From NCBI GenBank assembly GCA_016784125.1, contig JADHVI010000001.1, positions 78,417 to 142,416 on the forward strand: a stretch of DNA of 64,000 bases. Reading direction: 5' to 3'. Shown piece after piece: positions 1-64,000 of this stretch. Position 1 is the first letter of the stretch, and each line of letters starts with the position of its first letter. The position numbers were made by a program, and so were the translations under genes. Below the pieces are notes generated by a model. That model did no database searches, was not told the DNA's origin, and worked only from the letters and a program-made list of their open reading frames with translations. The stretch is from Candidatus Woesearchaeota archaeon. Its GTDB lineage: Archaea > Nanobdellota > Nanobdellia > Woesearchaeales > GCA-2686295.

Positions 1-433
1 CAAGATCTTTTTCAGAAATCTCCGAAGCAATATATTTTGGTTTATAACCAAGAAATCCATAGCTAATGGGATTTAGTCCGCAAGCCAAATCCAAAATAGT
101 TTGTTCTTTTCCTGTAATTTCAAATATTTTGCTATATACTTCTTTATAATATGGTAATCTTTCTTTTGTGGATTTGTGTAACTTCAGTATTTCTTCTATG
201 GAATTTTTTTCAAGTAGTTTTTCTCTTTTAGAATAATTTTTTTGTATGAATACACCATATATATCTCTGAGTTGTCGTCTAATCTCTTTCAAAACTATTT
301 TATATTCTTCACTTCTCTTGTTATAATCCTTGGTTTCAAGTTTTTTCTTTAAGTTATGGTTCTTTTCAAGAAAATTTTTTAATTCTTTTTCAATTATTTT
401 TTTATCTAGATTTTGCAATTCTTTCTTTGACAT
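1..433 (-). CDS. SAM-dependent methyltransferase, FmrO/Rmt-like (possible 16S rRNA methyltransferase); C-terminal part lies outside the window
   Basis: Absent from the ORF track because it runs off the window. The minus-strand ATG at 433..431 reads MSKKELQNLDKKIIEKELKNF...LKLHKSTKERLPYYKEVYSKIFEITGKEQTILDLACGLNPISYGFLGYKPKYIASE. The STxERL plus LDxxCGLNP pair matches my memory of the ArmA/Rmt/FmrO family. The start lies 12 nt after the pelota stop, so it is probably co-transcribed. Confidence 0.45.
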   Translation of the reverse strand, partial: MSKKELQNLDKKIIEKELKNFLEKNHNLKKKLETKDYNKRSEEYKIVLKEIRRQLRDIYGVFIQKNYSKREKLLEKNSIEEILKLHKSTKERLPYYKEVYSKIFEITGKEQTILDLACGLNPISYGFLGYKPKYIASEISEKDL

Positions 434-444
434 TATGTCTACAA

Positions 445-1491
445 TCAATTCTTCCATCTTAGAATTCCAGCTATTCCTGTTAGTGAATCCAGGTTTTTTT
501 CTGCTTCTTCAGAACTAATAATGTGAACTTTACCATCCATTTGTTCACATGAGATCATCATATTTTCAAGTTCCTTATATGTTCCTTTCTCTTTAGAACT
601 TCGCAATAGTTTTTGACTTACTAGTAATTCTTCAACTGCGCCTAATTGAATTTTTTCTTTTGTTTCTTTGATTCCATAGCATGCTTGTTCTTTTGATATA
701 TATTCCAATAGTTTATCTACGGCTTTAATCTCTTGTATACTTCTGTTTTGTTCAAGCACTTTTCTAAGCTCATCTCGTTTTAGCACTTCGTTTATTGCCC
801 GTTCATTTGCCTGAGATACTGTCGCACTTACACTCTTCTTCTTAATCTCATCTGGAGTAACTTTCAAGAGTTCTTCTTTCCAGAAACCTGGACTTGCCAA
901 GATGATGTGGTCTGTTTGATTTGTTTTCTGAAATTCAGTTATTTTTTCAATTATTTCTTTATAGAAACTTCCTTTTGAAACATGTTTTTCTTCTTTTTTT
1001 TGAACATCTCCTGCCATCTTTGCAATCAGTTTGTATCCTGATCCTATGAGTTTAGCGAAATATGCCTCTTCTCTGTCAAATACAACTATCAAAATGTTTG
1101 TCGGCTGATTCTTTGTTGATTCATCAATTCTTTTTAATTGGAATTTTAACCATTGAGTCTTCTGAATTGTTATTATGGAATTATTTTCAAGGTTAAAGCT
1201 GTGATGTTCACCTCTTGGAATTTCCTCTGGTCCATCCGTAATGGTGCCAAGAACTCTTAGTGTGGCGCCTTCTGATAGTTCTATTTTTTCCACTTTTATG
1301 GCTATAAAAAACTGTTTTCTCACAACTTTTACATTTCTATCAGTATCGTCACCAATCTTTATTTTTCTCTCAGTTCTTCCTTTTATTATATCATCTACGT
1401 CAATGATCTGACTCAGAACCCAGAGATCATCTATGTTTTCTATTTTCAGAGTTAGTTCCTGCTTCTTTAATGCTTTTTTTATGATTTTCAT
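445..1491 (-). CDS. pelA: Pelota (Dom34-like mRNA surveillance / ribosome rescue factor)
   Basis: Translation from the internal Met reads MKIIKKALKKQELTLKIENIDDLWVLSQIIDVDDIIKGRTERKIKIG, a typical Pelota N-terminus, followed by eRF1-like domains 2 and 3. I trimmed the track ORF (445..1533) to the Met at 1491. Confidence 0.9.
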   Translation of the reverse strand: MKIIKKALKKQELTLKIENIDDLWVLSQIIDVDDIIKGRTERKIKIGDDTDRNVKVVRKQFFIAIKVEKIELSEGATLRVLGTITDGPEEIPRGEHHSFNLENNSIITIQKTQWLKFQLKRIDESTKNQPTNILIVVFDREEAYFAKLIGSGYKLIAKMAGDVQKKEEKHVSKGSFYKEIIEKITEFQKTNQTDHIILASPGFWKEELLKVTPDEIKKKSVSATVSQANERAINEVLKRDELRKVLEQNRSIQEIKAVDKLLEYISKEQACYGIKETKEKIQLGAVEELLVSQKLLRSSKEKGTYKELENMMISCEQMDGKVHIISSEEAEKNLDSLTGIAGILRWKN

Positions 1492-1520
1492 ATGTTTGTC
1501 TTTTATTCTGTATATTTCTC

Positions 1521-1528
1521 TATTTAAA
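1521..1528 (-). promoter_or_regulatory. Candidate archaeal TATA box for pelota
   Basis: TTTAAATA on the minus strand sits about 29 nt upstream of the proposed pelota ATG (1491). This spacing fits a leaderless or short-leader archaeal transcript. Confidence 0.3.
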
Positions 1529-1537
1529 ACCAATAAA

Positions 1538-1545
1538 TTTATATA
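1538..1545 (+). promoter_or_regulatory. Candidate archaeal TATA box for the envelope cluster (gene at 1568)
   Basis: TTTATATA ends 22 nt before the ATG at 1568, which matches archaeal TATA-to-TSS spacing with a leaderless mRNA. It is divergent from the pelota promoter. Confidence 0.35.
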
Positions 1546-1567
1546 TCTTGTGTGCGATTATTTGTGT

Positions 1568-2758
1568 ATGAGAAAAAGAGGAGCTGGTGGAAATAGCGCA
1601 AGTGGAGCAGCCATCTTAATAGTTATTGTTGCGGTTATTTTTCTATTATACATATTAATGCTTCCTCCTGAAGATAGAGCAGATTTATTAGGTGAAGACA
1701 ATCGCTCCAATTCTGAGGAAATAACTTCTTCAGGTTTTAATAAGACTCTGTTAAAGGAGAATATTGGTCGTTTGGATTATTTGCGATCTGATTATCGGGA
1801 AAGAGACTTACCATCCTTTAGAATTTATTCACAAAAGGAAGGAACAATTCTTAAGACTCTAAATTCAGTTTATGTAAAGAATGCGATTGGTGATAAGAAA
1901 TATTATAATGTAACTTTTGATATTGCTGAAAGATTAACTTCTGAAGTTAAATTATCTTTTAATGTTAAGCGTGCTCGCGGAAGATTAGAATTATATTTAA
2001 ATGGTGTTGAAATATTTAATGGTGAGCTAGGTAAAGGTTCTCCTAGTCCAATACCACTTCCTTCTGAGGCATTAGATAGCGAAAACACTTTGGTTTTCAA
2101 AGTTTCAAGTCCCGGATTTGCTTTTTGGAGCACTAATGAATATTTGCTAGAAGATGTTATGATTACAGGAGATGTTTTAGATGTGTCTAATAGTAAAAGC
2201 AGACAATTTTTCTATCTCTCAGATATTGAAGTTTTGAATCTTGATGAGATAAGACTTAAGTTTTATCCTGACTGTGATTCAAGATCTGTTGGTCCATTAA
2301 TCATTAATTTAAATGGTGAAGAGGCCTTCTTTGGAGTTGCTGATTGTGGAGTTTATAGAACAGTAACTCTTGATAAAAATAGCATATATGAAGATAAGAA
2401 TGAATTAGAATTTATTGCCACGGAAGGCTCTTACTTGATTGACAGGGTTTCTATTAGAACCGAACTTGAAGAACTTGTCTATCCTGTTTACTACTTTGAT
2501 CTTGATGAAGACTTATTTGATGGTGATGACTTTGATGACAGTTACAATGTTACTTTGCGCTTGAGATTTGTTAACCATGATGATAAAAGATTGGAATACT
2601 TAATTAATGGTAGAAGAAAGCAAATAAATACTGATGAGATTGAATATACCACTTTACTTAATGATTATGTTCTTCCAGAAGCCAATTCATTGGAATTGGT
2701 ACCAAAAAGCATAGTTGACATTTCGGTGCTGAGAGTTACATTGGACGAAGAAGAATAA
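1568..2758 (+). CDS. Signal-anchored extracytoplasmic protein with three internal beta-sandwich-like repeats (envelope cluster gene 1)
   Basis: I trimmed the track ORF 1433..2758 to the ATG at 1568, giving MRKRGAGGNSASGAAILIVIVAVIFLLYILMLPPED: a basic N-terminus followed by one hydrophobic helix. Three repeats carry a shared LNG core: VKLSFNVKRARGRLELYLNGVEIFNG, IRLKFYPDCDSRSVGPLIINLNGEEAFFG and VTLRLRFVNHDDKRLEYLINGRRKQIN. I recognise no family. Confidence 0.6.
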   Translation: MRKRGAGGNSASGAAILIVIVAVIFLLYILMLPPEDRADLLGEDNRSNSEEITSSGFNKTLLKENIGRLDYLRSDYRERDLPSFRIYSQKEGTILKTLNSVYVKNAIGDKKYYNVTFDIAERLTSEVKLSFNVKRARGRLELYLNGVEIFNGELGKGSPSPIPLPSEALDSENTLVFKVSSPGFAFWSTNEYLLEDVMITGDVLDVSNSKSRQFFYLSDIEVLNLDEIRLKFYPDCDSRSVGPLIINLNGEEAFFGVADCGVYRTVTLDKNSIYEDKNELEFIATEGSYLIDRVSIRTELEELVYPVYYFDLDEDLFDGDDFDDSYNVTLRLRFVNHDDKRLEYLINGRRKQINTDEIEYTTLLNDYVLPEANSLELVPKSIVDISVLRVTLDEEE

Positions 2759-2759
2759 A

Positions 2760-4322
2760 ATGGATGGTTCTGACATCAAAGATGGGATTGATAAAGTAAA
2801 TAATTATCTTAAGGGTAAATGGGATTCTTTAACTAAAACTGCCGAGCAACCTGAAGATTTTCGAAAAGGTCAAGTTCTATTTTTAATGCTTCTTGGGGCA
2901 ATTATTTATTGGGTTGATGTTTTCTTTCTAGGTGGTGCAACTGCTTCGTTCATGCCAGGTAAGATAACTGTTTTTCTTTATGCTCTTTTAACTCTAATGG
3001 CAGTCGTTGTATTCAGAGCAGGAATGCAGCAAATAATGGAGTTCATCATTGTTTCCATTGTTGCTATGGTCTGGCCTCGGACAATATCTATGGTTGTTGG
3101 TGGTATGGGTGGGTTGGATAACTTATCTTTTGTTTCTAATACACAGTTTATATCAATATTTCTTACAGCAGTAGTTTTAGTAACTCCGATATGGACTTAC
3201 TATTTTCTATATGTAAGTCGTCTTTCAACTGATCAAGTTCGTGGGTGGGGTAGAAAATGGGCAATCTTATGTTTTTCAATTGCAATTCTCATAACAATCG
3301 TTATGGGCGGCATTGGTACTTTTGCAGGCCCCGCAGATCTTGACTTGGGAGAGGGAGTTAATTATCTAAAAGTTTATTTCTGGGAATATCCGAAAGAAAT
3401 TGGAGTATATCTTTTCACAATTCCAGGAACCTTAACTTCATATCTTAATGAAACTATGGGTTTGAATGAATTTACTGGGAAGGTGGATCAAAATAAAGAT
3501 GGACCATTAGGAGTCTATCTTGAAGACCTATCACCTGCCGAGACTATATTTTATGAATATAATCCTGTTGTAATATGGGCATCTCTAAAAGGAAAGAGTT
3601 TTGAAGGGTACATCCAAGTTAATAATCGTTGTTACACTAAGAAGGATAAGGAAATTGAATTCGGAGAAATATTTCCTCAAACAGTTGATTTATTTTATGA
3701 TGATTCTTCAAGTTTAGAGTGTATATTTGAAGAAGGTTTAGAAGATGGTTCATATGTTGTTACGTTTATTTCTAGCTTTGAGTTTCCAACATGGGGATAT
3801 GTTACTTACACATATGTAGATAAAGATTTGAGACTGGCGTATTATTCTCAGAAAAAGAATATTAATACAGAACTTAATATTCCTACTAAAGTAGAACCGA
3901 TTTATACGAGCGGTCCTGCTTCAATTGAAGCAAACTTAGTTGATTTACCAGTTAGCATATACTCTGATAGAGATTGGCATCCTTCATTTGGTGTCACATT
4001 AGCCAATCTTTGGCCTCAAGGAGAAATTGTTTCTATTAAAAGTTTAGACATGATTATTCCAAATGATCTTTCGCTTGAAAGATGCATACCGACATTCATA
4101 TCTAAAGAACCAAGTGATGAGGGATATAATACCTATTCGTTTAAACTTCAAAGCCATCAAAATTTATTCTCAACAGTAACTTGTCCGTCAGTTAAAATAA
4201 ATGATCCTGAGGCTTTTTTAGGAGACAATTTGAAAGTTTCAAGAACCTTCGCGATAAAAGCGAGTTATATTTATACTTTAGAAAAATCAGTTCATATTAA
4301 AGTTGAAAAGATAGGGAAATGA
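2760..4322 (+). CDS. Polytopic membrane protein (about 5-6 TM helices) with a roughly 300-aa extracytoplasmic C-terminal domain (envelope cluster gene 2)
   Basis: Starts 1 nt after the stop of gene 1. Hydrophobic segments include VLFLMLLGAIIYWVDVFFLGG, ITVFLYALLTLMAVVVF, FIIVSIVAMVW, ISIFLTAVVLVTPIWTYYFLY and WAILCFSIAILITIVMGGIG. By manual alignment, the C-terminal part looks like a divergent, cysteine-poor copy of the module in genes 3-5 (GPLGVYLEDL..., IYTSGPASIEANLV, FAIKASYIYTLEKSVHIKVEK). Confidence 0.6.
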   Translation: MDGSDIKDGIDKVNNYLKGKWDSLTKTAEQPEDFRKGQVLFLMLLGAIIYWVDVFFLGGATASFMPGKITVFLYALLTLMAVVVFRAGMQQIMEFIIVSIVAMVWPRTISMVVGGMGGLDNLSFVSNTQFISIFLTAVVLVTPIWTYYFLYVSRLSTDQVRGWGRKWAILCFSIAILITIVMGGIGTFAGPADLDLGEGVNYLKVYFWEYPKEIGVYLFTIPGTLTSYLNETMGLNEFTGKVDQNKDGPLGVYLEDLSPAETIFYEYNPVVIWASLKGKSFEGYIQVNNRCYTKKDKEIEFGEIFPQTVDLFYDDSSSLECIFEEGLEDGSYVVTFISSFEFPTWGYVTYTYVDKDLRLAYYSQKKNINTELNIPTKVEPIYTSGPASIEANLVDLPVSIYSDRDWHPSFGVTLANLWPQGEIVSIKSLDMIIPNDLSLERCIPTFISKEPSDEGYNTYSFKLQSHQNLFSTVTCPSVKINDPEAFLGDNLKVSRTFAIKASYIYTLEKSVHIKVEKIGK

Positions 4323-5545
4323 TGAAAAAAATTTATTTAGTTTTAGTATTATTTGTTTTACTTACTGCCTGTAATAGAACTTTTACGCCGCAAGAAACTA
4401 ATTATTATACGGGAACAAAAGGGGTTGAGTTGGAGTTTGTGGGTTATAGTCCACCAAATAATGTGTATGAACAAACAACTTTTCCTTTGGCAATTTTTGT
4501 TTCTAATGAGGGTGCATTTTCTTTGAATGGTTCGCCTTTTAAAGGATTAATAACTTATTCTTATGACCCATTTTATTTAGCCGAAATAAATGGTACCGCG
4601 GAATCAGAATTTGAAACTATAATAATAAATGGAAAATCAGATGGTTTTCCTCAAGGTGATCTTCAGACAAAACTATTACCTATGTTTACCGTTAAACCTG
4701 TTTTAGGCCAAAGAGAATCCCCTACAACCGAATTATTTGTTTCAGCTTGTTATCCTTATAATACTAAGCTCGTTGATGAGGTGTGTATTGATACTTCTTC
4801 TTTGACAAATGATATGAGGTCAAATGTTTGTAAAGCAGAAAATAAAGTTTATTCGGGTCAAGGCGCACCCGTTGCAATTACAGAAGTTCATGTACAGATG
4901 AATCACATGCTTAATAAGATTAGACCTTCATTATTAATTAAAATAAAAAATGTTGGTTCGGGAACGGTGTTGGCGCCTGTTTCTAGTTCAGAACAAGCCA
5001 GAGCTTGTGACATTCAAAAAGACAAAAGGGGCGATTGGAATACTGTTAAGATAAAAGCATTGCTTTCTAATGAGCAACTTACTTGTGTACCTGAAGTAGT
5101 TCATCTTCGTCAAGGTGAAGGGTCTGCTCGTTGTTTTATGGAATCTGGCGGGTTTGGAGCTGCTTTGAATTATTATGCTATTATGATAGTAGAATTAGAT
5201 TATGTTTATTTGACCAGTGTTTCAAAAGAAATAACTATTGAGCGTACAGAACTTCCTGATATAGAATATTTATCTTCAAATAATTGTGAATATTGGGAAA
5301 CAGAAATTGATGGGATTTGCAAGAATAACTGCGAGATATGTTCGGAAGGTTCATCACTTTCATTTTGTAATTCACAAATAGTAGATCAGAACTGGTCCTG
5401 TGATTGCGGGCCTATCGAATGTACAACTATTATTGGCTCACGTAAACTAGGTGGCATCGTAGATGGAATTGAAGTAAAAAGTGGAAATTGTATATTTGGT
5501 CAGAGCTTTTGTGCGCCTGGAAAGTACTGTTGTATAAAACAATAA
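4319..5545 (+). CDS. Lipobox surface protein, paralog A; two CARDB-like beta-sandwich segments plus a Cys-rich C-terminal tail (envelope cluster gene 3)
   Basis: ATGA overlap with gene 2. Signal peptide plus lipobox: MMKKIYLVLVLFVLLTAC. Shared family motifs are CYPYNTKLVDEVCID, SGQGAPVAITEVHV, LLIKIKNVGSGTV, LTCVPEV, ARC and IVELDYVY. The last ~90 aa carry about 14 Cys (NNCEYWETEIDGICKNNCEICSEG...CAPGKYCCIKQ). Confidence 0.65.
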   Translation: MMKKIYLVLVLFVLLTACNRTFTPQETNYYTGTKGVELEFVGYSPPNNVYEQTTFPLAIFVSNEGAFSLNGSPFKGLITYSYDPFYLAEINGTAESEFETIIINGKSDGFPQGDLQTKLLPMFTVKPVLGQRESPTTELFVSACYPYNTKLVDEVCIDTSSLTNDMRSNVCKAENKVYSGQGAPVAITEVHVQMNHMLNKIRPSLLIKIKNVGSGTVLAPVSSSEQARACDIQKDKRGDWNTVKIKALLSNEQLTCVPEVVHLRQGEGSARCFMESGGFGAALNYYAIMIVELDYVYLTSVSKEITIERTELPDIEYLSSNNCEYWETEIDGICKNNCEICSEGSSLSFCNSQIVDQNWSCDCGPIECTTIIGSRKLGGIVDGIEVKSGNCIFGQSFCAPGKYCCIKQ

Positions 5546-5577
5546 TTTTAAATATGGAAAGAACAAAAGGTTAACAT

Positions 5578-6945
5578 ATGAATAATAAACTATTAATCGG
5601 ATTTTTTTTGGCTTTAATATTAATATTATCATCTTGTTCGATGTCTTCTAGTGCGCCAACTGATCCAACTACAACTCATTATTATCGCGGATATGAAGGA
5701 ATTAGAATGACTATTGATCCAGGTTCTCTTCCTAGCACGTTATATTACTATGCAAATGCTCCTGATTCTTATAATGCGTTTTCTGTAGATGTAGAAGTTC
5801 ACAATGTTGGGGCTTCTTGGAGTAGAGGAGGAATATATGTTTCTGGTCATGATCCATCTTTGATATTTTTGGAGGGTGTTAATGTTCCAAAAACTAGTGG
5901 TGGTTTTTGGGAACATTGTCAAACAAGACTTTCAATGGGTGACTGGGATTGGTCTAATATTGCAGGAGTCCTAAATTGTAATTTTGGAGATCATGGAGCA
6001 TCTTTTACAGGGGATCCCAATACCGATCAAGCAATTGATGGTGTTAGCATAAACAATTTATTTGGTTTCTTTGGGGCTGGAGATGCAATTAATGATTTGT
6101 TAAGTCAATCAGAGCTGTTGTCAAGATTGGGTTTAAATGAATTGGGAAATATGGATGTAGATTTAACATGGGATGGTCAAACAGATGCTTACGCTTTTAA
6201 TTTTGACTTTACAGAATTTGGATTAAACTTAGATGTATTACATCACGGGGCGGCATTAATGATATTAATGGATTCTCTTAGTTTTGATAGATTTAATGGA
6301 AAATCTTTTTATTTGGCTGCTGATAACTATGATTATCCTGGCGGAGAATTAACTTATATTTCATTTCCTGGGTATGTTAGAGATACTTGGCCTGCTGGTT
6401 TGGATTCAACACCAGTCACATTTATGATTTCATCTTGTTATGCCTACTCAACATATGCAACACCGTTGGTATGTATAGATCCTGATCCTGCATCTCAAAA
6501 TCAAAAAGTTTGTTATCCTGGACAAGTTAGTTTAGCAGGAAGTCAAGGTGCGCCTGTTGCTGTAACGGGTGTTCATCAAGAAAGTGGTCGTTTAAGTACA
6601 ACTTTCACAATAGAAATCAGTAATGTGGGTCATGGAAAAGTTATTTATCCCGGTGATTTGGAATTATGCAGTCCTTATTACCCTGGAGCATTAACCCGAA
6701 AGAACACAGATTTAGTAATACTTGGAGATATTAGAATGTCGGGTAGTGATCAAAGACTAAGATGCACTCCTGATGATAATATTGTAAGACTTAATCCAAT
6801 GACTGGTAAGGGACAGATTATTTGTACTTATGATTATGAATATGCCACATCTAAATCTGCTTATAAAGCTCCTTTGGTAATTGAATTATGGTATGGTTAT
6901 AGTGAAGAGTTACAAAGAACAATTAACATCAAAAGGGCGCGTTAA
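5578..6945 (+). CDS. Lipobox surface protein, paralog B (envelope cluster gene 4)
   Basis: Signal peptide plus lipobox: MNNKLLIGFFLALILILSSC. Family motifs are SCYAYSTYATPLVCIDPD, GSQGAPVAVTGVHQE, FTIEISNVGHGKV, IRMSGSDQRLRCTP and VIELWYGYSEE. It carries a long insertion (about residues 100-260) relative to the paralogs. Confidence 0.65.
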   Translation: MNNKLLIGFFLALILILSSCSMSSSAPTDPTTTHYYRGYEGIRMTIDPGSLPSTLYYYANAPDSYNAFSVDVEVHNVGASWSRGGIYVSGHDPSLIFLEGVNVPKTSGGFWEHCQTRLSMGDWDWSNIAGVLNCNFGDHGASFTGDPNTDQAIDGVSINNLFGFFGAGDAINDLLSQSELLSRLGLNELGNMDVDLTWDGQTDAYAFNFDFTEFGLNLDVLHHGAALMILMDSLSFDRFNGKSFYLAADNYDYPGGELTYISFPGYVRDTWPAGLDSTPVTFMISSCYAYSTYATPLVCIDPDPASQNQKVCYPGQVSLAGSQGAPVAVTGVHQESGRLSTTFTIEISNVGHGKVIYPGDLELCSPYYPGALTRKNTDLVILGDIRMSGSDQRLRCTPDDNIVRLNPMTGKGQIICTYDYEYATSKSAYKAPLVIELWYGYSEELQRTINIKRAR

Positions 6946-7019
6946 TACTCGCCAGTAAAAAAACAAAAAGTTTTATATACTCTAAAGGGATAAAAATATT
7001 TGTTTTGGAGGTCTAAAAA

Positions 7020-7967
7020 ATGAAAAGAACATCACTTTTATTGTTGGTTTTAGCAGTATTTTTGTTAGCTTCTTGCTCTAGCGAGACTATCACATCGAAT
7101 CAAAACACTTTTTTAGGTGGAACAACAGGATTACTAGTTAATTTTGTTGAAGGAGAACCACCACTAGAAGTGACTGATGGTAATGCCACACCATTTACTG
7201 TGAGTATTAAATTAGAAAATCGAGGCGAAACAGAAATTGCAGCAGACGATGTCTTGATATCCCTAAGAGGAATTGATCCTATTTCCTTTAGTGTTACATT
7301 GGATGAGATTATTAATCAACACCCTACTTCAATGATTCTAAAGAATGATTTAAATCCTGATAATGGAGAAAAAATTGATTCTCCACCGGTTTACTTCACA
7401 TTTCCTATGATGAATTATCAAGGGTCTTTGGCAGGAAATGATGATTTTCCTTTTGTCGTAGATGTTTGTTATAAATATCGGACTTTGGCAACATCAAAAT
7501 TATGTGTGAAGGAAAATACTATGGATTCAACTCATAACGATGTTTGTACAGTTTCTGAAAAGAAATCTGTTCAAAATTCTGGTGCACCAATACAAATAGT
7601 TAGCTTTGATGAATCATCAGCAGGTCAAGATGCAGTTGCTTTCTCTGTTAAGATTAAGGACATGGGTAGTGGACTACTTGCACAACAAGGAACAATGTGC
7701 AATGATCATGCAGGAACAAAAAATATTGTGAAACTAACTGTTGATACTGGTATTTCAGGTTTAACCTGCGGGGGTCTTTCTAATCCTTCAACAACAGGAA
7801 CTGCTTACTCAGGTGACATTAGAATGAGTACAGGAGAAGTATCTGTAAGATGTACTCAACAGTTATCTCCAGCAGATAAATCTGACAAAGTAATGATTGT
7901 TGATATGTTTATAGATTATGACTACCAAGAATCAAAAGCGACATCTGTGCTAGTTAAGCACATTTAA
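7020..7967 (+). CDS. Lipobox surface protein, paralog C (envelope cluster gene 5)
   Basis: GGAGGT Shine-Dalgarno 8 nt upstream. Signal peptide plus lipobox: MKRTSLLLLVLAVFLLASC. Family motifs are VCYKYRTLATSKLCVKE, QNSGAPIQIVSFDE, FSVKIKDMGSGLL, IRMSTGEVSVRCTQ and DMFIDYDYQE. This is the shortest member and looks like the minimal two-domain architecture. Confidence 0.65.
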   Translation: MKRTSLLLLVLAVFLLASCSSETITSNQNTFLGGTTGLLVNFVEGEPPLEVTDGNATPFTVSIKLENRGETEIAADDVLISLRGIDPISFSVTLDEIINQHPTSMILKNDLNPDNGEKIDSPPVYFTFPMMNYQGSLAGNDDFPFVVDVCYKYRTLATSKLCVKENTMDSTHNDVCTVSEKKSVQNSGAPIQIVSFDESSAGQDAVAFSVKIKDMGSGLLAQQGTMCNDHAGTKNIVKLTVDTGISGLTCGGLSNPSTTGTAYSGDIRMSTGEVSVRCTQQLSPADKSDKVMIVDMFIDYDYQESKATSVLVKHI

Positions 7968-7981
7968 TTTTTTTCTTTTTT
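7968..7981 (+). terminator. Oligo-T terminator after the envelope cluster
   Basis: TTTTTTTCTTTTTT begins immediately after the TAA at 7965..7967. Archaeal RNA polymerase terminates at oligo-T tracts. Confidence 0.45.
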
Positions 7982-7985
7982 CCCT

Positions 7986-8939
7986 TTAACTATTTATTAG
8001 AACAAATTTACTTAGAAGAGCCTCTAATTGTATGAATTCATCACTGCCTTCAACCATTCTAAACTCTGCTTCACCACACTCTTTTACCATTTCAAGTTTT
8101 TTCTTGTCTTCCGTTTCTAATGACCAGATTTCTTTTTGAATTTGTTTAATAATATCTAATCCTGACAATCCATATTCAAGCATTGTTTTCAGAAGCTCAT
8201 TCTTTGCACTCACAAAATCTTTTTTTACACATGACTCCAAGACGCTTTTGACTTCTTTTGGCCTTGCTACACTAGCCATTTCAAAGATTAAATTTTCATC
8301 TATCTTTTTGGTAATTGCTGCAGATGATTGCAAAATATTTTCTACTTTTCTGCAATCGCCATTGGAAATCTCATAGAGTGCTTCTTTTGCTTTTGAATCA
8401 ATAGTAAGAGATTCATCTTTAGCAATTTTATCCATTATGTAGAACATATCTTCTTTAGCTAACGGTTTAAATCTGAATACAGTACATCTGGATTGTATAG
8501 GATCAATTATCTTGGATGAGTAATTACACGATAGGATGAACCTGCATGTTTGAGTATAATTCTCCATGGTTCTCCTCAGAGCTTGTTGAGCTTCTTTAGT
8601 CAAAGCGTCACATTCATCTAGATAAATTATTTTGAATGGAACATTTCCTATGGCTTTAGTTCTAGCAAAGTCTTTTACTTTAACTCTAATAACATCTATT
8701 CCTCTCTCATCAGATGCATTTAGTTCAAGAAAGTTCTCTCGCCAAGAATCTTTAAACATTTGTTTTGCAACAACAAGCGAAAGAGTGGTTTTACCAGTTC
8801 CTGCTGGGCCTGCAAACATTAAATGAGGCATGTTCTGTTGTTTAACAAACGCTTCTGTTCGTTTAACAATTTCTTGTTGGCCTTTTATCTCTGAGAATGT
8901 TTGAGGTCTATACTTTTCAGTCCATATAGCTGCTTCCAT
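7986..8939 (-). CDS. rfcS: Replication factor C small subunit
   Basis: WTEKYRPQTFSEIKGQQEIV..., Walker A GPAGTGKTT, DEAD-like LDECD, SRC motif (IQSRC). 317 aa with no intein. Confidence 0.95.
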   Translation of the reverse strand: MEAAIWTEKYRPQTFSEIKGQQEIVKRTEAFVKQQNMPHLMFAGPAGTGKTTLSLVVAKQMFKDSWRENFLELNASDERGIDVIRVKVKDFARTKAIGNVPFKIIYLDECDALTKEAQQALRRTMENYTQTCRFILSCNYSSKIIDPIQSRCTVFRFKPLAKEDMFYIMDKIAKDESLTIDSKAKEALYEISNGDCRKVENILQSSAAITKKIDENLIFEMASVARPKEVKSVLESCVKKDFVSAKNELLKTMLEYGLSGLDIIKQIQKEIWSLETEDKKKLEMVKECGEAEFRMVEGSDEFIQLEALLSKFVLINS

Positions 8940-8974
8940 GCTTAGAAAGAATAAAAGATGATTTATAAAAGTTA

Positions 8975-9238
8975 TTAAACAATATCTTCTTCAGCGACAA
9001 CCAGAAAGTCCCCTATAGCTATAACTGCGCTGAACGGAATAAGTATGTTGCCTTCTTTTGTTTTTTCTAGTTCCAATTTTTCAGTATATGATGTCGGATT
9101 TGATAGAACCATGTGTATAAGTTCGCCTGAGCTTGTTTCAAAGACAATGTCTCCTACTTCACCAAATTTCTTCCCAGTTTTAGAAACGACAGTTTTACCT
9201 AAAAGTTGTTTTGAAAATTTTTTCTCCTCTTCTGCCAT
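8975..9238 (-). CDS. PRC-barrel domain protein
   Basis: 87 aa. LLGKTVVSKTGKKFGEVGDIVFETSSGELIHMVL...ILIPFSAVIAIGDFLVV fits the PRC-barrel pattern of small archaeal proteins. Confidence 0.6.
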   Translation of the reverse strand: MAEEEKKFSKQLLGKTVVSKTGKKFGEVGDIVFETSSGELIHMVLSNPTSYTEKLELEKTKEGNILIPFSAVIAIGDFLVVAEEDIV

Positions 9239-9381
9239 TTTATCACCCTAAAGTTAAAGATTTTATAACATTGTTGAGGGACAACAAGTATTTAAAACTT
9301 TTGTTTTTAGATAATTATTGTCGAATATTATGCGTGCGTTTTCACAAAAGATTTATAAAAAAACTTTCATGATTTATCTTT

Positions 9382-9759
9382 ATGACTTCGTTACTTGCGT
9401 GTTTATCAACTGGTAAGGGTTCTTGGGCTCATCTTTTGGAAGTTATAAGAGGTACTGAATGGGATAATGTTATTTTAGTAACAAACGAGTTTGGAAAAGA
9501 ACGTTTTAATGAACCAAATGTTCAGCTTATAACTCTTGATTTGAACCTTTCACCTGATATTCTTTCAGATTCTATTGTTGCTGCTCTTCACGGTAAGAAT
9601 CTTGGAATGGAAGTGGCCATAAATATGTCTTCAGGTACAGGAAATGAGCATATGGCTCTTTTATCTGCGGTTTTAAAACTTGGTTTAGGAATGAGATTAG
9701 TGTTTTCTAAAAATGGAACCGTAGAAGAGTTAAAATTGTTCAATGCTTCTTTTGACTAG
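9382..9759 (+). CDS. Small Rossmann-like protein, possible minimal CARF-like ligand-binding domain (hypothetical)
   Basis: 125 aa. An N-terminal strand-loop LLACLSTGKGSW and a later NMSSGTGNEHMALLSA resemble the CARF signature (N-x-T-G-G-T-K-x-M). No effector domain and no cas genes are present. Confidence 0.25.
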   Translation: MTSLLACLSTGKGSWAHLLEVIRGTEWDNVILVTNEFGKERFNEPNVQLITLDLNLSPDILSDSIVAALHGKNLGMEVAINMSSGTGNEHMALLSAVLKLGLGMRLVFSKNGTVEELKLFNASFD

Positions 9760-10333
9760 AATAAACTCTATAGCCTGATTTTATTCCTAATTCTTCTTTG
9801 TTACCAAAAACAGAAAGCATTTTTTCAGATAAACTTTTCCCACCTTTGTTGTGTCGGGCCACAATTTGTAATGATCCTCCTAGAGTAATGTGCTCAAAGC
9901 TTTCTTCTATTAGCCTAAAACAAACACTTTTTCCAGCCACTTGAGGAGGATTTAGTAATATTAAATCAAATTTATCTTTTATTTTTTGGAAACCATCGGA
10001 TTGAAAAACTTTTCCTTGGATTTTGTTAAGCTTCAAATTTTTCCTTGCCAAAAAAGCTGCTCTTTTATTAACATCACTAAAGAAGACATCACAATTTGAA
10101 AACATTTTATGTACATAAATGCCAACGATTCCAATTCCACATCCCAAATCCAAAATTTTGCTGTTGTTATTTACTTTCATGTATTTGAGAAGAACAGAAG
10201 TGCCTTTATCCAATCTTTTTTTTGAGAAAACTCCTGAACCAGAATAAAGAGGTATAGATATATTTCCAATACATATTTCAATCTCTTGAATGTTTAAAGG
10301 TGCTGTTTGTTCTTCAGAATAATAATGTTCCAT
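9740..10333 (-). CDS. Class I SAM-dependent methyltransferase, MTS/RsmC-like (MJ0882-like)
   Basis: 197 aa. Motif I is ILDLGCGIGIVG and motif IV is LLNPPQVAG. Size and layout match the small archaeal MJ0882-type methyltransferases. Confidence 0.7.
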   Translation of the reverse strand: MEHYYSEEQTAPLNIQEIEICIGNISIPLYSGSGVFSKKRLDKGTSVLLKYMKVNNNSKILDLGCGIGIVGIYVHKMFSNCDVFFSDVNKRAAFLARKNLKLNKIQGKVFQSDGFQKIKDKFDLILLNPPQVAGKSVCFRLIEESFEHITLGGSLQIVARHNKGGKSLSEKMLSVFGNKEELGIKSGYRVYSSQKKH

Positions 10334-10334
10334 T

Positions 10335-10952
10335 TTACATTACTTTGATGAGTGAGTATGAAAACGCATCAGCAACTCTAACGGCATCTCCTTCTTTGTA
10401 TTCAAGGATTATACATCTATTATAACCATAAACAGTGTTTCTATTACTTTTCTTGAAAGATATTACAACTACTTCTTGACTGGCATTATCACAAGTTGCA
10501 TATGGTAAACCTTCAACTAAATCATTTACTGCACTAACTGTTTTAATATTGAGCACTTCATATCTTTCACCAGTTATCTTGGCAATTTCTATTCCTGCAA
10601 TTGCCATGTCTGAACTGCTATCTCCTGGTAAAGAGATTATAATTTTTTTAGGTCTGTAAACAAGTATTATGTTTTCCACATCTTCTTCTACATTGATGTC
10701 TTCTAATTCATTTGGGTGAAAATAATATGGTATGGTGTAAGGTACTTTGTTGAGTTCAATCTTTGTAAACCATAATTCGCTACTCTGGTCATAATAGAAT
10801 TGGAATTCATGATAATTATTAGCATTAACTTGACTTTCAACTTTGTGCTTACTGTAATAAATAGATCCTATAAGAACCACGCATATCACAATGACTATAA
10901 CAATAAACCAAACTTTGCTTTCATTGCTTTTCTTACTGCTCTTCTTCATCAT
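10335..10952 (-). CDS. N-terminally anchored extracytoplasmic protein, tandem paralog 2 (hypothetical)
   Basis: TM helix VWFIVIVIVICVVLIGSIYY. Shares YHEFQF, WFTKI, FHPNEL, ATCDNASQ and RCIIL with the upstream paralog. Confidence 0.55.
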   Translation of the reverse strand: MMKKSSKKSNESKVWFIVIVIVICVVLIGSIYYSKHKVESQVNANNYHEFQFYYDQSSELWFTKIELNKVPYTIPYYFHPNELEDINVEEDVENIILVYRPKKIIISLPGDSSSDMAIAGIEIAKITGERYEVLNIKTVSAVNDLVEGLPYATCDNASQEVVVISFKKSNRNTVYGYNRCIILEYKEGDAVRVADAFSYSLIKVM

Positions 10953-11529
10953 TCATAACACCATAGTGCACATATAGAATTAAATCTCTGAATCTAAAGA
11001 AGTCTTCTGTGTATCCATTCATTATGATACACCCATTTTCTTCTCTTATGCTTGTTTCGGTTGAAATATTAAAATATATTACAGGCATAAACTGTGTGGC
11101 ATTATCACAAGTAATTTTTGGAAGAAAGTATGTATCTGATTCTTTTGTTATGCCATCAATGACAAAAGAACTTATAGTAATCTGAAGATCTCTTCTTACA
11201 GAATCAATATACAATAAATTTTGTAATTCACTATCAGGATCAAAAGTAAGATACATGACAGGAGACAATAATTTTTCATTTAAAGAGTTTGGATGTTCTA
11301 AATACAGTAATTCTTGTGGTAATGACTGAAAGCCAATTCTCTGTTCACCAATCTTGGTTACAAAGACATTTTCAGTTCTTGTGAATTTGAAGCCGTTATA
11401 TTCCCATTTCTCACTACCTCTATTACCAACAATGATGCCCAGCATACTGACAACCATTAGGAGGACTAGTACTCCGCCCATCAAAAACTTCTTTTTTCGG
11501 GCCTTTCGAGAGTCTATTCTTTTAAGCAT
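10933..11529 (-). CDS. N-terminally anchored extracytoplasmic protein, tandem paralog 1 (hypothetical)
   Basis: TM helix FLMGGVLVLLMVVSMLGIIV. Motifs YNGFKF, FVTKI, EHPNSL, ITCDNATQ and GCIIM. Overlaps the downstream paralog by 20 nt. Confidence 0.55.
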   Translation of the reverse strand: MLKRIDSRKARKKKFLMGGVLVLLMVVSMLGIIVGNRGSEKWEYNGFKFTRTENVFVTKIGEQRIGFQSLPQELLYLEHPNSLNEKLLSPVMYLTFDPDSELQNLLYIDSVRRDLQITISSFVIDGITKESDTYFLPKITCDNATQFMPVIYFNISTETSIREENGCIIMNGYTEDFFRFRDLILYVHYGVMNDEEEQ

Positions 11530-11604
11530 GCACCTCTAGAATAGTACTCCATTTAAATAATTTTTTCAAAAACCTTTAAATATCCATTACCTTTTAGCGA
11601 TACT

Positions 11605-14130
11605 ATGTTGCCAGACAAGGAGATTAAGAAAAAATTCAGACCAATATTTTCAAAGAGTCCAGATAAATTCTATCCTACTGATGTATTAAAAGAAGAGGGT
11701 TTTGAAAGAAAGATTTGTCCTTCTTGTAAAAAGCCTTTTTGGTCTACCACTAATAGAGATGTTTGTGGAGATCCTGCTTGTAGTAAAGAATTCGGATTTA
11801 TTGGGAACTCGCCAGCAAAAAACAAACTTGGTTATGTTGATGTTTGGCTTGAATTTTCTAAAATGTTCAAGAAATTTGGATATACACCTATAAAAAGATA
11901 TCCCGTCGTTGCACGTTGGAATCCAACTATGGAATACACTAATGCTTCGATTGCAGCTTTTCAGCCATATGTTATTTCTGGTGCTATAAAACCCCCCGCA
12001 AACCCCCTTGTAGTGCCCCAGTTTTGTTTGAGATTTGCAGATGTTGACAATGTTGGCATTACAGGAAGTCATAATACGGGGTTTGTTATGATTGGACAAC
12101 ACATGTTTGTTCCGCCAGAAAAATGGGATCAGAATGAAGTTTTCAGACATATTCATACATGGGTTAAGAAAGGAATTGGTTTGCCTAATAAGGAAGTAAC
12201 TTTTCATGAAGATGCTTGGGCAGGCGGAGGAAATTTTGGTTGTTGTATGGAATTTTTTTCCAGAGGTTGTGAGCTTGGAAATCAAGTGTATATGTTGTAT
12301 GAACAAACAAATAAAGGTCATAAGGATCTTAACATTAAAGTTCTTGATATGGGCATGGGTCAGGAAAGAAACGCTTGGTTTACTCAAGGAACAAATACTA
12401 TGTATGATGCAATATTCCCATCTGTCATAAAGAAATTGAAACAAATAACAGGAATAAAAGTTGATGATAAAATTATGAAGCGATATGTGCCTTATTCAGG
12501 TTTGCTTAACATTGACGAGACAGACAATATACAGGCTTCTTGGAACGCAGTTTCCAAAAAAGTTGGTGTGGAAACATCTGAATTGAAAAAACTCATAATT
12601 CCAATGTCTGCAGTATACTCCGTTGCAGAACACTCTAGATCATTATTAGTTGCTCTGTCTGATAGTGCACTTCCAAGTAATGTTGGTGGTGGATACAATC
12701 TTAGAATGATATTGAGACGAGCGCTATCTTTTATCAATCAGTATGGATGGGATGTATCTCTGAATGATGTTTGTGAATGGCACGCAATTTACTTGAAAAA
12801 AATGTTTCCAGAACTGTCCGAGAGTCTTCCTGAAGTAAATGAAATATTAGATGTTGAAAAAAGAAAATATTCTGAAACAAGGAAAAGAAACCAGCAAATT
12901 ATTTCACAAATAATCAAAAAGAAAATAGATGATGACAAATTAGTGGAATTATATGATAGTCAAGGTATTACACCTGATCAAGTTGTAGAAGAAGCCAAAA
13001 AACAAAACACTACAATTTCTGTTCCTGAAAATTTTTACTCATTGGTGTCTGCAAGACATGAAGCAAAAGATCAAAAAACTCAAACAAAAAAAGAACTAGA
13101 TTTAGATCTCAAAGGAGTTCCAGATACAGAAGTACTTTACTTTGATTATTATGATTTAATAAAATTTGAAGGTGTAGTTCTAAAAATTATTGGTAACAAA
13201 GTAATTCTTGATCGAACAGCATTTTATCCTACATCGGGAGGTCAGATGAATGATAAGGGATTATTAGGTAAACATAAAGTTGTTGAAGTTGTCAAACAAG
13301 GAGGAATAATTGTTCACATACTTGAACAGAAACCAACTTTTAAGAAAGGAGATTTTATCAAAGGAAACATAAATTTTGAAAGACGATTACAATTAACTCA
13401 GCATCACACAGGCACACACATCTTGAATGGGGCTGCCAAGAAAGTTTTAGGTAATCATATTTGGCAAGGCGGAGCTGCTAAATTTATTGATCACGCTAGA
13501 TTGGATATAACTCATTTTGAACAATTAACTCAGGAGCAACTTAAGAAAATAGAGGCTTTAGCTAATAATATAATCAATCAAAACTTGCCTGTTTACAAAT
13601 CATTTATGTCAAGAGATGTGGCAGAATCTAAATATGGTTTTACTATTTATCAAGGTGGAGCAGTACCGGGGAAAAAACTAAGAATAGTGGAGATTCCAGG
13701 GTTTGATGTTGAAGCTTGTGGAGGTACACATTTAAATCTTACAGGGGAATGTAAATCTTTAAGAATTCTTAAATCAACAAAAGTACAGGACGGAGTTATA
13801 AGAATTGAATTTGTGTGTGGGAATGCAGCCATAGGTGTTGCTAGTCAGCAAAAAGATTTGGTGGCAGAAATTTCTACTCTTCTAAATTGTAAAGAAGACG
13901 AAATTTATTATCGAGCTGAAGAACTCTTTTCGAAATGGAAGCAAGTTAGAAAGGCCATTAAGAAGAAAAAAAAGATATCTCGTGAAGATATTAAATTAAT
14001 TTCTAAAAAGAAATTTTCTGGCGATGTTGGTACTGCAACAGCGGAGTTTTTGAGAACTCAACCAGAACATTTACCTAAAACAATTAAAAGATTTTTATCA
14101 GACTTAGAATTCGCCACTAAGAATAATTAA
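11605..14130 (+). CDS. alaS: Alanine--tRNA ligase (archaeal type)
   Basis: The archaeal AlaRS N-terminus has a zinc knuckle (CPSCKKPFWS...CGDPAC). The editing domain carries HHTGTHIL and CGGTH. Confidence 0.95.
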   Translation: MLPDKEIKKKFRPIFSKSPDKFYPTDVLKEEGFERKICPSCKKPFWSTTNRDVCGDPACSKEFGFIGNSPAKNKLGYVDVWLEFSKMFKKFGYTPIKRYPVVARWNPTMEYTNASIAAFQPYVISGAIKPPANPLVVPQFCLRFADVDNVGITGSHNTGFVMIGQHMFVPPEKWDQNEVFRHIHTWVKKGIGLPNKEVTFHEDAWAGGGNFGCCMEFFSRGCELGNQVYMLYEQTNKGHKDLNIKVLDMGMGQERNAWFTQGTNTMYDAIFPSVIKKLKQITGIKVDDKIMKRYVPYSGLLNIDETDNIQASWNAVSKKVGVETSELKKLIIPMSAVYSVAEHSRSLLVALSDSALPSNVGGGYNLRMILRRALSFINQYGWDVSLNDVCEWHAIYLKKMFPELSESLPEVNEILDVEKRKYSETRKRNQQIISQIIKKKIDDDKLVELYDSQGITPDQVVEEAKKQNTTISVPENFYSLVSARHEAKDQKTQTKKELDLDLKGVPDTEVLYFDYYDLIKFEGVVLKIIGNKVILDRTAFYPTSGGQMNDKGLLGKHKVVEVVKQGGIIVHILEQKPTFKKGDFIKGNINFERRLQLTQHHTGTHILNGAAKKVLGNHIWQGGAAKFIDHARLDITHFEQLTQEQLKKIEALANNIINQNLPVYKSFMSRDVAESKYGFTIYQGGAVPGKKLRIVEIPGFDVEACGGTHLNLTGECKSLRILKSTKVQDGVIRIEFVCGNAAIGVASQQKDLVAEISTLLNCKEDEIYYRAEELFSKWKQVRKAIKKKKKISREDIKLISKKKFSGDVGTATAEFLRTQPEHLPKTIKRFLSDLEFATKNN

Positions 14131-14558
14131 TGAATAATTACTGTTTTCTCTTTGTAAGCTTGCGCACAATGTTGACAGCAAAAAGTTTTTTCTTTGTTTT
14201 TGATGAGATCTATAAATCCTCCTTCATAAATTTTACAATCACAATGTGGGCATGTAGTTAACCTTTTTTCAATAACAGTATTTATGAGTGATCCAAGTTT
14301 ATTGAAAACAACTTCAATGAATTCTTCTCCACTCTTAGTCAAACAATATCTCTTCTTTTCTCTTTCTTCAATTTCTTTGCAACAAATAAATTCGTTGTCT
14401 TGAAGAGATTTCAAAAAAGGATATATGTGGCTTGCACTAATGTTTCTATCCATTCTTGTTTCTAACTCTTTAATGATCTCATATCCATGCTTTGGCCCGT
14501 TGTTCAGAAGACATAAAGTATATAGCTTAACTACGCTATTAATCTTGATATGGGCCAT
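14127..14558 (-). CDS. PadR-family winged-helix regulator with C-terminal Cys-rich (TRASH/zinc-ribbon-like) domain
   Basis: LCLLNNGPKHGYEIIKELE...ISASHIYPFLKSLQDNEFI is PadR-like. The C-terminus reads CPHCDCKIYEGGF...FCCQHCAQAY. Confidence 0.65.
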   Translation of the reverse strand: MAHIKINSVVKLYTLCLLNNGPKHGYEIIKELETRMDRNISASHIYPFLKSLQDNEFICCKEIEEREKKRYCLTKSGEEFIEVVFNKLGSLINTVIEKRLTTCPHCDCKIYEGGFIDLIKNKEKTFCCQHCAQAYKEKTVIIH

Positions 14559-14654
14559 TTTTTTTAGAATTAAGTCTTATTTAAAAACCTATCTGAAAGC
14601 CATAACTATTGAGTAATAGAAACAAATATATACTCTGACACATAAGTTTGTAAT

Positions 14655-15320
14655 ATGAGTTTATTGAAAGCTATCCAAACAATAAAATTAAATCTAGGGT
14701 CCGATGTTAAACTCATCGCTGTCACGAAAAAAAGATCTGTGAGAGAAATAAATCAACTAATTTTTTTAGGAGTAAAAGATATTGGTGAAAGCCAAGTTCA
14801 AGAAGCAGAAGAAAAGAAATCTCTAATTAAAGAGCAAGTAAATTGGCATTTAATTGGACATCTTCAAAGAAATAAGATTAAACAAGCAGTTGAAATATTT
14901 GATATGATTCAAAGCGTTGATTCTTATAAGCTTGCTAAAAAAATTAACTCTGTGTGCAAAAGCAAAAACAAAGTAATGGCAGTTCTTGTACAAGTTAACA
15001 TTGCGAAAGAACCTCAAAAATATGGGCTTATGGAAGAAGAAGTTATCCCATTTCTGAAAAGTTTGTTTGAGTTTAAAAATATAAAAATTTTAGGTTTGAT
15101 GACCATTGCTCCATTCATAAAACCAGAGGAAACAAGGACTTATTTCAGGAAGATGAAGCATTTATTCAATAAAATTCAAAAAGAAAATTTGTCCGGGATA
15201 GAAATGAAATACTTGAGTATGGGCATGACTAATGATTATAAAGTGGCTATACAAGAAGGGTCTAACATGGCAAGAATAGGTACTGCTATTTTCCGAGAAG
15301 TTCAAAAACCTTCTTCTTAA
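14655..15320 (+). CDS. YggS/PLPBP-family pyridoxal-phosphate homeostasis protein
   Basis: LIAVTKKRS (PLP lysine context), GESQVQEA, HLIGHLQRNK, LSMGMTNDY. 221 aa. Confidence 0.85.
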   Translation: MSLLKAIQTIKLNLGSDVKLIAVTKKRSVREINQLIFLGVKDIGESQVQEAEEKKSLIKEQVNWHLIGHLQRNKIKQAVEIFDMIQSVDSYKLAKKINSVCKSKNKVMAVLVQVNIAKEPQKYGLMEEEVIPFLKSLFEFKNIKILGLMTIAPFIKPEETRTYFRKMKHLFNKIQKENLSGIEMKYLSMGMTNDYKVAIQEGSNMARIGTAIFREVQKPSS

Positions 15321-16194
15321 CGAAATCATTATCATAACACTTTTCTTTCAAAGAACAAGAATTGCACTTATTTTTGTTTTCTGTGAATTCGGGCAATTCT
15401 CGCTTTTCAAGAATGTTTATAATCGCATCTCGAGTTTTCAAAACTCTTTCTTCTAAGAATGAATTAACAATCAATTCACGAGATTGATTTACATCAAGAT
15501 AAGTAATAAAATATCCCCTGACATTTTCTCCCAATTCTCTCATAATCATTGCATATGCGGCTAATTGTAGTTTATGAGAAGGCCATACGCCTCTATCAGG
15601 TGCTCTTCCAGTCTTAATTTCATACAATAGTTTTTTGTCAGGATATTTTTCAACCCTGTCAATAGCTCCACGTAGCATTAAGTTTTCAGATTGAACATTT
15701 ACTTCAGAATACATCTTTGGAGTCAACTGGTTCCATAATTCTTCACTATAAACTTCATGTCTGGCTACAAAATTAAACAAGTTTTCAGCTCTAAAAGTTG
15801 ATTCTCTTACAATCATGGGCCAAGATTTCTTGAAGAAATCAATTAGCGAAGCATTTATGTCTATCAAAGATTGTTTATTGTCAGAAATGACTTTTCTTAG
15901 AATATCCGCATGAGAATCTTTATATTTATCCAATATCTGGCTATAAGATGGTCTTTTTTTGATAGACTCAACCACCGTCTGTTCTTCTTTATTTATTAAA
16001 TCGAAGACTTTATGTCTGATGATGTCTTTTATCACTTCATCTTTTGGCGGAGCAGCTATTTTGAGAACTTTGTCTAAAAAAATCTTTCTTTGACAGAATT
16101 CATAGTCGGAGAGCAGAGTAACAGGAATCACATCATTACTAATGAAGTTATATTTAAATGTCTTTACCGCAATCAAAAAGAATAAAAACAACAC
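15286..16194 (-). CDS. Cas4-like PD-(D/E)XK nuclease with 4-Cys cluster (stand-alone)
   Basis: One N-terminal Cys in SDYEFCQRKIFL and a C-terminal CNSCSLKEKC. Nuclease core GAIDRVEKY...LYEIKTGR and QLAAYAMIM (QxxxY). No cas genes or repeats nearby. Confidence 0.7.
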   Translation of the reverse strand: MLFLFFLIAVKTFKYNFISNDVIPVTLLSDYEFCQRKIFLDKVLKIAAPPKDEVIKDIIRHKVFDLINKEEQTVVESIKKRPSYSQILDKYKDSHADILRKVISDNKQSLIDINASLIDFFKKSWPMIVRESTFRAENLFNFVARHEVYSEELWNQLTPKMYSEVNVQSENLMLRGAIDRVEKYPDKKLLYEIKTGRAPDRGVWPSHKLQLAAYAMIMRELGENVRGYFITYLDVNQSRELIVNSFLEERVLKTRDAIINILEKRELPEFTENKNKCNSCSLKEKCYDNDFVKKKVFELLGK

Positions 16195-16209
16195 GATATA
16201 ATTAGTAGA

Positions 16210-17232
16210 ATGAAGCTAAAATCTTTTCAGAAAAAACTGCTTGAGAAGAAGGTAGATGGTGCATTATTGTTCTTTAGAGATCCGAATTTTTTTTATTTTA
16301 CACAACAAAACATAGATAACTCTATTTTACTCATACCTGCAAAAGGAAAACCATTGCTTTTTGTGAACAAATTGGAAGATGTAAATGTATCTATAAAAAC
16401 AATTATGTATGATGATCCTTATAAAGATTTAAGATCAACTTTAAAAAAGTTAAATTTGAAGATTCTTGGCATCAATGAATTTGCTATGACAGTCAAACAA
16501 AAGAGGTTTATATCAAAGACTGCAAAAACCGTTGATATAGAAAAGATTCTTCGAACATTAAGAGAAACCAAAACTGACGAGGAAATCAAAAATATTCAAA
16601 AAGCTTGTTCAATAACAGATAATATTCTTAGTAAGATAGTTAAACAGTTTCATTTCAAGACTGAAAAAGAAGTGAAGGATTTTATCAAAATCGAAGCCAT
16701 CAAAGAGGGGTGTGAGCTCTCTTTTGAACCAGTGGTTGCATCTGGCAAAGGTGCCTCTATACCACACTATTCTGGAAATAAAGCTATAAAAAAAGGGTTT
16801 ATGATTATTGATATGGGTGTCAAATATAGAGGTTATTGTGCAGACATAACTCGCACAGTGTATATTGGAACACCATCTGATAAAGAATTGGATTTATACA
16901 ATAAGATTTTATCGATTCAGAAATTAGCTATTAAAATGGTTAAACCAAATCAAAAAATATCTGAGATAGAAGCTTTTGTTAGGAAAAAGCTCGGATCTGA
17001 TGATAAATACTTTACTCACAGTTTAGGTCACGGCCTGGGAATTGATGTTCACGAATCGCCGACAGTGAGTATAAAATCAAAGAAAACCCTTGAAAAAGGT
17101 ATGGTTATCACGATAGAACCTGGATTATATAATCAGTTTGGTATAAGAATTGAAGATGATGTTCTCGTAACAAAAAAAGGTTATGCATTACTTTCTAAGT
17201 TTTCCAAGGCGCTGATTATACCAAAGTTTTAA
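16210..17232 (+). CDS. M24-family Xaa-Pro aminopeptidase/dipeptidase
   Basis: Pita-bread motifs: DMGVKYRGYCADITRT, HSLGHGLGIDVHESP, ITIEPGLY, IRIEDDVLV. Confidence 0.85.
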   Translation: MKLKSFQKKLLEKKVDGALLFFRDPNFFYFTQQNIDNSILLIPAKGKPLLFVNKLEDVNVSIKTIMYDDPYKDLRSTLKKLNLKILGINEFAMTVKQKRFISKTAKTVDIEKILRTLRETKTDEEIKNIQKACSITDNILSKIVKQFHFKTEKEVKDFIKIEAIKEGCELSFEPVVASGKGASIPHYSGNKAIKKGFMIIDMGVKYRGYCADITRTVYIGTPSDKELDLYNKILSIQKLAIKMVKPNQKISEIEAFVRKKLGSDDKYFTHSLGHGLGIDVHESPTVSIKSKKTLEKGMVITIEPGLYNQFGIRIEDDVLVTKKGYALLSKFSKALIIPKF

Positions 17233-17257
17233 AAACATTGCTGCAATACTTTTTTAA

Positions 17258-18397
17258 ATGAAATCAACAGACAAACTCGACAAAGTTATGTTCTCTTATA
17301 CTATGAATTCTAACGGATTAGAAGATGAAAATAGGGTTTTACGAGAAACCGTGACTCAGCTTAAGACAGAGTTAGATAAATTCAAAACTCCTGCTCTTTT
17401 GATTGGCGACGTTATCGACGTTTTGGAAAAGAATGCCATTATTAAATTACCAAATGGGAATCAATTTGTCGTTGAAGTGTCGGGATCTGTTAAGAAGCTT
17501 AAACCTGGTGAGTCAGTTGTTTTAGAACAAAAAAATCTTACAATAGTAGATAAAATTCACACATCTAAGAAATTCAATGTTGAACAGTTTGTGATTCTAG
17601 AAAAACCAACACTTTCCTGGGAAGATATTGGTGGTTTGAAAGAACAAGCAGAGGCCATAAGAGAAGTCATAGAACTTCCTCTAAGAAAACCAGAATTATT
17701 CAAAAAAGTGGGTATAACCCCTCCAAAAGGCATATTGCTTTATGGTCCTCCAGGAACAGGTAAGACTCTCTTGGCAAAAGCCGTTGCTGCATCAACAAAT
17801 TCAACATTTATAGAAATTGTTGGTTCTGAACTCGTTCAGAAATTTATAGGCGAGGGCGCAAAGCTAGTAAAGGAAGTGTTTCAATTAGCTCGAGAAAAAG
17901 CACCTTCAATAGTATTCATTGATGAGATTGATGCTTTAGCTTCTAGAAGAATTGATGTTGGTACTTCTGGTGAAAGAGAAGTTCAAAGAACTTTCATGCA
18001 ATTCCTGTCAGAATTAGATGGATTTAAACCATTAGGTAATGTGAAGATCATAGGATGTACTAATAGAGATGATATATTGGATCCTGCAGTTGTAAGGCCT
18101 GGAAGATTGGATAGATTAATAGAAGTTCCTCATCCTAATGAAGATGGTATCAAAGAAATATTTAAGATTCACACTAGAAATATGACTCTTGACAAGAAGA
18201 TCAATTTTGAAAAAGTCATAAAGAAAATGAAAGATTTTTCAGGTGCAGAAATAAAGGCTGTTTGCACAGAGTCAGGGTACTGTGCGATAAGGAGAAACAA
18301 GACCAAAATCATGGAACAAGACTTATTGGACTCCATTATTAAAGTTAAGAATGAAGAAGACAGGATAGGATCAGATTATTTACATATGTATAGCTAA
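17258..18397 (+). CDS. pan: Proteasome-activating nucleotidase (AAA+ ATPase)
   Basis: N-terminal coiled coil, an OB region, Walker A GPPGTGKT, Walker B FIDEID, and a C-terminal HbYX-like MYS. Confidence 0.92.
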   Translation: MKSTDKLDKVMFSYTMNSNGLEDENRVLRETVTQLKTELDKFKTPALLIGDVIDVLEKNAIIKLPNGNQFVVEVSGSVKKLKPGESVVLEQKNLTIVDKIHTSKKFNVEQFVILEKPTLSWEDIGGLKEQAEAIREVIELPLRKPELFKKVGITPPKGILLYGPPGTGKTLLAKAVAASTNSTFIEIVGSELVQKFIGEGAKLVKEVFQLAREKAPSIVFIDEIDALASRRIDVGTSGEREVQRTFMQFLSELDGFKPLGNVKIIGCTNRDDILDPAVVRPGRLDRLIEVPHPNEDGIKEIFKIHTRNMTLDKKINFEKVIKKMKDFSGAEIKAVCTESGYCAIRRNKTKIMEQDLLDSIIKVKNEEDRIGSDYLHMYS

Positions 18398-18431
18398 AAG
18401 TTTTTAAACAGTTTCTTATTATATTAATATA

Positions 18432-18501
18432 CGTGCAATGACCGAGTGAACACCCGCTGAGGCTAACGCCTGTGAAGAACGGAAGTAACTAGGGAGCGCG
18501 C
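18432..18501. other. Unassigned GC-rich island (possible structured leader or small RNA)
   Basis: About 70 nt at roughly 55-60 percent GC by hand count, in a genome otherwise at about 30 percent. It lies between pan and the cupin gene. It contains the hairpin AGGC-TAAC-GCCT and two GTGAA elements (GTGAACACC, GTGAAGAAC). It shows no tRNA or clean C/D or H/ACA signature. Confidence 0.2.
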
Positions 18502-18516
18502 TTTATATTGACTAAA

Positions 18517-18849
18517 ATGAAATTTAAACTAGAAGATGCACATAAGTTTGGCTGGAAAGGGCTTGATGGATGGGCTTATAATTCTAAAGATGATTTTGCA
18601 AGTGCAAGTGCAGCTTATTTTGAAGTAGATGGTTCTCATGGTAAATGCAAAACCCATAGCTCAGATAGAGTTTATTTGGTGTTAGAAGGTGAAGGAGAGT
18701 TTATTATTAACGACAAAGTCATAGAAGTAGAACAATCAGATGTGATAATAGTTCCTAAGAATACTCCTTATGATTATAGTGGTAAGATGAAACTATTTTT
18801 AGTTCACACACCTGCATACATGCCTGAAGATGATGTTAAGTTAGAATAA
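18517..18849 (+). CDS. Cupin-domain protein
   Basis: About 110 aa. RVYLVLEGEGEFIINDKVIEVEQSDVIIVPKNTPY is a classic cupin beta-barrel segment. I prefer the ATG at 18517 over the TTG at 18508. Confidence 0.7.
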   Translation: MKFKLEDAHKFGWKGLDGWAYNSKDDFASASAAYFEVDGSHGKCKTHSSDRVYLVLEGEGEFIINDKVIEVEQSDVIIVPKNTPYDYSGKMKLFLVHTPAYMPEDDVKLE

Positions 18850-18869
18850 AAAAATAAAATAAATTATTT

Positions 18870-19115
18870 CTAAGGTGTGAATGTGTCAAATATGCTTCTG
18901 TGAGAAGTTTGCTTATTCTTTTGAATATATCTTTGCAAGTCCTTTAGTCCTAGATAAGTTCCATCTTCAAGCTCCACAGTTATTCCTTTTTTATCGAAAT
19001 AAACTCTCTTTGTAGCTTGCATCTCTAGCTTAATTCCTACGGAGTCATAATCCAGTCCTACTGCTCTAAGATCCTTCCTGTTCACAGTATGTTTTAGCAT
19101 GTTGTCGATGCTCAT
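18870..19115 (-). CDS. Small hypothetical protein, second gene of a two-gene module
   Basis: A strong GGAGGTGAT Shine-Dalgarno sits 4 nt before the ATG at 19115 (MSIDNMLKHTVNRKDL...). Overlaps the upstream wHTH gene by 50 nt in another frame. Confidence 0.45.
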   Translation of the reverse strand: MSIDNMLKHTVNRKDLRAVGLDYDSVGIKLEMQATKRVYFDKKGITVELEDGTYLGLKDLQRYIQKNKQTSHRSIFDTFTP

Positions 19116-19320
19116 ATTTATCACCTCCACTCTTGTTTACTGAGTACGTTCGTCTTCGAATATCGTAGAGATCAAAGTTTTCAGAAATCAAATTAAGAGA
19201 AACAAGTTTTTTTATGCTATTTCTAACAGTTCTTTCAGAAAGATTTGTTAATTTAATAAGTTTTTTTTGATGAATATAGTTATGATTAAGAATGGTTTGA
19301 AAGACAAGGAAAACAACCAC
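19066..19320 (-). CDS. Small winged-helix DNA-binding protein
   Basis: LIKLTNLSERTVRNSIKKLVSLNLISENFDLYDIRRRTYSV is an HTH plus wing. The only available start is a GTG, so the 5' end is uncertain. Confidence 0.45.
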   Translation of the reverse strand: MVVFLVFQTILNHNYIHQKKLIKLTNLSERTVRNSIKKLVSLNLISENFDLYDIRRRTYSVNKSGGDKYEHRQHAKTYCEQEGS

Positions 19321-19445
19321 CTTTTAGAGAATTATCTAGTTTAAACTGGTTAACAAGGAATACATTCAGAAACACCCTGGTTTCTGTTTTCAAACTTGTT
19401 TGTTGTTTTCATAGTGATTAGAATAATTATTTTATTTAAATAATT

Positions 19446-20459
19446 TTAGATACCGGCAATGATCTCAAAGTCTAAACAAACTCTAAACTTACCAGGGCCG
19501 TATTGTCCACATTTGACAAATTTTAGAATTTTGTATTTCACATCTGCCTTTTTACATGCAGCTCTAACTTTCTCTTTTGTTTCGTCGAACTCATTTTCAT
19601 GTTCAAAGTCATAGAAATGTATGATTGTGCCTTTTTTTGCTAGCATGAATGCTTCTGGCAGAAAATCCTCTGCGCTCTTAGGCAATGGCATTGCTATTCT
19701 ATCAAATTTTTCTTTTATTTTCTTAGCTTCTTTTTTCACATCGCCCTCTATAAGTTTAATGTTATTTAATTTATTCAACTTGACATTTTCAACAGCATAT
19801 TTGTTTGCTTCTGGATTTAATTCAATTCCCCAAATTTCTTTAGCTTTGGAGTTTTTAGCAAAGATACATACATATGGAGCACATCCTGAAAACATCACCA
19901 TCACTTTTTCTCCAGGCTTTATTTGTTTAATAATCCTTTTTCTCTCAGTAGCCAATCTTGCGGAGAAGAATACTTTTTCAACATTCAGTTTAATGTTGAC
20001 GTTGCTCTCTCTATGAATGGTTTCTTTTGTTTTCTCACCAGCCAACCATTCCAATTTTTGAGTTCTAAATACTCCTCCATGTTCGCCAGCTTTCTTCAAA
20101 ACTGTTTTGATGGTCTTGTTTTTTTCTAACAAAGCTTTGGCTATAGTCTTTTCTTTTTTTTCTAGCTCATCAGGAATTTCAAGTATTGCTATGCTTCCTA
20201 CAACGTCGTGAGCAGTTTTCAATAATTTTAGTTCTTTTTTATCTAGCTTTTTGTTAAGAAAATCTTTCCAGTTCTCTTTAATCTCTTTTTTTGGAAACTT
20301 GTATTCAAGGGGTTTATATTTTTTAACTTCTTTATTTATAGGGTAGATTAAATGCTCTTTTTCTTTTATAATTTCATGATTAAAATCTAATGCGCCTTTA
20401 TTTAGCAAGAACTCTTTGGCTTTCTCAGCTTCTCTTAGAGGTACTTTTACTCCTTTCAT
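19446..20459 (-). CDS. trm5: tRNA (guanine37-N1)-methyltransferase Trm5/Taw22 family (Met-10+ like)
   Basis: FSARLATERKRI, VMVMFSGCAPY, GIELNPEANKYAVENVKLNKL. Typical Trm5b length and layout. Confidence 0.85.
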   Translation of the reverse strand: MKGVKVPLREAEKAKEFLLNKGALDFNHEIIKEKEHLIYPINKEVKKYKPLEYKFPKKEIKENWKDFLNKKLDKKELKLLKTAHDVVGSIAILEIPDELEKKEKTIAKALLEKNKTIKTVLKKAGEHGGVFRTQKLEWLAGEKTKETIHRESNVNIKLNVEKVFFSARLATERKRIIKQIKPGEKVMVMFSGCAPYVCIFAKNSKAKEIWGIELNPEANKYAVENVKLNKLNNIKLIEGDVKKEAKKIKEKFDRIAMPLPKSAEDFLPEAFMLAKKGTIIHFYDFEHENEFDETKEKVRAACKKADVKYKILKFVKCGQYGPGKFRVCLDFEIIAGI

Positions 20460-20492
20460 AAGAATAAAGATGTAGAGCTATTTTTTAAAGTT

Positions 20493-21371
20493 TTATAATA
20501 ATATGAATACCGCACCCCATATCATGATGATGCAGGCAAGAACTTTTATCAATAAATTTTTCTCATGAAAAAGACTGCCTCCAAAGATGGTGGTAAATAG
20601 TGTGGACATCCTTTTAATTGGTATAACTAACGATATTGATGCACCTGGAGCGGCCACCGCCAGCAGATAGAAAACGTGTCCAAAAAAGAGTAAAATAGAA
20701 TCTGGTAGAAGTAGTTTAAAGTCTTTTTTTAAATCGTTTTTTATCTCTGAGAATCCATGTTTATAACTTTCAATTATAATAAAATTAATAGATTTAAAAA
20801 TTGTGAATACAAATAAATAGGTTATAATACTTGCGTACTTATCAAGAATCATTTTATCAAGTACAGCAGTCATACTGAAAATCACTAATGCAATCAATAA
20901 GTGATGAACAATTTTAGATTTCACAAATCCTTTTATTGGTTCTATAAAACCTTTATTTGTAATACCTACTTCGAGGGAATATGCACCCACCACTAATAGA
21001 AATATGCCTATATATTGTTTTGAAGTTGGAATCTCATTAAGTACAAAAAAAGCAATTATGACCAAGAATAAAGGACTTATATTTGTTAATGGTGCAACAA
21101 CCGAGACTTCTCCGTGTCTAACGCTTTTCATGAAAAATAATAATCCCACACAAGCAATCAAAGAGATTAAATAAATTAGCAAGTATATTTTCCAAGATAT
21201 ACCAAAATTTACAAAAGGAATTAGGAACAAAGAGAACACACCTAGAAAAATACCTCTTGATGCGGTGAACTCAAGCGCATGCTCATGATTAAGTATTTTT
21301 TTATTAAAAATTCCAACTATTCCAACGAATATCGCAGATAATAGTGCATAAACATACCAATCCAATTCCAT
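20493..21371 (-). CDS. EamA/DMT-superfamily transporter
   Basis: 292 aa with ten predicted TM helices arranged as two EamA-like halves. Confidence 0.7.
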   Translation of the reverse strand: MELDWYVYALLSAIFVGIVGIFNKKILNHEHALEFTASRGIFLGVFSLFLIPFVNFGISWKIYLLIYLISLIACVGLLFFMKSVRHGEVSVVAPLTNISPLFLVIIAFFVLNEIPTSKQYIGIFLLVVGAYSLEVGITNKGFIEPIKGFVKSKIVHHLLIALVIFSMTAVLDKMILDKYASIITYLFVFTIFKSINFIIIESYKHGFSEIKNDLKKDFKLLLPDSILLFFGHVFYLLAVAAPGASISLVIPIKRMSTLFTTIFGGSLFHEKNLLIKVLACIIMIWGAVFILL

Positions 21372-21379
21372 TCACCTCT

Positions 21380-22414
21380 TTAAAAAAAATCGCTTAATCC
21401 TTTCTGATCCTTTGCAGGTTTTCCTTTCATTAATTTTTCAATTGTTTTCTCAACTCTTTCCCTATTAAAGTCGTGTTCTTCAACCAACACTCTTATAATT
21501 TCATCTCTGTTGATAGGATCCCACTTTAATTCATAGTCATTATGTACGGGCATGTTTTTTATTAAATCAAAAACTAGTTTCCATTCAAAGTCAAAATTAT
21601 CGTTCCATCCAACTTCTTCAAATATTTTATCAAAATTATCACCATAAGTCTTTACTAGGTTTAATGCTTTCTTAGGCCCTATACCTTTAACACCGCCAAT
21701 ATTATAATCCGTTCCTGCTAGCATGGCAATTACAATTAGTTGTTCTCTGGTCACACCCAGGTGATTCAGATTATCAGCCAAAGATATTATTTCTGGATTA
21801 ACTGTTTTGTATGTTAGTTTGTTGATTGCTTTTCTTTTTCTACTAAGTGTTAAGTTCTTCACAACTCTGCAAGCACCAAATATTAATGAATCACTATCTT
21901 GACTGACTATGGCATAACAGTCACCTTCATCTACCATGTATGATGCTTGGGCTTCACCTTCGCTTGGTGCCTGTACAATTGGCATTCCCAAAGCCCTAAT
22001 CAACTCTTTAGATTCCTCAATGATTTCAGACGTTAGTACCGATGTTCTTGAAGCGTATTTCTTCATATCTTTGACATCTTCTCGGTCTTTTGCGTCTTCA
22101 TATAATTTGTTTGCTTCAAGTTTTATTCCTCTTCTCCTTTCTCTTTCAGCTTTTTTTAATTCAGGCGTCTCTCCATCAAAGACAAACACAAAGCTTACAC
22201 CTTCAATCATTAGCTTAGTTATTCTACTGAACAAACCCGTTAAATGACTTGTTACTCGCCCTTTTGAATCCATCAATGGAGTCCCATCTGGTTGTCTAAT
22301 GCTTGAAAGGAATTGATATAGCATGTTGAAAGAATCAACAGCCAAAATTTTCCCATCTAAATCGCTAATGGTTATTTCTTTTGTTATTAGAATATCAGTT
22401 ATTGGCGTGCCCAT
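21380..22414 (-). CDS. fen: Flap endonuclease 1
   Basis: XPG-N and XPG-I motifs (AVDSFNMLYQFL, FVFDG, APSEGEAQASYM, SQDSDSLIFG, GTDYN) plus a C-terminal PIP-like GLSDFF. Confidence 0.95.
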   Translation of the reverse strand: MGTPITDILITKEITISDLDGKILAVDSFNMLYQFLSSIRQPDGTPLMDSKGRVTSHLTGLFSRITKLMIEGVSFVFVFDGETPELKKAERERRRGIKLEANKLYEDAKDREDVKDMKKYASRTSVLTSEIIEESKELIRALGMPIVQAPSEGEAQASYMVDEGDCYAIVSQDSDSLIFGACRVVKNLTLSRKRKAINKLTYKTVNPEIISLADNLNHLGVTREQLIVIAMLAGTDYNIGGVKGIGPKKALNLVKTYGDNFDKIFEEVGWNDNFDFEWKLVFDLIKNMPVHNDYELKWDPINRDEIIRVLVEEHDFNRERVEKTIEKLMKGKPAKDQKGLSDFF

Positions 22415-22415
22415 T

Positions 22416-23300
22416 TTATATCTTTTTTAGAATCATTCCTTTATATTCTCTTCCGAGCATGTCTTCTGCTTTCTTGGTGACATCTCCACTAGTTATGAAA
22501 ATAACTGGCAGTTTCAACAGCTGTCCTTTTAGAAATGCCGAACTCAAATCTCCATCATTACATTTTTTCTTGCTCTTGGCTTTACAAAAATAATCCATTT
22601 TTCCAACTGCACTAGGAATAACTATTTGAAGTTCTAAGTCAGAATCTTTTCTGATAACTTCTTCCTTAGTAATTTCGATTTTCTTTTCCTCAAAAAAATC
22701 ATATAATGCTTTTGTGAAATCTCCTTTTGGAACTTCCTTTCTTGAAATCTCTTTTTTTAATATTTCTTGTTTCTCTTCACGCATTTCTTCTCTTACATTC
22801 TCTTTAGGTGGTTCGGGTTTTCTCTCTTCTCTTTGTGGCTCGTTTGTCACACTTTTGAATTGTTTTTGAATAAGTCCCTCAACTTCGTTGGCAGGAGTTA
22901 AATACCATTTCCAGAATATCTCCTTTTCACCCTTTACATTTACTTCTACTGGTTTGGCAAAGTCCTTGATGTTTCGAATACTAACTCTAATAAGCATTTC
23001 CTGAGTTTTATCTCTTAAGACTTTTCTTTCTTTCAATAATTCAAATGTTCGTCCATCTTTTTCATTCAAATATTTCTTTAGATTTTCAAGTTTGTATTCT
23101 TGACCAGGAGCATAATATGTTGGTGATCCACCAATTTTAGTATTGGAAACTTTTACAAGTCCACTAGAAGTTAATTCAGAAAGAAGAGCACTTATCAAAT
23201 AAGTTTCGCCTCCAAGAATCTTCTTAATCTGATTGGGAATTATGGGTCCTTTCTCTTTTACAAGTCTTAGAATCTCGTCTTTATCAGCCATTGATTTCAC
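22416..23300 (-). CDS. Winged-helix protein with charged linker and C-terminal restriction-endonuclease-like (Mrr-cat-like) region (hypothetical)
   Basis: N-terminal wHTH: ILRLVKEKGPIIPNQIKKILGGETYLISALLSELTSSGLVKVSNTKIGGSPTYY. Then an E/K/R-rich linker, and a C-terminal DLELQIVIPSAVGKMDYFCKAKSKK. Confidence 0.4.
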   Translation of the reverse strand: MKSMADKDEILRLVKEKGPIIPNQIKKILGGETYLISALLSELTSSGLVKVSNTKIGGSPTYYAPGQEYKLENLKKYLNEKDGRTFELLKERKVLRDKTQEMLIRVSIRNIKDFAKPVEVNVKGEKEIFWKWYLTPANEVEGLIQKQFKSVTNEPQREERKPEPPKENVREEMREEKQEILKKEISRKEVPKGDFTKALYDFFEEKKIEITKEEVIRKDSDLELQIVIPSAVGKMDYFCKAKSKKKCNDGDLSSAFLKGQLLKLPVIFITSGDVTKKAEDMLGREYKGMILKKI

Positions 23301-23329
23301 TAAGAAGAAGTAGTTTTAATAAGTTTCGC

Positions 23330-23950
23330 TTAGGGTCGTAACCATTTAATTTCCCAATAGGTTACATCTCCCTCATCATCAACTACACCCATTAGTAATC
23401 TTTTCTTTGTTGAATGTGCAACTCTGTTCTTGGCCGCAAATTCATACCAAGTTAGTGTACTTCCTTCATGCACGGGATAAACAATCCATCTAGCATGATC
23501 CTCACCTGGTTTTATTCCTCTATCATAAACCCTGAAATCAGCTCCAAATTTTAATGCTGTTTTAACAACATATCCTCTTGATCGCATATCTTTGTAAACC
23601 GAGTATCTAATCCAGAAATTTGGTTCAATTTTAGATGCTCTTTTTATGAATCTTTCAAATGTGAGTGCTTTATTTCTTGTATCAAGGGTTGCTATTTTAT
23701 CTTTTTCCATCAAGAATAATGCTTCTTGTAATGATAATTGTAATTTTTTATCTTCTAAAAGAGTTCCAAAGACTCCCTTGTTATAAAGTTCGTTTGTTTC
23801 ATCACAACTTTCTAGAATAACTCTTTCATGAGCAAACAAAGCTTTGAGGGGATCTTTCAACTTTTTAGTTAATGGTTCTTTTTTCTCTTTAGTTGCTTTT
23901 TTCTTCACAGGCTTCTTCTTAGTTTCCTTCTTCGCAGGCATTTTCTTCAT
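23330..23950 (-). CDS. endA: tRNA-splicing endonuclease
   Basis: VYKDMRSRGYVVKTALKFGADFRVYDRG...HARWIVYPV is the catalytic C-terminal domain. It has a Lys-rich N-terminal extension. Confidence 0.9.
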   Translation of the reverse strand: MKKMPAKKETKKKPVKKKATKEKKEPLTKKLKDPLKALFAHERVILESCDETNELYNKGVFGTLLEDKKLQLSLQEALFLMEKDKIATLDTRNKALTFERFIKRASKIEPNFWIRYSVYKDMRSRGYVVKTALKFGADFRVYDRGIKPGEDHARWIVYPVHEGSTLTWYEFAAKNRVAHSTKKRLLMGVVDDEGDVTYWEIKWLRP

Positions 23951-24013
23951 AAACTATAGTCGATTTATATATTTTTGCAAAACCGTTATAAATATTAGAT
24001 TTTTAGTAAGAAT

Positions 24014-24916
24014 ATGCAATTGACTTTTTTAGGAACTTCCTGTATGGTTCCAACAAAGGAGAGAAATGTCCAAGGAATTTATTTATCTTACAAAGCTGAA
24101 GGTATATTGATTGATTGTGGAGAGGGAACTCAAAGGCAAATGAACCTTGCAGGCATTAACAGAAACAAGGTTAATATTATTCTTGTAACTCATTGGCACG
24201 GAGATCATGTTGGGGGTATAATTGGTTTACTGCAAACTATTTCAAACAAGGAAACACCTCCAAAGATAGAGATTTATGGTCCTCTGGGAACAAAGAAACG
24301 AGTTCAGAATTTACTTGACTCAGTGGTATTTGATGGTAACAACTTAGATTTGAAGGTGTTTGAACTTAATCCAAAGAAAGTTGAAGTCTTTAAGGATAAG
24401 AGTGATTATTATATTCAATGTGCGCCCATGGATCACACAACTCCTTGTATAGCCTATTCTTTTGTAGAAAAGGATATTAGGAAAATTAACATGATCAAAG
24501 CCAAAAAATTAGGTTTGAAAGAAGGGCCTGATTTAGGAAAACTTCAAAATGGCAAACAAATAATCGTTAACGGGAAAAAAGTTGTTATTGATGAAATATC
24601 TTCTGTCAAGAAAGGTAGAAAACTAACGTTTATTTTTGATACTTTACCAAATCAAATCTGCTTTGATCTCGCAAATAAATCTGATCTCTTGGTAACAGAA
24701 GCAGTTTATTTATCTGATATGAAAGACCACTCTGAGAAATATAAACACATGACTACTCAGGATGCTGGTTTGATCGCGAATAAAGCAGATGTAGCTAAGC
24801 TAATCATAACACACTTTTCACAACGGTACAAAACAGTTGAAGTTTTAGAAGACGAAATTAAAACTTATTTTGCAAATTCTTCTTGTGCATATGACTTCAT
24901 GAAACTTAAAATTTGA
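24014..24916 (+). CDS. rnz: Ribonuclease Z (tRNA 3' processing)
   Basis: MQLTFLGTS, GILIDCGEGTQRQ, and the metallo-beta-lactamase motif THWHGDH. Confidence 0.92.
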   Translation: MQLTFLGTSCMVPTKERNVQGIYLSYKAEGILIDCGEGTQRQMNLAGINRNKVNIILVTHWHGDHVGGIIGLLQTISNKETPPKIEIYGPLGTKKRVQNLLDSVVFDGNNLDLKVFELNPKKVEVFKDKSDYYIQCAPMDHTTPCIAYSFVEKDIRKINMIKAKKLGLKEGPDLGKLQNGKQIIVNGKKVVIDEISSVKKGRKLTFIFDTLPNQICFDLANKSDLLVTEAVYLSDMKDHSEKYKHMTTQDAGLIANKADVAKLIITHFSQRYKTVEVLEDEIKTYFANSSCAYDFMKLKI

Positions 24917-25135
24917 TTATCTCGTTGCCAACTTTATGTCTTCTGCCTTAATTGTTTTTCTTCCTGCATGCATGGAAAGTTTGATTGCAGATTCACTGAT
25001 TTCTTGTCCAAACTCTTCTAAGACATCTCTCAAAGCCTCTTTAGCATCTTCCGACACCCTTTCAGCCCCGGATCTCTTCATAAGCCTTTCCATGGCCGCT
25101 AAAGGAATTATTTTCTTAATAGTCATTAAATTCAC
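24917..25135 (-). CDS. Archaeal histone (HMf family)
   Basis: 72 aa. PLAAMERLMKRSGAERVSEDAKEALRDVLEEFGQEISESAIKLSMHAGRKTIKAEDIKLA is a single histone fold. Confidence 0.92.
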   Translation of the reverse strand: MNLMTIKKIIPLAAMERLMKRSGAERVSEDAKEALRDVLEEFGQEISESAIKLSMHAGRKTIKAEDIKLATR

Positions 25136-25213
25136 CTTCTTTTAAGCAGAAAAGCTATTTTATATGTTTATTGGTTTGAAAAACTATTTATAATACCATT
25201 TCAATCTTTTACC

Positions 25214-25609
25214 ATGGTAATTTCTCATGCGAGGCGAAAAAGTAAAGGTAGTGCTGCAGAAAGAGCTTTGATGCATATGTTCTGGGCCAATGGCTGGGCT
25301 TGTATAAGGGCTGCAGGTTCTGGCTCAACACAGTTTCCTTGCCCAGATTTGCTTGTTGGCAACAGTTCTAGAAGGTTGGCATTAGAAGTTAAAGCAACCA
25401 AAGACAAAAAAAAATATTTTACTAAAGAAGAAATTCACAACTTGAAATATTTTGCAGACAAGTTTGGTGCCGAAGCAATGGTTGTTATTAAATTTGACAG
25501 AAAGGATTTCTTCTTTCTTAATATTGATGATTTAGCTGTAACTCATGCTTCTTTTGTTGGTAGTCTAGAATTAGCTGAGACAAAAGGATTATTGTTAAGT
25601 CAATTATAA
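25214..25609 (+). CDS. hjc: Holliday junction resolvase Hjc
   Basis: KGSAAERALMHMFWANGWACIRAAGSG...PDLLVGNSSRRLALEVKAT carries the Hjc catalytic D/E-x-K core. Confidence 0.9.
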   Translation: MVISHARRKSKGSAAERALMHMFWANGWACIRAAGSGSTQFPCPDLLVGNSSRRLALEVKATKDKKKYFTKEEIHNLKYFADKFGAEAMVVIKFDRKDFFFLNIDDLAVTHASFVGSLELAETKGLLLSQL

Positions 25610-26245
25610 TTGTTTTAGCATCTTAATATCTGGTTTAAATGTATATGCAATATTCTCATCAAAGTATCCACACATGAACTTGTTGAGTGGAATGCCTGTT
25701 CTTTTGCTCATCATTAAAGCGTAGAAGAATACTTGTGTTGAGGCATACTTTTCACACTTTGCTTTTGGTTTATAGTCCCAAATCCAAACTTTTTTGTCAT
25801 TCTCAACTCGAAGTAAGTCTATGTGACCTGATAATGGCTCTGTTGTTCCACCAAATAGTTTATTAAAATCTTTTATTTCATTACTATGCATCCAGATGGG
25901 TGTTTCCACACTTATAGAATTATTATCAAATTGTAACATGAACATTTGGACTTTTGAATGTCCAGTTTTGTACTGTTCCATATTTTGTAATCCTTGTAAT
26001 GCTAATCTGCTAACTTCGTGATTTAAATCTTCTTTGAGTTTCACAGACAGAGAAAATCTTAACGCGCTAGATCTTGGTCCTGTTACAAAATGTTCATCAG
26101 GACATTTATTCATTGTTTCTTCAAGAAAACTTTTCAATTTAGAATATCCATTATTGCAGAGAATATTTGTTTTATCAGAATGGATTCTGTAATGATAGTA
26201 CCATCCATGGGCTAGAGACACATGTTTTATCATGAATATAAACAA
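25604..26245 (-). CDS. PD-(D/E)XK nuclease-superfamily protein (Cas4/RecB-like core, no Fe-S cysteines)
   Basis: GHIDLLRVENDKKVWIWDYKPKAK (D...D-Y-K) followed by STQVFFYALMM (QxxxY-like). The start is uncertain (MIKHVSL is possible). Confidence 0.5.
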   Translation of the reverse strand: MFIFMIKHVSLAHGWYYHYRIHSDKTNILCNNGYSKLKSFLEETMNKCPDEHFVTGPRSSALRFSLSVKLKEDLNHEVSRLALQGLQNMEQYKTGHSKVQMFMLQFDNNSISVETPIWMHSNEIKDFNKLFGGTTEPLSGHIDLLRVENDKKVWIWDYKPKAKCEKYASTQVFFYALMMSKRTGIPLNKFMCGYFDENIAYTFKPDIKMLKQL

Positions 26246-26248
26246 AAA

Positions 26249-26476
26249 TTATTTCTTTCGCGATTTAAGTTGTTTTTGGATGTTTCTTTCCACAGCTTCA
26301 ATCTTGTACTCTTCCTTAACGATTTGGCCAGCCATCTTTTCGATGTTGATATCCATTCTGGCGATTCTTCTTTCCATTAGAACAAGCACTCTTAAACTGT
26401 AGACTATCGCGGCTAAAGTACCAATGATTATGGCCAGTATAACGCTTTCAAGTCCTGCATTCATATTATTTCTCAC
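26249..26476 (-). CDS. Small single-pass membrane protein with coiled-coil tail (hypothetical)
   Basis: 75 aa. TM helix LESVILAIIIGTLAAIVYSLRVLVL followed by a charged helical tail. Confidence 0.4.
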   Translation of the reverse strand: MRNNMNAGLESVILAIIIGTLAAIVYSLRVLVLMERRIARMDINIEKMAGQIVKEEYKIEAVERNIQKQLKSRKK

Positions 26477-26606
26477 CTCTCAGCTTATATTCTTAAAATA
26501 CTGTTATGAGTATATATATTTTTCTATATCTTTTTACTTTCACTAAACGAAAGTTATATAAATCAGTTTGTTTTAAAACTTCTATAACTTTTGGAAGGTG
26601 GTACTA

Positions 26607-26873
26607 ATGATTAAAATGAAAAAAATCACGGAAACTTTTGACATGAGAGTTTTCACTGATAGCGGAGATTACTTCGGTGATATTGAAGAGGCCATACTTA
26701 CCAGTAATAAGGTATTTGGTTGGAGAGTTAAAGCCACTAAAAATTCTTTCTTAAATAAGGTTCTCGGTGCTGCAAAAGGAGTTATTGTTCCACACCAACT
26801 CGTTAAGAGCATGGGTGACATAATGATTATCAGCAAATCGGCAGTTCCTTCTTATAATCCCGAGGAGGATTAG
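26607..26873 (+). CDS. PRC-barrel-like small protein
   Basis: AGGTGG Shine-Dalgarno precedes the ATG at 26607. VFTDSGDYFGDIEEAILTSNKVFGWRV...GVIVPHQLVKSMGDIMII resembles YlmC/YmxH-type PRC barrels. Confidence 0.5.
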   Translation: MIKMKKITETFDMRVFTDSGDYFGDIEEAILTSNKVFGWRVKATKNSFLNKVLGAAKGVIVPHQLVKSMGDIMIISKSAVPSYNPEED

Positions 26874-26916
26874 ACGATTAGAAACCTTTTAAAAGAATTT
26901 TTTATTATTTATATTT

Positions 26917-28389
26917 ATGAAGAGATCAGTCGCCGGAATTTTATTGTTAATAGTATTTCTAATAACTTTTCTATCTAGAGCTGGAATCTCTATGCAAACA
27001 GACATTTTTTCTTATGAGGCATATTTTGAACTAAGACAAATTGAGAACATTAATGAAAATGGTTCGCCTCTTTTTGAAGATCCACTAAGCTATGGTGGCA
27101 GAAGTCATCTTTTCCCCCCAATATTTTATTATTTGATTGCACTATTCGGATTTTTAGGTACTTCGCTCGCAGCCAAGTTGATTCCTAATCTCTTGTCATC
27201 ATTCATCATCGTAACGGTTTATCTGATGTCGTTTCATATAACTAAAAATAGACTCATATCTATTATTACTGCTTTCTTTTCAGGGTTCATACCTATTTTC
27301 TTTGTAACAGTGAATGACATATCTGTTTATTCACTTGTAATACTATTGATGGTTTCAATCACTTATTTCATGATGAAAATTAATAATCGTTTTCATCTTA
27401 ATATGGCAATATTGTTTATGATTGTGCTGATATTATCTCATTCATCGGCTTTCTTACTCATACTCGGACTTCTATTGTATCTCCTTTTGTTGAGAGTTGA
27501 ATCTTTGGAAGTAAATAAAAGAGAGCTCGAATTAATTCTCTTCGCGAGCTTTTTTGTTATATGGTTTAATTTTTTATTATATAAAAACGCGTTCCTTGTT
27601 CATGGTCCTTTGATTTTTTGGCAAAATATTCCTCTTCAAATATTAACTAATTTCTTTTTCGAATTAAACTTAATTCAAGTTATATACTATATAGGCATAA
27701 TACCTGTTGTTTTAGGTATATATGCTATCTACTATGTCTTGTTCAAGGAAAAGAAAAGAAGTGTTTTTCTTTTGGTGAGCATGGCTTTAATAGTTCTATT
27801 ATTGTTGTGGCTAAAAACCATCCCCTTTGAAGTCGGCCTCATCTTCTTAAGCATAGTTTTGACAGTATTGTCTGGCTATTCCATGAAATTAATATATTCA
27901 TATTTTAAGAAAACAAAATTTTCCAGGTCTGGCAAATGGGTTTTGCTTGGAATATTTATACTGTTTTGTTTATCATCAGTTATTCCTAGTGTCAATTTGG
28001 CTTTGAATTCTGTTGAAAGTGTACCTAGTGATTATGAACTTGAAGCTTTGGATTGGTTGCTTAACAACACAGACAATTCTTCAATCATCCTGGCTCGCGT
28101 TGAAGAAGGTTATATGATTAATCATTTTGCCAAAAGAAAAACAGTCATAGATGAAGATTTTCTGTTGATAACTGATGCTCAACAAAGATATGAAGATGTT
28201 CAATCTGTTTTTTCTTTGCATTTAAAAACCGAAGCGTTGAGACGATTAATGAAGTATGACGTTGATTATATCTATTTTTCCGGGAAGTTTGGTGATGAAG
28301 AAAAATTGCATTATGTTGATGAAGATTGTTTTGACATGGTTTTTAATAAATCCGTTAAGATATACAAAGTTGGGTGTACTATACAATGA
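26917..28389 (+). CDS. GT-C-like polytopic membrane protein (putative lipid-linked-sugar glycosyltransferase), paralog 1
   Basis: 490 aa with about 11-13 TM helices. The first loop has acidic residues (SYEAYFELRQIEN...FEDPLSYGG). The C-terminal soluble domain ends DYIYFSGKFGD...VKIYKV. Overall layout is ArnT/PMT-like, and there is no WWDYG motif. Confidence 0.45.
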   Translation: MKRSVAGILLLIVFLITFLSRAGISMQTDIFSYEAYFELRQIENINENGSPLFEDPLSYGGRSHLFPPIFYYLIALFGFLGTSLAAKLIPNLLSSFIIVTVYLMSFHITKNRLISIITAFFSGFIPIFFVTVNDISVYSLVILLMVSITYFMMKINNRFHLNMAILFMIVLILSHSSAFLLILGLLLYLLLLRVESLEVNKRELELILFASFFVIWFNFLLYKNAFLVHGPLIFWQNIPLQILTNFFFELNLIQVIYYIGIIPVVLGIYAIYYVLFKEKKRSVFLLVSMALIVLLLLWLKTIPFEVGLIFLSIVLTVLSGYSMKLIYSYFKKTKFSRSGKWVLLGIFILFCLSSVIPSVNLALNSVESVPSDYELEALDWLLNNTDNSSIILARVEEGYMINHFAKRKTVIDEDFLLITDAQQRYEDVQSVFSLHLKTEALRRLMKYDVDYIYFSGKFGDEEKLHYVDEDCFDMVFNKSVKIYKVGCTIQ

Positions 28390-29789
28390 AATTTGACAGA
28401 AGAAGTTTAACGATGTTGGTTTTGTTTTTGCTAGCTGCATTAATGTTATCATCCCCTTTCATTGTTCGTTCATTTAATGGGGATCCATTATTTTCATATT
28501 CGGGTTCTTATTATAATTTAAGAGCTTCAGAAGACATTTACACAGGGGTTTATTGGGATCCTCTGGAATCAAGAATTCACAAAGTATCTTTTGCTAATTA
28601 CTTCTTAGGATTTTTGATGTCAGTTACAAATATGCAAGGCATAATAATTATTTCTGTAATCATTGGATTACTTTCTTTGTATATCTTCTTTCTCATTACC
28701 AAACGTTTCTATCTTGAAAGAACCGCCACATATACAGCATTTCTATTTGCTCTCTCACCAATGTTTCTTTACTTATTCACCAGAATCAATGATTTGTCAT
28801 TGGCAACGTTCTTCTTACTGTTGTTTTTTCATTTTTATCTTAAAAAGAATTATTTTTCAATTCTCTTTATGGTGCTAATTGCAGTAACTAGCTTTCAATT
28901 TTTTGTTGCAGCAGTTATCATACTACTCTGTTATGAACTTTACTCGCGAAAACTATTATTCTTAATATCAAATTTAGTTCCAGGAATCATTGCTTTTTTC
29001 ATATTTGCTTTTTATCATAAAGGATTTCAAATATTTGCAAATGTTTTCGCTAATCCATCTTTGTCATTTTACTTCACATCGTTTGGTGCCAAAACAGGAA
29101 TACCTTTTTTCTACCTATTCTTAGGTTTTATAGGTTTATTTGCAACATGGAAACGTGGAAGAGAGTATTCTTTCTTTTTATTATCGCTGGTGATTGTTTT
29201 TGTTTTCTCTTTCTTCACAGTGGTTGGGAAAGTAGTGTTAAATTTCTACATTTGTTTTTTGGCAGCAGCAATAATAATAACTCTTTTACGAAGAAACTGG
29301 GCTGTTATTTTTATCAAGAGATTTAGTTTATTGCTAGTTCTTTGTAGTGTAATATTTTCAACTTCTCTCTACACAGATCAGATCATAAATGAGAATCCAA
29401 ATAGTGATTTAGTCAATGCACTCCGATTTTTAGAATCACAACCTGATGGAGTGGTTTTTTCCCATGAGAAATATGGAGGGTTCATACAATATTTTTCTGA
29501 AAAAAAGAGTTTTCTAGATGATAACTCTTTTGATTATGACAACTACTTCGCTTTGAAAGATACTGAGCAAAAAATATTTTATTCTCGGAACCTAGAACAA
29601 ACAGAGGAAATTTTAAAGGAAAGTCAAATAGATTATATTTTAATAACTCCTGAAATGAAAGAAGGCTTGGTTTGGAAGAAGTCTGATGAAGGACTATTGT
29701 TTTTGTTAGAAAACAGTGATCATTTTAGTAAACTATTTTCTTCTGGAGAAATTACTGTCTGGAAGCATATAGGAGGGTTTGTTTCCTAA
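28386..29789 (+). CDS. GT-C-like polytopic membrane protein, paralog 2
   Basis: ATGA overlap with paralog 1 (ATG at 28386). Same architecture, with a C-terminal IDYILITPEMKEG...EITVWK domain. Confidence 0.45.
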   Translation: MKFDRRSLTMLVLFLLAALMLSSPFIVRSFNGDPLFSYSGSYYNLRASEDIYTGVYWDPLESRIHKVSFANYFLGFLMSVTNMQGIIIISVIIGLLSLYIFFLITKRFYLERTATYTAFLFALSPMFLYLFTRINDLSLATFFLLLFFHFYLKKNYFSILFMVLIAVTSFQFFVAAVIILLCYELYSRKLLFLISNLVPGIIAFFIFAFYHKGFQIFANVFANPSLSFYFTSFGAKTGIPFFYLFLGFIGLFATWKRGREYSFFLLSLVIVFVFSFFTVVGKVVLNFYICFLAAAIIITLLRRNWAVIFIKRFSLLLVLCSVIFSTSLYTDQIINENPNSDLVNALRFLESQPDGVVFSHEKYGGFIQYFSEKKSFLDDNSFDYDNYFALKDTEQKIFYSRNLEQTEEILKESQIDYILITPEMKEGLVWKKSDEGLLFLLENSDHFSKLFSSGEITVWKHIGGFVS

Positions 29790-30475
29790 GAGTACCAAGA
29801 AGGATGTTGTTTTTTGTCTTCTGCTAACAGTCTTTCTAAATCCATGTATTCCATTAAAAAATCCTTTGATTGAAAACCATAAAAGACTTTTTCATCTATC
29901 ACAAGTGTTGGTAGTTTATGTTCTTGTATATCATATTTTTCTCTTAGAAAATTAAGTGCTGCATTATCCAATGCCACTTCAAATGAATATATGTAGAAGA
30001 AAGGATAGTTTCTGTGAACATTTGTTAGTACTAATCCTTGGTCTTCGCAATCCACACAGTTTTTGTTTGTATAAAAATACATAACTAATGGTTTCTCAAT
30101 TTTACAAACGTCTTTTGCCTCTGCGGCCAATAACCAATGTCTTATCAAAAGTAACGAATAATAGTTCTTTAAAGACCATACTTGTGGTGCATTATAACCA
30201 TATATGCCTTCCATGTATGTTAGCTTTGTTCCAATGGATGAAACTTCATCAGTATAGGATGTTAAATTTATGTTTTCACATAAATCTTCAGTCACTAATT
30301 CGAATAACATCTCATTTCCTAAAGATTCAATTCTCAAATCTTGCTCCAGTCCATACACCAGTTGTAGTTTTTGTTCACTGATATATTCTCCTATTATGAA
30401 TCCCACTAAGAAAATTATTATTGTTAGAAAGAAAGCTGCGAAATATCTTGATGATTTGATTTTTTTTCGATGCAT
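29786..30475 (-). CDS. Membrane-anchored extracytoplasmic thioredoxin-fold protein (CxxC = CVDC)
   Basis: Signal anchor YFAAFFLTIIIFLVGFIIG. YFYTNKNCVDCEDQG...LPTLVIDEKVFYG is a thioredoxin/glutaredoxin-like layout: a CxxC followed by a cis-Pro-like LPT. Confidence 0.55.
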   Translation of the reverse strand: MHRKKIKSSRYFAAFFLTIIIFLVGFIIGEYISEQKLQLVYGLEQDLRIESLGNEMLFELVTEDLCENINLTSYTDEVSSIGTKLTYMEGIYGYNAPQVWSLKNYYSLLLIRHWLLAAEAKDVCKIEKPLVMYFYTNKNCVDCEDQGLVLTNVHRNYPFFYIYSFEVALDNAALNFLREKYDIQEHKLPTLVIDEKVFYGFQSKDFLMEYMDLERLLAEDKKQHPSWYS

Positions 30476-30476
30476 T

Positions 30477-31748
30477 TTAACTGGAAAAATAATTTGGTCC
30501 CCATTTGACCTTTTTTTTCCGTATATAGTAATATAGTGCTAAGACCCAACAAAATGATCCTAACAACCAATATGTGAATGTAAAAGTGATAAAGGGTACT
30601 AAAATGTTTTGTTTTTCTCCAGATATGCGTTTAATATAGTATACAAACACCAAAGCAACTATGACTAGTATGACAGGTATAATAGTTGTATTGCTAACAC
30701 TAATAAAGAACAAATCAAAGCTATACTGAAAGTTTGGAAGCTGAAATCCTATTAAATACAATCCTCTTATCCAATGTGTGGCGTTGTAAACAAGCATGAT
30801 TATTGCATAAAAGAATAGCGCGATTGTTAGAAAAACAAACGTGACTGCAGTTGGTAATATGAACACTCCTAAGTTTCCATAGTCTTTACTAAATAGGTGT
30901 TTGTATCGTTTTATTTGGATAAGAAAGCCGTAGAACCATCTTAATCTTTGATTTACAAAGGCTTTTAATCCTACAACGCCGCTAGTGTATACGTTTGCAT
31001 CTATAACATTTTCAATGAGGTAGTTATGGCTCTGGATTCTGAGAGAGAGTTCTAAGTCTTCTACCATTGTTCGTGCATTTAGAAGTCCGTGTTCTTCAAC
31101 AAATTTCCTTCTTACAAGGGTAAAGGCTCCTGGTGCTAATGGGATTGCACCAAGCTCTGATTGTAAATGTCTAATAAAAACCGCACTTAGAAATTCGTGG
31201 AATTGAACTTTTTGAAGAAATGTTTTTGGCTTCCAAATTTTTATTGAAGGAATGGCACCCATTACTTGTGGATCTTTGAAGCACGGAACTAATTTATTTA
31301 ATACATCTGCTTCAATAAATGAATCTGCATCCAATCCGGCAACTAATTCTCCAGTTGCATGTTTTAAACCTTCATTTATAGCAATTGTCTTTCCTTGAGA
31401 AACTTTGTTAGATAATATTTTAACTCCAAATAGTTCATATTCTTTTGCTAGTTTCAAACTATCATCTGTGGAGCCATCATTAACAATTATGATTTCCAAT
31501 TTGTTTTTAGGATAATCACAGTTTAGGAGAGAATCAACTGTTTTTTTCAATCTGCCTCCTTGCGCAGACCCCTCATTCCATATTGGAATTATTATAGATA
31601 CTTTTGGTCTAAATTTATCATCCAAAACGTATTCTTTTTTATCCGGGGACTTTATTGTAAGAAAATATACTATTGATGTAAATAATCCGAAAAAAGAGAG
31701 AATATAGATAACTATGGCATGAAATGTAATATACATATGTTTATACAT
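30477..31748 (-). CDS. Processive family-2 glycosyltransferase (cellulose/chitin/PNAG-synthase-like, membrane-integrated)
   Basis: VSIIIPIWNE, IIIVNDGSTDDS, GLDADS (DxD), MVEDLELS (ED), VNQRLRWFYG (QxxRW), with flanking N- and C-terminal TM helices. Confidence 0.8.
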   Translation of the reverse strand: MYKHMYITFHAIVIYILSFFGLFTSIVYFLTIKSPDKKEYVLDDKFRPKVSIIIPIWNEGSAQGGRLKKTVDSLLNCDYPKNKLEIIIVNDGSTDDSLKLAKEYELFGVKILSNKVSQGKTIAINEGLKHATGELVAGLDADSFIEADVLNKLVPCFKDPQVMGAIPSIKIWKPKTFLQKVQFHEFLSAVFIRHLQSELGAIPLAPGAFTLVRRKFVEEHGLLNARTMVEDLELSLRIQSHNYLIENVIDANVYTSGVVGLKAFVNQRLRWFYGFLIQIKRYKHLFSKDYGNLGVFILPTAVTFVFLTIALFFYAIIMLVYNATHWIRGLYLIGFQLPNFQYSFDLFFISVSNTTIIPVILVIVALVFVYYIKRISGEKQNILVPFITFTFTYWLLGSFCWVLALYYYIRKKKVKWGPNYFSS

Positions 31749-31787
31749 GCAAGGATCATTTTAAATATTTCTGTTATATTATCTTTT

Positions 31788-32255
31788 TTAAAGTTGTCTT
31801 TTATTCTTTATTAAATCACCAATAGTTAATGTTTCACTGCTGGTTGTTTTGAAGCCACCTTTTTCTTTGTATTGGGTTATAAGGCTGATGTGCAGAAATT
31901 TTTCAAGTTTTTTAGCTAAATCCATGTTTGGTTCCATGTGTCCAGATTCTATGTTATGAATGACTGATTCTTTCTCAGCAATCTTCTTGGCTAATTCTTT
32001 TTGCTTTAGATTCATATGTTCTCGTTTGTTCTTTACAACTAAAGAATAATTTGGGATTATTACCACGAAAGTTTCTTGTTCTTCGATTTGTCGTGTTTTA
32101 GCTTTAATTACTGCTTTTGGCTCAGGTTCTTTCACTTTTAATATTACTTCACCATAATTAGCGCAGTTTTTACAAACGTTTAGAAATGAGACTTCAATCT
32201 TTGTTCTATAAAGCTGACCTTCAGCACCACACATGTCGCAGTACAATTTTTTCAC
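31788..32255 (-). CDS. mbf1: Multiprotein bridging factor 1 (zinc ribbon + HTH_3)
   Basis: Zinc ribbon: YCDMCGAEG...CKNCANYG. XRE HTH: MNLKQKELAKKIAEKESVIHNIESGHMEPNMDLAKKLEKFL. The track ORF extends to 32357 and would overlap the upstream gene by 74 nt. I prefer the GTG at 32255 (MKKLYCDMCG), but the start remains uncertain. Confidence 0.8.
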   Translation of the reverse strand: MKKLYCDMCGAEGQLYRTKIEVSFLNVCKNCANYGEVILKVKEPEPKAVIKAKTRQIEEQETFVVIIPNYSLVVKNKREHMNLKQKELAKKIAEKESVIHNIESGHMEPNMDLAKKLEKFLHISLITQYKEKGGFKTTSSETLTIGDLIKNKRQL

Positions 32256-32283
32256 CCCAGAACATTTTACTTTATTTTGACTT

Positions 32284-33411
32284 TTATTCTTTATAAACTT
32301 TTTTAAAAATTGTAACAGTATATTCTTGTTGACCTGAAAAAACCCTTTTCTCTTCAATAATTTGGAGGTTTTTTTTCTCGCTTTCTTTCTTTAATAAATC
32401 ATTTCTTAACGTACAAACAACCGCTAAACCTTTAGCTTTTAATACATATTCTACTTGGTAAAAGAATTCTTGATACATCTTTTCAACGAATTTCGAAGGC
32501 ATTTTCTTTGATTCAGATGGTAGCTTTGTTACTATCTTATCAACGGATCTTTCTTCAAATTTTGTATCTAACCATTCAATTTCTGTTTTAGAAAAATTAA
32601 TATTTTTTTCCACCCCTGCAATCTTGGCATTCTTTTTTGTGGAATCAATGTTTCTCAACATTTTATCATAAGCATATATTTTTACAATTTTTTTCTTTAT
32701 CTTTTTGTCTTCTTTGTCCAACAGTTTCTGCCAGTTCGGCATGATTTTTTGAAACTCAAATTCTTTCTTGTAGAAATGAACTGATTTTTGTATTGCCATC
32801 AAAGCCGCTTCTATTGGCACAACGCCTGATTCACATAAAGGATCTATGATTATTTCGCCTGGTTTATAATCAGCAAATCTAATCAATGCATAGGCGAGAG
32901 TGCCCTTTAGTGATCCTGCCTTAGTAAATATGCGATAGTTTCTTTTGCTTAGATCCCTTCCTGAGTAATCAATACACAAGTATCCTTTGTTCTTGTAGAT
33001 GTAAATGTATAGTGTGATATTTGATTCTTTTCTAGAGATTTTAAACTTTTTTTCCTCTAGTGCTTTGCTTGCTTCCTTTGCGAAGTCTACACTAGTAAAA
33101 TCATGTGTCCCAATTCTTTCACATTCAACTTGTATCTTATTCGAAGAATATTTTTTTAGTTTTGTTTCAATTCCTTTCTGGAATGCCTCAACACTTTTTC
33201 CAAGGTCAGAATGTATACTTATTTTATTTATCAAGATCAAAGCTCTTCTAATGGATTGGCAATTATACGCGATTTTGCAAATATCTTCTTCGTTTTTCAT
33301 AGAAAAAATTACAACTGTTTCTTCTTCTTTACTTGCGGATTTTATCTCTTCTTTAATTTCTCGACTTGCTACTTCTTCTAAACCTTTATCAACTATGACT
33401 ATTCCTTTCAT
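32284..33411 (-). CDS. THUMP-domain RNA methyltransferase (UPF0020/Trm14-like) with degenerate motif IV
   Basis: N-terminal THUMP-like region, then IIDPLCESGVVPIEAAL (motif I-like) and IYAYDK. The expected (D/N)PPY position reads VTKLPSES. Confidence 0.55.
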   Translation of the reverse strand: MKGIVIVDKGLEEVASREIKEEIKSASKEEETVVIFSMKNEEDICKIAYNCQSIRRALILINKISIHSDLGKSVEAFQKGIETKLKKYSSNKIQVECERIGTHDFTSVDFAKEASKALEEKKFKISRKESNITLYIYIYKNKGYLCIDYSGRDLSKRNYRIFTKAGSLKGTLAYALIRFADYKPGEIIIDPLCESGVVPIEAALMAIQKSVHFYKKEFEFQKIMPNWQKLLDKEDKKIKKKIVKIYAYDKMLRNIDSTKKNAKIAGVEKNINFSKTEIEWLDTKFEERSVDKIVTKLPSESKKMPSKFVEKMYQEFFYQVEYVLKAKGLAVVCTLRNDLLKKESEKKNLQIIEEKRVFSGQQEYTVTIFKKVYKE

Positions 33412-33546
33412 TTTTATGAGGGCTTTTTTTGCTTATATAAAGCTTTTCAAATAGTATTTTCTTTCATAATTTTCTGATAGGGTATATTCGTAAATATATT
33501 CTTGACAATAAAAAAACATATAAATAAAATTAGTACCACAAACCAC

Positions 33547-33556
33547 TATATATAAA
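33547..33556 (+). promoter_or_regulatory. Candidate TATA box (or half NrdR-box) upstream of nrdR
   Basis: TATATATAAA lies within CCACTATATATAAAGT, which matches 13 of 16 positions of the remembered bacterial NrdR-box consensus acaCwAnAtnTwGtgt. It also looks like an archaeal TATA box, so the assignment is ambiguous. Confidence 0.3.
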
Positions 33557-33570
33557 GTTTTTCCCAACAT

Positions 33571-33589
33571 CACACCCTATGGGTAGTGT
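33571..33589 (+). promoter_or_regulatory. Imperfect palindrome, candidate operator of the nrdR-nrdJ operon
   Basis: CACACCC-TAT-GGGTAGTGT has ACAC...GTGT ends and an ACCC/GGGT core. Its centre lies about 23 nt downstream of the TATA-like element, where an archaeal TSS would fall, and 60 nt before the nrdR ATG. Confidence 0.3.
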
Positions 33590-33649
33590 TTGACTCGTTT
33601 ATTTTTAGACGACAATTTTTTAATTTAAAAATTATTTTTAGGTGTAAAT

Positions 33650-34099
33650 ATGAAATGTCCTTTTTGTGAATTTGCGGATACTCGAGTTGTAGAAACTCGG
33701 GAAACAACTGAAGATGTAACTAGAAGAAGGCGCGAATGCATGAACTGCAAAAAAAGGTTTACAACCTATGAGCGTGTTGAATTACATCCTTTAATAATCA
33801 TAAAGAAAGCAGGTGTTCGAGAAGCTTTTGACAGACAAAAAGTCAAATCAGGAGTTTTAAGATCTTGTGAGAAAAGACCTGTTTCTATAGATGAAATTGA
33901 AAAGTTAATTGACAAGATTGAATCTGAATTAAGAAAAGCCGACAAAGCAGAAGTATCTAGCAAAGTTGTTGGTGATCTTGCCATGAGGTATCTCAAAAAA
34001 CTGGATAAGATTGCGTATATAAGGTTTGCAAGTGTTTATCTGGAATTCGAGGATGTCGAATTATTTCGAGAAGAAGCTAAAAAATTGATGAAGCAATGA
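33650..34099 (+). CDS. nrdR: Transcriptional repressor NrdR (zinc ribbon + ATP-cone)
   Basis: MKCPFCEFADTRVVETRE...RRRRECMNCKKRFTTYERVE, followed by an ATP-cone (IIKKAGVREAFDRQKV...). Confidence 0.92.
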   Translation: MKCPFCEFADTRVVETRETTEDVTRRRRECMNCKKRFTTYERVELHPLIIIKKAGVREAFDRQKVKSGVLRSCEKRPVSIDEIEKLIDKIESELRKADKAEVSSKVVGDLAMRYLKKLDKIAYIRFASVYLEFEDVELFREEAKKLMKQ

Positions 34100-34107
34100 G
34101 GTGTAAG

Positions 34108-36318
34108 ATGAGTTTAGTAAAAAAAATAAGAAAAAGAGATGGTGTAACAGTTCCTTTTGATCAAGATAGAATAACCAAAGCAATCCTTAAAGCAGTTGTT
34201 GCTGTTCAGGGTCAAGATGGTGTTCTGTCAAAAAAATTGTCAGATAAAGTTGTTGAAAAATTAGAAATTCGTTTTGGTTCGACAAAGGTTCCTGAAGTTG
34301 AAGAAATTCAAGATTTAGTCGAAGAAACGTTGATGGATAATGGACAGCTGAGTGTCATGAAAGCTTATATAATTTATCGTTACAAACACGATTTAATTCG
34401 AGAAGAAAGGAAGGTTGTTATTGGAAAACCAACTCAATCAAAATTAACCATTAATGCTCTGAAGGTTTTAAAAGAGCGATATTTGTTAAAGGATTCTCAA
34501 GGAAAGATTGTTGAAACACCTAATGATTTGTTTATGAGGGTTGCAAGAAATATAGCAAAAGCAGATAGAATGTATGACCGGGATGCAGATATTAAAAAAT
34601 TAAGAGAAGAGTTTTTCGATATGATGGTTGACTTAGATTTCGTGCCAAACTCACCAACTCTGATGAATGCAGGCATGGATCTTCAACAATTAGCTGCTTG
34701 TTTTGTTTTACCAATTCAAGATAGTATGGAGGGAATATTTGGTACCTTGAAAGATGCAGCAATAATTCATAAGAGCGGAGGCGGAACAGGTTTTTCCTTT
34801 TCAAGGTTAAGACCAAGAAATGCAAATGTTAAATCAACTCAAGGAGTTGCTTCAGGTCCTGTTTCTTTTTTGACTGTTTATAATGCCGCCACCGAAGTCA
34901 TTAAGCAAGGCGGAAAAAGAAGAGGCGCAAATATGGGTGTACTAAGAATAGATCATCCAGACATATTAGATTTTATCAATTGTAAAGAGAAAAATGATGC
35001 AATCACAAATTTCAATATTTCTGTTGGTATAACTGAAGATTTTATGAAGTCGGTTGAAAGCGATCAAGATTATGATTTGATTAACCCTGCAACCAAAGAG
35101 ATAGTTACAAGGATGAGTGCGCGCATGGTTTTTGATATGCTTGTAAGTGCTGCCTGGAGAAATGGAGATCCTGGAATATTATTTATTGATAGGATAAATC
35201 AAGATAATGCAACACCTGCATTAGGTGAAATGGAAAGTACTAATCCTTGTGGTGAACAGCCCTTATTGCCTTACGAAGCATGTAATTTGGGATCTATTAA
35301 TCTTGGGAACTTTGTCGAAGAAGACAAATCAATTGATTGGGATAGACTTAAAGTAATTATTCACAGAGCTATCCACTTCTTAGATAATGTTATAGATATG
35401 AGTAGATATCCAATTCCCCAAATAACAAAAGTAGTTCGCGCTAATAGGAAAGTTGGATTAGGAGTAATGGGTTGGGGAGATATGCTTATCAAACTAATGA
35501 TTCCATATAATAGCGATGAAGGTGTGAACAAAGCTGAAGAAGTAATGTCTTTCATAAAGAAAGAAGCAGATATTGCTTCTTGTAACTTGGCTAAAAAAAG
35601 AGGAACTTTTCCAAACTGGACTGGTAGCATTTTCAATAAAAATAGTAAATACTTCAAAGGAGAACATTTAAAATTAAGAAACGCCACTAGGACAACGATA
35701 GCTCCAACTGGAACAATTGGTATGATTGCAGATGCTTCTGGTGGGGTTGAACCTTTGTTTGCTCTTAGTTATGTAAAAAGAGTTATGGATGGAAAAGAAC
35801 TGTTCTATGTTGATAAAAATTTCAAGAAGATGTTGGAAAAAAGAGGCTTATACTCAAAAGAGTTAATGGAGAAAGTTATAAATCAAGGATCAATAAGTCA
35901 CATTGAAGAGCTTCCTGAAGATATTAAGAGAGTGTTTGTAGTAGCACATGATATATCGCCCGAATATCATCTTAAAATGCAATCGGCTTTTCAGAAGTAT
36001 ACTGACAACGCCGTTTCAAAAACAGTTAATTTCTCAAATGAAGCAAGTATAAAAGACGTTGAGAATGTTTATATTTTGGCATATAAACTTGGTTGTAAAG
36101 GAGTTACCATCTATCGTGATGGTAGTAAAGAAAACCAAGTCATGAATCTGAATGTTAATCTCAAGAGAGAGAAAGAAGAAAAGAAAAATCAAGGGGTTGC
36201 TGATAAACCTACAGGGAAAAAAAGTGACATCTGTCCGGATTGTGGTGGAAAAATGAAATTCCAAGAAGGATGTGCTACTTGTATTTCTTGTGGTTTCTCT
36301 TATTGTTCGGCATCGTAG
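34108..36318 (+). CDS. nrdJ: Adenosylcobalamin-dependent (class II) ribonucleotide reductase
   Basis: N-terminal ATP-cone (VKKIRKRDGVTVPFDQDRI). Catalytic motifs ACFVL, NPCGEQPLLPYEACNLGS, TIAPTGT. C-terminal zinc ribbon CPDCGG...CATCISCG. I prefer the ATG at 34108 (AGGTG Shine-Dalgarno) over 34096. No intein. Confidence 0.9.
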   Translation: MSLVKKIRKRDGVTVPFDQDRITKAILKAVVAVQGQDGVLSKKLSDKVVEKLEIRFGSTKVPEVEEIQDLVEETLMDNGQLSVMKAYIIYRYKHDLIREERKVVIGKPTQSKLTINALKVLKERYLLKDSQGKIVETPNDLFMRVARNIAKADRMYDRDADIKKLREEFFDMMVDLDFVPNSPTLMNAGMDLQQLAACFVLPIQDSMEGIFGTLKDAAIIHKSGGGTGFSFSRLRPRNANVKSTQGVASGPVSFLTVYNAATEVIKQGGKRRGANMGVLRIDHPDILDFINCKEKNDAITNFNISVGITEDFMKSVESDQDYDLINPATKEIVTRMSARMVFDMLVSAAWRNGDPGILFIDRINQDNATPALGEMESTNPCGEQPLLPYEACNLGSINLGNFVEEDKSIDWDRLKVIIHRAIHFLDNVIDMSRYPIPQITKVVRANRKVGLGVMGWGDMLIKLMIPYNSDEGVNKAEEVMSFIKKEADIASCNLAKKRGTFPNWTGSIFNKNSKYFKGEHLKLRNATRTTIAPTGTIGMIADASGGVEPLFALSYVKRVMDGKELFYVDKNFKKMLEKRGLYSKELMEKVINQGSISHIEELPEDIKRVFVVAHDISPEYHLKMQSAFQKYTDNAVSKTVNFSNEASIKDVENVYILAYKLGCKGVTIYRDGSKENQVMNLNVNLKREKEEKKNQGVADKPTGKKSDICPDCGGKMKFQEGCATCISCGFSYCSAS

Positions 36319-36319
36319 A

Positions 36320-36943
36320 ATGACAAATAAGTTAGGTTTAGTACATGTTTATACAGGTAATGGAAAAGGAAAGACAACGCATGCAATGGGTATAGCTATG
36401 CGCGCAGTTGGTCAAGGTTTCAAAGTTTACGTTGTTCAATTTATGAAAGGTGGTGCTTACACGGGTGAATTCATAGCTGCTAAAAACTTTCTTCCAGCAG
36501 TAGATTTTGAGCAACATGGAAAACCTTGTGTGAAAGAGCAAAAGCAAATGAAGTTACGAGGTCTGGATGATAATAAACCACCATATTTTGATTATGTGAG
36601 AGATGATATTGATTGTGGTTCTTGCAGACATTGCTTTCTTAATGACACCGAACAAAGAGGATTTGTTAGATCGGCTTTTGATAAGGCTAAGGAAATTACT
36701 TCTTCAAAAGAATATGATTTGGTTGTGTTGGACGAAATAAATGTGGCGTTGGAATTTGACTTTATCAAAGTAGATGAGTTGAAACGTTTGATTAAAAACA
36801 AGAGTAAACATACAGAGTTAATTTTAACAGGCAGGGGTGCTTCAAAGGAGATAATGGCTCTATCAGACTATGTTAGTGAGATAAAGTCTATTAAACATCC
36901 TTTTGATGATGGTGTTTCTGCCAGGAGAGGAATTGAGTACTAA
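36320..36943 (+). CDS. cobA: CobA/BtuR-type cob(I)yrinic acid a,c-diamide (corrinoid) adenosyltransferase with Cys-containing insertion
   Basis: VHVYTGNGKGKTTHAMGIAMRAVGQGFKVYVVQFMKG, LVVLDEIN, LTGRGA, IKHPFDDGVSARRGIEY. I trimmed the track ORF (36272) to the ATG at 36320, 1 nt after the nrdJ stop. The insertion carries C-x28-C-x2-C-x2-C. Confidence 0.85.
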   Translation: MTNKLGLVHVYTGNGKGKTTHAMGIAMRAVGQGFKVYVVQFMKGGAYTGEFIAAKNFLPAVDFEQHGKPCVKEQKQMKLRGLDDNKPPYFDYVRDDIDCGSCRHCFLNDTEQRGFVRSAFDKAKEITSSKEYDLVVLDEINVALEFDFIKVDELKRLIKNKSKHTELILTGRGASKEIMALSDYVSEIKSIKHPFDDGVSARRGIEY

Positions 36944-37641
36944 TGAAACAAGCAGTTGTTTTAGCGGCGGGACAAGGAGTGCGAATGCTTCCTCTAACAA
37001 AAGAAATTCCAAAACCTTTGATTGAAATTAATGGCAAACCTTTTTTAGAATACCTTTTAAGAAATCTTGAGAAGGCTGGTTATGAAAAGGTTTTTTTAGT
37101 TGTTGGATATAAGAAGGAGAAAATCGAGGCGTTTTTTGAACATACAAGTTTTAACTTTGAAGTTGAACTTGTCGAACAAGAAGAAAGGTTTGGAACTGGT
37201 CATGCAGTAAGTCTGTTAAAAGATAAAATTAAGGGCAATTTTGTCTTATTAATGGGTGATAATTTGTACTCTGAGATTGATTTTGCAGAAGTCCCTCTTG
37301 AAGATGATAATAATTATGTTTATGGATATGTGCATGTTAATCCAAAAGGTTTTGGAATTCTAGTTCACGAAGAAGATCTTCTAATTGAAATTCAAGAGAA
37401 ACCAGAAATTTCACCATCAAATATAATTAATGTTGCACTGTATAAGTTTACTAATGAAATATTTGATGTTTTAACAAATATAGAGAAATCTTCCAGAGGA
37501 GAATTTGAATTGACTTGTGGAGTTAATCTGCTTGCTAAACAAAAGAAGGTAAAAATGAGTTTGTTAAAAGATTATTGGCTAAATCTTGGTGTTCCGGCCG
37601 ATATTCCCATTCTCATGCAATTTGTAAAAAATAATTTCTAA
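36943..37641 (+). CDS. Sugar-1-phosphate nucleotidyltransferase (GlmU N-terminal/RmlA-like fold)
   Basis: AVVLAAGQGVRMLPLTKEIPKPLIEINGKPFLEY and FGTGHAV. TAATG overlap with the cobA stop. Confidence 0.7.
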   Translation: MKQAVVLAAGQGVRMLPLTKEIPKPLIEINGKPFLEYLLRNLEKAGYEKVFLVVGYKKEKIEAFFEHTSFNFEVELVEQEERFGTGHAVSLLKDKIKGNFVLLMGDNLYSEIDFAEVPLEDDNNYVYGYVHVNPKGFGILVHEEDLLIEIQEKPEISPSNIINVALYKFTNEIFDVLTNIEKSSRGEFELTCGVNLLAKQKKVKMSLLKDYWLNLGVPADIPILMQFVKNNF

Positions 37642-37674
37642 AGATTTAAAAATAGTTTTCTCTTAGTCTAAACT

Positions 37675-38775
37675 ATGAAGACAGAAATATCTTCCTTGGA
37701 ATTATTGTATGTTGTTAAAGAACTACAGGATTTAGTCAATGGTAGAATTGACAAAGTTTATCAGAAAGACAGAGAATTTGTTCTAACAATGCATGTCAGA
37801 GCTAAAGGGAAAAAGATGCTCAGAATAATGCCTAATGCAATTTATACAACCGAGTACAAAGAAGATTTTGGTAGAGAGCTTATGGGGTTTTGTAAATTTT
37901 TAAGGAAGCGTTTATCTGGTGCTATGATAAAAAGTATTGTACAAAAAGGATTTGAAAGAATTGTAGAAATTCATTTTGAAACTAAAGGAGAATATTACCT
38001 AATGATTATAGAGTTGTTTGCAAATGGCAATGTAGTTATTTGTGATGATGAATATAAAGTCATAAGTGCGCTGGAGAGTCACAGATGGAAAGACAGAACT
38101 GTTAGAGGGGGTATAAAATATGAATATCCTCCAACACTTGTAAATACTTTAGAATTAAAGGAAGATGAATTCAAAGAAATCATTGTGAAGTCAGAATTAG
38201 ATTCCATTGTTAAAACACTGGCCATTAATCTCGGCCTTGGTGGATTGTACGCAGAAGAGTTATGTGTATTGGCGGGCGTTGATAAAACAAAGAAAAAACT
38301 CTCTTCAATCGAGATAACAAATTTGTACCAAGAATGGACTAAATTACTCTCTAAAAAAATATCTGCTAGAATTGTTGGGACTGAGATAATGCCTTTCAAA
38401 CTAAAACTTCTTTCAAAAGAAAAAGATAAATCTTTTGCCACATTCAATGAAGCAATTGATTCGAAATTCTCAGAAGGATTAATTGTTGCTCATGAGAAAG
38501 AAGGCGATAATCAGAAAAACAAGAAACTCAACACAATCCAAGTAATCATAAATCAACAGGAACAAACAATAGAAGGAATGGGGATAAGTTATGAAGAAAA
38601 CCAAGCCAAAGGAGAATTTATTTATGAACATTATAACGAGATAAAAATGATTCTCGCAGAGTTGGATGTTGCAAGGAAAAAGTTTTCTTGGGAAGAAATA
38701 AAAGAAAGACTTCAAAATCATAAAGTCATAAAGAAAATAGACGAAAAAAACGGTAAAATAACTATTGAACTATAA
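37675..38775 (+). CDS. NFACT-family protein (Rqc2/RqcH/FbpA-like), short form lacking the C-terminal NFACT-R region
   Basis: The N-terminus MKTEISSLELLYVVKELQDLVNGRIDKVYQ...VLTMH... is typical NFACT-N. It continues with an HhH-like AINLGLGGLYAEELC and a coiled coil. Only 366 aa. Confidence 0.65.
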   Translation: MKTEISSLELLYVVKELQDLVNGRIDKVYQKDREFVLTMHVRAKGKKMLRIMPNAIYTTEYKEDFGRELMGFCKFLRKRLSGAMIKSIVQKGFERIVEIHFETKGEYYLMIIELFANGNVVICDDEYKVISALESHRWKDRTVRGGIKYEYPPTLVNTLELKEDEFKEIIVKSELDSIVKTLAINLGLGGLYAEELCVLAGVDKTKKKLSSIEITNLYQEWTKLLSKKISARIVGTEIMPFKLKLLSKEKDKSFATFNEAIDSKFSEGLIVAHEKEGDNQKNKKLNTIQVIINQQEQTIEGMGISYEENQAKGEFIYEHYNEIKMILAELDVARKKFSWEEIKERLQNHKVIKKIDEKNGKITIEL

Positions 38776-40032
38776 TTACCATCTTAAGAATTTTTTAGCT
38801 GTGATTCTAGCTGCTTCTAAAATTTCTTCTTCTCCTTTAACTTTTCTGTTTTGCATGAGAATTTTTCCATCACAAATGGTTGTATCAACACAAGAAGCAT
38901 TTCCTGAATAAACAATATTGGAAACCAGATTATGATTTGGAACCATTTCTGGCACTTTGAGATCAATTAATAACAAATCAGCTAACTTTCCTTCTTTAAT
39001 TATTCCGCCGTCTAATCCAAAGCATTTAAATCCATTCAGCGTAGCTAATTTTAAGCATTCATCGGCAGGAAGAACCCTTGGATCATTATGACTATACTTT
39101 TGAATTAGTGCAGCAGTTTTCATGGTATTAAACATGCTCAAACTATTGTTGGAAGCCGCTCCATCAGTACCCAGACAAACATTGGATCCATACTTTTTAT
39201 AGAGTTGATAAGGGAAGATTTTGTTTATGGCCAACTTGAGATTTGAAACTGGGTTATGAACAACTTGAACATTTCTCTTTGCAAGAATCCTGACTTCTTT
39301 TTCATTAACCCACACACAATGAGCCGCAACTAATCTTCTACTAAGAAAGCCAATACTATCCAAATATTCTACCGGTCTCATCTTGTGCTTTTTTACACAA
39401 TCTTTAACCTCTTTTTCTGTTTCAGATATGTGAAAGTGAATTAAAATATCTTTTTCTTCCGTGAAATCTCGCATCCACTCTAAAAACTCTTGAGAGATTG
39501 TGTAGATGGAATGTGCACCCGAAGATATTTGCATTTTTGGATTAAAGTCCTTGTATTTTTCGTATAATTTTAAGTTCTTCTTAATCATCATCTTTCCTTG
39601 AAATCTACCAAGGAAATCTGTTAATGCCGTGTTGATACAAGCTCTCATACCCATATCTTTAACGGCCTGTGCAGAACTTCCAAAACGAAAATACATATCA
39701 TTAAAGTAAGTGGTTCCAGACTTAATCATTTCAAGACAGGCGAGCTTTGTGCCTATGTAAACTCTCTTCTCTGTAAGTCTGAGCTCATTAGGCCAAATCT
39801 TTTTCTTAAGCCATTCATTAAGCTGTAAATCATCAGCATAACCCCTAAACAAAGTCATTGCTGCATGTGTATGAGCATTTACAAAAGAAGGAATAACTGC
39901 CTTGCCAGAACCATCAATCTTAAATTCTGCTTCATGAATAATCTTATTCTTAATCTCAGAAATCTTATTATCTTGAATAAAAATGTCTTTCTTCTTATTG
40001 TTCAATAAAACGTTCTTAATTAAAATAGACAT
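38776..40032 (-). CDS. mtaD: 5-methylthioadenosine/S-adenosylhomocysteine deaminase (amidohydrolase)
   Basis: FVNAHTHAAMTLFRGYADDLQLNEWL, HFHISET, LGTDGAASNN. Confidence 0.85.
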   Translation of the reverse strand: MSILIKNVLLNNKKKDIFIQDNKISEIKNKIIHEAEFKIDGSGKAVIPSFVNAHTHAAMTLFRGYADDLQLNEWLKKKIWPNELRLTEKRVYIGTKLACLEMIKSGTTYFNDMYFRFGSSAQAVKDMGMRACINTALTDFLGRFQGKMMIKKNLKLYEKYKDFNPKMQISSGAHSIYTISQEFLEWMRDFTEEKDILIHFHISETEKEVKDCVKKHKMRPVEYLDSIGFLSRRLVAAHCVWVNEKEVRILAKRNVQVVHNPVSNLKLAINKIFPYQLYKKYGSNVCLGTDGAASNNSLSMFNTMKTAALIQKYSHNDPRVLPADECLKLATLNGFKCFGLDGGIIKEGKLADLLLIDLKVPEMVPNHNLVSNIVYSGNASCVDTTICDGKILMQNRKVKGEEEILEAARITAKKFLRW

Positions 40033-40055
40033 AATAGAACAATAAACCTTGTCAC

Positions 40056-41165
40056 TTATATTTTTTTCTCAGGAAATAACGATAAAACTCCTTCTTCACT
40101 TGCGTCACATATTCCTCTCTCTGTTATTAGTCCAGTAACAAGTCTTCTTGGTGTTACATCAAAAGCGAAATTAGCGGCGTTAGCGTTTTTAGGTGTTAAG
40201 AGAACCTCTTTTATTTCTCCTTCAAGCCATCCTCTGGCAAACTTAACTTCTTCATTTCCTCTTTGTTCAATTGGGATTTCTTTTACCCCATTTCTCATAT
40301 TCCAATCAAATGTGGAAGAAGGAAGTGCCACATAGAAGGGGATGTTATTATCTTTGGCGGCTAATGCCTTAAGGTAAGTTCCTACTTTGTTGGCTACATC
40401 ACCTGTATATGTAGTTCTGTCGGTTCCTACGATGCACATATCAACCATTGAATGCTGCATTAAATGTCCGCCAACATTATCAGCGATTACTGTGAAAGGA
40501 ACTTTGTGTTGTTCTAGTTCCCACGCAGTCAGTCTTGCACCCTGGTTTCTTGGTCTGGTTTCATCAACCCAGACGTGTACTTTAATTCCTTTATTGAAAG
40601 CTTCATAAATTGGGGCTGTAGCTGTTCCATAATCAACGAATGCCAACCATCCTGCATTGCAATGAGTTAGAATATTAACAGGTTTGCCATTCTTTTGTTT
40701 GCTAATATCTTCAATGATTTTAGAACCGTGCTCGCCAATACTCTTACAAAATTCTGCGTCTTCATCTGCAATTTCTTTTGCAGTTTTCAAAGCAGCTTCA
40801 ACTTTTTCTTTTGTAGAACCATATTTATTCATTTCTTTTATCTGTCTCTTAACAGCCCACGAAAGATTTGTGGCAGTTGGTCTTGTAGCAATTAGTTTAT
40901 CGGCTAACATTTGAAGTGTTTTATCAAAAGAATCTGATTTGTAGGCTTCCAACGCCGCAATGTACATTCCATATCCTGCAGCTGCGCCAATAAGTCCTGC
41001 GCCACGCACATGCATATCCTTTATTGCGACAATCATATCTTCTACAGTTTTCAAATCCTCAATTATGAATTCATGAGGAAGATTTCTTTGGTCAATGATT
41101 TGGACTGTTTCTTTATCACTCTCTTTTAACCAAATTGTTCTATGGTGTTTACCGTCGACTTTCAT
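40056..41165 (-). CDS. mtnA: Methylthioribose-1-phosphate isomerase (eIF-2B alpha/beta/delta family)
   Basis: VQIIDQRNLPHEF, MHVRGAGLIGAAAGYGM, THCNAG, VDETRPRNQGARLTAWEL, VGTDR. Confidence 0.8.
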   Translation of the reverse strand: MKVDGKHHRTIWLKESDKETVQIIDQRNLPHEFIIEDLKTVEDMIVAIKDMHVRGAGLIGAAAGYGMYIAALEAYKSDSFDKTLQMLADKLIATRPTATNLSWAVKRQIKEMNKYGSTKEKVEAALKTAKEIADEDAEFCKSIGEHGSKIIEDISKQKNGKPVNILTHCNAGWLAFVDYGTATAPIYEAFNKGIKVHVWVDETRPRNQGARLTAWELEQHKVPFTVIADNVGGHLMQHSMVDMCIVGTDRTTYTGDVANKVGTYLKALAAKDNNIPFYVALPSSTFDWNMRNGVKEIPIEQRGNEEVKFARGWLEGEIKEVLLTPKNANAANFAFDVTPRRLVTGLITERGICDASEEGVLSLFPEKKI

Positions 41166-41206
41166 CTTATAAATAAGAAAAGATTGAACATATAAAAATA
41201 TTTAGA

Positions 41207-42187
41207 TTATTTTTGTTGTATTATATCTTTTATATTTTCTTTCAAAGAAATGCTTAATCTTCCACCATATTCTGTTACAACTCTCGAAGCTGTATAATTG
41301 GCTATCTTGGCGGCTTCTTCAACTTTGTAACCATTTGTTATGCCAAACAAGAATCCTGCAGCAAACATATCGCCTGCACCCGTTGTATCAACAGTTTCAA
41401 CTTTGAATCCTTTAACTTTATGAATTATGCCTTTATTGCTTATCAGTGCACCTTCCTTGCCAAGTTTTACAATAGCTATCTCGCACATTTTTGAAATTTC
41501 TTTCAATGCTTCTTCCTTCTCTTTTCCTGTAAGTATTTTGGCTTCATCTTCATTAGCGATTATGATATCTGCAAATTCTTCTAAGATTTTCAAAATGTCT
41601 TCTTTGCATCTCTTAACAAGAGAAGGATCAGAAACATCAATTGCAATTTTCTTTTCATGTTTCTTCGCTTCTTTTAAGGCTTTCAAAGCCATCTGTCTAA
41701 GGTTTGGTTCTTCAAGAATATATCCAGTAACATAAATGATCTTGCTGTTCTTTATGTCTTCAATAATGACTTCATCTTCATTCAAAGTAATTGCTGCTCC
41801 TAAATGAGTAATCATTGTCCTTTCAAAGTCTGGTGTAACAAGAGCAGTGCAAGAACCAGTAGTGACATTACCTTTAATCAAAGTTGGTTTGATGCCGTCC
41901 TGTGTCAAAGTTTCTTCAATGAACAAACCATTTTTATCATTGCCAACTTTTCCACAAAAAACAGCTTTACCGCCAAGGTTAGCAATGCCCATCATAGTAT
42001 TTACAACATCGCCTGCAGGTTTAATACCAGTTTCTTCATTTTTCAATTTGTTAAGTAGGTCTGTGGCGGTTTTTTCATCCACGAAGTTAACAGAACCTTT
42101 TGTTAAGTTTAATTCGCCAACTTTTTCTTCAGCAACTTTTATGACTGTATCCACCATAGGGTTTCCGAGTCCAAAAACATCATACAT
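41207..42187 (-). CDS. PfkB-family nucleoside/sugar kinase (adenosine-kinase-like)
   Basis: FGLGNPMVDTV at the N-terminus and the DTTGAGDMFAAGFLFG signature. Confidence 0.75.
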   Translation of the reverse strand: MYDVFGLGNPMVDTVIKVAEEKVGELNLTKGSVNFVDEKTATDLLNKLKNEETGIKPAGDVVNTMMGIANLGGKAVFCGKVGNDKNGLFIEETLTQDGIKPTLIKGNVTTGSCTALVTPDFERTMITHLGAAITLNEDEVIIEDIKNSKIIYVTGYILEEPNLRQMALKALKEAKKHEKKIAIDVSDPSLVKRCKEDILKILEEFADIIIANEDEAKILTGKEKEEALKEISKMCEIAIVKLGKEGALISNKGIIHKVKGFKVETVDTTGAGDMFAAGFLFGITNGYKVEEAAKIANYTASRVVTEYGGRLSISLKENIKDIIQQK

Positions 42188-42259
42188 AAAGATAGGTTTT
42201 TCTAAAGGGTTTTTTAATTTTTCCCAAATTTTATAAATAAAAATGATTATTGCAAAACC

Positions 42260-43144
42260 ATGAGTATTTTTTTGCGTAGATATGAGGAATTAGGAGAAAT
42301 ATTTGCTCCTGAAGAATTTGTTTTGAAGAAGTCTTTAAGAGTTAATACTTTGAAGAATTCTGATTCTGTGCTGATTGAGAGATTAAAAAAAGAAAAAATA
42401 AAATTAGTAAAAATTCCTTTTCTTGATAATGGATATTTTTACGAATCAGATTTCTCTTTGGGTGCAACACCTGAATACTTACAAGGATACTACTATTTAC
42501 AAGAAGCTGCAAGTCAATTGCCCGCAGCAGTTTTAGATCCTAAGTCGGATGAATTGGTTCTTGATATGTCTGCTGCACCAGGCGGAAAAACAACTCAGTT
42601 AGCAGCTTATATGCAGAACAAAGGTTCAATTATGGCTCTAGACAATAATGTTCATCGTTTAGAGTCTTTACGAAATAATATTGAAAGACTTGGTGTAACA
42701 AATACATTAATTTACAAGAAAGATGCTCGTTTTGCAACTGACTTCAAGTTAGGGTTTGATAAAATACTATTGGATGCACCTTGTTCAAGTAATTTTGCAG
42801 ATGAGGAGAATTGGTTTCATATGAAATCTGTTGAAGGATTTAAAGAAAGAGCAAGATTGCAAAAAGAGTTACTTAAAGCAGCTGTCAAAAGTTTGAAGAA
42901 AGGTGGTGTGCTGGTTTATTCTACTTGTACTTTGGAACCAGAAGAAAATGAGCTTAATATTAATTGGTTGCTGAACAAATTTAATGATTTGAGTTTAGAA
43001 GAAATTAATCTTTCCATAGGTGATCCTGGTTTGACGGATGTTTTTGGAGATAAATTAAATCCTGAAATCAAGAAATGTAAACGGTTCTGGCCTCATAAAA
43101 CAGGAATACAAGGTTTCTTTATAGCAAAAATCAAGAAAAAATAG
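42260..43144 (+). CDS. NOL1/NOP2/Sun-family RNA m5C methyltransferase
   Basis: VLDMSAAPGGKTTQLA, LLDAPCSS, YSTCTLEPEENE. Confidence 0.88.
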   Translation: MSIFLRRYEELGEIFAPEEFVLKKSLRVNTLKNSDSVLIERLKKEKIKLVKIPFLDNGYFYESDFSLGATPEYLQGYYYLQEAASQLPAAVLDPKSDELVLDMSAAPGGKTTQLAAYMQNKGSIMALDNNVHRLESLRNNIERLGVTNTLIYKKDARFATDFKLGFDKILLDAPCSSNFADEENWFHMKSVEGFKERARLQKELLKAAVKSLKKGGVLVYSTCTLEPEENELNINWLLNKFNDLSLEEINLSIGDPGLTDVFGDKLNPEIKKCKRFWPHKTGIQGFFIAKIKKK

Positions 43145-43145
43145 T

Positions 43146-44048
43146 TCATTTGTTTTGGAATGCCTTTTCAATATCTTCTTTACCATAACCATTCTTTGTT
43201 AGAGATGCTCTCAACGCTTCTTCGTTGTACTGTGATTCATATGTTTTAATCCATTGAATTAGTGTTTTAACAGTGGGAGATAATGGTTCTTCAAGAACTG
43301 CACCAAGAGTTTCTTGACCTTTAACAGACTTCATCTTCTTAGGTCCTTTCTTTTTTATCACTAACAACAAAATAACAATTATTATGACTATTATTACAAT
43401 GCCAATTATAATCATCATTTGATTATCCAACGCAAAAGAACCAGAACCTGCGCTCTCAGATTCTATAAATGCAGATTCAACATCTGGTAACTCATACATA
43501 TCAATAGTTACCTTCTTGCCTTTCATGGTGCCAATAGTAGCATCCACAATCTTGGTTGGCATTTCTATAGTGTATGTAAATGCAGACAACATCATTTTGT
43601 TATTGGCGTCCGATAAGAATTCATCCGATATGTCGTCTGACTCCCCGCTTGTAGCAGATGCACTTGCAGAATTTAAACTATTTAGAACAGAATATATGCT
43701 TCTAATATCATAATTATATCCTGTGGCTGTTTCTTCAAATCCAACTAGCGCACTTGCAGGTAGTTTTCCTTTAAGGACCATCAAGTATCCGTCTCTTGTT
43801 TCGCATATTCCATCAATTATTATGGAATTAGAAAAGTCAACTCCTTGACAACTGTCTTCAAAAGGTACTTCTGACCCGCCCATTGCTTCGCCCATTCCTG
43901 CAAGTGAAGCATACATTCCTGACATGTTATAAATTACTTCGATGGAAGAAGTTCCGTCAGAATTTATTTTGTGATTAACATCTATAGTAACACATCCCGT
44001 CAAAACAAAAGCTAATATCAGAATAACGAGTAATGGTTTTGTAGTCAT
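43146..44048 (-). CDS. Lipobox protein with additional C-terminal TM helix and cytoplasmic tail (hypothetical)
   Basis: LVILILAFVLTGC lipobox, a ~190-aa ectodomain, TM helix MMIIIGIVIIVIIIVILLLVI, then a ~70-aa tail (LIQWIKTYESQYNEEALRASLTKNGYGKEDIEKAF). Confidence 0.5.
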   Translation of the reverse strand: MTTKPLLVILILAFVLTGCVTIDVNHKINSDGTSSIEVIYNMSGMYASLAGMGEAMGGSEVPFEDSCQGVDFSNSIIIDGICETRDGYLMVLKGKLPASALVGFEETATGYNYDIRSIYSVLNSLNSASASATSGESDDISDEFLSDANNKMMLSAFTYTIEMPTKIVDATIGTMKGKKVTIDMYELPDVESAFIESESAGSGSFALDNQMMIIIGIVIIVIIIVILLLVIKKKGPKKMKSVKGQETLGAVLEEPLSPTVKTLIQWIKTYESQYNEEALRASLTKNGYGKEDIEKAFQNK

Positions 44049-44116
44049 AATAATCTATTCTGAGAATAGGCATATTTATAGTTTTATAATTACTCCTGAA
44101 TGAATAACATCTTGAG

Positions 44117-44123
44117 AAAAAAA
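44117..44123 (-). terminator. Oligo-T terminator of the 5S rRNA gene
   Basis: A run of 7 A on the plus strand, which is T7 on the minus strand, immediately follows the 5S 3' end. Confidence 0.6.
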
Positions 44124-44237
44124 GGCGGACAGCTTTCTAAGGTTCCCGCACAAAGTGCAGTACAACTTAAAACGTGGGCGCGCTTGACTTCCGAGTTCGA
44201 AATGGGATCGGGTATAACCACGCCGCTTTGGCCGTCC
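44124..44237 (-). rRNA. rrf: 5S ribosomal RNA (orphan, not linked to 16S/23S in this window)
   Basis: The reverse complement reads GGACGGCCAAAGCGGCGUGGUUAUACCCGAUCCCAUUUCGAACUCGGAAGUCAAGCGCGCCCACG...GCUGUCCGCC. The universal 5S core CCCGAUCCCAUxxCGAACUCGGAAGUxAAGC is present. Helix I closes as 5' GGACGGC with 3' GCUGUCC, including one G-U pair. It is a GC-rich island in AT-rich DNA. Ends are good to within a few nt. Confidence 0.9.
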
Positions 44238-44259
44238 AAGACTGAAAAACCGCACTTTA

Positions 44260-44267
44260 TTTATAAA
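44260..44267 (-). promoter_or_regulatory. TATA box of the 5S rRNA gene
   Basis: The palindromic TTTATAAA lies 22 nt upstream of the 5S 5' end and is preceded on the minus strand by a purine-rich GAAAGC (BRE-like). Confidence 0.55.
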
Positions 44268-44323
44268 GCTTTCCCATTTTTTAGATAAGTTTTTTAAATG
44301 GGTTGTTATTCTCCAGTGGCTAT

Positions 44324-45625
44324 ATGAAGATAGCTATTTTTGGAACAGGATATGTAGGACTGGTGACTGGAACATGTTTTGCTGATTTAGGAAACCAAGT
44401 CACTTGTGTCGATATTGACGCTGAAAAGATTAAAGCTTTGCGAAAAGGCAAAATTCCATTCTATGAACCTGGTTTGAAAGAACTTGTTCTTAGAAACAGC
44501 AAGGAGAAGCGATTAGTATTTACTACTGATGGTAAACCAGCCATAGAAAAATCAGAAGTTATATTCATCTGTGTTGGAACGCCTTCTAAAGCAAGTGGTG
44601 AAGCAAACTTGGATTATGTATTTGCTGTAGCCAAAGAAATTTCAAAGCATATGAATGATTATAAAATAATAGTAGATAAAAGTACTGTGCCGGTTGGTAC
44701 TGCTGAAAAAGTTGAGAGAATAATAAAAATAAATCATACACAGGAAATTCCTTTTGATGTTGTTTCAAATCCTGAATTCTTAAGAGAGGGCGCAGCTGTT
44801 AAAGATTTTCAAAATCCTGATAGAGTTGTTATTGGTGCTGATTCTGAAAGAGCTAAACTAATAATGTCAAACCTTTACAAACCTGTTTCTAGAGTGAGTA
44901 ATCCGATTATGATAACTCAAACAAAAACAGCCGAATTAATTAAGTATGCTTCTAATGCTATGTTGGCAACAAGGATTAGTTTTATGAACGAACTGTCACA
45001 TTTATGTGAAACAACTGGTGCTGATATCAAAGAAGTTTCCAAAGGAATGGGATTAGACAATCGAATTGGTTCTAGATTTCTTCAAGCAGGAGCAGGATAT
45101 GGTGGCTCATGTTTTCCAAAAGATGTTAAGGCTCTTGCTCAAATGCTGGAACAGCACGGTCATCAATCAACAATTATGCGTGCGGTTGATTATGTTAATG
45201 AAAGACAGAAGAAAACTATTGTTCCTAAATTAAAAAAATTCTTTTCAAGTCTTGAAGGAAAAAGGATTGCTATATGGGGTTTATCTTTTAAACCAAGAAC
45301 TAGTGATATTCGAGAAGCTCCTTCTCTAGTAATTATTGATCAACTTAAAAATGAATATGCTGAGATTACTGCTTTTGATCCTGAGGCGATGCCTGAAGTC
45401 AAGCACATGATTAAAGGTGGTGTTAAACTTGTTTCTGATGCATATGACGCTTTGAAAGGTGCCGATGCATTGATAGTTGTAACTGAATGGGACCAGTTTA
45501 GAGAACCCGATTTTGAATTGATGAAAAAACTTATGAGAAAAAAAGTACTTATTGATTGTCGAAATATTTATGATCCTGAAAAAGTTCGTGCTTATGGATT
45601 TGAATACGCTGGAGTTGGGAGATGA
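44324..45625 (+). CDS. ugd: UDP-glucose 6-dehydrogenase
   Basis: MKIAIFGTGYVGLVTG, GGSCFPKD, FKPRTSDIREAP. I prefer the ATG at 44324 over the TTG at 44303. Confidence 0.92.
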   Translation: MKIAIFGTGYVGLVTGTCFADLGNQVTCVDIDAEKIKALRKGKIPFYEPGLKELVLRNSKEKRLVFTTDGKPAIEKSEVIFICVGTPSKASGEANLDYVFAVAKEISKHMNDYKIIVDKSTVPVGTAEKVERIIKINHTQEIPFDVVSNPEFLREGAAVKDFQNPDRVVIGADSERAKLIMSNLYKPVSRVSNPIMITQTKTAELIKYASNAMLATRISFMNELSHLCETTGADIKEVSKGMGLDNRIGSRFLQAGAGYGGSCFPKDVKALAQMLEQHGHQSTIMRAVDYVNERQKKTIVPKLKKFFSSLEGKRIAIWGLSFKPRTSDIREAPSLVIIDQLKNEYAEITAFDPEAMPEVKHMIKGGVKLVSDAYDALKGADALIVVTEWDQFREPDFELMKKLMRKKVLIDCRNIYDPEKVRAYGFEYAGVGR

Positions 45626-46566
45626 AAACAGTTTTAGTGGCTGGCGGAGCAGGGTTTATTGGCAGTCATTTATGTGATGTGCTTATAGAACAAGGGCATA
45701 AAGTTTTCTGTGTAGATAATTTTGCTACAGGACACACTAATCATATAGTTCATCTTATGAAGAATAAACATTTTAAACTTATTAAGCATGATGTAACAAA
45801 ACCTTTTGAGATTAAAGGTCAACTTGATGAAATTTATCATTTAGCTTCTAGAGCAAGTCCTATTGATTATCAGAAATTTCCTACTTCAACAGCTTTGGCT
45901 AATTCCATCGGAACTTATAATCTTGTTAAATTGGCTTTGAAAAAGAATGCAACGCTTCTCTTTGCTTCCACTAGTGAAGCTTATGGTGAGCCCAGAGAAC
46001 ACCCTCAAAAAGAAAGTTATTGGGGAAATGTTAATCCTGTTGGAATAAGAAGTTGCTATGATGAAAGTAAAAGATTTGGAGAAGCTCTGTTAATGGCTTA
46101 TCATAGAGAGATGCATGCAGATATCAAAATTGTCAGAATATTCAATACTTATGGTCCTAGATTACGGCCTGGTGATGGGCGAGTAATATCAAATTTTATC
46201 AGACAAGCCTTATTAGGCGAACCAATAACTATTTATGGTGATGGTAAACAAACTAGGAGTTTTTGTTATGTTAGTGATATGGTTCGAGGCTTAATGATGA
46301 TGATGGAATCTGATTATATTGGTCCAAAGAATCTTGGCAATCCAAAAGAGTTCACAATACTTCAACTAGCTAATTTGATAAAAAATATTACTGGTTCAAA
46401 ATCAGAGCTTGTTTTCAAGAAGCTTCCTGAGGATGATCCTACAAAGAGGCAACCAGATATTTCAAGTGCTCGTGATCTTCTTGGTTGGAAACCAGATATT
46501 GAATTAGAGGAGGGTTTGAAAAGTACCATTGAATGGTTCAAAATACTTCCTTTAATTAATTATTAA
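45622..46566 (+). CDS. uxs: UDP-glucuronate decarboxylase (UDP-xylose synthase)
   Basis: ATGA overlap with ugd. VLVAGGAGFIGSHLCD, STSEAYG, YDESKRFGEAL, RIFNTYGPR, DGKQTRSFCYVSD, KRQPDIS. Confidence 0.88.
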   Translation: MKTVLVAGGAGFIGSHLCDVLIEQGHKVFCVDNFATGHTNHIVHLMKNKHFKLIKHDVTKPFEIKGQLDEIYHLASRASPIDYQKFPTSTALANSIGTYNLVKLALKKNATLLFASTSEAYGEPREHPQKESYWGNVNPVGIRSCYDESKRFGEALLMAYHREMHADIKIVRIFNTYGPRLRPGDGRVISNFIRQALLGEPITIYGDGKQTRSFCYVSDMVRGLMMMMESDYIGPKNLGNPKEFTILQLANLIKNITGSKSELVFKKLPEDDPTKRQPDISSARDLLGWKPDIELEEGLKSTIEWFKILPLINY

Positions 46567-46577
46567 TTAGTCTATTT

Positions 46578-47183
46578 TTATTTGACAACTTTCAAAAGAT
46601 ATTGTATCTCTGCCGAAGGCAGCATATAACAGAAAAATCTTTCATATATTCTTTGGAAGTTTTTTTTATTAATAATCCAGTTGAAGAATTTGCATTTTTC
46701 AGCCTTCATAAATTGCCTAGAAACTCTGATCATAAATTTGGCTTTGAGTTGTTTAAAGTTTACATCGCAGTAGATGCTCCCTTTATAGAAATGATTTGTA
46801 AATGTTTCCAGATTAAATCCTTCATATCTGTGAGATAATCTTTTGAATGGGTTGCTGTGGTGTGGAACCATAATCTTAACTAAAGCGTCATTTTTACAGA
46901 TTCGATGAATCTCTTTCATGGCTTGTTCAACATCTAAATGTTCTATGATATGACTAGCGTAGATTTCTGAAAATGTGTTATCGGGAAATGGCCAGGGATA
47001 TTTATCAAGATTATGTAATATATCAACTTTAGGAAAATTTACTAAGTCAAGATTCACGTAATTGTCAAACCCTCTTTTTCCAGATCCAATCACCAGTTTT
47101 GAAAGGTCTATTTTTCTTCCACAGTCGGCACAAGCAAATGTTTTTTCTTTTCCAAACTTGATTTTATGTTCGTGAAACTTCAT
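46578..47183 (-). CDS. SAM-dependent methyltransferase (Methyltransf_11/23-like) with N-terminal CxxC
   Basis: CADCGRK, VIGSGKRGFDNYVNLD, PFPDNTFSEIYASHIIEHL. Confidence 0.6.
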   Translation of the reverse strand: MKFHEHKIKFGKEKTFACADCGRKIDLSKLVIGSGKRGFDNYVNLDLVNFPKVDILHNLDKYPWPFPDNTFSEIYASHIIEHLDVEQAMKEIHRICKNDALVKIMVPHHSNPFKRLSHRYEGFNLETFTNHFYKGSIYCDVNFKQLKAKFMIRVSRQFMKAEKCKFFNWIINKKNFQRIYERFFCYMLPSAEIQYLLKVVK

Positions 47184-47263
47184 GTGTTATTGGTGTTGAG
47201 CCATTCTTTTAAATCTTTCTTAAATTCAATAGATTAATAAATTATGGTCTCCTATCAGTAAAA

Positions 47264-48757
47264 ATGGTCGAGAGTTATACTAAGAAAGCGGTTCGTAGTA
47301 CTGTAACAATTTTTTTAGTAGGGGTTGCATCATTAGGTGTGAGTTATCTTTTCAGATTACTTTTAGCTAGAAACTTATCTGTTGCTGAATATGGTCTTTT
47401 CTATTCTATCTTGTCATTTTTCTTTGTATTTGTTGTAATAACTAGATTGGGTTTGGGACAGGCCTTAGTCAAGTATATCTCGGAGTTTCTTGTTAAGAAA
47501 CAGTATTCAAATGTCAAAGGATCAATAATAATAACTCTCTTGACTCATTTCATCTTGTCAGCTATTGTTGGAGTAATTTTTATTTTAATATCGGGTTTTC
47601 TTGCAACGCATTATCTTAAAATGCCAGATTATCATTACCTAATAATTTTATATGCAATATATTTCATATTTTTTCCATTCCAGTCAACTCTTAGTTATAC
47701 TTTCAAAGGATTTCAGAAGATGCATTATTATTCGGTCATGGAACTTCTCCAGAACGTAATAGTCTTTGTTTTCACATTCCTTTTCTTGATAGTTTTCAAT
47801 ATGGGTCTTAAAGCTCCTTTCGTAGCACATTATTTCATATTTATTTTACCAATCATATTTGCACCTATTTTTTTCAAAAAACATTTTCCCAAGTTTACAA
47901 AGGTAAAAGCTACAATTACCAAACCACTTTTCAAGAAACTCACTCTCTTTGGAGTATCAATGGTTATAATGTCTGTTTCAACAGTTATTTTTACTAATGC
48001 AGACACAATTCTGATAACTTTCTTTCTTTCACTAGAAGACGTTGGTTTTTACCAAGCAGCTTTTCCAACAACAAAAATATTGGCCAATTTCAGTACAACC
48101 TTACTAATTGTTCTTCTTCCCCTCACATCTGAGCTTTGGGCTAGAAAGAAAATTGAGATCTTAAGAGAGGGTATAAAAGATCTTTACAAATATGTATCAT
48201 TGGTTTTGATACCTGCTTGTTTTACGATGATCATCTTTCCTGATTTAATAATAAGGATTTTGTTTGGGCCCGCTTATGAACCTGCAGCCAATGTTCTTCG
48301 AATTCTTGCCATAGCTGCACTCATTAATGTCTCTGGTGGAATTAATAGTGGTGTTTTGTCAGGTATTGGTAAACACTCAATTGTTGGCAAGATATTTTTA
48401 ACTGCGGCAGTCCTAAACATAGTTCTAAATATTATTTTAATACCAATCATTGGGATTGAAGGTGCTGCCATTGCGACACTCATATCTTTTGCAATTATAT
48501 CTGTGTGGACTTTTGTTAGTTTGAAAAAATCAGTTGGTGTGAAATTTGATATTAGAGCTTTAATTTATACTTTAGTGTCTGGCGTAATTTTTACAGCAGT
48601 CATTTTAATTCTCAAATCATCTTTACATTCAAACGTTTGGCTTGAGTTGTCCATTTCTTTAATAGTGGCATTAGTGGTTTATGTACTTTTATTATTTATT
48701 TTGAGAGTTCTTTCTTTATCAGAAATCAAAAAACTTCTTCACAGGATAAAAAGCTAA
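47264..48757 (+). CDS. MOP-superfamily oligosaccharide flippase (Wzx/polysaccharide biosynthesis protein)
   Basis: 497 aa with about 14 TM helices. The N-terminal RSTVTIFLVGVASLGVSYLFRLLLARNLSVAEYG is typical of Wzx-like flippases. Confidence 0.8.
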   Translation: MVESYTKKAVRSTVTIFLVGVASLGVSYLFRLLLARNLSVAEYGLFYSILSFFFVFVVITRLGLGQALVKYISEFLVKKQYSNVKGSIIITLLTHFILSAIVGVIFILISGFLATHYLKMPDYHYLIILYAIYFIFFPFQSTLSYTFKGFQKMHYYSVMELLQNVIVFVFTFLFLIVFNMGLKAPFVAHYFIFILPIIFAPIFFKKHFPKFTKVKATITKPLFKKLTLFGVSMVIMSVSTVIFTNADTILITFFLSLEDVGFYQAAFPTTKILANFSTTLLIVLLPLTSELWARKKIEILREGIKDLYKYVSLVLIPACFTMIIFPDLIIRILFGPAYEPAANVLRILAIAALINVSGGINSGVLSGIGKHSIVGKIFLTAAVLNIVLNIILIPIIGIEGAAIATLISFAIISVWTFVSLKKSVGVKFDIRALIYTLVSGVIFTAVILILKSSLHSNVWLELSISLIVALVVYVLLLFILRVLSLSEIKKLLHRIKS

Positions 48758-48817
48758 TTTTTCTTATAAAAGTAAAGTTTATAAACCATTAAATAATTCA
48801 AATGTCGAGGTGATTCA

Positions 48818-49816
48818 ATGACTAAAAACAATATTTTAGTTACTGGCGGAGCAGGTTTTATCGGCTCACATTTAACAAATGATTTAATAAAGTTAGGTTA
48901 TAATGTCATAGTTCTAGATGATCTAAGCGGAGGATTCGCTGAAAATGTTCCTAAGAAAGCAAAGTTCGTAAAAGGAAGCATATTAAACTTTAAGCTTGTA
49001 AAAGAATTATTCAAGAAATACAAGTTTGATTATGTATTTCACTTAGCAGCTTATGCTGCCGAAGGATTATCTCATTTTATCAGAATATTTAATTATAGAA
49101 ATAATCTGCTTGGAAGTATAAATCTCATCAATGAATCTATTAAGTATAATGTTAAGTGTTTTGTGTTTACTTCGTCCATCGCAGTTTATGGTGCAAACCA
49201 ACTTCCAATGAAGGAAGAAACAACTCCTCAGCCAGAAGATCCTTATGGAGTTTCAAAATATGCTGTTGAACTTGATTTGAAGTGTGCTCATGAAATGTTT
49301 GGTTTGAACTACATAATTTTTAGACCTCATAATGTGTATGGTGAAGGGCAGAACCTCGGCGATAAATACAGGAACGTTGTAGGTATTTTCATGAATCAAA
49401 TTATGCAGAAAAAATCATTAACGATATTTGGTGATGGTACGCAGACAAGAGCATTCTCATACATTGGAGATGTTGCGCCAATAATAGCTAAATCTATTAA
49501 AGTTAAGAAGGCTTACAATGAAGTTTTTAATATTGGGGCCGACAAACCTTTTACAGTGAATCGTTTAACTACAGTTGTTATGAATGCAATGGATTCAAAG
49601 CAGAAACTCATTCACTTGCCCGCAAGAAACGAAGTTGAACATGCATATTCTTCACATGCAAAAGTAAAAAAATATTTAGGCTACAAGACAAACTTTTCAC
49701 TAGAACAGGGAGTTCAAAAAATGGCTGAGTGGGCTAAAAAAACTGGTAGTAAGAGAAGTAGTAAATTCAAAAATATAGAAATAACTAAGAATCTTCCCCC
49801 TAGCTGGACTAAATAA
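48818..49816 (+). CDS. NAD-dependent sugar-nucleotide epimerase/dehydratase (GalE-like SDR)
   Basis: ILVTGGAGFIGSHL, SSIAVYG, YGVSKYAVE (YxxxK), DGTQTRAFSYIGD. Confidence 0.8.
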   Translation: MTKNNILVTGGAGFIGSHLTNDLIKLGYNVIVLDDLSGGFAENVPKKAKFVKGSILNFKLVKELFKKYKFDYVFHLAAYAAEGLSHFIRIFNYRNNLLGSINLINESIKYNVKCFVFTSSIAVYGANQLPMKEETTPQPEDPYGVSKYAVELDLKCAHEMFGLNYIIFRPHNVYGEGQNLGDKYRNVVGIFMNQIMQKKSLTIFGDGTQTRAFSYIGDVAPIIAKSIKVKKAYNEVFNIGADKPFTVNRLTTVVMNAMDSKQKLIHLPARNEVEHAYSSHAKVKKYLGYKTNFSLEQGVQKMAEWAKKTGSKRSSKFKNIEITKNLPPSWTK

Positions 49817-49825
49817 TGGTTTAAA

Positions 49826-50497
49826 ATGCATGATGGTATCTTAAGAGATTTGGGAAGAGCAGCCGAGATGAAGAAGCTCCGTTTTAATTATGAGACAATT
49901 CTTGATGTGGGTGGAAATCATGAAAGTTGTCTTTCTTTTTTCCCTGATAAAAAAATAACTGTTTTGAACATAAAAAATTATGGTGTTTCTCCAAAAATTA
50001 AATTTATTAAAGCTTCTATGACAAAAATACCTTTCAAAACTAATTCTTTTGATTTAATCATTTCAAATGATACTTTAGAACATGTTCACAAAAAAGATCG
50101 ATCTCAAGGAATAACTGAAATGATTAGAGTTGCAAAGAAAGGATTGATTATTGGTGTACCTTGTGGAAAGAAAGCAAAAAAATATGAAACGTTTGTTTTA
50201 AAATTAGGAAAAGCTTTTGGGAAAAATATGAAATGGCTCTCAGAACATGCTGAGGCTCAACTTCCAATGGATGCAGATATTGTTAATGTTATTAAGAAGA
50301 ACAAAAAAGTGGCAAAACTGGAAGTTGTGAAAAATGATAATCTTAATGTGTGGCTTTTTACTTGTATTTTAGGAGGGCCAATGAGATTTTTTTGGAATAA
50401 GTTTGACAGAAACAAGCTATTTAAGCATTGGAAATTATTTTCAATTTTCAACTTTGGAAGCACATACAGAAAATTCTTCGTGATATATCTAAAATGA
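49826..50497 (+). CDS. SAM-dependent methyltransferase (type 11-like)
   Basis: ILDVGGNHES, PFKTNSFDLIISNDTLEHV. Confidence 0.55.
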   Translation: MHDGILRDLGRAAEMKKLRFNYETILDVGGNHESCLSFFPDKKITVLNIKNYGVSPKIKFIKASMTKIPFKTNSFDLIISNDTLEHVHKKDRSQGITEMIRVAKKGLIIGVPCGKKAKKYETFVLKLGKAFGKNMKWLSEHAEAQLPMDADIVNVIKKNKKVAKLEVVKNDNLNVWLFTCILGGPMRFFWNKFDRNKLFKHWKLFSIFNFGSTYRKFFVIYLK

Positions 50498-50501
50498 AAA
50501 T

Positions 50502-51734
50502 CTAAGTTTTTTTGTAAGCATTAAGAATTTTTTTTGTAACCATTTCTTTTTCAAATCTTTCTTCAAATATTTTTCGGCTTTTTATTCCAAGATCTTTTCT
50601 TATGTTTTCGTTGTTAATTAGAATATTTAGTTTCTCTACTAATTCTTCTTCATTTCTTACTAAGAAACCATTTTGTCCTACAATAACTCCTTCACTGTTT
50701 CCACCATTATCTGTTGCAATTATTGGTTTACCAAAATATGTGGCCTCCAACATTATTCTAGAAAATGGTTCTGGCCATAGAGATGATTGCACTATTGCAT
50801 CGGACTGTTTGTAAATGGATGGTATAAATTCATATCTAACATCTCCGTAGAATCTTACATTTGGACCCGCTATTTTTTCTAGTTTTTTCCTTTCAGATCC
50901 ATCTCCAAATATTAAGAGTTTTGCATCACCATTTACTTTGTTGAAAGCTCTTATGACTAATTCTGTTCCTTTGATTTTTTCAAGCACACCAATAAACACA
51001 ATTTTAACACCTTTATCTTTTAAATGAAATATTTTGTCTGAGTCTTTAATATCTATTATGTTTGGAACTCTAAAAATATTTTTCTTCTTAACACCATTTT
51101 TTATCAACATTTTTTCTGTAAATCCTGATATTGCGAAATAGTTTTGTACATTGTCTAAATTTCTATTATTTTTTTTATGATTAGAATAAACTGACATCCA
51201 GATTATAGGGTTGTATTTTACATACCAAGGCATTTTGTATTTTCCGAGGAATTTTGAATTAACTATGCATTTAACGAATTTTCCCGGATTACATTCTTCA
51301 CAAGCTTTTTTTTCTTTGTAGAATAAATTTCTTTTTGGACAAAAGTTTGTGTAGCCATTGATGGTTGCAAATGTTTTTTTGTTTATCTTAAAGTTTGGTA
51401 TGGCCGTTGTATTCAGGAAGTGTATTATATCAAAGTTTTCTTTCTTATCCAATAATGGGAGTTCTTTTTTGATTGATTTTTGAAACCAAAATAATCTTCT
51501 TAGATTATCTTTGAAAGCATTTGGATTTTCGCCTGTTTTTAGAGTTCTTACAACAGTGAATCCATCCATTTCTTCAACTCTTTTCAAGCCAGAGAAATGT
51601 GCTGTTAGGACAAACACAGTTAACCCTTTTTTCACCAGAGTCTTTGCTAGTTGATGTGCACTTATTTGACCACCACCAAACATTTTTGGAGTAAAATACT
51701 CTGTTACAAGTAAAACTTTCATTTTCTTATCCAT
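50502..51734 (-). CDS. GT4-family glycosyltransferase with Cys-containing insertion
   Basis: MKVLLVTEYFTPKMFGGGQIS (GT4 N-domain) and a C-terminal EPFSRIMLEATYFGKPIIATDNGGNSE (E-x7-E region). The insertion reads CPKRNLFYKEKKACEECNPGKFVKC. Confidence 0.8.
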   Translation of the reverse strand: MDKKMKVLLVTEYFTPKMFGGGQISAHQLAKTLVKKGLTVFVLTAHFSGLKRVEEMDGFTVVRTLKTGENPNAFKDNLRRLFWFQKSIKKELPLLDKKENFDIIHFLNTTAIPNFKINKKTFATINGYTNFCPKRNLFYKEKKACEECNPGKFVKCIVNSKFLGKYKMPWYVKYNPIIWMSVYSNHKKNNRNLDNVQNYFAISGFTEKMLIKNGVKKKNIFRVPNIIDIKDSDKIFHLKDKGVKIVFIGVLEKIKGTELVIRAFNKVNGDAKLLIFGDGSERKKLEKIAGPNVRFYGDVRYEFIPSIYKQSDAIVQSSLWPEPFSRIMLEATYFGKPIIATDNGGNSEGVIVGQNGFLVRNEEELVEKLNILINNENIRKDLGIKSRKIFEERFEKEMVTKKILNAYKKT

Positions 51735-51863
51735 CTTAACTTACCAGGACTAATGTGACATATAAATAGTTAACTAATGTTTTTTGTGAACTTTTTTGTG
51801 TCGACGATGAATCCTCTATTTACAAGTAAAACTTTTTAAATAAAGTTTTATTCTCGTCACCAC

Positions 51864-53054
51864 ATGATGACCAATTTAAAAGAATATCTATTAAAAACCC
51901 TGGAACTACAGAAAGGAATTGTATTTGCTAGTAAACCAACCTTTGTTTGTAGGGGAAATTATTCTGGTCGTGATATAATTGCTAAGAATAGTGAATTTTC
52001 AGAAGATTTTGTTGATGAGAGGGGTTATGTTCCTGTCGAATTATGGTTAATGTCTCTTGTTGAAGCTGAGAATCCTGAGAAAAAAGAAGGAGAAGGATTA
52101 ACCAGCATAAGTTTAATTGAAGGAGAGGTCACTCTTAAGCAAATATCAGATGTTGCAGAAGAAGAACTTTTTGGAGTTTGGAAAACATCTTGGCCTCTAA
52201 CAAAAATTCTTGATATTGGCGGAGTTCCTAAGAAAACCAGTTTTTCAGATCAAAAAGAAGTTCCTGCAATACCACCACATATCCATGGGGGGAACATCGT
52301 TGATGGTGTGGCCATAAAACCTGGCAAAATCGAAGCATATTTCTTTCCACCTTTAAACGTTGGTCCTTATAATCGAGAGATTGGTAGAACCATTTCAAGA
52401 TTGGGATTTAAGTCAGGTGTTACAAAAGAGATATTTAAAGAAACATTAAGACATTTTGGGAAAGATGATTCTATGTATGAGTTATTAGAGCCACATATTG
52501 TCAAACCTTATTCTGGTTGGACAATGCCTGCAGGCACTATTCATTCTCCAGGACCTTGGGTTACATTTGAGGTTCAACTTCCTCAAGATGATTTTAACAA
52601 TGTTGGTTGGAAATTTGAAGATAGAATTCCTGAAGCAAACTGGGAAGAGGAATACAACAAGTTGGTTCTTAGAGGATTAAAGGATGAAGATGATCTAATT
52701 AACCAAGTACTAGATTGGGATGTGTCAACAGATCCAAATTTTAAAGATCATTATCAAAGAGAAATAAAAATTATTGAGGAAGGAGATTTTGGTCGTAGAT
52801 TCCAGATATTTTTTGATCAATTTTATGGTGAGGGTTGGGAAATAAATAGTGGTAAATCACTTACAATTAATGCAAAAGAAAAACCAATTGCGGGACTTGT
52901 TTGGTCTGGAAATGGCTCACTAAATGATAATCAAGTAAGTGTGGACAAAAACAGAGAGTTTTTTATAGTTCCACAAACATCCATAACTTTAGAAAATAAT
53001 GGCTCAGAAAAACTAATTATGTTCACAGTTGAACCAATTGGAGGTTTGAAATGA
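51864..53054 (+). CDS. Cupin-fold sugar-phosphate isomerase-like protein (class I phosphomannose-isomerase-like)
   Basis: IPPHIHGG...KPGKIEAYFF and MPAGTIHSPGPWVTFEVQLPQDD resemble the metal-binding and xPAGTxHAxG...E.Q..SD segments of type I PMI. It is the first gene of a 4-gene overlapping operon. Confidence 0.4.
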   Translation: MMTNLKEYLLKTLELQKGIVFASKPTFVCRGNYSGRDIIAKNSEFSEDFVDERGYVPVELWLMSLVEAENPEKKEGEGLTSISLIEGEVTLKQISDVAEEELFGVWKTSWPLTKILDIGGVPKKTSFSDQKEVPAIPPHIHGGNIVDGVAIKPGKIEAYFFPPLNVGPYNREIGRTISRLGFKSGVTKEIFKETLRHFGKDDSMYELLEPHIVKPYSGWTMPAGTIHSPGPWVTFEVQLPQDDFNNVGWKFEDRIPEANWEEEYNKLVLRGLKDEDDLINQVLDWDVSTDPNFKDHYQREIKIIEEGDFGRRFQIFFDQFYGEGWEINSGKSLTINAKEKPIAGLVWSGNGSLNDNQVSVDKNREFFIVPQTSITLENNGSEKLIMFTVEPIGGLK

Positions 53055-54550
53055 CCAAACTAAATGTTGACAAGACAAAAAAGATTTTGAACGACTTTGA
53101 AAACAAAACTATTTTGGTAGTCGGCGATTTTTATTTGGATGAATATATTGAAACAACAAGCGATCAATTTAGTCCAGAAGCGCCCGTACCAAGAGCAATT
53201 GTCAAATCAAAAATTCACGTTCCAGGGGCCGCAGGCAATGTTGCTTGTGTATTAAAAGAACTGGGAGCAACTGTAAAAACCGTTGGAGTTATTGGGGCAG
53301 ATAACAACGGTGATATTCTGAAATCTGATTTGGATTCTAGGGGTATTGATACTCAAGGACTAATTTTAGATAAAGAAAGACTAACTGGTACTTTCTCTCG
53401 GATACTATTATTGTTTGGTGGTAATATTAGTCAACATGTCATAAGATTTGATCATGAAAATGATTCTCCTTTATCACAAAGTACAAGAAAACAAGTTATA
53501 TCAAATTTTAGAGAGCAAGTTAAGTCTTGTGATGCTATTTTTATGGCTGATTATGATGAAACAGGTGGAACTGGATTAATCAATGATGAATTAATGGAAG
53601 AAATTATTGATTTAGCTAAATCTAATAATGTCTTAACTGTAGGAATATCTAGGCTTAACATAAAAAAATTCAAAGATTTTGATTTGATAATCACGAATGA
53701 GAAAGAAACCGAAATTGCAACAAACATAAAAATCACAGATGATGAAACTTTGTTGAAAGCAGTTGAAAATCTTAAAACCAATCTTAAAAGCAAAGTAGTT
53801 CTGGCTTCTTTGGGAAAGAAAGGTGCAATCGTTATGGATGAATCTTTAACTTTTCAACTTCCAAGTTTTGCTAAAAAAGTGGTTGATGTTTGTGGTGCTG
53901 GTGATACTATGAGTTCAGCTTTTGCTCTTTCAAAACTATCTAATGCAACTCACAGTGAGGCTTTAGAAATTGGTAGTTTTGCAGCAAGTGTGGCTGTACA
54001 AAAAGAAGGAACTGCAACTGTTTCAAGAAGTGAATTGCTAAGTGCAATTAAAAATGAATATGAATCCATCAACAAGCTTGTGACTCCTGTACAATTAAGC
54101 TCATTAGTTAAAGGTTTTAAGAAGCAAGGGAAAAAAGTTGTTCTCACAAATGGTTACTTTGATTTTATTCATGCAGGAATAATTCAATTTTTACAAGAAG
54201 CAAAGAAACAAGGAGATATATTGATAGTTGCTTTGAATAGTGATGAATCAACAAGATCAAATAAAGGCACCGATAGACCTCTATTAAACCAGGGTGATCG
54301 AGCCAAGATTATGTCTGCTTTCAGCTTTGTTGACTATGTGGTTATTTTTGAAGAACTGACGCCTATAAAGCTCATACAAACCCTCCATCCCGATGTTCTT
54401 GTGAAAGGAGGAACTCATTCAAAAGAAGAGATTGTTGGCAAAGACTTATTTGAGGATATGAGTTCTAAAGCTCTTCCTTTGATGGGGCCTTCAACCGAAA
54501 GCATGATTGATTTTATTAAAAATAGTAAGAAATCATTACATGAAAAATGA
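53051..54550 (+). CDS. hldE: Bifunctional HldE/RfaE-like protein: heptose-7-phosphate kinase (PfkB) fused to a cytidylyltransferase-like domain with degenerate HxGH
   Basis: ATGA overlap with the upstream gene. Domain I: LVVGDFYLDEYIE...SPEAPVP...PGAAGNVA and DVCGAGDT. Domain II: VVLTNGYFDFIHAGIIQFLQEAKKQGDILIVALNSD...PDVLVKGG. The HxGH position reads HAGI (54170..54181). Confidence 0.8.
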   Translation: MTKLNVDKTKKILNDFENKTILVVGDFYLDEYIETTSDQFSPEAPVPRAIVKSKIHVPGAAGNVACVLKELGATVKTVGVIGADNNGDILKSDLDSRGIDTQGLILDKERLTGTFSRILLLFGGNISQHVIRFDHENDSPLSQSTRKQVISNFREQVKSCDAIFMADYDETGGTGLINDELMEEIIDLAKSNNVLTVGISRLNIKKFKDFDLIITNEKETEIATNIKITDDETLLKAVENLKTNLKSKVVLASLGKKGAIVMDESLTFQLPSFAKKVVDVCGAGDTMSSAFALSKLSNATHSEALEIGSFAASVAVQKEGTATVSRSELLSAIKNEYESINKLVTPVQLSSLVKGFKKQGKKVVLTNGYFDFIHAGIIQFLQEAKKQGDILIVALNSDESTRSNKGTDRPLLNQGDRAKIMSAFSFVDYVVIFEELTPIKLIQTLHPDVLVKGGTHSKEEIVGKDLFEDMSSKALPLMGPSTESMIDFIKNSKKSLHEK

Positions 54551-55458
54551 AGACTAAAGATAGACCTTTGGAAAGTCATACATCTGTTATAAGTAGTTTT
54601 ATGGATTTTGCAAATGTTCCTGAAAAAGAAAGAGAACTTCTAAAAAGAGAGTTGAAGAGATACATTGAAACACGAATTGTTAAAGGGAAATGGTGTCATC
54701 CTTTTATTACTAAGTTTCACACTGATTGGTACAGAGAATTTTATAGAATAATTGATGGCACAGATCCTTACAAGTTGATTAAGGATAATTCTAATATTCA
54801 AGCGAAACAGCTTCTTAAAAACTTTAAATCAGATAGCATAAGAGATTCTGTGATGCTCACTATTATAGGTAACAAAATAGATTTTGGAGCTTGTATGGAT
54901 AGCATATACAATTTAGAGCAACTTAAAGCAGACATTCAAAATGTTAAAAGGGAAAATTTTTCAGTTAATCAAGTTGAAGAGATGTTAAGCGAGATTAAAT
55001 CTGCGAAAAATGTTCTTTATCTCTTTGATAATAATGGAGAAATGATATTCGATACTTTGCTACTTGATTTCATCGTAAAACATGTTGATAAGAAAAATGT
55101 TTTTCTTGTGGGAAAAGATAAACCTATGTTGAATGATGTGACAGTTGCAGATTTAAAATCTGAAAAATTAGACGAATTTGGTCTCATTGTTTCAACAGGT
55201 AGTGACTGTTTTGGTTTGCATGAAGAAGATGTATCTGATGATTTCAAGAAGCTCTTGAAATCTGCTGATTTAATTATTGCTAAAGGTCAAGCTTACTTGG
55301 AATTCTTTTCAGAGTATAATTTCACAAATGTTTTTCATGTATTGCGTGTTAAACAAGAAATTGTTGGTGATGAATTGCCTACTTTGACACCAGGCATGAA
55401 TGTAGTTATGAAATCAACAAATTATGCTGGGAAAGGTGTTGATTATGTTTGGAGTTGA
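54547..55458 (+). CDS. DUF89/ARMT1-like metal-dependent sugar-phosphate phosphatase
   Basis: ATGA overlap. LYLFDNNGEMIFDTLLLDF (the D-N-x-G-E signature) and IAKGQAYLEF (KGxxNYE-like). Confidence 0.65.
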   Translation: MKTKDRPLESHTSVISSFMDFANVPEKERELLKRELKRYIETRIVKGKWCHPFITKFHTDWYREFYRIIDGTDPYKLIKDNSNIQAKQLLKNFKSDSIRDSVMLTIIGNKIDFGACMDSIYNLEQLKADIQNVKRENFSVNQVEEMLSEIKSAKNVLYLFDNNGEMIFDTLLLDFIVKHVDKKNVFLVGKDKPMLNDVTVADLKSEKLDEFGLIVSTGSDCFGLHEEDVSDDFKKLLKSADLIIAKGQAYLEFFSEYNFTNVFHVLRVKQEIVGDELPTLTPGMNVVMKSTNYAGKGVDYVWS

Positions 55459-55463
55459 TAATT

Positions 55464-55952
55464 ATGGGTGTTGAAAAAATAAAAACGAGAGAAGAAATTA
55501 AGGAACTATGTGTTAAACTTAAAGCAGTTGGTTTAACAATTGTTACAACTAATGGTAGTTATGATATTTTACATGCAGGGCATGTTAGAATGCTTGAAGA
55601 AGCTAAGAAACAAGGGGATATTCTCATAGTTGGTTTGAACAGTGATAAATCGGTTCAAGCATACAAAAACAAAGATAGGCCAATTATACCTGAGCAATAC
55701 AGAGCAGAACTTTTAGCTGCATTGGAATGTGTAGATTATGTGACTCTTTTTGATGAAACCGTTCCCATGGAATTTATCAAATCGGTTGTTCCAGATATTC
55801 ACGTCAATTATGCTGGATATGGAGGGGATTGTGTTGAGAAACCTCTTCTTGATGAAATAGGCGCAAAGCTTCATTTAGTTGGAGATTTGTGTGACTTTTC
55901 AACAACAAAAATTGTAGATAAGATAATAAAGATTTATTCTAAACAAAACTAG
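55464..55952 (+). CDS. Stand-alone cytidylyltransferase-family nucleotidyltransferase (RfaE domain II-like, intact HxGH)
   Basis: GGAG Shine-Dalgarno, ATG at 55464. TNGSYDILHAGHVRMLEEAKKQGDILIVGLNSDKS...RP. HAGH lies at 55572..55583. It shares an identical EAKKQGDILIV stretch with the fused domain of the upstream gene. Confidence 0.8.
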   Translation: MGVEKIKTREEIKELCVKLKAVGLTIVTTNGSYDILHAGHVRMLEEAKKQGDILIVGLNSDKSVQAYKNKDRPIIPEQYRAELLAALECVDYVTLFDETVPMEFIKSVVPDIHVNYAGYGGDCVEKPLLDEIGAKLHLVGDLCDFSTTKIVDKIIKIYSKQN

Positions 55953-55956
55953 TTGA

Positions 55957-57057
55957 TTAAGAAAGTTTATTAATTGTTTTTTTCACTTCTTTTACACTGA
56001 TTAGTTTCATACATTTCTGGAATTCTTTATTGATGCAAATTGGCATGATACCTTTTTCATTGATAATACACGGGCTACATGAAATCTTGTGATAAATTGA
56101 CACGTTTCCTTTGCCGAAAGGACCCCATCTCACAGGAGTATTTGGTCCGAATAATCCAATTGTCTTACATCCCTGTGCTGCAGCCACATGCATTGGTCCT
56201 GTATCATTGCTAATGAAAATATTGCACTTTTCAATCAAATCAAATGATTCTGTCAAACTAATTTTCCCTGCAGAGTTTATAGACTTTGTATTCATTAGAC
56301 TTCGAACTTCTTCGATAAGTTTACTCTCTGCTGGCGAACCTGTAAATATGACCACATAATTTTTATTTGTTAAGTAGTCTGCCAATTCTGCAAATCTTTC
56401 CTTTGGCCACATTCTTTCTCTGACGGATTCTGCAGCACCAGTGCATATGCCTGCAAGTTTATCGTTCTTTTTCACACCATTTTTTCTTAAGAATATATCT
56501 ACTTGTTCTTTCTCTTTTTTATTAACTTTTAGCTTTTCTAGTTTACTAATTGTTTTTTCAATTCCTACTTGTCTTCCCAAATCCATATACATTTCAACCA
56601 TGTGTTTGCTCTTTGAAAATAGGCTGGTTTTATTATACAGAATTGATCTTGCTTGGTTTGAAAATCCAATCCTAAATTTACCTATCCACCAAGACAGTAG
56701 TGCTGATGAATTAAGATAAGGTTCTAGATCAAACACTAAGTCAAATTTTCTAAGAAATTTAAACAAATTTTCTTCTTCAAATAAAATTATTTCATCAATA
56801 AAGCTCTGATGTTCATATACTGTGAAATTTCGTTTATGAGCAATAACTGTTATATTAGATTTTGGATATTTTTCCTTTATGGCTTTAATCAAAGGAAGTG
56901 ATGTTACGGAGTCTCCTATAGCCCAAAGTTTCACAAATGCAATGCTTTTAACATCAAATTTATCTTTGGAAAACAGTTTGGATAACCCACCAATTATCCA
57001 GCTTACGGGGCCTATAATATATTTGTCCGTTGTTCTAAGAACTTTGATCGAGCTCAT
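55957..57057 (-). CDS. GT9-family glycosyltransferase (heptosyltransferase-like) 1
   Basis: LWAIGDSVTSLPLIKAIKEKYP, NDTGPMHVAAAQGCKTIGLFGPNTPVRWGP. Confidence 0.8.
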   Translation of the reverse strand: MSSIKVLRTTDKYIIGPVSWIIGGLSKLFSKDKFDVKSIAFVKLWAIGDSVTSLPLIKAIKEKYPKSNITVIAHKRNFTVYEHQSFIDEIILFEEENLFKFLRKFDLVFDLEPYLNSSALLSWWIGKFRIGFSNQARSILYNKTSLFSKSKHMVEMYMDLGRQVGIEKTISKLEKLKVNKKEKEQVDIFLRKNGVKKNDKLAGICTGAAESVRERMWPKERFAELADYLTNKNYVVIFTGSPAESKLIEEVRSLMNTKSINSAGKISLTESFDLIEKCNIFISNDTGPMHVAAAQGCKTIGLFGPNTPVRWGPFGKGNVSIYHKISCSPCIINEKGIMPICINKEFQKCMKLISVKEVKKTINKLS

Positions 57058-57389
57058 TTCTTTTTCTTCTCTTTCTCTATGGCCACTGTTCTCACAAGTT
57101 TTGTTATGTTTTGATCTAGTTTTTCGAACTTTACATACATTCTAAAGATTAAGTAGAACACCAAAACTATGCTAACATAAACTGCGATATCTATTGGTCT
57201 GCCAATTCCAACTTTGTTAGATAACCATCCTGTAAATGCCGGCAAAACAGCAACTATTACAACTGCAGCCCATATTATTGTCCAGAAAGTGAATTCTCTA
57301 AGTCTCATCTGTTTGTCTTTAAATCTGAGAAGTACTCTGCTATATGCAAAGATAACAAATAATATGACTAATACTTGAATTATTTCCAT
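57054..57389 (-). CDS. DUF2304-like small membrane protein
   Basis: 111 aa with 3-4 TM helices and a GRPIDIAVY motif, plus a charged tail. 4-nt overlap with the downstream GT9 gene. Confidence 0.55.
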   Translation of the reverse strand: MEIIQVLVILFVIFAYSRVLLRFKDKQMRLREFTFWTIIWAAVVIVAVLPAFTGWLSNKVGIGRPIDIAVYVSIVLVFYLIFRMYVKFEKLDQNITKLVRTVAIEKEKKKK

Positions 57390-57495
57390 TTTAGTTTTAT
57401 GAATATATTGGTTTTTTTAAACTTTTTCTAAATATGGGTTTTGTCGCCAATCAAAAAGTATATAAATCAATCATAACATCTTTCTTAATGGGGGT

Positions 57496-60348
57496 ATGAT
57501 GACAAAGAAGAAAAAAGATGATGATCTTTCTATAAACTTTTCAGGCATAGGTTCAAAACTTAAAAAGTTTGAATTTCCTAAGAATCAAGCTTGGATTATA
57601 ATACTCTTAATAGCCATAGCCATTTTCTTTTCAATTTATTACAGATCTTACTCTTACTATCTTCCAGTAACTGATGACTGGGCTTATAACAACATCTATA
57701 ATAATGTTCGAAGTCAAGTTGCTAGCAATATCAATCTTCAATATCCTAATCTTCCTACTGATAGCAAGAACCAAATGATCAATGAGGAAGTTAGCAAATT
57801 TTTACAGCAACAAGGTCCATCTTTGCAAGCACAAATTGAAGGTCTTTCAAAAGATATGAAGACAAGATTCCAAAATGATGAGGGTCAAACATATTTATTG
57901 GCTATTGATCCCTATTTCTATTATAGATACTCCAGAAATATTATTGAGAAAGGTCATTATGGTGATTCAGTAGATGAAAATGGTCATTTTGATTCACATG
58001 TATTGGGGCCTGGTGGAAAATATGTTCCAGATACTTTTCATTCATATTTTGGAGCTTTCTTTCATCGCTTTGTAAACATATTTGCTAATAATAGTTTGAT
58101 GACAAACTTCTTTTTTATACCGGTATTCTTATCTGCACTCGCAGTTATTCCTGCATTCTTCATCGCAAGAAAGAAAGTTGGTTTATTTGGAGGATTCATT
58201 GCAGGTATGATTGTTGCAATCCATCCTGCTTTCATTGGAAGAACTGCTGGAGGATTCGCTGATACAGATCCCTACAATGTATTATTCCCGCTTTTTATAG
58301 CTTGGCTGTTTATAGAGGCGTTTGAATCAGATAGTTGGAAAAAACAATTGGGTTTATTGGCTGGTGCGGGTTTCTTAACAGGGCTTTACAGTTTTGCTTG
58401 GAGTGGCTGGTGGTACATATTTGACTTTCTATTATTAGCCATAATTATATTCTTAGTTTATTTAGTTGTAAAATCATTAGTTCAATACAAAGGGTTTAAG
58501 AAAATCTGGAATAAAGATTTCAAAAACGCTTTGACAATGTTAGTGTTGTTCATAGTATTATCAGGTATATTTGTCTCTTTGTTTTCAGGTGCCTCACAGT
58601 TTCAGAACTTCATTGATGGTCCTTTAAAATTTAAAGTTATAAAACAAGCAGCCAAGCCAGATCTTTGGCCAAATGTTTACACTACTGTTGCAGAACTTAA
58701 CGCTGCATCCATTAATTCCATCATAAAACAGATTGGTGGTAAATTGTTCTTCTTTATTGCCTGTATTGGAGTCATACTTACACTTTTCAAGAAGAAGAAT
58801 GTTTCGAAATTGGACTTTGTAACTTTAGGTATAGCCGTTATAGTATTCGCTTTGCTAGTTTCAAAGGAAGCCATAAAATTATCTCCTGTAAAGTACTTAG
58901 CAATATTTGCGATCCCAGTTATTGTAGGACTTATTATTTTGCTTAAAGACAAAAGAAATACTGACGTAAAATATGCCTTGTTCCTAACTATTTGGTTTGC
59001 GGGAACCATCTATGCTAGTACTCAAGGAACAAGGTTCGTTTTACTAATGGTGCCTGCCTATGCCATTGCATTAGGAATTGCTTTTGGCACAGTTCAATCG
59101 TGGCTTACAAACTGGACTGCTAAAGAATTCAAATTTAACAGGAAAATTATGGGTGCTGTGCTCATTGTTCTGTTGCTTTTATTACTAATTGGGCCAATGA
59201 AATCAGCTCATAATACTGCTAAAAGCGAGATTCCAAGTATGACTGACGGTTGGTGGAACACACTAACAAATATACAAAAGAACTCTGCTGAGAATGCTAT
59301 TATAACATCTTGGTGGGATTTTGGCCATTGGTTCAAAGCAGTTGCAGATAGAGCTGTAACTTTTGATGGTGGTAGTCAGAACAGACCTCAAGCTCATTGG
59401 GTTGGAAAACTATTGATGTCAAATAATGAAGATGAGTCTATAGCTATCTTACGTATGCTTGACTGTGGTGCGAACAATGCCTTTGATGAAGTAAACCTAA
59501 AATATGATGACACTGAAACATCAGTCGATGTTATTTATGAAATTATAATGAAAAATGATGTTGAAGCTAAAGCATATTTATTAGAAAAAGGTTTTACAGA
59601 AGAGGAATCTGTAACAGTTATTAAGTATACTCATTGTTCTCCTCCAGAAGCATTCTTAATTACTTCAGAAGATATGGTTGGAAAGGCGGGTGTTTGGTCT
59701 CACTTTGGAAGTTGGAATTTTGACAGATCATTCATATATAATAATGTTCGAAAGCAAGAATATCAAGAGTCTATAGATATTCTAACAACCAGATTTGGTT
59801 TTACAGAAGAAAAAGCGGCTGATTATTTTTATGAAGTTCAAGCTATTACATCTAATCAGGAAGCGAATAATTGGATTGCTCCTTGGCCTAATTATGGCAC
59901 TCCAAGTATAAGAGGTTGCAAGAACGAATCTGATATTGTAACTTGTAATATGAATATTGGAATTGGCGAAAGCAATCAAGGTCAATCAGTGAGTATAGCT
60001 GCTGGTGTGTTTAACCTTTCAGATCCTTCAAATTCCAGATTTGTATTGGCTTTCATAGACAGAAATTCTGGTTTAGTTGCTGCAACTCAAGAAGCAAAAC
60101 CTGCTAATGTAGTTATATTTGATGAAGAAGGAGAGCACACATATATTTTGGGCGGAGATATATTCTTAGATCTCGTCTATGAGAAAGAAATGAATAAAGC
60201 TTTAATTACACATCCCTCTCTATCAAAATCATTGTTTACAAAGTTGTTCTTCTTTGAAGGCAGACACACATCACATTTTGAGAAATTCAGTGATATGAAC
60301 TCAATGACTGGTGGAAGAATTCTCGTGTGGAAAGTTCTTTGGGATTAA
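57496..60348 (+). CDS. aglB: Archaeal oligosaccharyltransferase AglB (STT3 homolog)
   Basis: 950 aa with about 13 N-terminal TM helices and the WWDYG-type motif TSWWDFGHWF, followed by a large C-terminal soluble domain. Confidence 0.9.
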   Translation: MMTKKKKDDDLSINFSGIGSKLKKFEFPKNQAWIIILLIAIAIFFSIYYRSYSYYLPVTDDWAYNNIYNNVRSQVASNINLQYPNLPTDSKNQMINEEVSKFLQQQGPSLQAQIEGLSKDMKTRFQNDEGQTYLLAIDPYFYYRYSRNIIEKGHYGDSVDENGHFDSHVLGPGGKYVPDTFHSYFGAFFHRFVNIFANNSLMTNFFFIPVFLSALAVIPAFFIARKKVGLFGGFIAGMIVAIHPAFIGRTAGGFADTDPYNVLFPLFIAWLFIEAFESDSWKKQLGLLAGAGFLTGLYSFAWSGWWYIFDFLLLAIIIFLVYLVVKSLVQYKGFKKIWNKDFKNALTMLVLFIVLSGIFVSLFSGASQFQNFIDGPLKFKVIKQAAKPDLWPNVYTTVAELNAASINSIIKQIGGKLFFFIACIGVILTLFKKKNVSKLDFVTLGIAVIVFALLVSKEAIKLSPVKYLAIFAIPVIVGLIILLKDKRNTDVKYALFLTIWFAGTIYASTQGTRFVLLMVPAYAIALGIAFGTVQSWLTNWTAKEFKFNRKIMGAVLIVLLLLLLIGPMKSAHNTAKSEIPSMTDGWWNTLTNIQKNSAENAIITSWWDFGHWFKAVADRAVTFDGGSQNRPQAHWVGKLLMSNNEDESIAILRMLDCGANNAFDEVNLKYDDTETSVDVIYEIIMKNDVEAKAYLLEKGFTEEESVTVIKYTHCSPPEAFLITSEDMVGKAGVWSHFGSWNFDRSFIYNNVRKQEYQESIDILTTRFGFTEEKAADYFYEVQAITSNQEANNWIAPWPNYGTPSIRGCKNESDIVTCNMNIGIGESNQGQSVSIAAGVFNLSDPSNSRFVLAFIDRNSGLVAATQEAKPANVVIFDEEGEHTYILGGDIFLDLVYEKEMNKALITHPSLSKSLFTKLFFFEGRHTSHFEKFSDMNSMTGGRILVWKVLWD

Positions 60349-60391
60349 TCTTAGGAAATCTTTATAAACGTTTTTCTGTTGATAACTTTTT

Positions 60392-61099
60392 ATGTGGCAA
60401 TGGTTTTTATCAAAAGTTGACAGAGCTCACGCAAAAAGGAGATCTTCTAGTAATAAAGATATAATTTGTGACTCAGTTCCTAATGGGAATTTCTCTACGA
60501 TTGTTGATTTGGGAGGGTCAGATGGCAAACTAATTTTAAGAGTTGCGTCCAAGGTTAATGGCAAAGAATTATTTGTTTTAGATCATAACCCTAATTATTT
60601 GGCTAAATGCCCTAAGAATATTAAAGCCATAAAAATAGATTTAAATGAAAAGCTTCCTTTGAAAACAAATCAATTCGATTTAGTTATATCAAGTCAAGTA
60701 ATTGAGCATTTACAAGATCCTGATGGTTTTGTAAAAGAGATTCACAGAATATTAAAACCAAACGGATTGTTGATACTAACAACTCCAAATCTTGCTTCGA
60801 TTCATGCAAGATTGTTGCTTTTATTTGGTTCAACTCCTTCCTGTCTTCATCCTTCTCAACTGCGTATGGGTGTTTATTCTAAGAAAAAATATACTCCTTA
60901 TCTCATAGACCAATATGGTCATAAATCAGTGTTTACTGTTAAAGGTCTTAAGAAGCTTTTTACACATTATGATTTTAATGTAGCAACGTCTCGTTCTTAC
61001 AACTTATTTTTAATGCCTGAGTTTATTTCAAAAATAATTTGCGCAATTTTTCATTTTGGTAACTCTCAGGTTATTATAGCGAAGAAGAATAGACGCTAA
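60392..61099 (+). CDS. SAM-dependent methyltransferase (type 11)
   Basis: IVDLGGSDGKL, FDLVISSQVIEHLQDPDGFVKEIHRILKPNGLLILTTPN. Confidence 0.7.
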   Translation: MWQWFLSKVDRAHAKRRSSSNKDIICDSVPNGNFSTIVDLGGSDGKLILRVASKVNGKELFVLDHNPNYLAKCPKNIKAIKIDLNEKLPLKTNQFDLVISSQVIEHLQDPDGFVKEIHRILKPNGLLILTTPNLASIHARLLLLFGSTPSCLHPSQLRMGVYSKKKYTPYLIDQYGHKSVFTVKGLKKLFTHYDFNVATSRSYNLFLMPEFISKIICAIFHFGNSQVIIAKKNRR

Positions 61100-61152
61100 T
61101 TTTTCTTAAAAACCAAAGATATAAATATCTTCCTTCACATCCTCACTTTGAA

Positions 61153-62082
61153 ATGTCAGTTGATATATCCATAGTAATTCCAGTTTACAATGAAGAAAGG
61201 AATATAACGCCCCTTTACAATAAAATAGTTTCTGCCTTAAAACCTTTGAAAAAAACTTTCGAACTAATGTTTGTTGATGATGGGAGCGTGGATCATACTT
61301 TTGGAGTCATTCAATCACTTCATAAGAAAGATTCTAGAATTAGAGTTATTAGATTTCAAAGAAACTTCGGGAAGTCATCTGCCTACATGGCTAGTTTTAA
61401 GGAATGCAAAGGAAGAACAATTATAACTATGGATGGTGATTTACAAGATGACCCTGCAGAAATTCCTCGAATGATGGATGCTCTAAAGAGATTAGATTTG
61501 GTTATTGGTTGGAAGTTTCCAAGAAGAGATTCTATTAGTAGAACAATTCCGTCGAAGATATTTAATTGTTTAAACTACAAGTTCTTTGGTCTTAAACTCC
61601 ATGACTATGATTGTGGTTACAGAGCTATGAAATCAGAAGTTGTCCAAGATTTGAATCTGTATGGTGATCTTTATCGTTATATCCCTGCATTAGTTTCTCG
61701 TGCAGGCTTCAAAGTTGGTGAAATAAAGGTTAGACATCATCCGAGAAAATTTGGGAAAAGTAAGTATGGTTCTAAAAGATTGTTAACAGGCGCATTGGAT
61801 TTATTAACTGTTAAATTTATAACTGACTTTAATCAGAGACCGCTTCATTTATTTGGCGTTGCAGGTACAATCTTCTTCATATTAGGGGTTATTGCAGATT
61901 TATTTGTTTTATCTTACAAAATATTTTTTGGACACTCATTTACATCTCACGTTGCGCTTTTGATACTTGGAGTTCTATTAATAATTCTTGGAATCCAGTT
62001 TCTAGGTATTGGTTTGATTGGTGAATTAGTTAGTTCTTCAAAAAAGGATATTAACAGATATACTATTAGAGAACAATTATGA
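61153..62082 (+). CDS. GT2 polyprenol-phosphate glycosyltransferase (DPM1/GtrB/ArnC-like) with two C-terminal TM helices
   Basis: ISIVIPVYNEE, MFVDDGSVDHT, TMDGDLQDDP, then C-terminal hydrophobic helices. Confidence 0.85.
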   Translation: MSVDISIVIPVYNEERNITPLYNKIVSALKPLKKTFELMFVDDGSVDHTFGVIQSLHKKDSRIRVIRFQRNFGKSSAYMASFKECKGRTIITMDGDLQDDPAEIPRMMDALKRLDLVIGWKFPRRDSISRTIPSKIFNCLNYKFFGLKLHDYDCGYRAMKSEVVQDLNLYGDLYRYIPALVSRAGFKVGEIKVRHHPRKFGKSKYGSKRLLTGALDLLTVKFITDFNQRPLHLFGVAGTIFFILGVIADLFVLSYKIFFGHSFTSHVALLILGVLLIILGIQFLGIGLIGELVSSSKKDINRYTIREQL

Positions 62083-62126
62083 TTCTACAGTAAAGTATTT
62101 AATTACATAACTATTTCTCGAGTTTA

Positions 62127-63086
62127 ATGATACTGGTTACTGGTGGAGCAGGATTTATAGGGAGTCATGTTTGTGATAGACTTTTGGCTCAAGGTAAAAA
62201 AGTAATATGTGTTGATAATCTAAACACTTATTATGATCCTAAAACTAAAAAAAAGAATCTTTCTTACAGTTTGAAAAACAAGAATTTTAAGTTCTACAAA
62301 TTAGACATTACTCATTACAATCAATTAACTAAGATATTTGCTAAGCATAAAATTACTGCCATAATCCATTTGGCAGCTAGAGCTGGCGTGAGACCTTCCA
62401 TAAGTAATCCACACATATACGAATCAGTCAATATTAAAGGAACTCTTAATCTACTGGATTTAGCAAAGAAATTTGGAGTCAAGAAATTTATATTTGGTTC
62501 TTCCTCAAGTATTTATGGTGCTAACAAGAAAGTTCCATTTTCAGAAACAGATTCTGTAAACAACCAGATTAGTCCATATGCTGTCACAAAAAGAGCTGGT
62601 GAGCTTTTTTGTAAAACTTATCATGAGTTGTATGGAATAAACATAACTGCTTTAAGATTCTTCACAGTCTATGGTCCAAGAGGCAGACCAGAGATGGCTC
62701 CTTACAGGTTTGTAGATAAGATTCACAGAGGTTTACCAATTGATATGTACGGAGATGGATCTTCTGCAAGAGACTATACTTATGTATCAGATATTGTTGA
62801 TGGAATAATTGTGGCTCTGAAAAAAGATTTCAAATTTGAGATAATCAATCTTGGTGATTCAAGAATTATCAAACTAAAATCATTCATTGAATTAATAGAA
62901 CGAATAGTTGGTAAACAGGCCAAAATTATTCATAAAGATATGCCTGATGGAGATGTACCAATTACTTATGCAGATATAAGTAAAGCCAAAAAATTATTAG
63001 GTTACAAACCCCAAGTCAATATTGAAGATGGTATGAGAAAATTCTATGATTGGTACAAGCGTTTTGGTGTGGGAAAATCATTATAA
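62127..63086 (+). CDS. NAD-dependent epimerase, UDP-glucuronate 4-epimerase-like
   Basis: MILVTGGAGFIGSHVCD, NLNTYYDPKTKKKNL, SSSSIYG, YAVTKRAGE, FFTVYGPRGRPEMA. Confidence 0.75.
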   Translation: MILVTGGAGFIGSHVCDRLLAQGKKVICVDNLNTYYDPKTKKKNLSYSLKNKNFKFYKLDITHYNQLTKIFAKHKITAIIHLAARAGVRPSISNPHIYESVNIKGTLNLLDLAKKFGVKKFIFGSSSSIYGANKKVPFSETDSVNNQISPYAVTKRAGELFCKTYHELYGINITALRFFTVYGPRGRPEMAPYRFVDKIHRGLPIDMYGDGSSARDYTYVSDIVDGIIVALKKDFKFEIINLGDSRIIKLKSFIELIERIVGKQAKIIHKDMPDGDVPITYADISKAKKLLGYKPQVNIEDGMRKFYDWYKRFGVGKSL

Positions 63087-63122
63087 GAAATCTTTAAATA
63101 AGATGTTGTTCTAACTATTAAC

Positions 63123-64000
63123 ATGAAAGCATTAGTTATATCTGTAGCGGGAATTGGCAATACTTTAATGGCCACTCCTTTAATACATGAGCTGAGGAAG
63201 CAAGGTAAAGAAGTCCACGTTCTAGTCGGCAATAAGCCGGGTGCAGAAGCTCTGAAAAACAACGATGACGTTAAAAAAGTCATTATCATGAGCAAGAGCA
63301 AATTCAAAGCTCTCCTGCCTAATCTTCGTCTGTTACGATCTTTAAAGAAAGCCAATTACGATGAAAGCTACATGGTTTTTCCAGGAAATAGATGGTTCTT
63401 CAATCTGATTTCTTTCTTAGCAGGTGCAAAGAAAAGATATGCTCATCGTTATCCAAACAAAAATTTTCGTTCTCTTTCGTTCTTGAACAGTAAGTTAGTT
63501 GAAATGCAAAAAACTCATGATGTTATTCAAAATCTAAATTTGCTGGAAAAAGGTTACAAGAATTCCAAACCCAGAATGGTTCTAAACGCAGGATCTGTTA
63601 AAAAGAAGGCAATAATTGGTATTCATCCGGGTAGCAGCACTGCTTCTGATATGGAGATGAAGCGCTGGCCTGAAAAATATTATGCAGAACTCATAAACAA
63701 GCTCAAATATCCTGTCAGAGTATTTATCGGACCTGACGAAGAAGATTCATTTAAGCTCCTCAAGAAATACTTGACAAGAGAGGTTGAAGAGATAAGGGAA
63801 AAGTCCATATTCAAAGTTGCAAAAAAAATAAAAGAATGCAAGCAGTTCATTGCAAATGATTCTGGTCTGATGCACATTGCAACTGCAGTTGAAGTTCCTG
63901 TTATAGGCATATTTGGTCCTACTGATCCTATGAGAAATGATCCTTTTACAGACAATAAAATTGTCTTGACACATAAAATGTCATGTCAACCCTGCAGTCA
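63123..64000 (+). CDS. GT9-family glycosyltransferase (heptosyltransferase-like) 2; C-terminus outside the window
   Basis: Absent from the ORF track because it runs off the window. The ATG at 63123 reads MKALVISVAGIGNTLMATPLIHELRKQGKEVHVLV...IGIHPGSS...KRWPEKYYAELI...ANDSGLMHIATAVEVPVIGIFGPTDPMRNDPF. Confidence 0.8.
   Translation, partial: MKALVISVAGIGNTLMATPLIHELRKQGKEVHVLVGNKPGAEALKNNDDVKKVIIMSKSKFKALLPNLRLLRSLKKANYDESYMVFPGNRWFFNLISFLAGAKKRYAHRYPNKNFRSLSFLNSKLVEMQKTHDVIQNLNLLEKGYKNSKPRMVLNAGSVKKKAIIGIHPGSSTASDMEMKRWPEKYYAELINKLKYPVRVFIGPDEEDSFKLLKKYLTREVEEIREKSIFKVAKKIKECKQFIANDSGLMHIATAVEVPVIGIFGPTDPMRNDPFTDNKIVLTHKMSCQPCS

Follow-up and report, generated by a model that had tools for sequence, protein, structure and literature searches.

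Two GT9-family glycosyltransferase genes flank the oligosaccharyltransferase gene aglB beside a heptose-activation operon in a DPANN archaeon

What might two members of the lipopolysaccharide (LPS) heptosyltransferase family GT9 act upon in an archaeon, a host in which, to our knowledge, no Kdo2-lipid A acceptor is to be expected? The question is raised by a 64,000-nucleotide stretch of DNA (the window; Table 1) from a Woesearchaeota-type DPANN archaeon, whose 953-kb (0.95 Mb) genome is 83.6% complete and carries only two GT9 genes. GT9-1, on the minus strand, and GT9-2, on the plus strand from 63123 to ~64100, bracket an intact aglB; the catalytic motifs of its product are preserved (DPY138, DTDPY256, WWDFG606 and a DK-type motif at 624-638). 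A heptose-activation operon (51864-55952) is convergent (tail-to-tail) with GT9-1, with 4 nt between the operon end and the GT9-1 stop. This layout, described in an earlier note on the same DNA, held up gene by gene. Judged from sequence, the window is best explained as the core of an N-glycosylation island that is native to the archaeon; the operon proximity fits an N-glycan precursor and other glycoconjugates of the island alike.

Table 1. Features of the glycosylation island within the window
Positions	Strand	Feature	Evidence
47264..48757	+	Wzx/MATE-type polysaccharide flippase, candidate lipid-linked glycan translocase	PF01943 2.4e-30, PF13440
50502..51734	-	GT4 glycosyltransferase that may add another sugar to the glycan	PF00534 8.4e-32
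51864..53054	+	Bicupin, phosphomannose-isomerase (PMI) fold, predicted sedoheptulose-7-P isomerase in place of GmhA	Fold and fusions
53051..54550	+	HldE-like fusion of a heptose-7-P kinase with a nucleotidyltransferase domain that is degenerate (HAGI, STE)	PRK11316 312.9 bits (cut-off 521); TIGR02198 238 bits
54547..55458	+	DUF89/ARMT1 metal-dependent phosphatase, predicted GmhB stand-in	PF01937 6e-44; NF040824 172.7 bits
55449..55952	+	Stand-alone HldC-type heptose-1-P nucleotidyltransferase, HAGH and STT motifs intact	TIGR02199 148.2 bits (cut-off 181.5)
55957..57057	-	GT9-1, GT-B glycosyltransferase, predicted NDP-heptose:Dol-P-sugar heptosyltransferase	366 aa; PF01075 Glyco_transf_9, E 1.7e-43
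57054..57389	-	DUF2304 small membrane protein (GacJ/Rv3632 family), predicted activator/partner of a polyprenyl-phosphate sugar synthase	PF10066 3.1e-26
57390..57495	.	A+T-rich divergent intergenic region, TATATAAA box ~30 nt before the aglB start	Sequence read directly
57496..60348	+	AglB oligosaccharyltransferase (STT3 family)	950 aa; PF02516 1.1e-43, PF21436
60392..61099	+	Class I SAM methyltransferase	PF13489, PF08241
61153..62082	+	ArnC/PgfS/GtrB-like GT2, putative second synthase of a dolichol-phosphate sugar	NF007986 189.5 bits, PgfS 153, AglJ 80.5; all below cut-off
62127..63086	+	SDR NDP-sugar epimerase/dehydratase	PF01370 1.1e-67
63123..64000 in window	+	GT9-2, GT9 clade with Asn for the catalytic Asp	PF01075 E 4e-27; full protein 1.2e-27

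Both GT9 proteins share their Pfam family with WaaC (HepI), WaaF (HepII) and WaaQ (HepIII), the LPS heptosyltransferases of CAZy GT9, and genes of both groups lie near HldE/HldC/HldD-type heptose activation genes. The predicted structure of GT9-1 (AF2 pLDDT 92.3) has the same GT-B fold; its nearest folds are the GT9 structures 3TOV, WaaF and WaaC. The catalytic carboxylate is kept in GT9-1 (D49 aligns with WaaC D13), as are equivalents of the WaaC donor-site residues K192, E222, D261, T262, G263 and H266. GT9-2 (325 aa; L003:9540-10517, ending ~100 nt beyond the window) also retains the donor-site residues, but has Asn at the position of the catalytic Asp, within a GIGN motif present in 12/12 members of its clade. 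Set against WaaC, WaaF and WaaQ in the phylogeny that the earlier note had proposed, neither protein is an orthologue: GT9-1 falls in a DPANN-centred clade (98*) and GT9-2 in a clade of its own (96*), and no LPS heptosyltransferase equivalog cut-off is reached by either. Unlike WaaC/F/Q, GT9-1 carries at its N terminus a conserved helix of ~35 aa (RxxDK), and both archaeal clades have a C-terminal four-Cys motif.

We take this four-Cys motif to resemble the iron finger of the BAHT enzymes TibC and Aah, which are likewise GT-B heptosyltransferases with a non-LPS acceptor and a possible metal-binding Cys cluster. The motif, together with the presence of TibC among the structural matches of GT9-1 (TM ~0.55-0.58, E 8e-10), would suit a direct heptosylation of cytoplasmic proteins, in the way that TibC and Aah modify autotransporters. 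We consider this very improbable: 3TOV, WaaF and WaaC are far closer matches, no autotransporter-like substrate gene accompanies the archaeal genes, and the steady neighbours of the latter encode lipid-carrier enzymes (GT2, DUF2304, AglB, GT-C and flippases). TibC and Aah themselves form dodecamers and have a protein as acceptor.

A heptose donor could be supplied by the adjoining operon. Homology, fold and gene fusions point to an unusual five-enzyme route to NDP-glycero-manno-heptose, in which a PMI-fold isomerase, the HldE kinase domain, the DUF89 phosphatase, the HldC-type nucleotidyltransferase and an HldD-like 6-epimerase would act in that order. The bicupin assigned to the first step has no Pfam or NCBIfam match; the top Foldseek matches of its model (AF2 pLDDT 95.5) are the PMIs 1ZX5, 1QWR and 5ZUW, members of its family occur fused to an HldC-type nucleotidyltransferase or to DUF89, and its gene overlaps that of the HldE-like protein by 4 nt. 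SIS_2/GmhA is absent from the host genome as assembled (83.6% complete). At the DUF89 step, relatives have the HAD phosphatase GmhB instead, and the epimerase is encoded within the island, 8 kb downstream (TIGR02197, 245.8 bits; as with the HldE and HldC calls, this NCBIfam score is below the equivalog cut-off). Archaeal heptose enzymes are known to work, but what their product is used for is unknown (PMC11461863).

Across an even sample of the order (151 genomes), GT9 and the pathway to nucleotide-activated heptose tend to occur together, which supports part of the earlier interpretation. GT9 is present in 72/151 genomes and 68/143 genera; 51 genomes have both GT9 and an HldC-type nucleotidyltransferase, 3 only the latter, 21 only GT9 and 76 neither (odds ratio 61.5, Fisher p 2.6e-19, with genomes counted as independent and kinship ignored). 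In 34 genomes, no more than 10 kb separates HldC from a GT9. A strong HldA kinase is still present in 8 of the 21 genomes with GT9 only, and the closed genome G025 likewise has HldA and lacks an HldC-type nucleotidyltransferase; neither HldC nor a strong HldA was seen in 13 of the 72 GT9-bearing genomes. These 13, one of which (G017, 98% complete) carries a GT2-DUF2304-GT9-1-type block, favour a reading in which at least one of the two GT9s takes a nucleotide sugar other than an NDP-heptose, with the heptose pathway feeding a different enzyme. The control genomes of Synechococcus elongatus and Bacteroides thetaiotaomicron, both with GT9 and only the former with the nucleotidyltransferase, point the same way, as do the missed equivalog cut-offs, the Asn of the GT9-2 clade and the clade members in loci L101 and L102, which adjoin FdtA/DegT-type or GT2/GT4 genes with no heptose genes within 7 kb. 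Against it stand the strong co-occurrence, with GT9 often directly beside HldC, the conservation in both GT9s of the ADP-heptose-contacting residues of WaaC, and a genome that retains the five-gene route, has no other GT9 genes and encodes no other obvious heptose user. We regard a non-heptose donor as rather unlikely overall. It is likelier for GT9-2, whose donor is less certain because the catalytic Asp is absent and some members of its clade lack heptose genes nearby.

The acceptor is addressed by gene order in relatives, which identifies the link between GT9 and AglB as old and conserved. At least 22 of the 72 GT9-bearing genomes have a GT9 no further than 6 kb from AglB, so the arrangement is not due to chance. 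The core operon in relatives runs AglB, PpgS/GacI-like GT2, DUF2304 (GacJ family), and in most GT9-1 loci a GT9-1-type gene follows this trio on the strand of AglB. Where there is enough flank, AglB is found within 3 kb upstream in 21/31 GT9-1-type loci; the PpgS-like GT2 is within 1.5 kb upstream in 34/43. The trio is kept in 13/14 AglB loci of GT9-less genomes, and the gene that follows it is a GT4 in 8/13 such relatives, including the same-genus genome G060, in which neither GT9 nor HldC was found. In the host, the PpgS-like GT2 (best NCBIfam match PpgS, 179 bits), the usual neighbour of DUF2304, has been moved 12.6 kb away from DUF2304 and GT9-1, a point against a joint role of these genes, and adjoins an ArnE/F-like EamA pair. 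The DUF2304 stop and the downstream GT9-1 ORF share 4 nt and the two genes are translationally coupled, as previously noted; DUF2304 is, however, no unknown GT9 partner but a member of the GacJ/Rv3632 family, whose proteins activate the polyprenyl-phosphate sugar synthases GacI and PpgS (bioRxiv 10.1101/180810). The intergenic region between DUF2304 and aglB probably contains divergent promoters.

Taken together, we find it somewhat probable that GT9-1 adds heptose to a dolichol-phosphate (Dol-P)-linked sugar later used by AglB. From their families, the PpgS/GacI-like GT2 and its GacJ-family partner would load Dol-P with a first sugar at the cytoplasmic face, the counterpart of the AglK and AglJ steps in euryarchaeal N-glycosylation. 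Position and co-occurrence suggest that the soluble GT-B enzyme GT9-1, which takes the operon slot held by GT4 in heptose-less relatives, then places heptose on this sugar. Further additions may be made by the GT4 (a 59%-identical copy adjoins GT9-1 and HldE in relative L004) and by methyltransferases, of which the one encoded after aglB probably methylates a sugar. A Wzx-like flippase or the EamA pair would move the lipid-linked glycan across the membrane, and AglB would transfer it to Asn of surface proteins.

This scheme has parallels in the euryarchaeal Agl pathways. Methanococcus AglK and AglC are enzymes of Dol-P-based N-glycosylation with AglB, and the Haloferax set comprises AglJ/G/I/E/B and AglD/R/S. 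PMC11407970 describes euryarchaeal N-glycans as assembled on Dol-P, with the first step made by a Dol-P glycosyltransferase. Here, too, the cluster centres on AglB, a GT2 is predicted to initiate and soluble glycosyltransferases would extend the Dol-P-linked sugar. The extender here is a GT9 with predicted heptose, whereas those of the Agl pathways are GT2 or GT4, and the initiating GT2 is PpgS/GacI-like with a GacJ-family partner, a type of partner not known to us from the characterised Agl pathways. The same set of small GT2 polyprenyl-phosphate HexNAc synthase, DUF2304 activator and GT-C is found as GacI/GacJ/GacL in Streptococcus pyogenes and PpgS/Rv3632/Rv3779 in Mycobacterium tuberculosis. 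In contrast to those systems, the archaeal pair is linked to AglB, with a GT-B enzyme (GT9 or GT4) after it, which suggests that the Dol-P-sugar is extended rather than used only as a monosaccharide donor. In the host, DUF2304 is coupled to GT9-1 and stands apart from its GT2.

The bacterial pairs do, however, supply monosaccharide donors to GT-C enzymes and no glycan primers, which bears on the possibility that the heptose enters a product other than that of AglB: a PMT_2 O-glycan or extracellular decoration from a Dol-P donor, a lipoglycan or glycolipid, or a surface polysaccharide. The proximity to aglB would then reflect only a general glycosylation island. PMT_2 GT-C genes are among the conserved island neighbours, directly after GT9 in L023 and other loci and beside HldD in the host; the ArnE/F-like EamA pair adjoins the PpgS-like GT2; and the GT2-DUF2304-GT9-HldE block also occurs in an AglB-less Patescibacteria genome (L049). 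We give this reading some weight, though it appears doubtful: AglB-GT2-DUF2304 is the most conserved unit, persisting in GT9-less loci often with no PMT_2 nearby, GT9 directly follows the trio on AglB's strand in most loci, and the acceptor of a soluble GT-B enzyme has to lie in the cytoplasm, in keeping with the extension of a lipid-linked primer, as in the AglB scheme preferred for GT9-1.

For GT9-2, predicted to be co-transcribed with aglB, the likeliest substrate is a second Dol-P-sugar that the neighbouring ArnC-like GT2 would make. The product would supply the flippase-like protein and the PMT_2 GT-C whose genes come immediately downstream. A ~310-aa ArnC-like GT2, a flippase-like LPG_synthase_TM protein and a PMT_2 GT-C recur as neighbours in its clade. 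The final mannose of Haloferax likewise involves a second Dol-P-sugar synthase, a flippase-like protein and a GT-C, according to PMC11407970. The intervening SDR gene had been called a uronate epimerase, a label that proved to be a guess: its best match is GalE (207 bits), with TviC at 144 bits, and all matches are below cut-off.

Two GT9 genes flanking aglB beside activated-heptose genes suggest that heptose is present on surface glycans of these archaea. Contrary to the earlier note, heptose would not be a new archaeal N-glycan component; PMC11407970 reports it, from experiment, in the N-glycan of Thermoplasma acidophilum, and an Iplasma ADP-heptose cluster was proposed in 2013 to feed S-layer glycosylation (PMC3750248). 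Those precedents are from Thermoplasmatales and the present case from DPANN; the portions of the two accounts available to us name no heptose transferase. Clusters of a similar kind are common in this archaeal group, so the finding is only moderately new.

The earlier note had also allowed for a recent, unexpressed bacterial insertion. The GT9 family is overwhelmingly bacterial; for GT9-2, close relatives are scarce (80% and 61% identity, then ≤40%, in mixed bacteria and DPANN) and the GC content is slightly raised (0.371); and ~8.9 kb including GT9-2 and HldD is extra relative to G060, between AglB and the EamA-EamA-GT2 genes. For GT9-1, recent insertion is largely refuted by its native base composition (GC 0.328, against 0.337 for the genome) and by a clade found in dozens of DPANN genera, where its synteny with archaeal AglB is maintained; its named close homologues are all DPANN. 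With frames intact and translationally coupled, a recent and possibly silent insertion of the cluster is hardly credible. In relative L099, both GT9s again bracket AglB, at 61-64% identity, and GT9-1 has a canonical GmhA and HldE as immediate neighbours.

The final part of the window joins two GT9 genes, the oligosaccharyltransferase gene aglB and a heptose-activation operon, an arrangement that suggests a recruitment of GT9 enzymes to the assembly of lipid-linked glycans in archaea. All the genes named in the earlier note were recovered by ORF mapping and profile searches; its label of uronate epimerase for the SDR gene found no support among the profile matches. The window (C26:78417-142416) belongs to a 953-kb genome assembly (32 contigs, 83.6% complete, 33.7% G+C), in which GT9-1 and GT9-2 are the only GT9 genes. 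AglB matches PF02516 with 150.7 bits and has the STT3 domain and all the catalytic loop motifs (DPY138, DTDPY256, WWDFG606 and D624...GK638); the DUF2304 gene product matches PF10066 with 92.1 bits.

Features of the GT9-aglB island and the adjoining heptose operon (window coordinates unless marked; NT, nucleotidyltransferase)
Feature	Position	Strand	Details
Heptose operon	51864-55952	+	Four overlapping genes, convergent with GT9-1: 396-aa protein (51864-53054), HldE-like kinase/NT, DUF89 phosphatase, HldC-type NT
GT9-1	55957-57057	-	366 aa; PF01075 E = 1.7e-43
DUF2304 gene	57054-57389	-	Upstream of GT9-1; its stop overlaps the GT9-1 start by 4 nt
A+T-rich spacer	Between DUF2304 gene and divergent aglB		106 bp; TATATAAA box
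aglB	57496-60348	+	950 aa; DPY, DTDPY, WWDFG and DK motifs kept
Methyltransferase, ArnC/PgfS-like GT2, SDR epimerase/dehydratase (62127-63086), in this order before GT9-2	3' of aglB	+	Same strand as aglB
GT9-2	63123 onward; L003:9540-10517 in contig	+	325 aa; truncated by window end
Two methyltransferases, LPG_synthase_TM (flippase-like) protein, convergent PMT_2 GT-C	Beyond window end
HldD-like SDR	Beyond PMT_2		Best match by far ADP-glyceromanno-heptose 6-epimerase TIGR02197, 245.8 bits (cut-off 274.6)
Pair of small EamA proteins, then 241-aa GT2	After HldD-like SDR		GT2 best match PpgS (polyprenyl-phospho-HexNAc synthase), 179 bits; next AglJ

The PF01075 scores of GT9-1 and GT9-2 are 149.2 and 97.3 bits, respectively (gathering cut-off 22). 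The model of GT9-1 (pLDDT 92.3) has the two-Rossmann GT-B fold, and the nearest structure found with Foldseek is 3TOV, an uncharacterised GT9 from Veillonella (E = 3.8e-23; TM 0.76-0.84), followed by WaaF (1PSW, E = 1.8e-20) and WaaC (E = 1e-15), with TibC more distant. Membership of the BAHT family (TibC/Aah) was rejected, as the TM of just 0.55-0.58 falls behind those three structures and the island holds no autotransporter-like gene; direct heptosylation of proteins by the GT9s is likewise unlikely. In a structure-informed alignment, the donor-site positions of WaaC (K192, E222, D261, T262, G263 and H266 in the WaaC-ADP-heptose structures) are kept as K/R, E/D, D, T/S, G and H in both proteins and in their clades. 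The catalytic-base position in the N-terminal GxGD motif (D13 in WaaC) is D49 in GT9-1 and Glu in some of its orthologues; it is Asn (GIGN) in GT9-2, as in every one of the 12 members of its clade that were aligned. Both archaeal clades conserve a C-terminal CxxC...C...C motif (C327, C330, C341 and C349 in GT9-1) that is absent from E. coli WaaC/F/Q and is probably a metal-binding knuckle. The GT9-1 clade also conserves an N-terminal helix of ~35 residues; in GT9-1 itself this helix is amphipathic at most, its mean Kyte-Doolittle hydrophobicity (≤1.2) falling short of that of a transmembrane segment.

The phylogeny proposed in the earlier note, against WaaC, WaaF and WaaQ, was built from 124 sequences by a quick maximum likelihood method. 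GT9-1 falls in a clade of 68 sequences (98*), mostly from DPANN archaea together with Methanocaldococcus indicus, Altiarchaeota, Micrarchaeota and some CPR bacteria, and GT9-2 falls in a separate clade (96*); E. coli WaaC, WaaF and WaaQ/WaaU lie among bacterial sequences outside both. Neither protein reaches the cut-off of any NCBIfam heptosyltransferase equivalog, the best match being TIGR02195 (GT9-1, 127.5 bits; GT9-2, 93.3 bits; cut-off 134.6) and the remaining models scoring far below theirs. Tree placement and missed cut-offs together rule out WaaC/WaaF/WaaQ orthology for both. Homologues of GT9-1 number more than 1100; the best 120 are 41-92% identical, and the named ones among them all come from Woesearchaeota or Nanoarchaeota. 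GT9-2 has two close relatives (80% and 61% identity) and further matches of ≤40% in a mixture of bacteria and DPANN archaea. For GT9-1, recent insertion from bacteria was rejected on its homologue range, order-wide presence, tree position and base composition, and a recent, silent insertion of the whole cluster is unlikely. The G+C content of the GT9-2 part (63123-64000) is 37.1%, against 32-35% in its neighbours and the genome average of 33.7%.

In all, 80 related loci were fetched and searched with the island proteins. A one-strand block recurs, running from AglB through a PpgS-like GT2, DUF2304 and GT9, often with a PMT_2 GT-C, to cupin, HldD, HldA, GmhB and HldC; its order was checked gene by gene in one relative (locus L023). 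Among GT9-1-type loci with enough flank, the GT2 lies ≤1.5 kb upstream in 34 of 43 and AglB ≤3 kb upstream in 21 of 31. An evenly drawn sample of the same order (151 genomes, 143 genera) has GT9 in 72 genomes and AglB in 139; GT9 stands ≤6 kb from AglB in at least 22, a lower bound from the profile matches listed in fragmented assemblies. The relative with the 61%-identical GT9-2 (L099/L100) repeats the full two-GT9 architecture, and there canonical GmhA and HldE adjoin GT9-1.

AglB loci were also taken from 14 GT9-less genomes of the order. AglB, the PpgS-like GT2 and DUF2304 are adjacent and codirectional in 13 of these, and thus the conserved core is this trio and not GT9. Directly after DUF2304, 8 of the 13 trio loci carry a GT4 gene, and one of the eight belongs to a genome of the same genus (G060), which has neither GT9 nor a heptose NT. 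GT9-1 and GT4, both soluble GT-B enzymes, therefore alternate at one operon position, matching whether the genome has the heptose pathway. In the present genome ~8.9 kb (L003:6809-15666 = C26:138808-147665, mostly beyond the window end) separate AglB from the EamA-EamA-PpgS-like GT2 genes, which in G060 (locus L085) directly follow AglB. In this segment lie a methyltransferase, the ArnC-like GT2, the SDR, GT9-2, a further two methyltransferases, LPG_synthase_TM, PMT_2 and the HldD-like gene, as if a block had been inserted or rearranged here.

The supply of heptose is predicted from the operon that converges on GT9-1. For its first product, of 396 residues, sequence searches against Pfam, NCBIfam and the PDB gave nothing, even with E up to 10, and the lead to its function came from the fold search: the model (pLDDT 95.5, 31 homologues aligned) is a bicupin whose nearest structures are the type I phosphomannose isomerases (PMI) 1ZX5, 1QWR and Salmonella PMI. 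PMI performs the same ketose-to-manno-aldose chemistry as GmhA does on sedoheptulose-7-P. Within this family there are fusions to HldC-type NT or DUF89 domains. The genome yields no GmhA (SIS_2, PF13580) in a profile search of the 83.6%-complete assembly, and the operon holds no HAD-type GmhB. Canonical families thus do not cover all five activities: the PMI-fold bicupin and the DUF89 phosphatase stand in the places of GmhA and GmhB, and the kinase, NT and epimerase are homologous to heptose-pathway members with scores under the equivalog cut-offs. The NT domain of the HldE-like protein is degenerate (HAGI, STE); the stand-alone HldC-type NT has HAGH and STT. At the motif that Tang et al. use for the donor nucleotide ((F/L)xxGxSTT or 'STTR5'), the stand-alone NT reads ...CDFSTT and the fused domain ...GPSTE, with an Arg position that is not confidently alignable. 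The route is pathway-like in its working and is not the canonical member set; given the operon homologies, the PMI fold and the family fusions, NDP-glycero-manno-heptose is very probably made in this organism, along a route that departs in part from the canonical one. The PMI-fold family (51864-53054; P0302, P0305, P0313, P0327) also occurs in the sponges Sycon ciliatum and Oopsacas minuta and in other eukaryote transcriptomes (42-46% identity), as well as in CPR bacteria, Aenigmarchaeota, Verrucomicrobiota and Planctomycetes.

Across the 151 genomes, with the HldC-type NT called by TIGR02199 at E up to 1e-25, 51 have both GT9 and the NT, 3 the NT only, 21 GT9 only and 76 neither (odds ratio 61.5, Fisher p = 2.6e-19, a statistic that ignores shared ancestry). 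The NT lies ≤10 kb from GT9 in at least 34 genomes. A strong HldA-type kinase is present in 8 of the 21 GT9-only genomes; the other 13, among them a 98%-complete genome carrying the GT2-DUF2304-GT9 block (G017), have neither the HldC-type NT nor a strong HldA. The link between GT9 and heptose is strong but, because of these GT9-only genomes, not absolute. Some GT9-2 clade members also stand without nearby heptose genes. That the GT9s use a donor other than heptose is distinctly improbable for the pair as a whole, and more plausible for GT9-2 than for GT9-1. A closed genome of 774 kb (G025) has the array EamA-EamA-GT2-GT2-DUF2304-GT9 and then two more GT9 genes (C1:332000-342000 = L106; C1:771875-772798), together with a strong HldA-type kinase and no HldC-type NT even at E 1e-5; here either another NT activates heptose-1-P or the donor differs. 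In the cultured hyperthermophilic methanogen Methanocaldococcus indicus SL43 (L045, NZ_CP186926 1163900-1184988) the array is HldC-HldA-GmhB-GT9-GT9-HldD-GT9-GT4, and after it, on the other strand, come a GT2, a further glycosyltransferase and a sulfotransferase; no GT9 was found in M. jannaschii.

Euryarchaeal N-glycans, as outlined in PMC11407970, are built on dolichol phosphate (Dol-P), with a Dol-P glycosyltransferase adding the first sugar and soluble enzymes extending it from nucleotide sugars. DUF2304 includes GacJ, which complexes with GacI, a polyprenyl-phosphate GlcNAc synthase, and lowers the Km of GacI for the lipid, and Rv3632, which stimulates PpgS (bioRxiv 10.1101/180810). A GT2 precedes DUF2304 in 13 of the 14 GT9-less loci and in most GT9 loci; in this genome the PpgS-like GT2 lies 12.6 kb from DUF2304. 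Beyond gene identity every step is predicted: on the simplest reading, the GT2/DUF2304 pair would prime Dol-P, the enzyme after DUF2304 (GT9-1 here) would add heptose as the second sugar from the NDP-heptose made next door, and after flipping AglB would move the glycan to protein. In this genus DUF2304 is parted from its usual GT2 partner and still stands directly upstream of the glycosyltransferase, GT9-1 here (4-nt overlap) and GT4 in G060 (L085:13523-15006); DUF2304 may, in addition, anchor the soluble GT-B enzyme at the membrane. Heptose could instead be bound for a product other than the N-glycan; candidates are glycosylation that depends on PMT_2, a lipoglycan and a polysaccharide. The bacterial precedents for GacI/J, and the occurrence of the GT2-DUF2304-GT9-HldE block in a CPR genome that lacks AglB (L049), speak for such a destination, which we judge rather unlikely overall.

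GT9-2 has recurring neighbours of its own, an ArnC-like GT2 of ~310 aa, an LPG_synthase_TM protein and a PMT_2 GT-C, and because of them would be placed on a second Dol-P-sugar branch. A broader reading, possible though doubtful, is that the two clades form an unrecognised GT9 class acting on Dol-P-linked monosaccharides and not on lipid A-Kdo, with GT9-1 extending the GacI/GacJ-like product into a heptose-containing donor for AglB and GT9-2 extending the product of the ArnC-like GT2. The Asn-type GT9-2 may then work without a catalytic base or on another acceptor, and its product, a second Dol-P-disaccharide, would reach the PMT_2 GT-C by way of the MprF-like flippase protein. Were this reading true, it would show the purpose of archaeal NDP-heptoses and make LPS-core and N-glycan assembly enzymes one evolutionary toolkit common to DPANN archaea and CPR bacteria.

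The earlier note had proposed heptose as a new component of archaeal N-glycans; as reported in PMC11407970, the N-glycan of Thermoplasma acidophilum already contains it. Yelton et al. suggested in 2013 (PMC3750248) that S-layer glycosylation draws on an archaeal ADP-heptose cluster, and both precedents temper the value of the present result. Tang et al. (Science 2024), as summarised in PMC11461863, report that archaea make NDP-heptoses with functional enzymes and leave the purpose open. Searches of the literature on heptosyltransferases in DPANN/Woesearchaeota and on AglB in DPANN gave no description of GT9 genes within the AglB operons of DPANN archaea. Added here are the exchange of GT4 and GT9 at one operon position, statistics for the whole order, a GT9-2 clade that has Asn and conserved partners of its own and, in this lineage, a rearranged layout with two GT9 genes. 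GT9 in the AglB operons of one DPANN order, in which about half of the genera have GT9, offers a testable answer to the question of Tang et al., heptose being added to lipid-linked surface glycans; this would broaden the acceptor range of a family characterised so far mainly on LPS cores. The swap at a fixed position, with gain or loss of the heptose pathway, indicates how N-glycan composition may shift in reduced genomes, and M. indicus SL43, cultured and with both GT9 and heptose genes, opens the question to experiment.

Two further arrangements were seen in relatives. A NodU/CmcH-type carbamoyltransferase (PF02543 + PF16861) adjoins AglB or DUF2304 in several relatives (L085:11224-12984, L099:4301-6067 and L091:4444-6171) but not in the present genome, which hints at carbamoylated glycans in these archaea. 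In an AR6-type DPANN locus (L101:12030-13982), a 650-aa GT9-GT2 fusion stands beside a PMT_2 GT-C in an AglB-led array, supporting the view that GT9 and GT2 work together.
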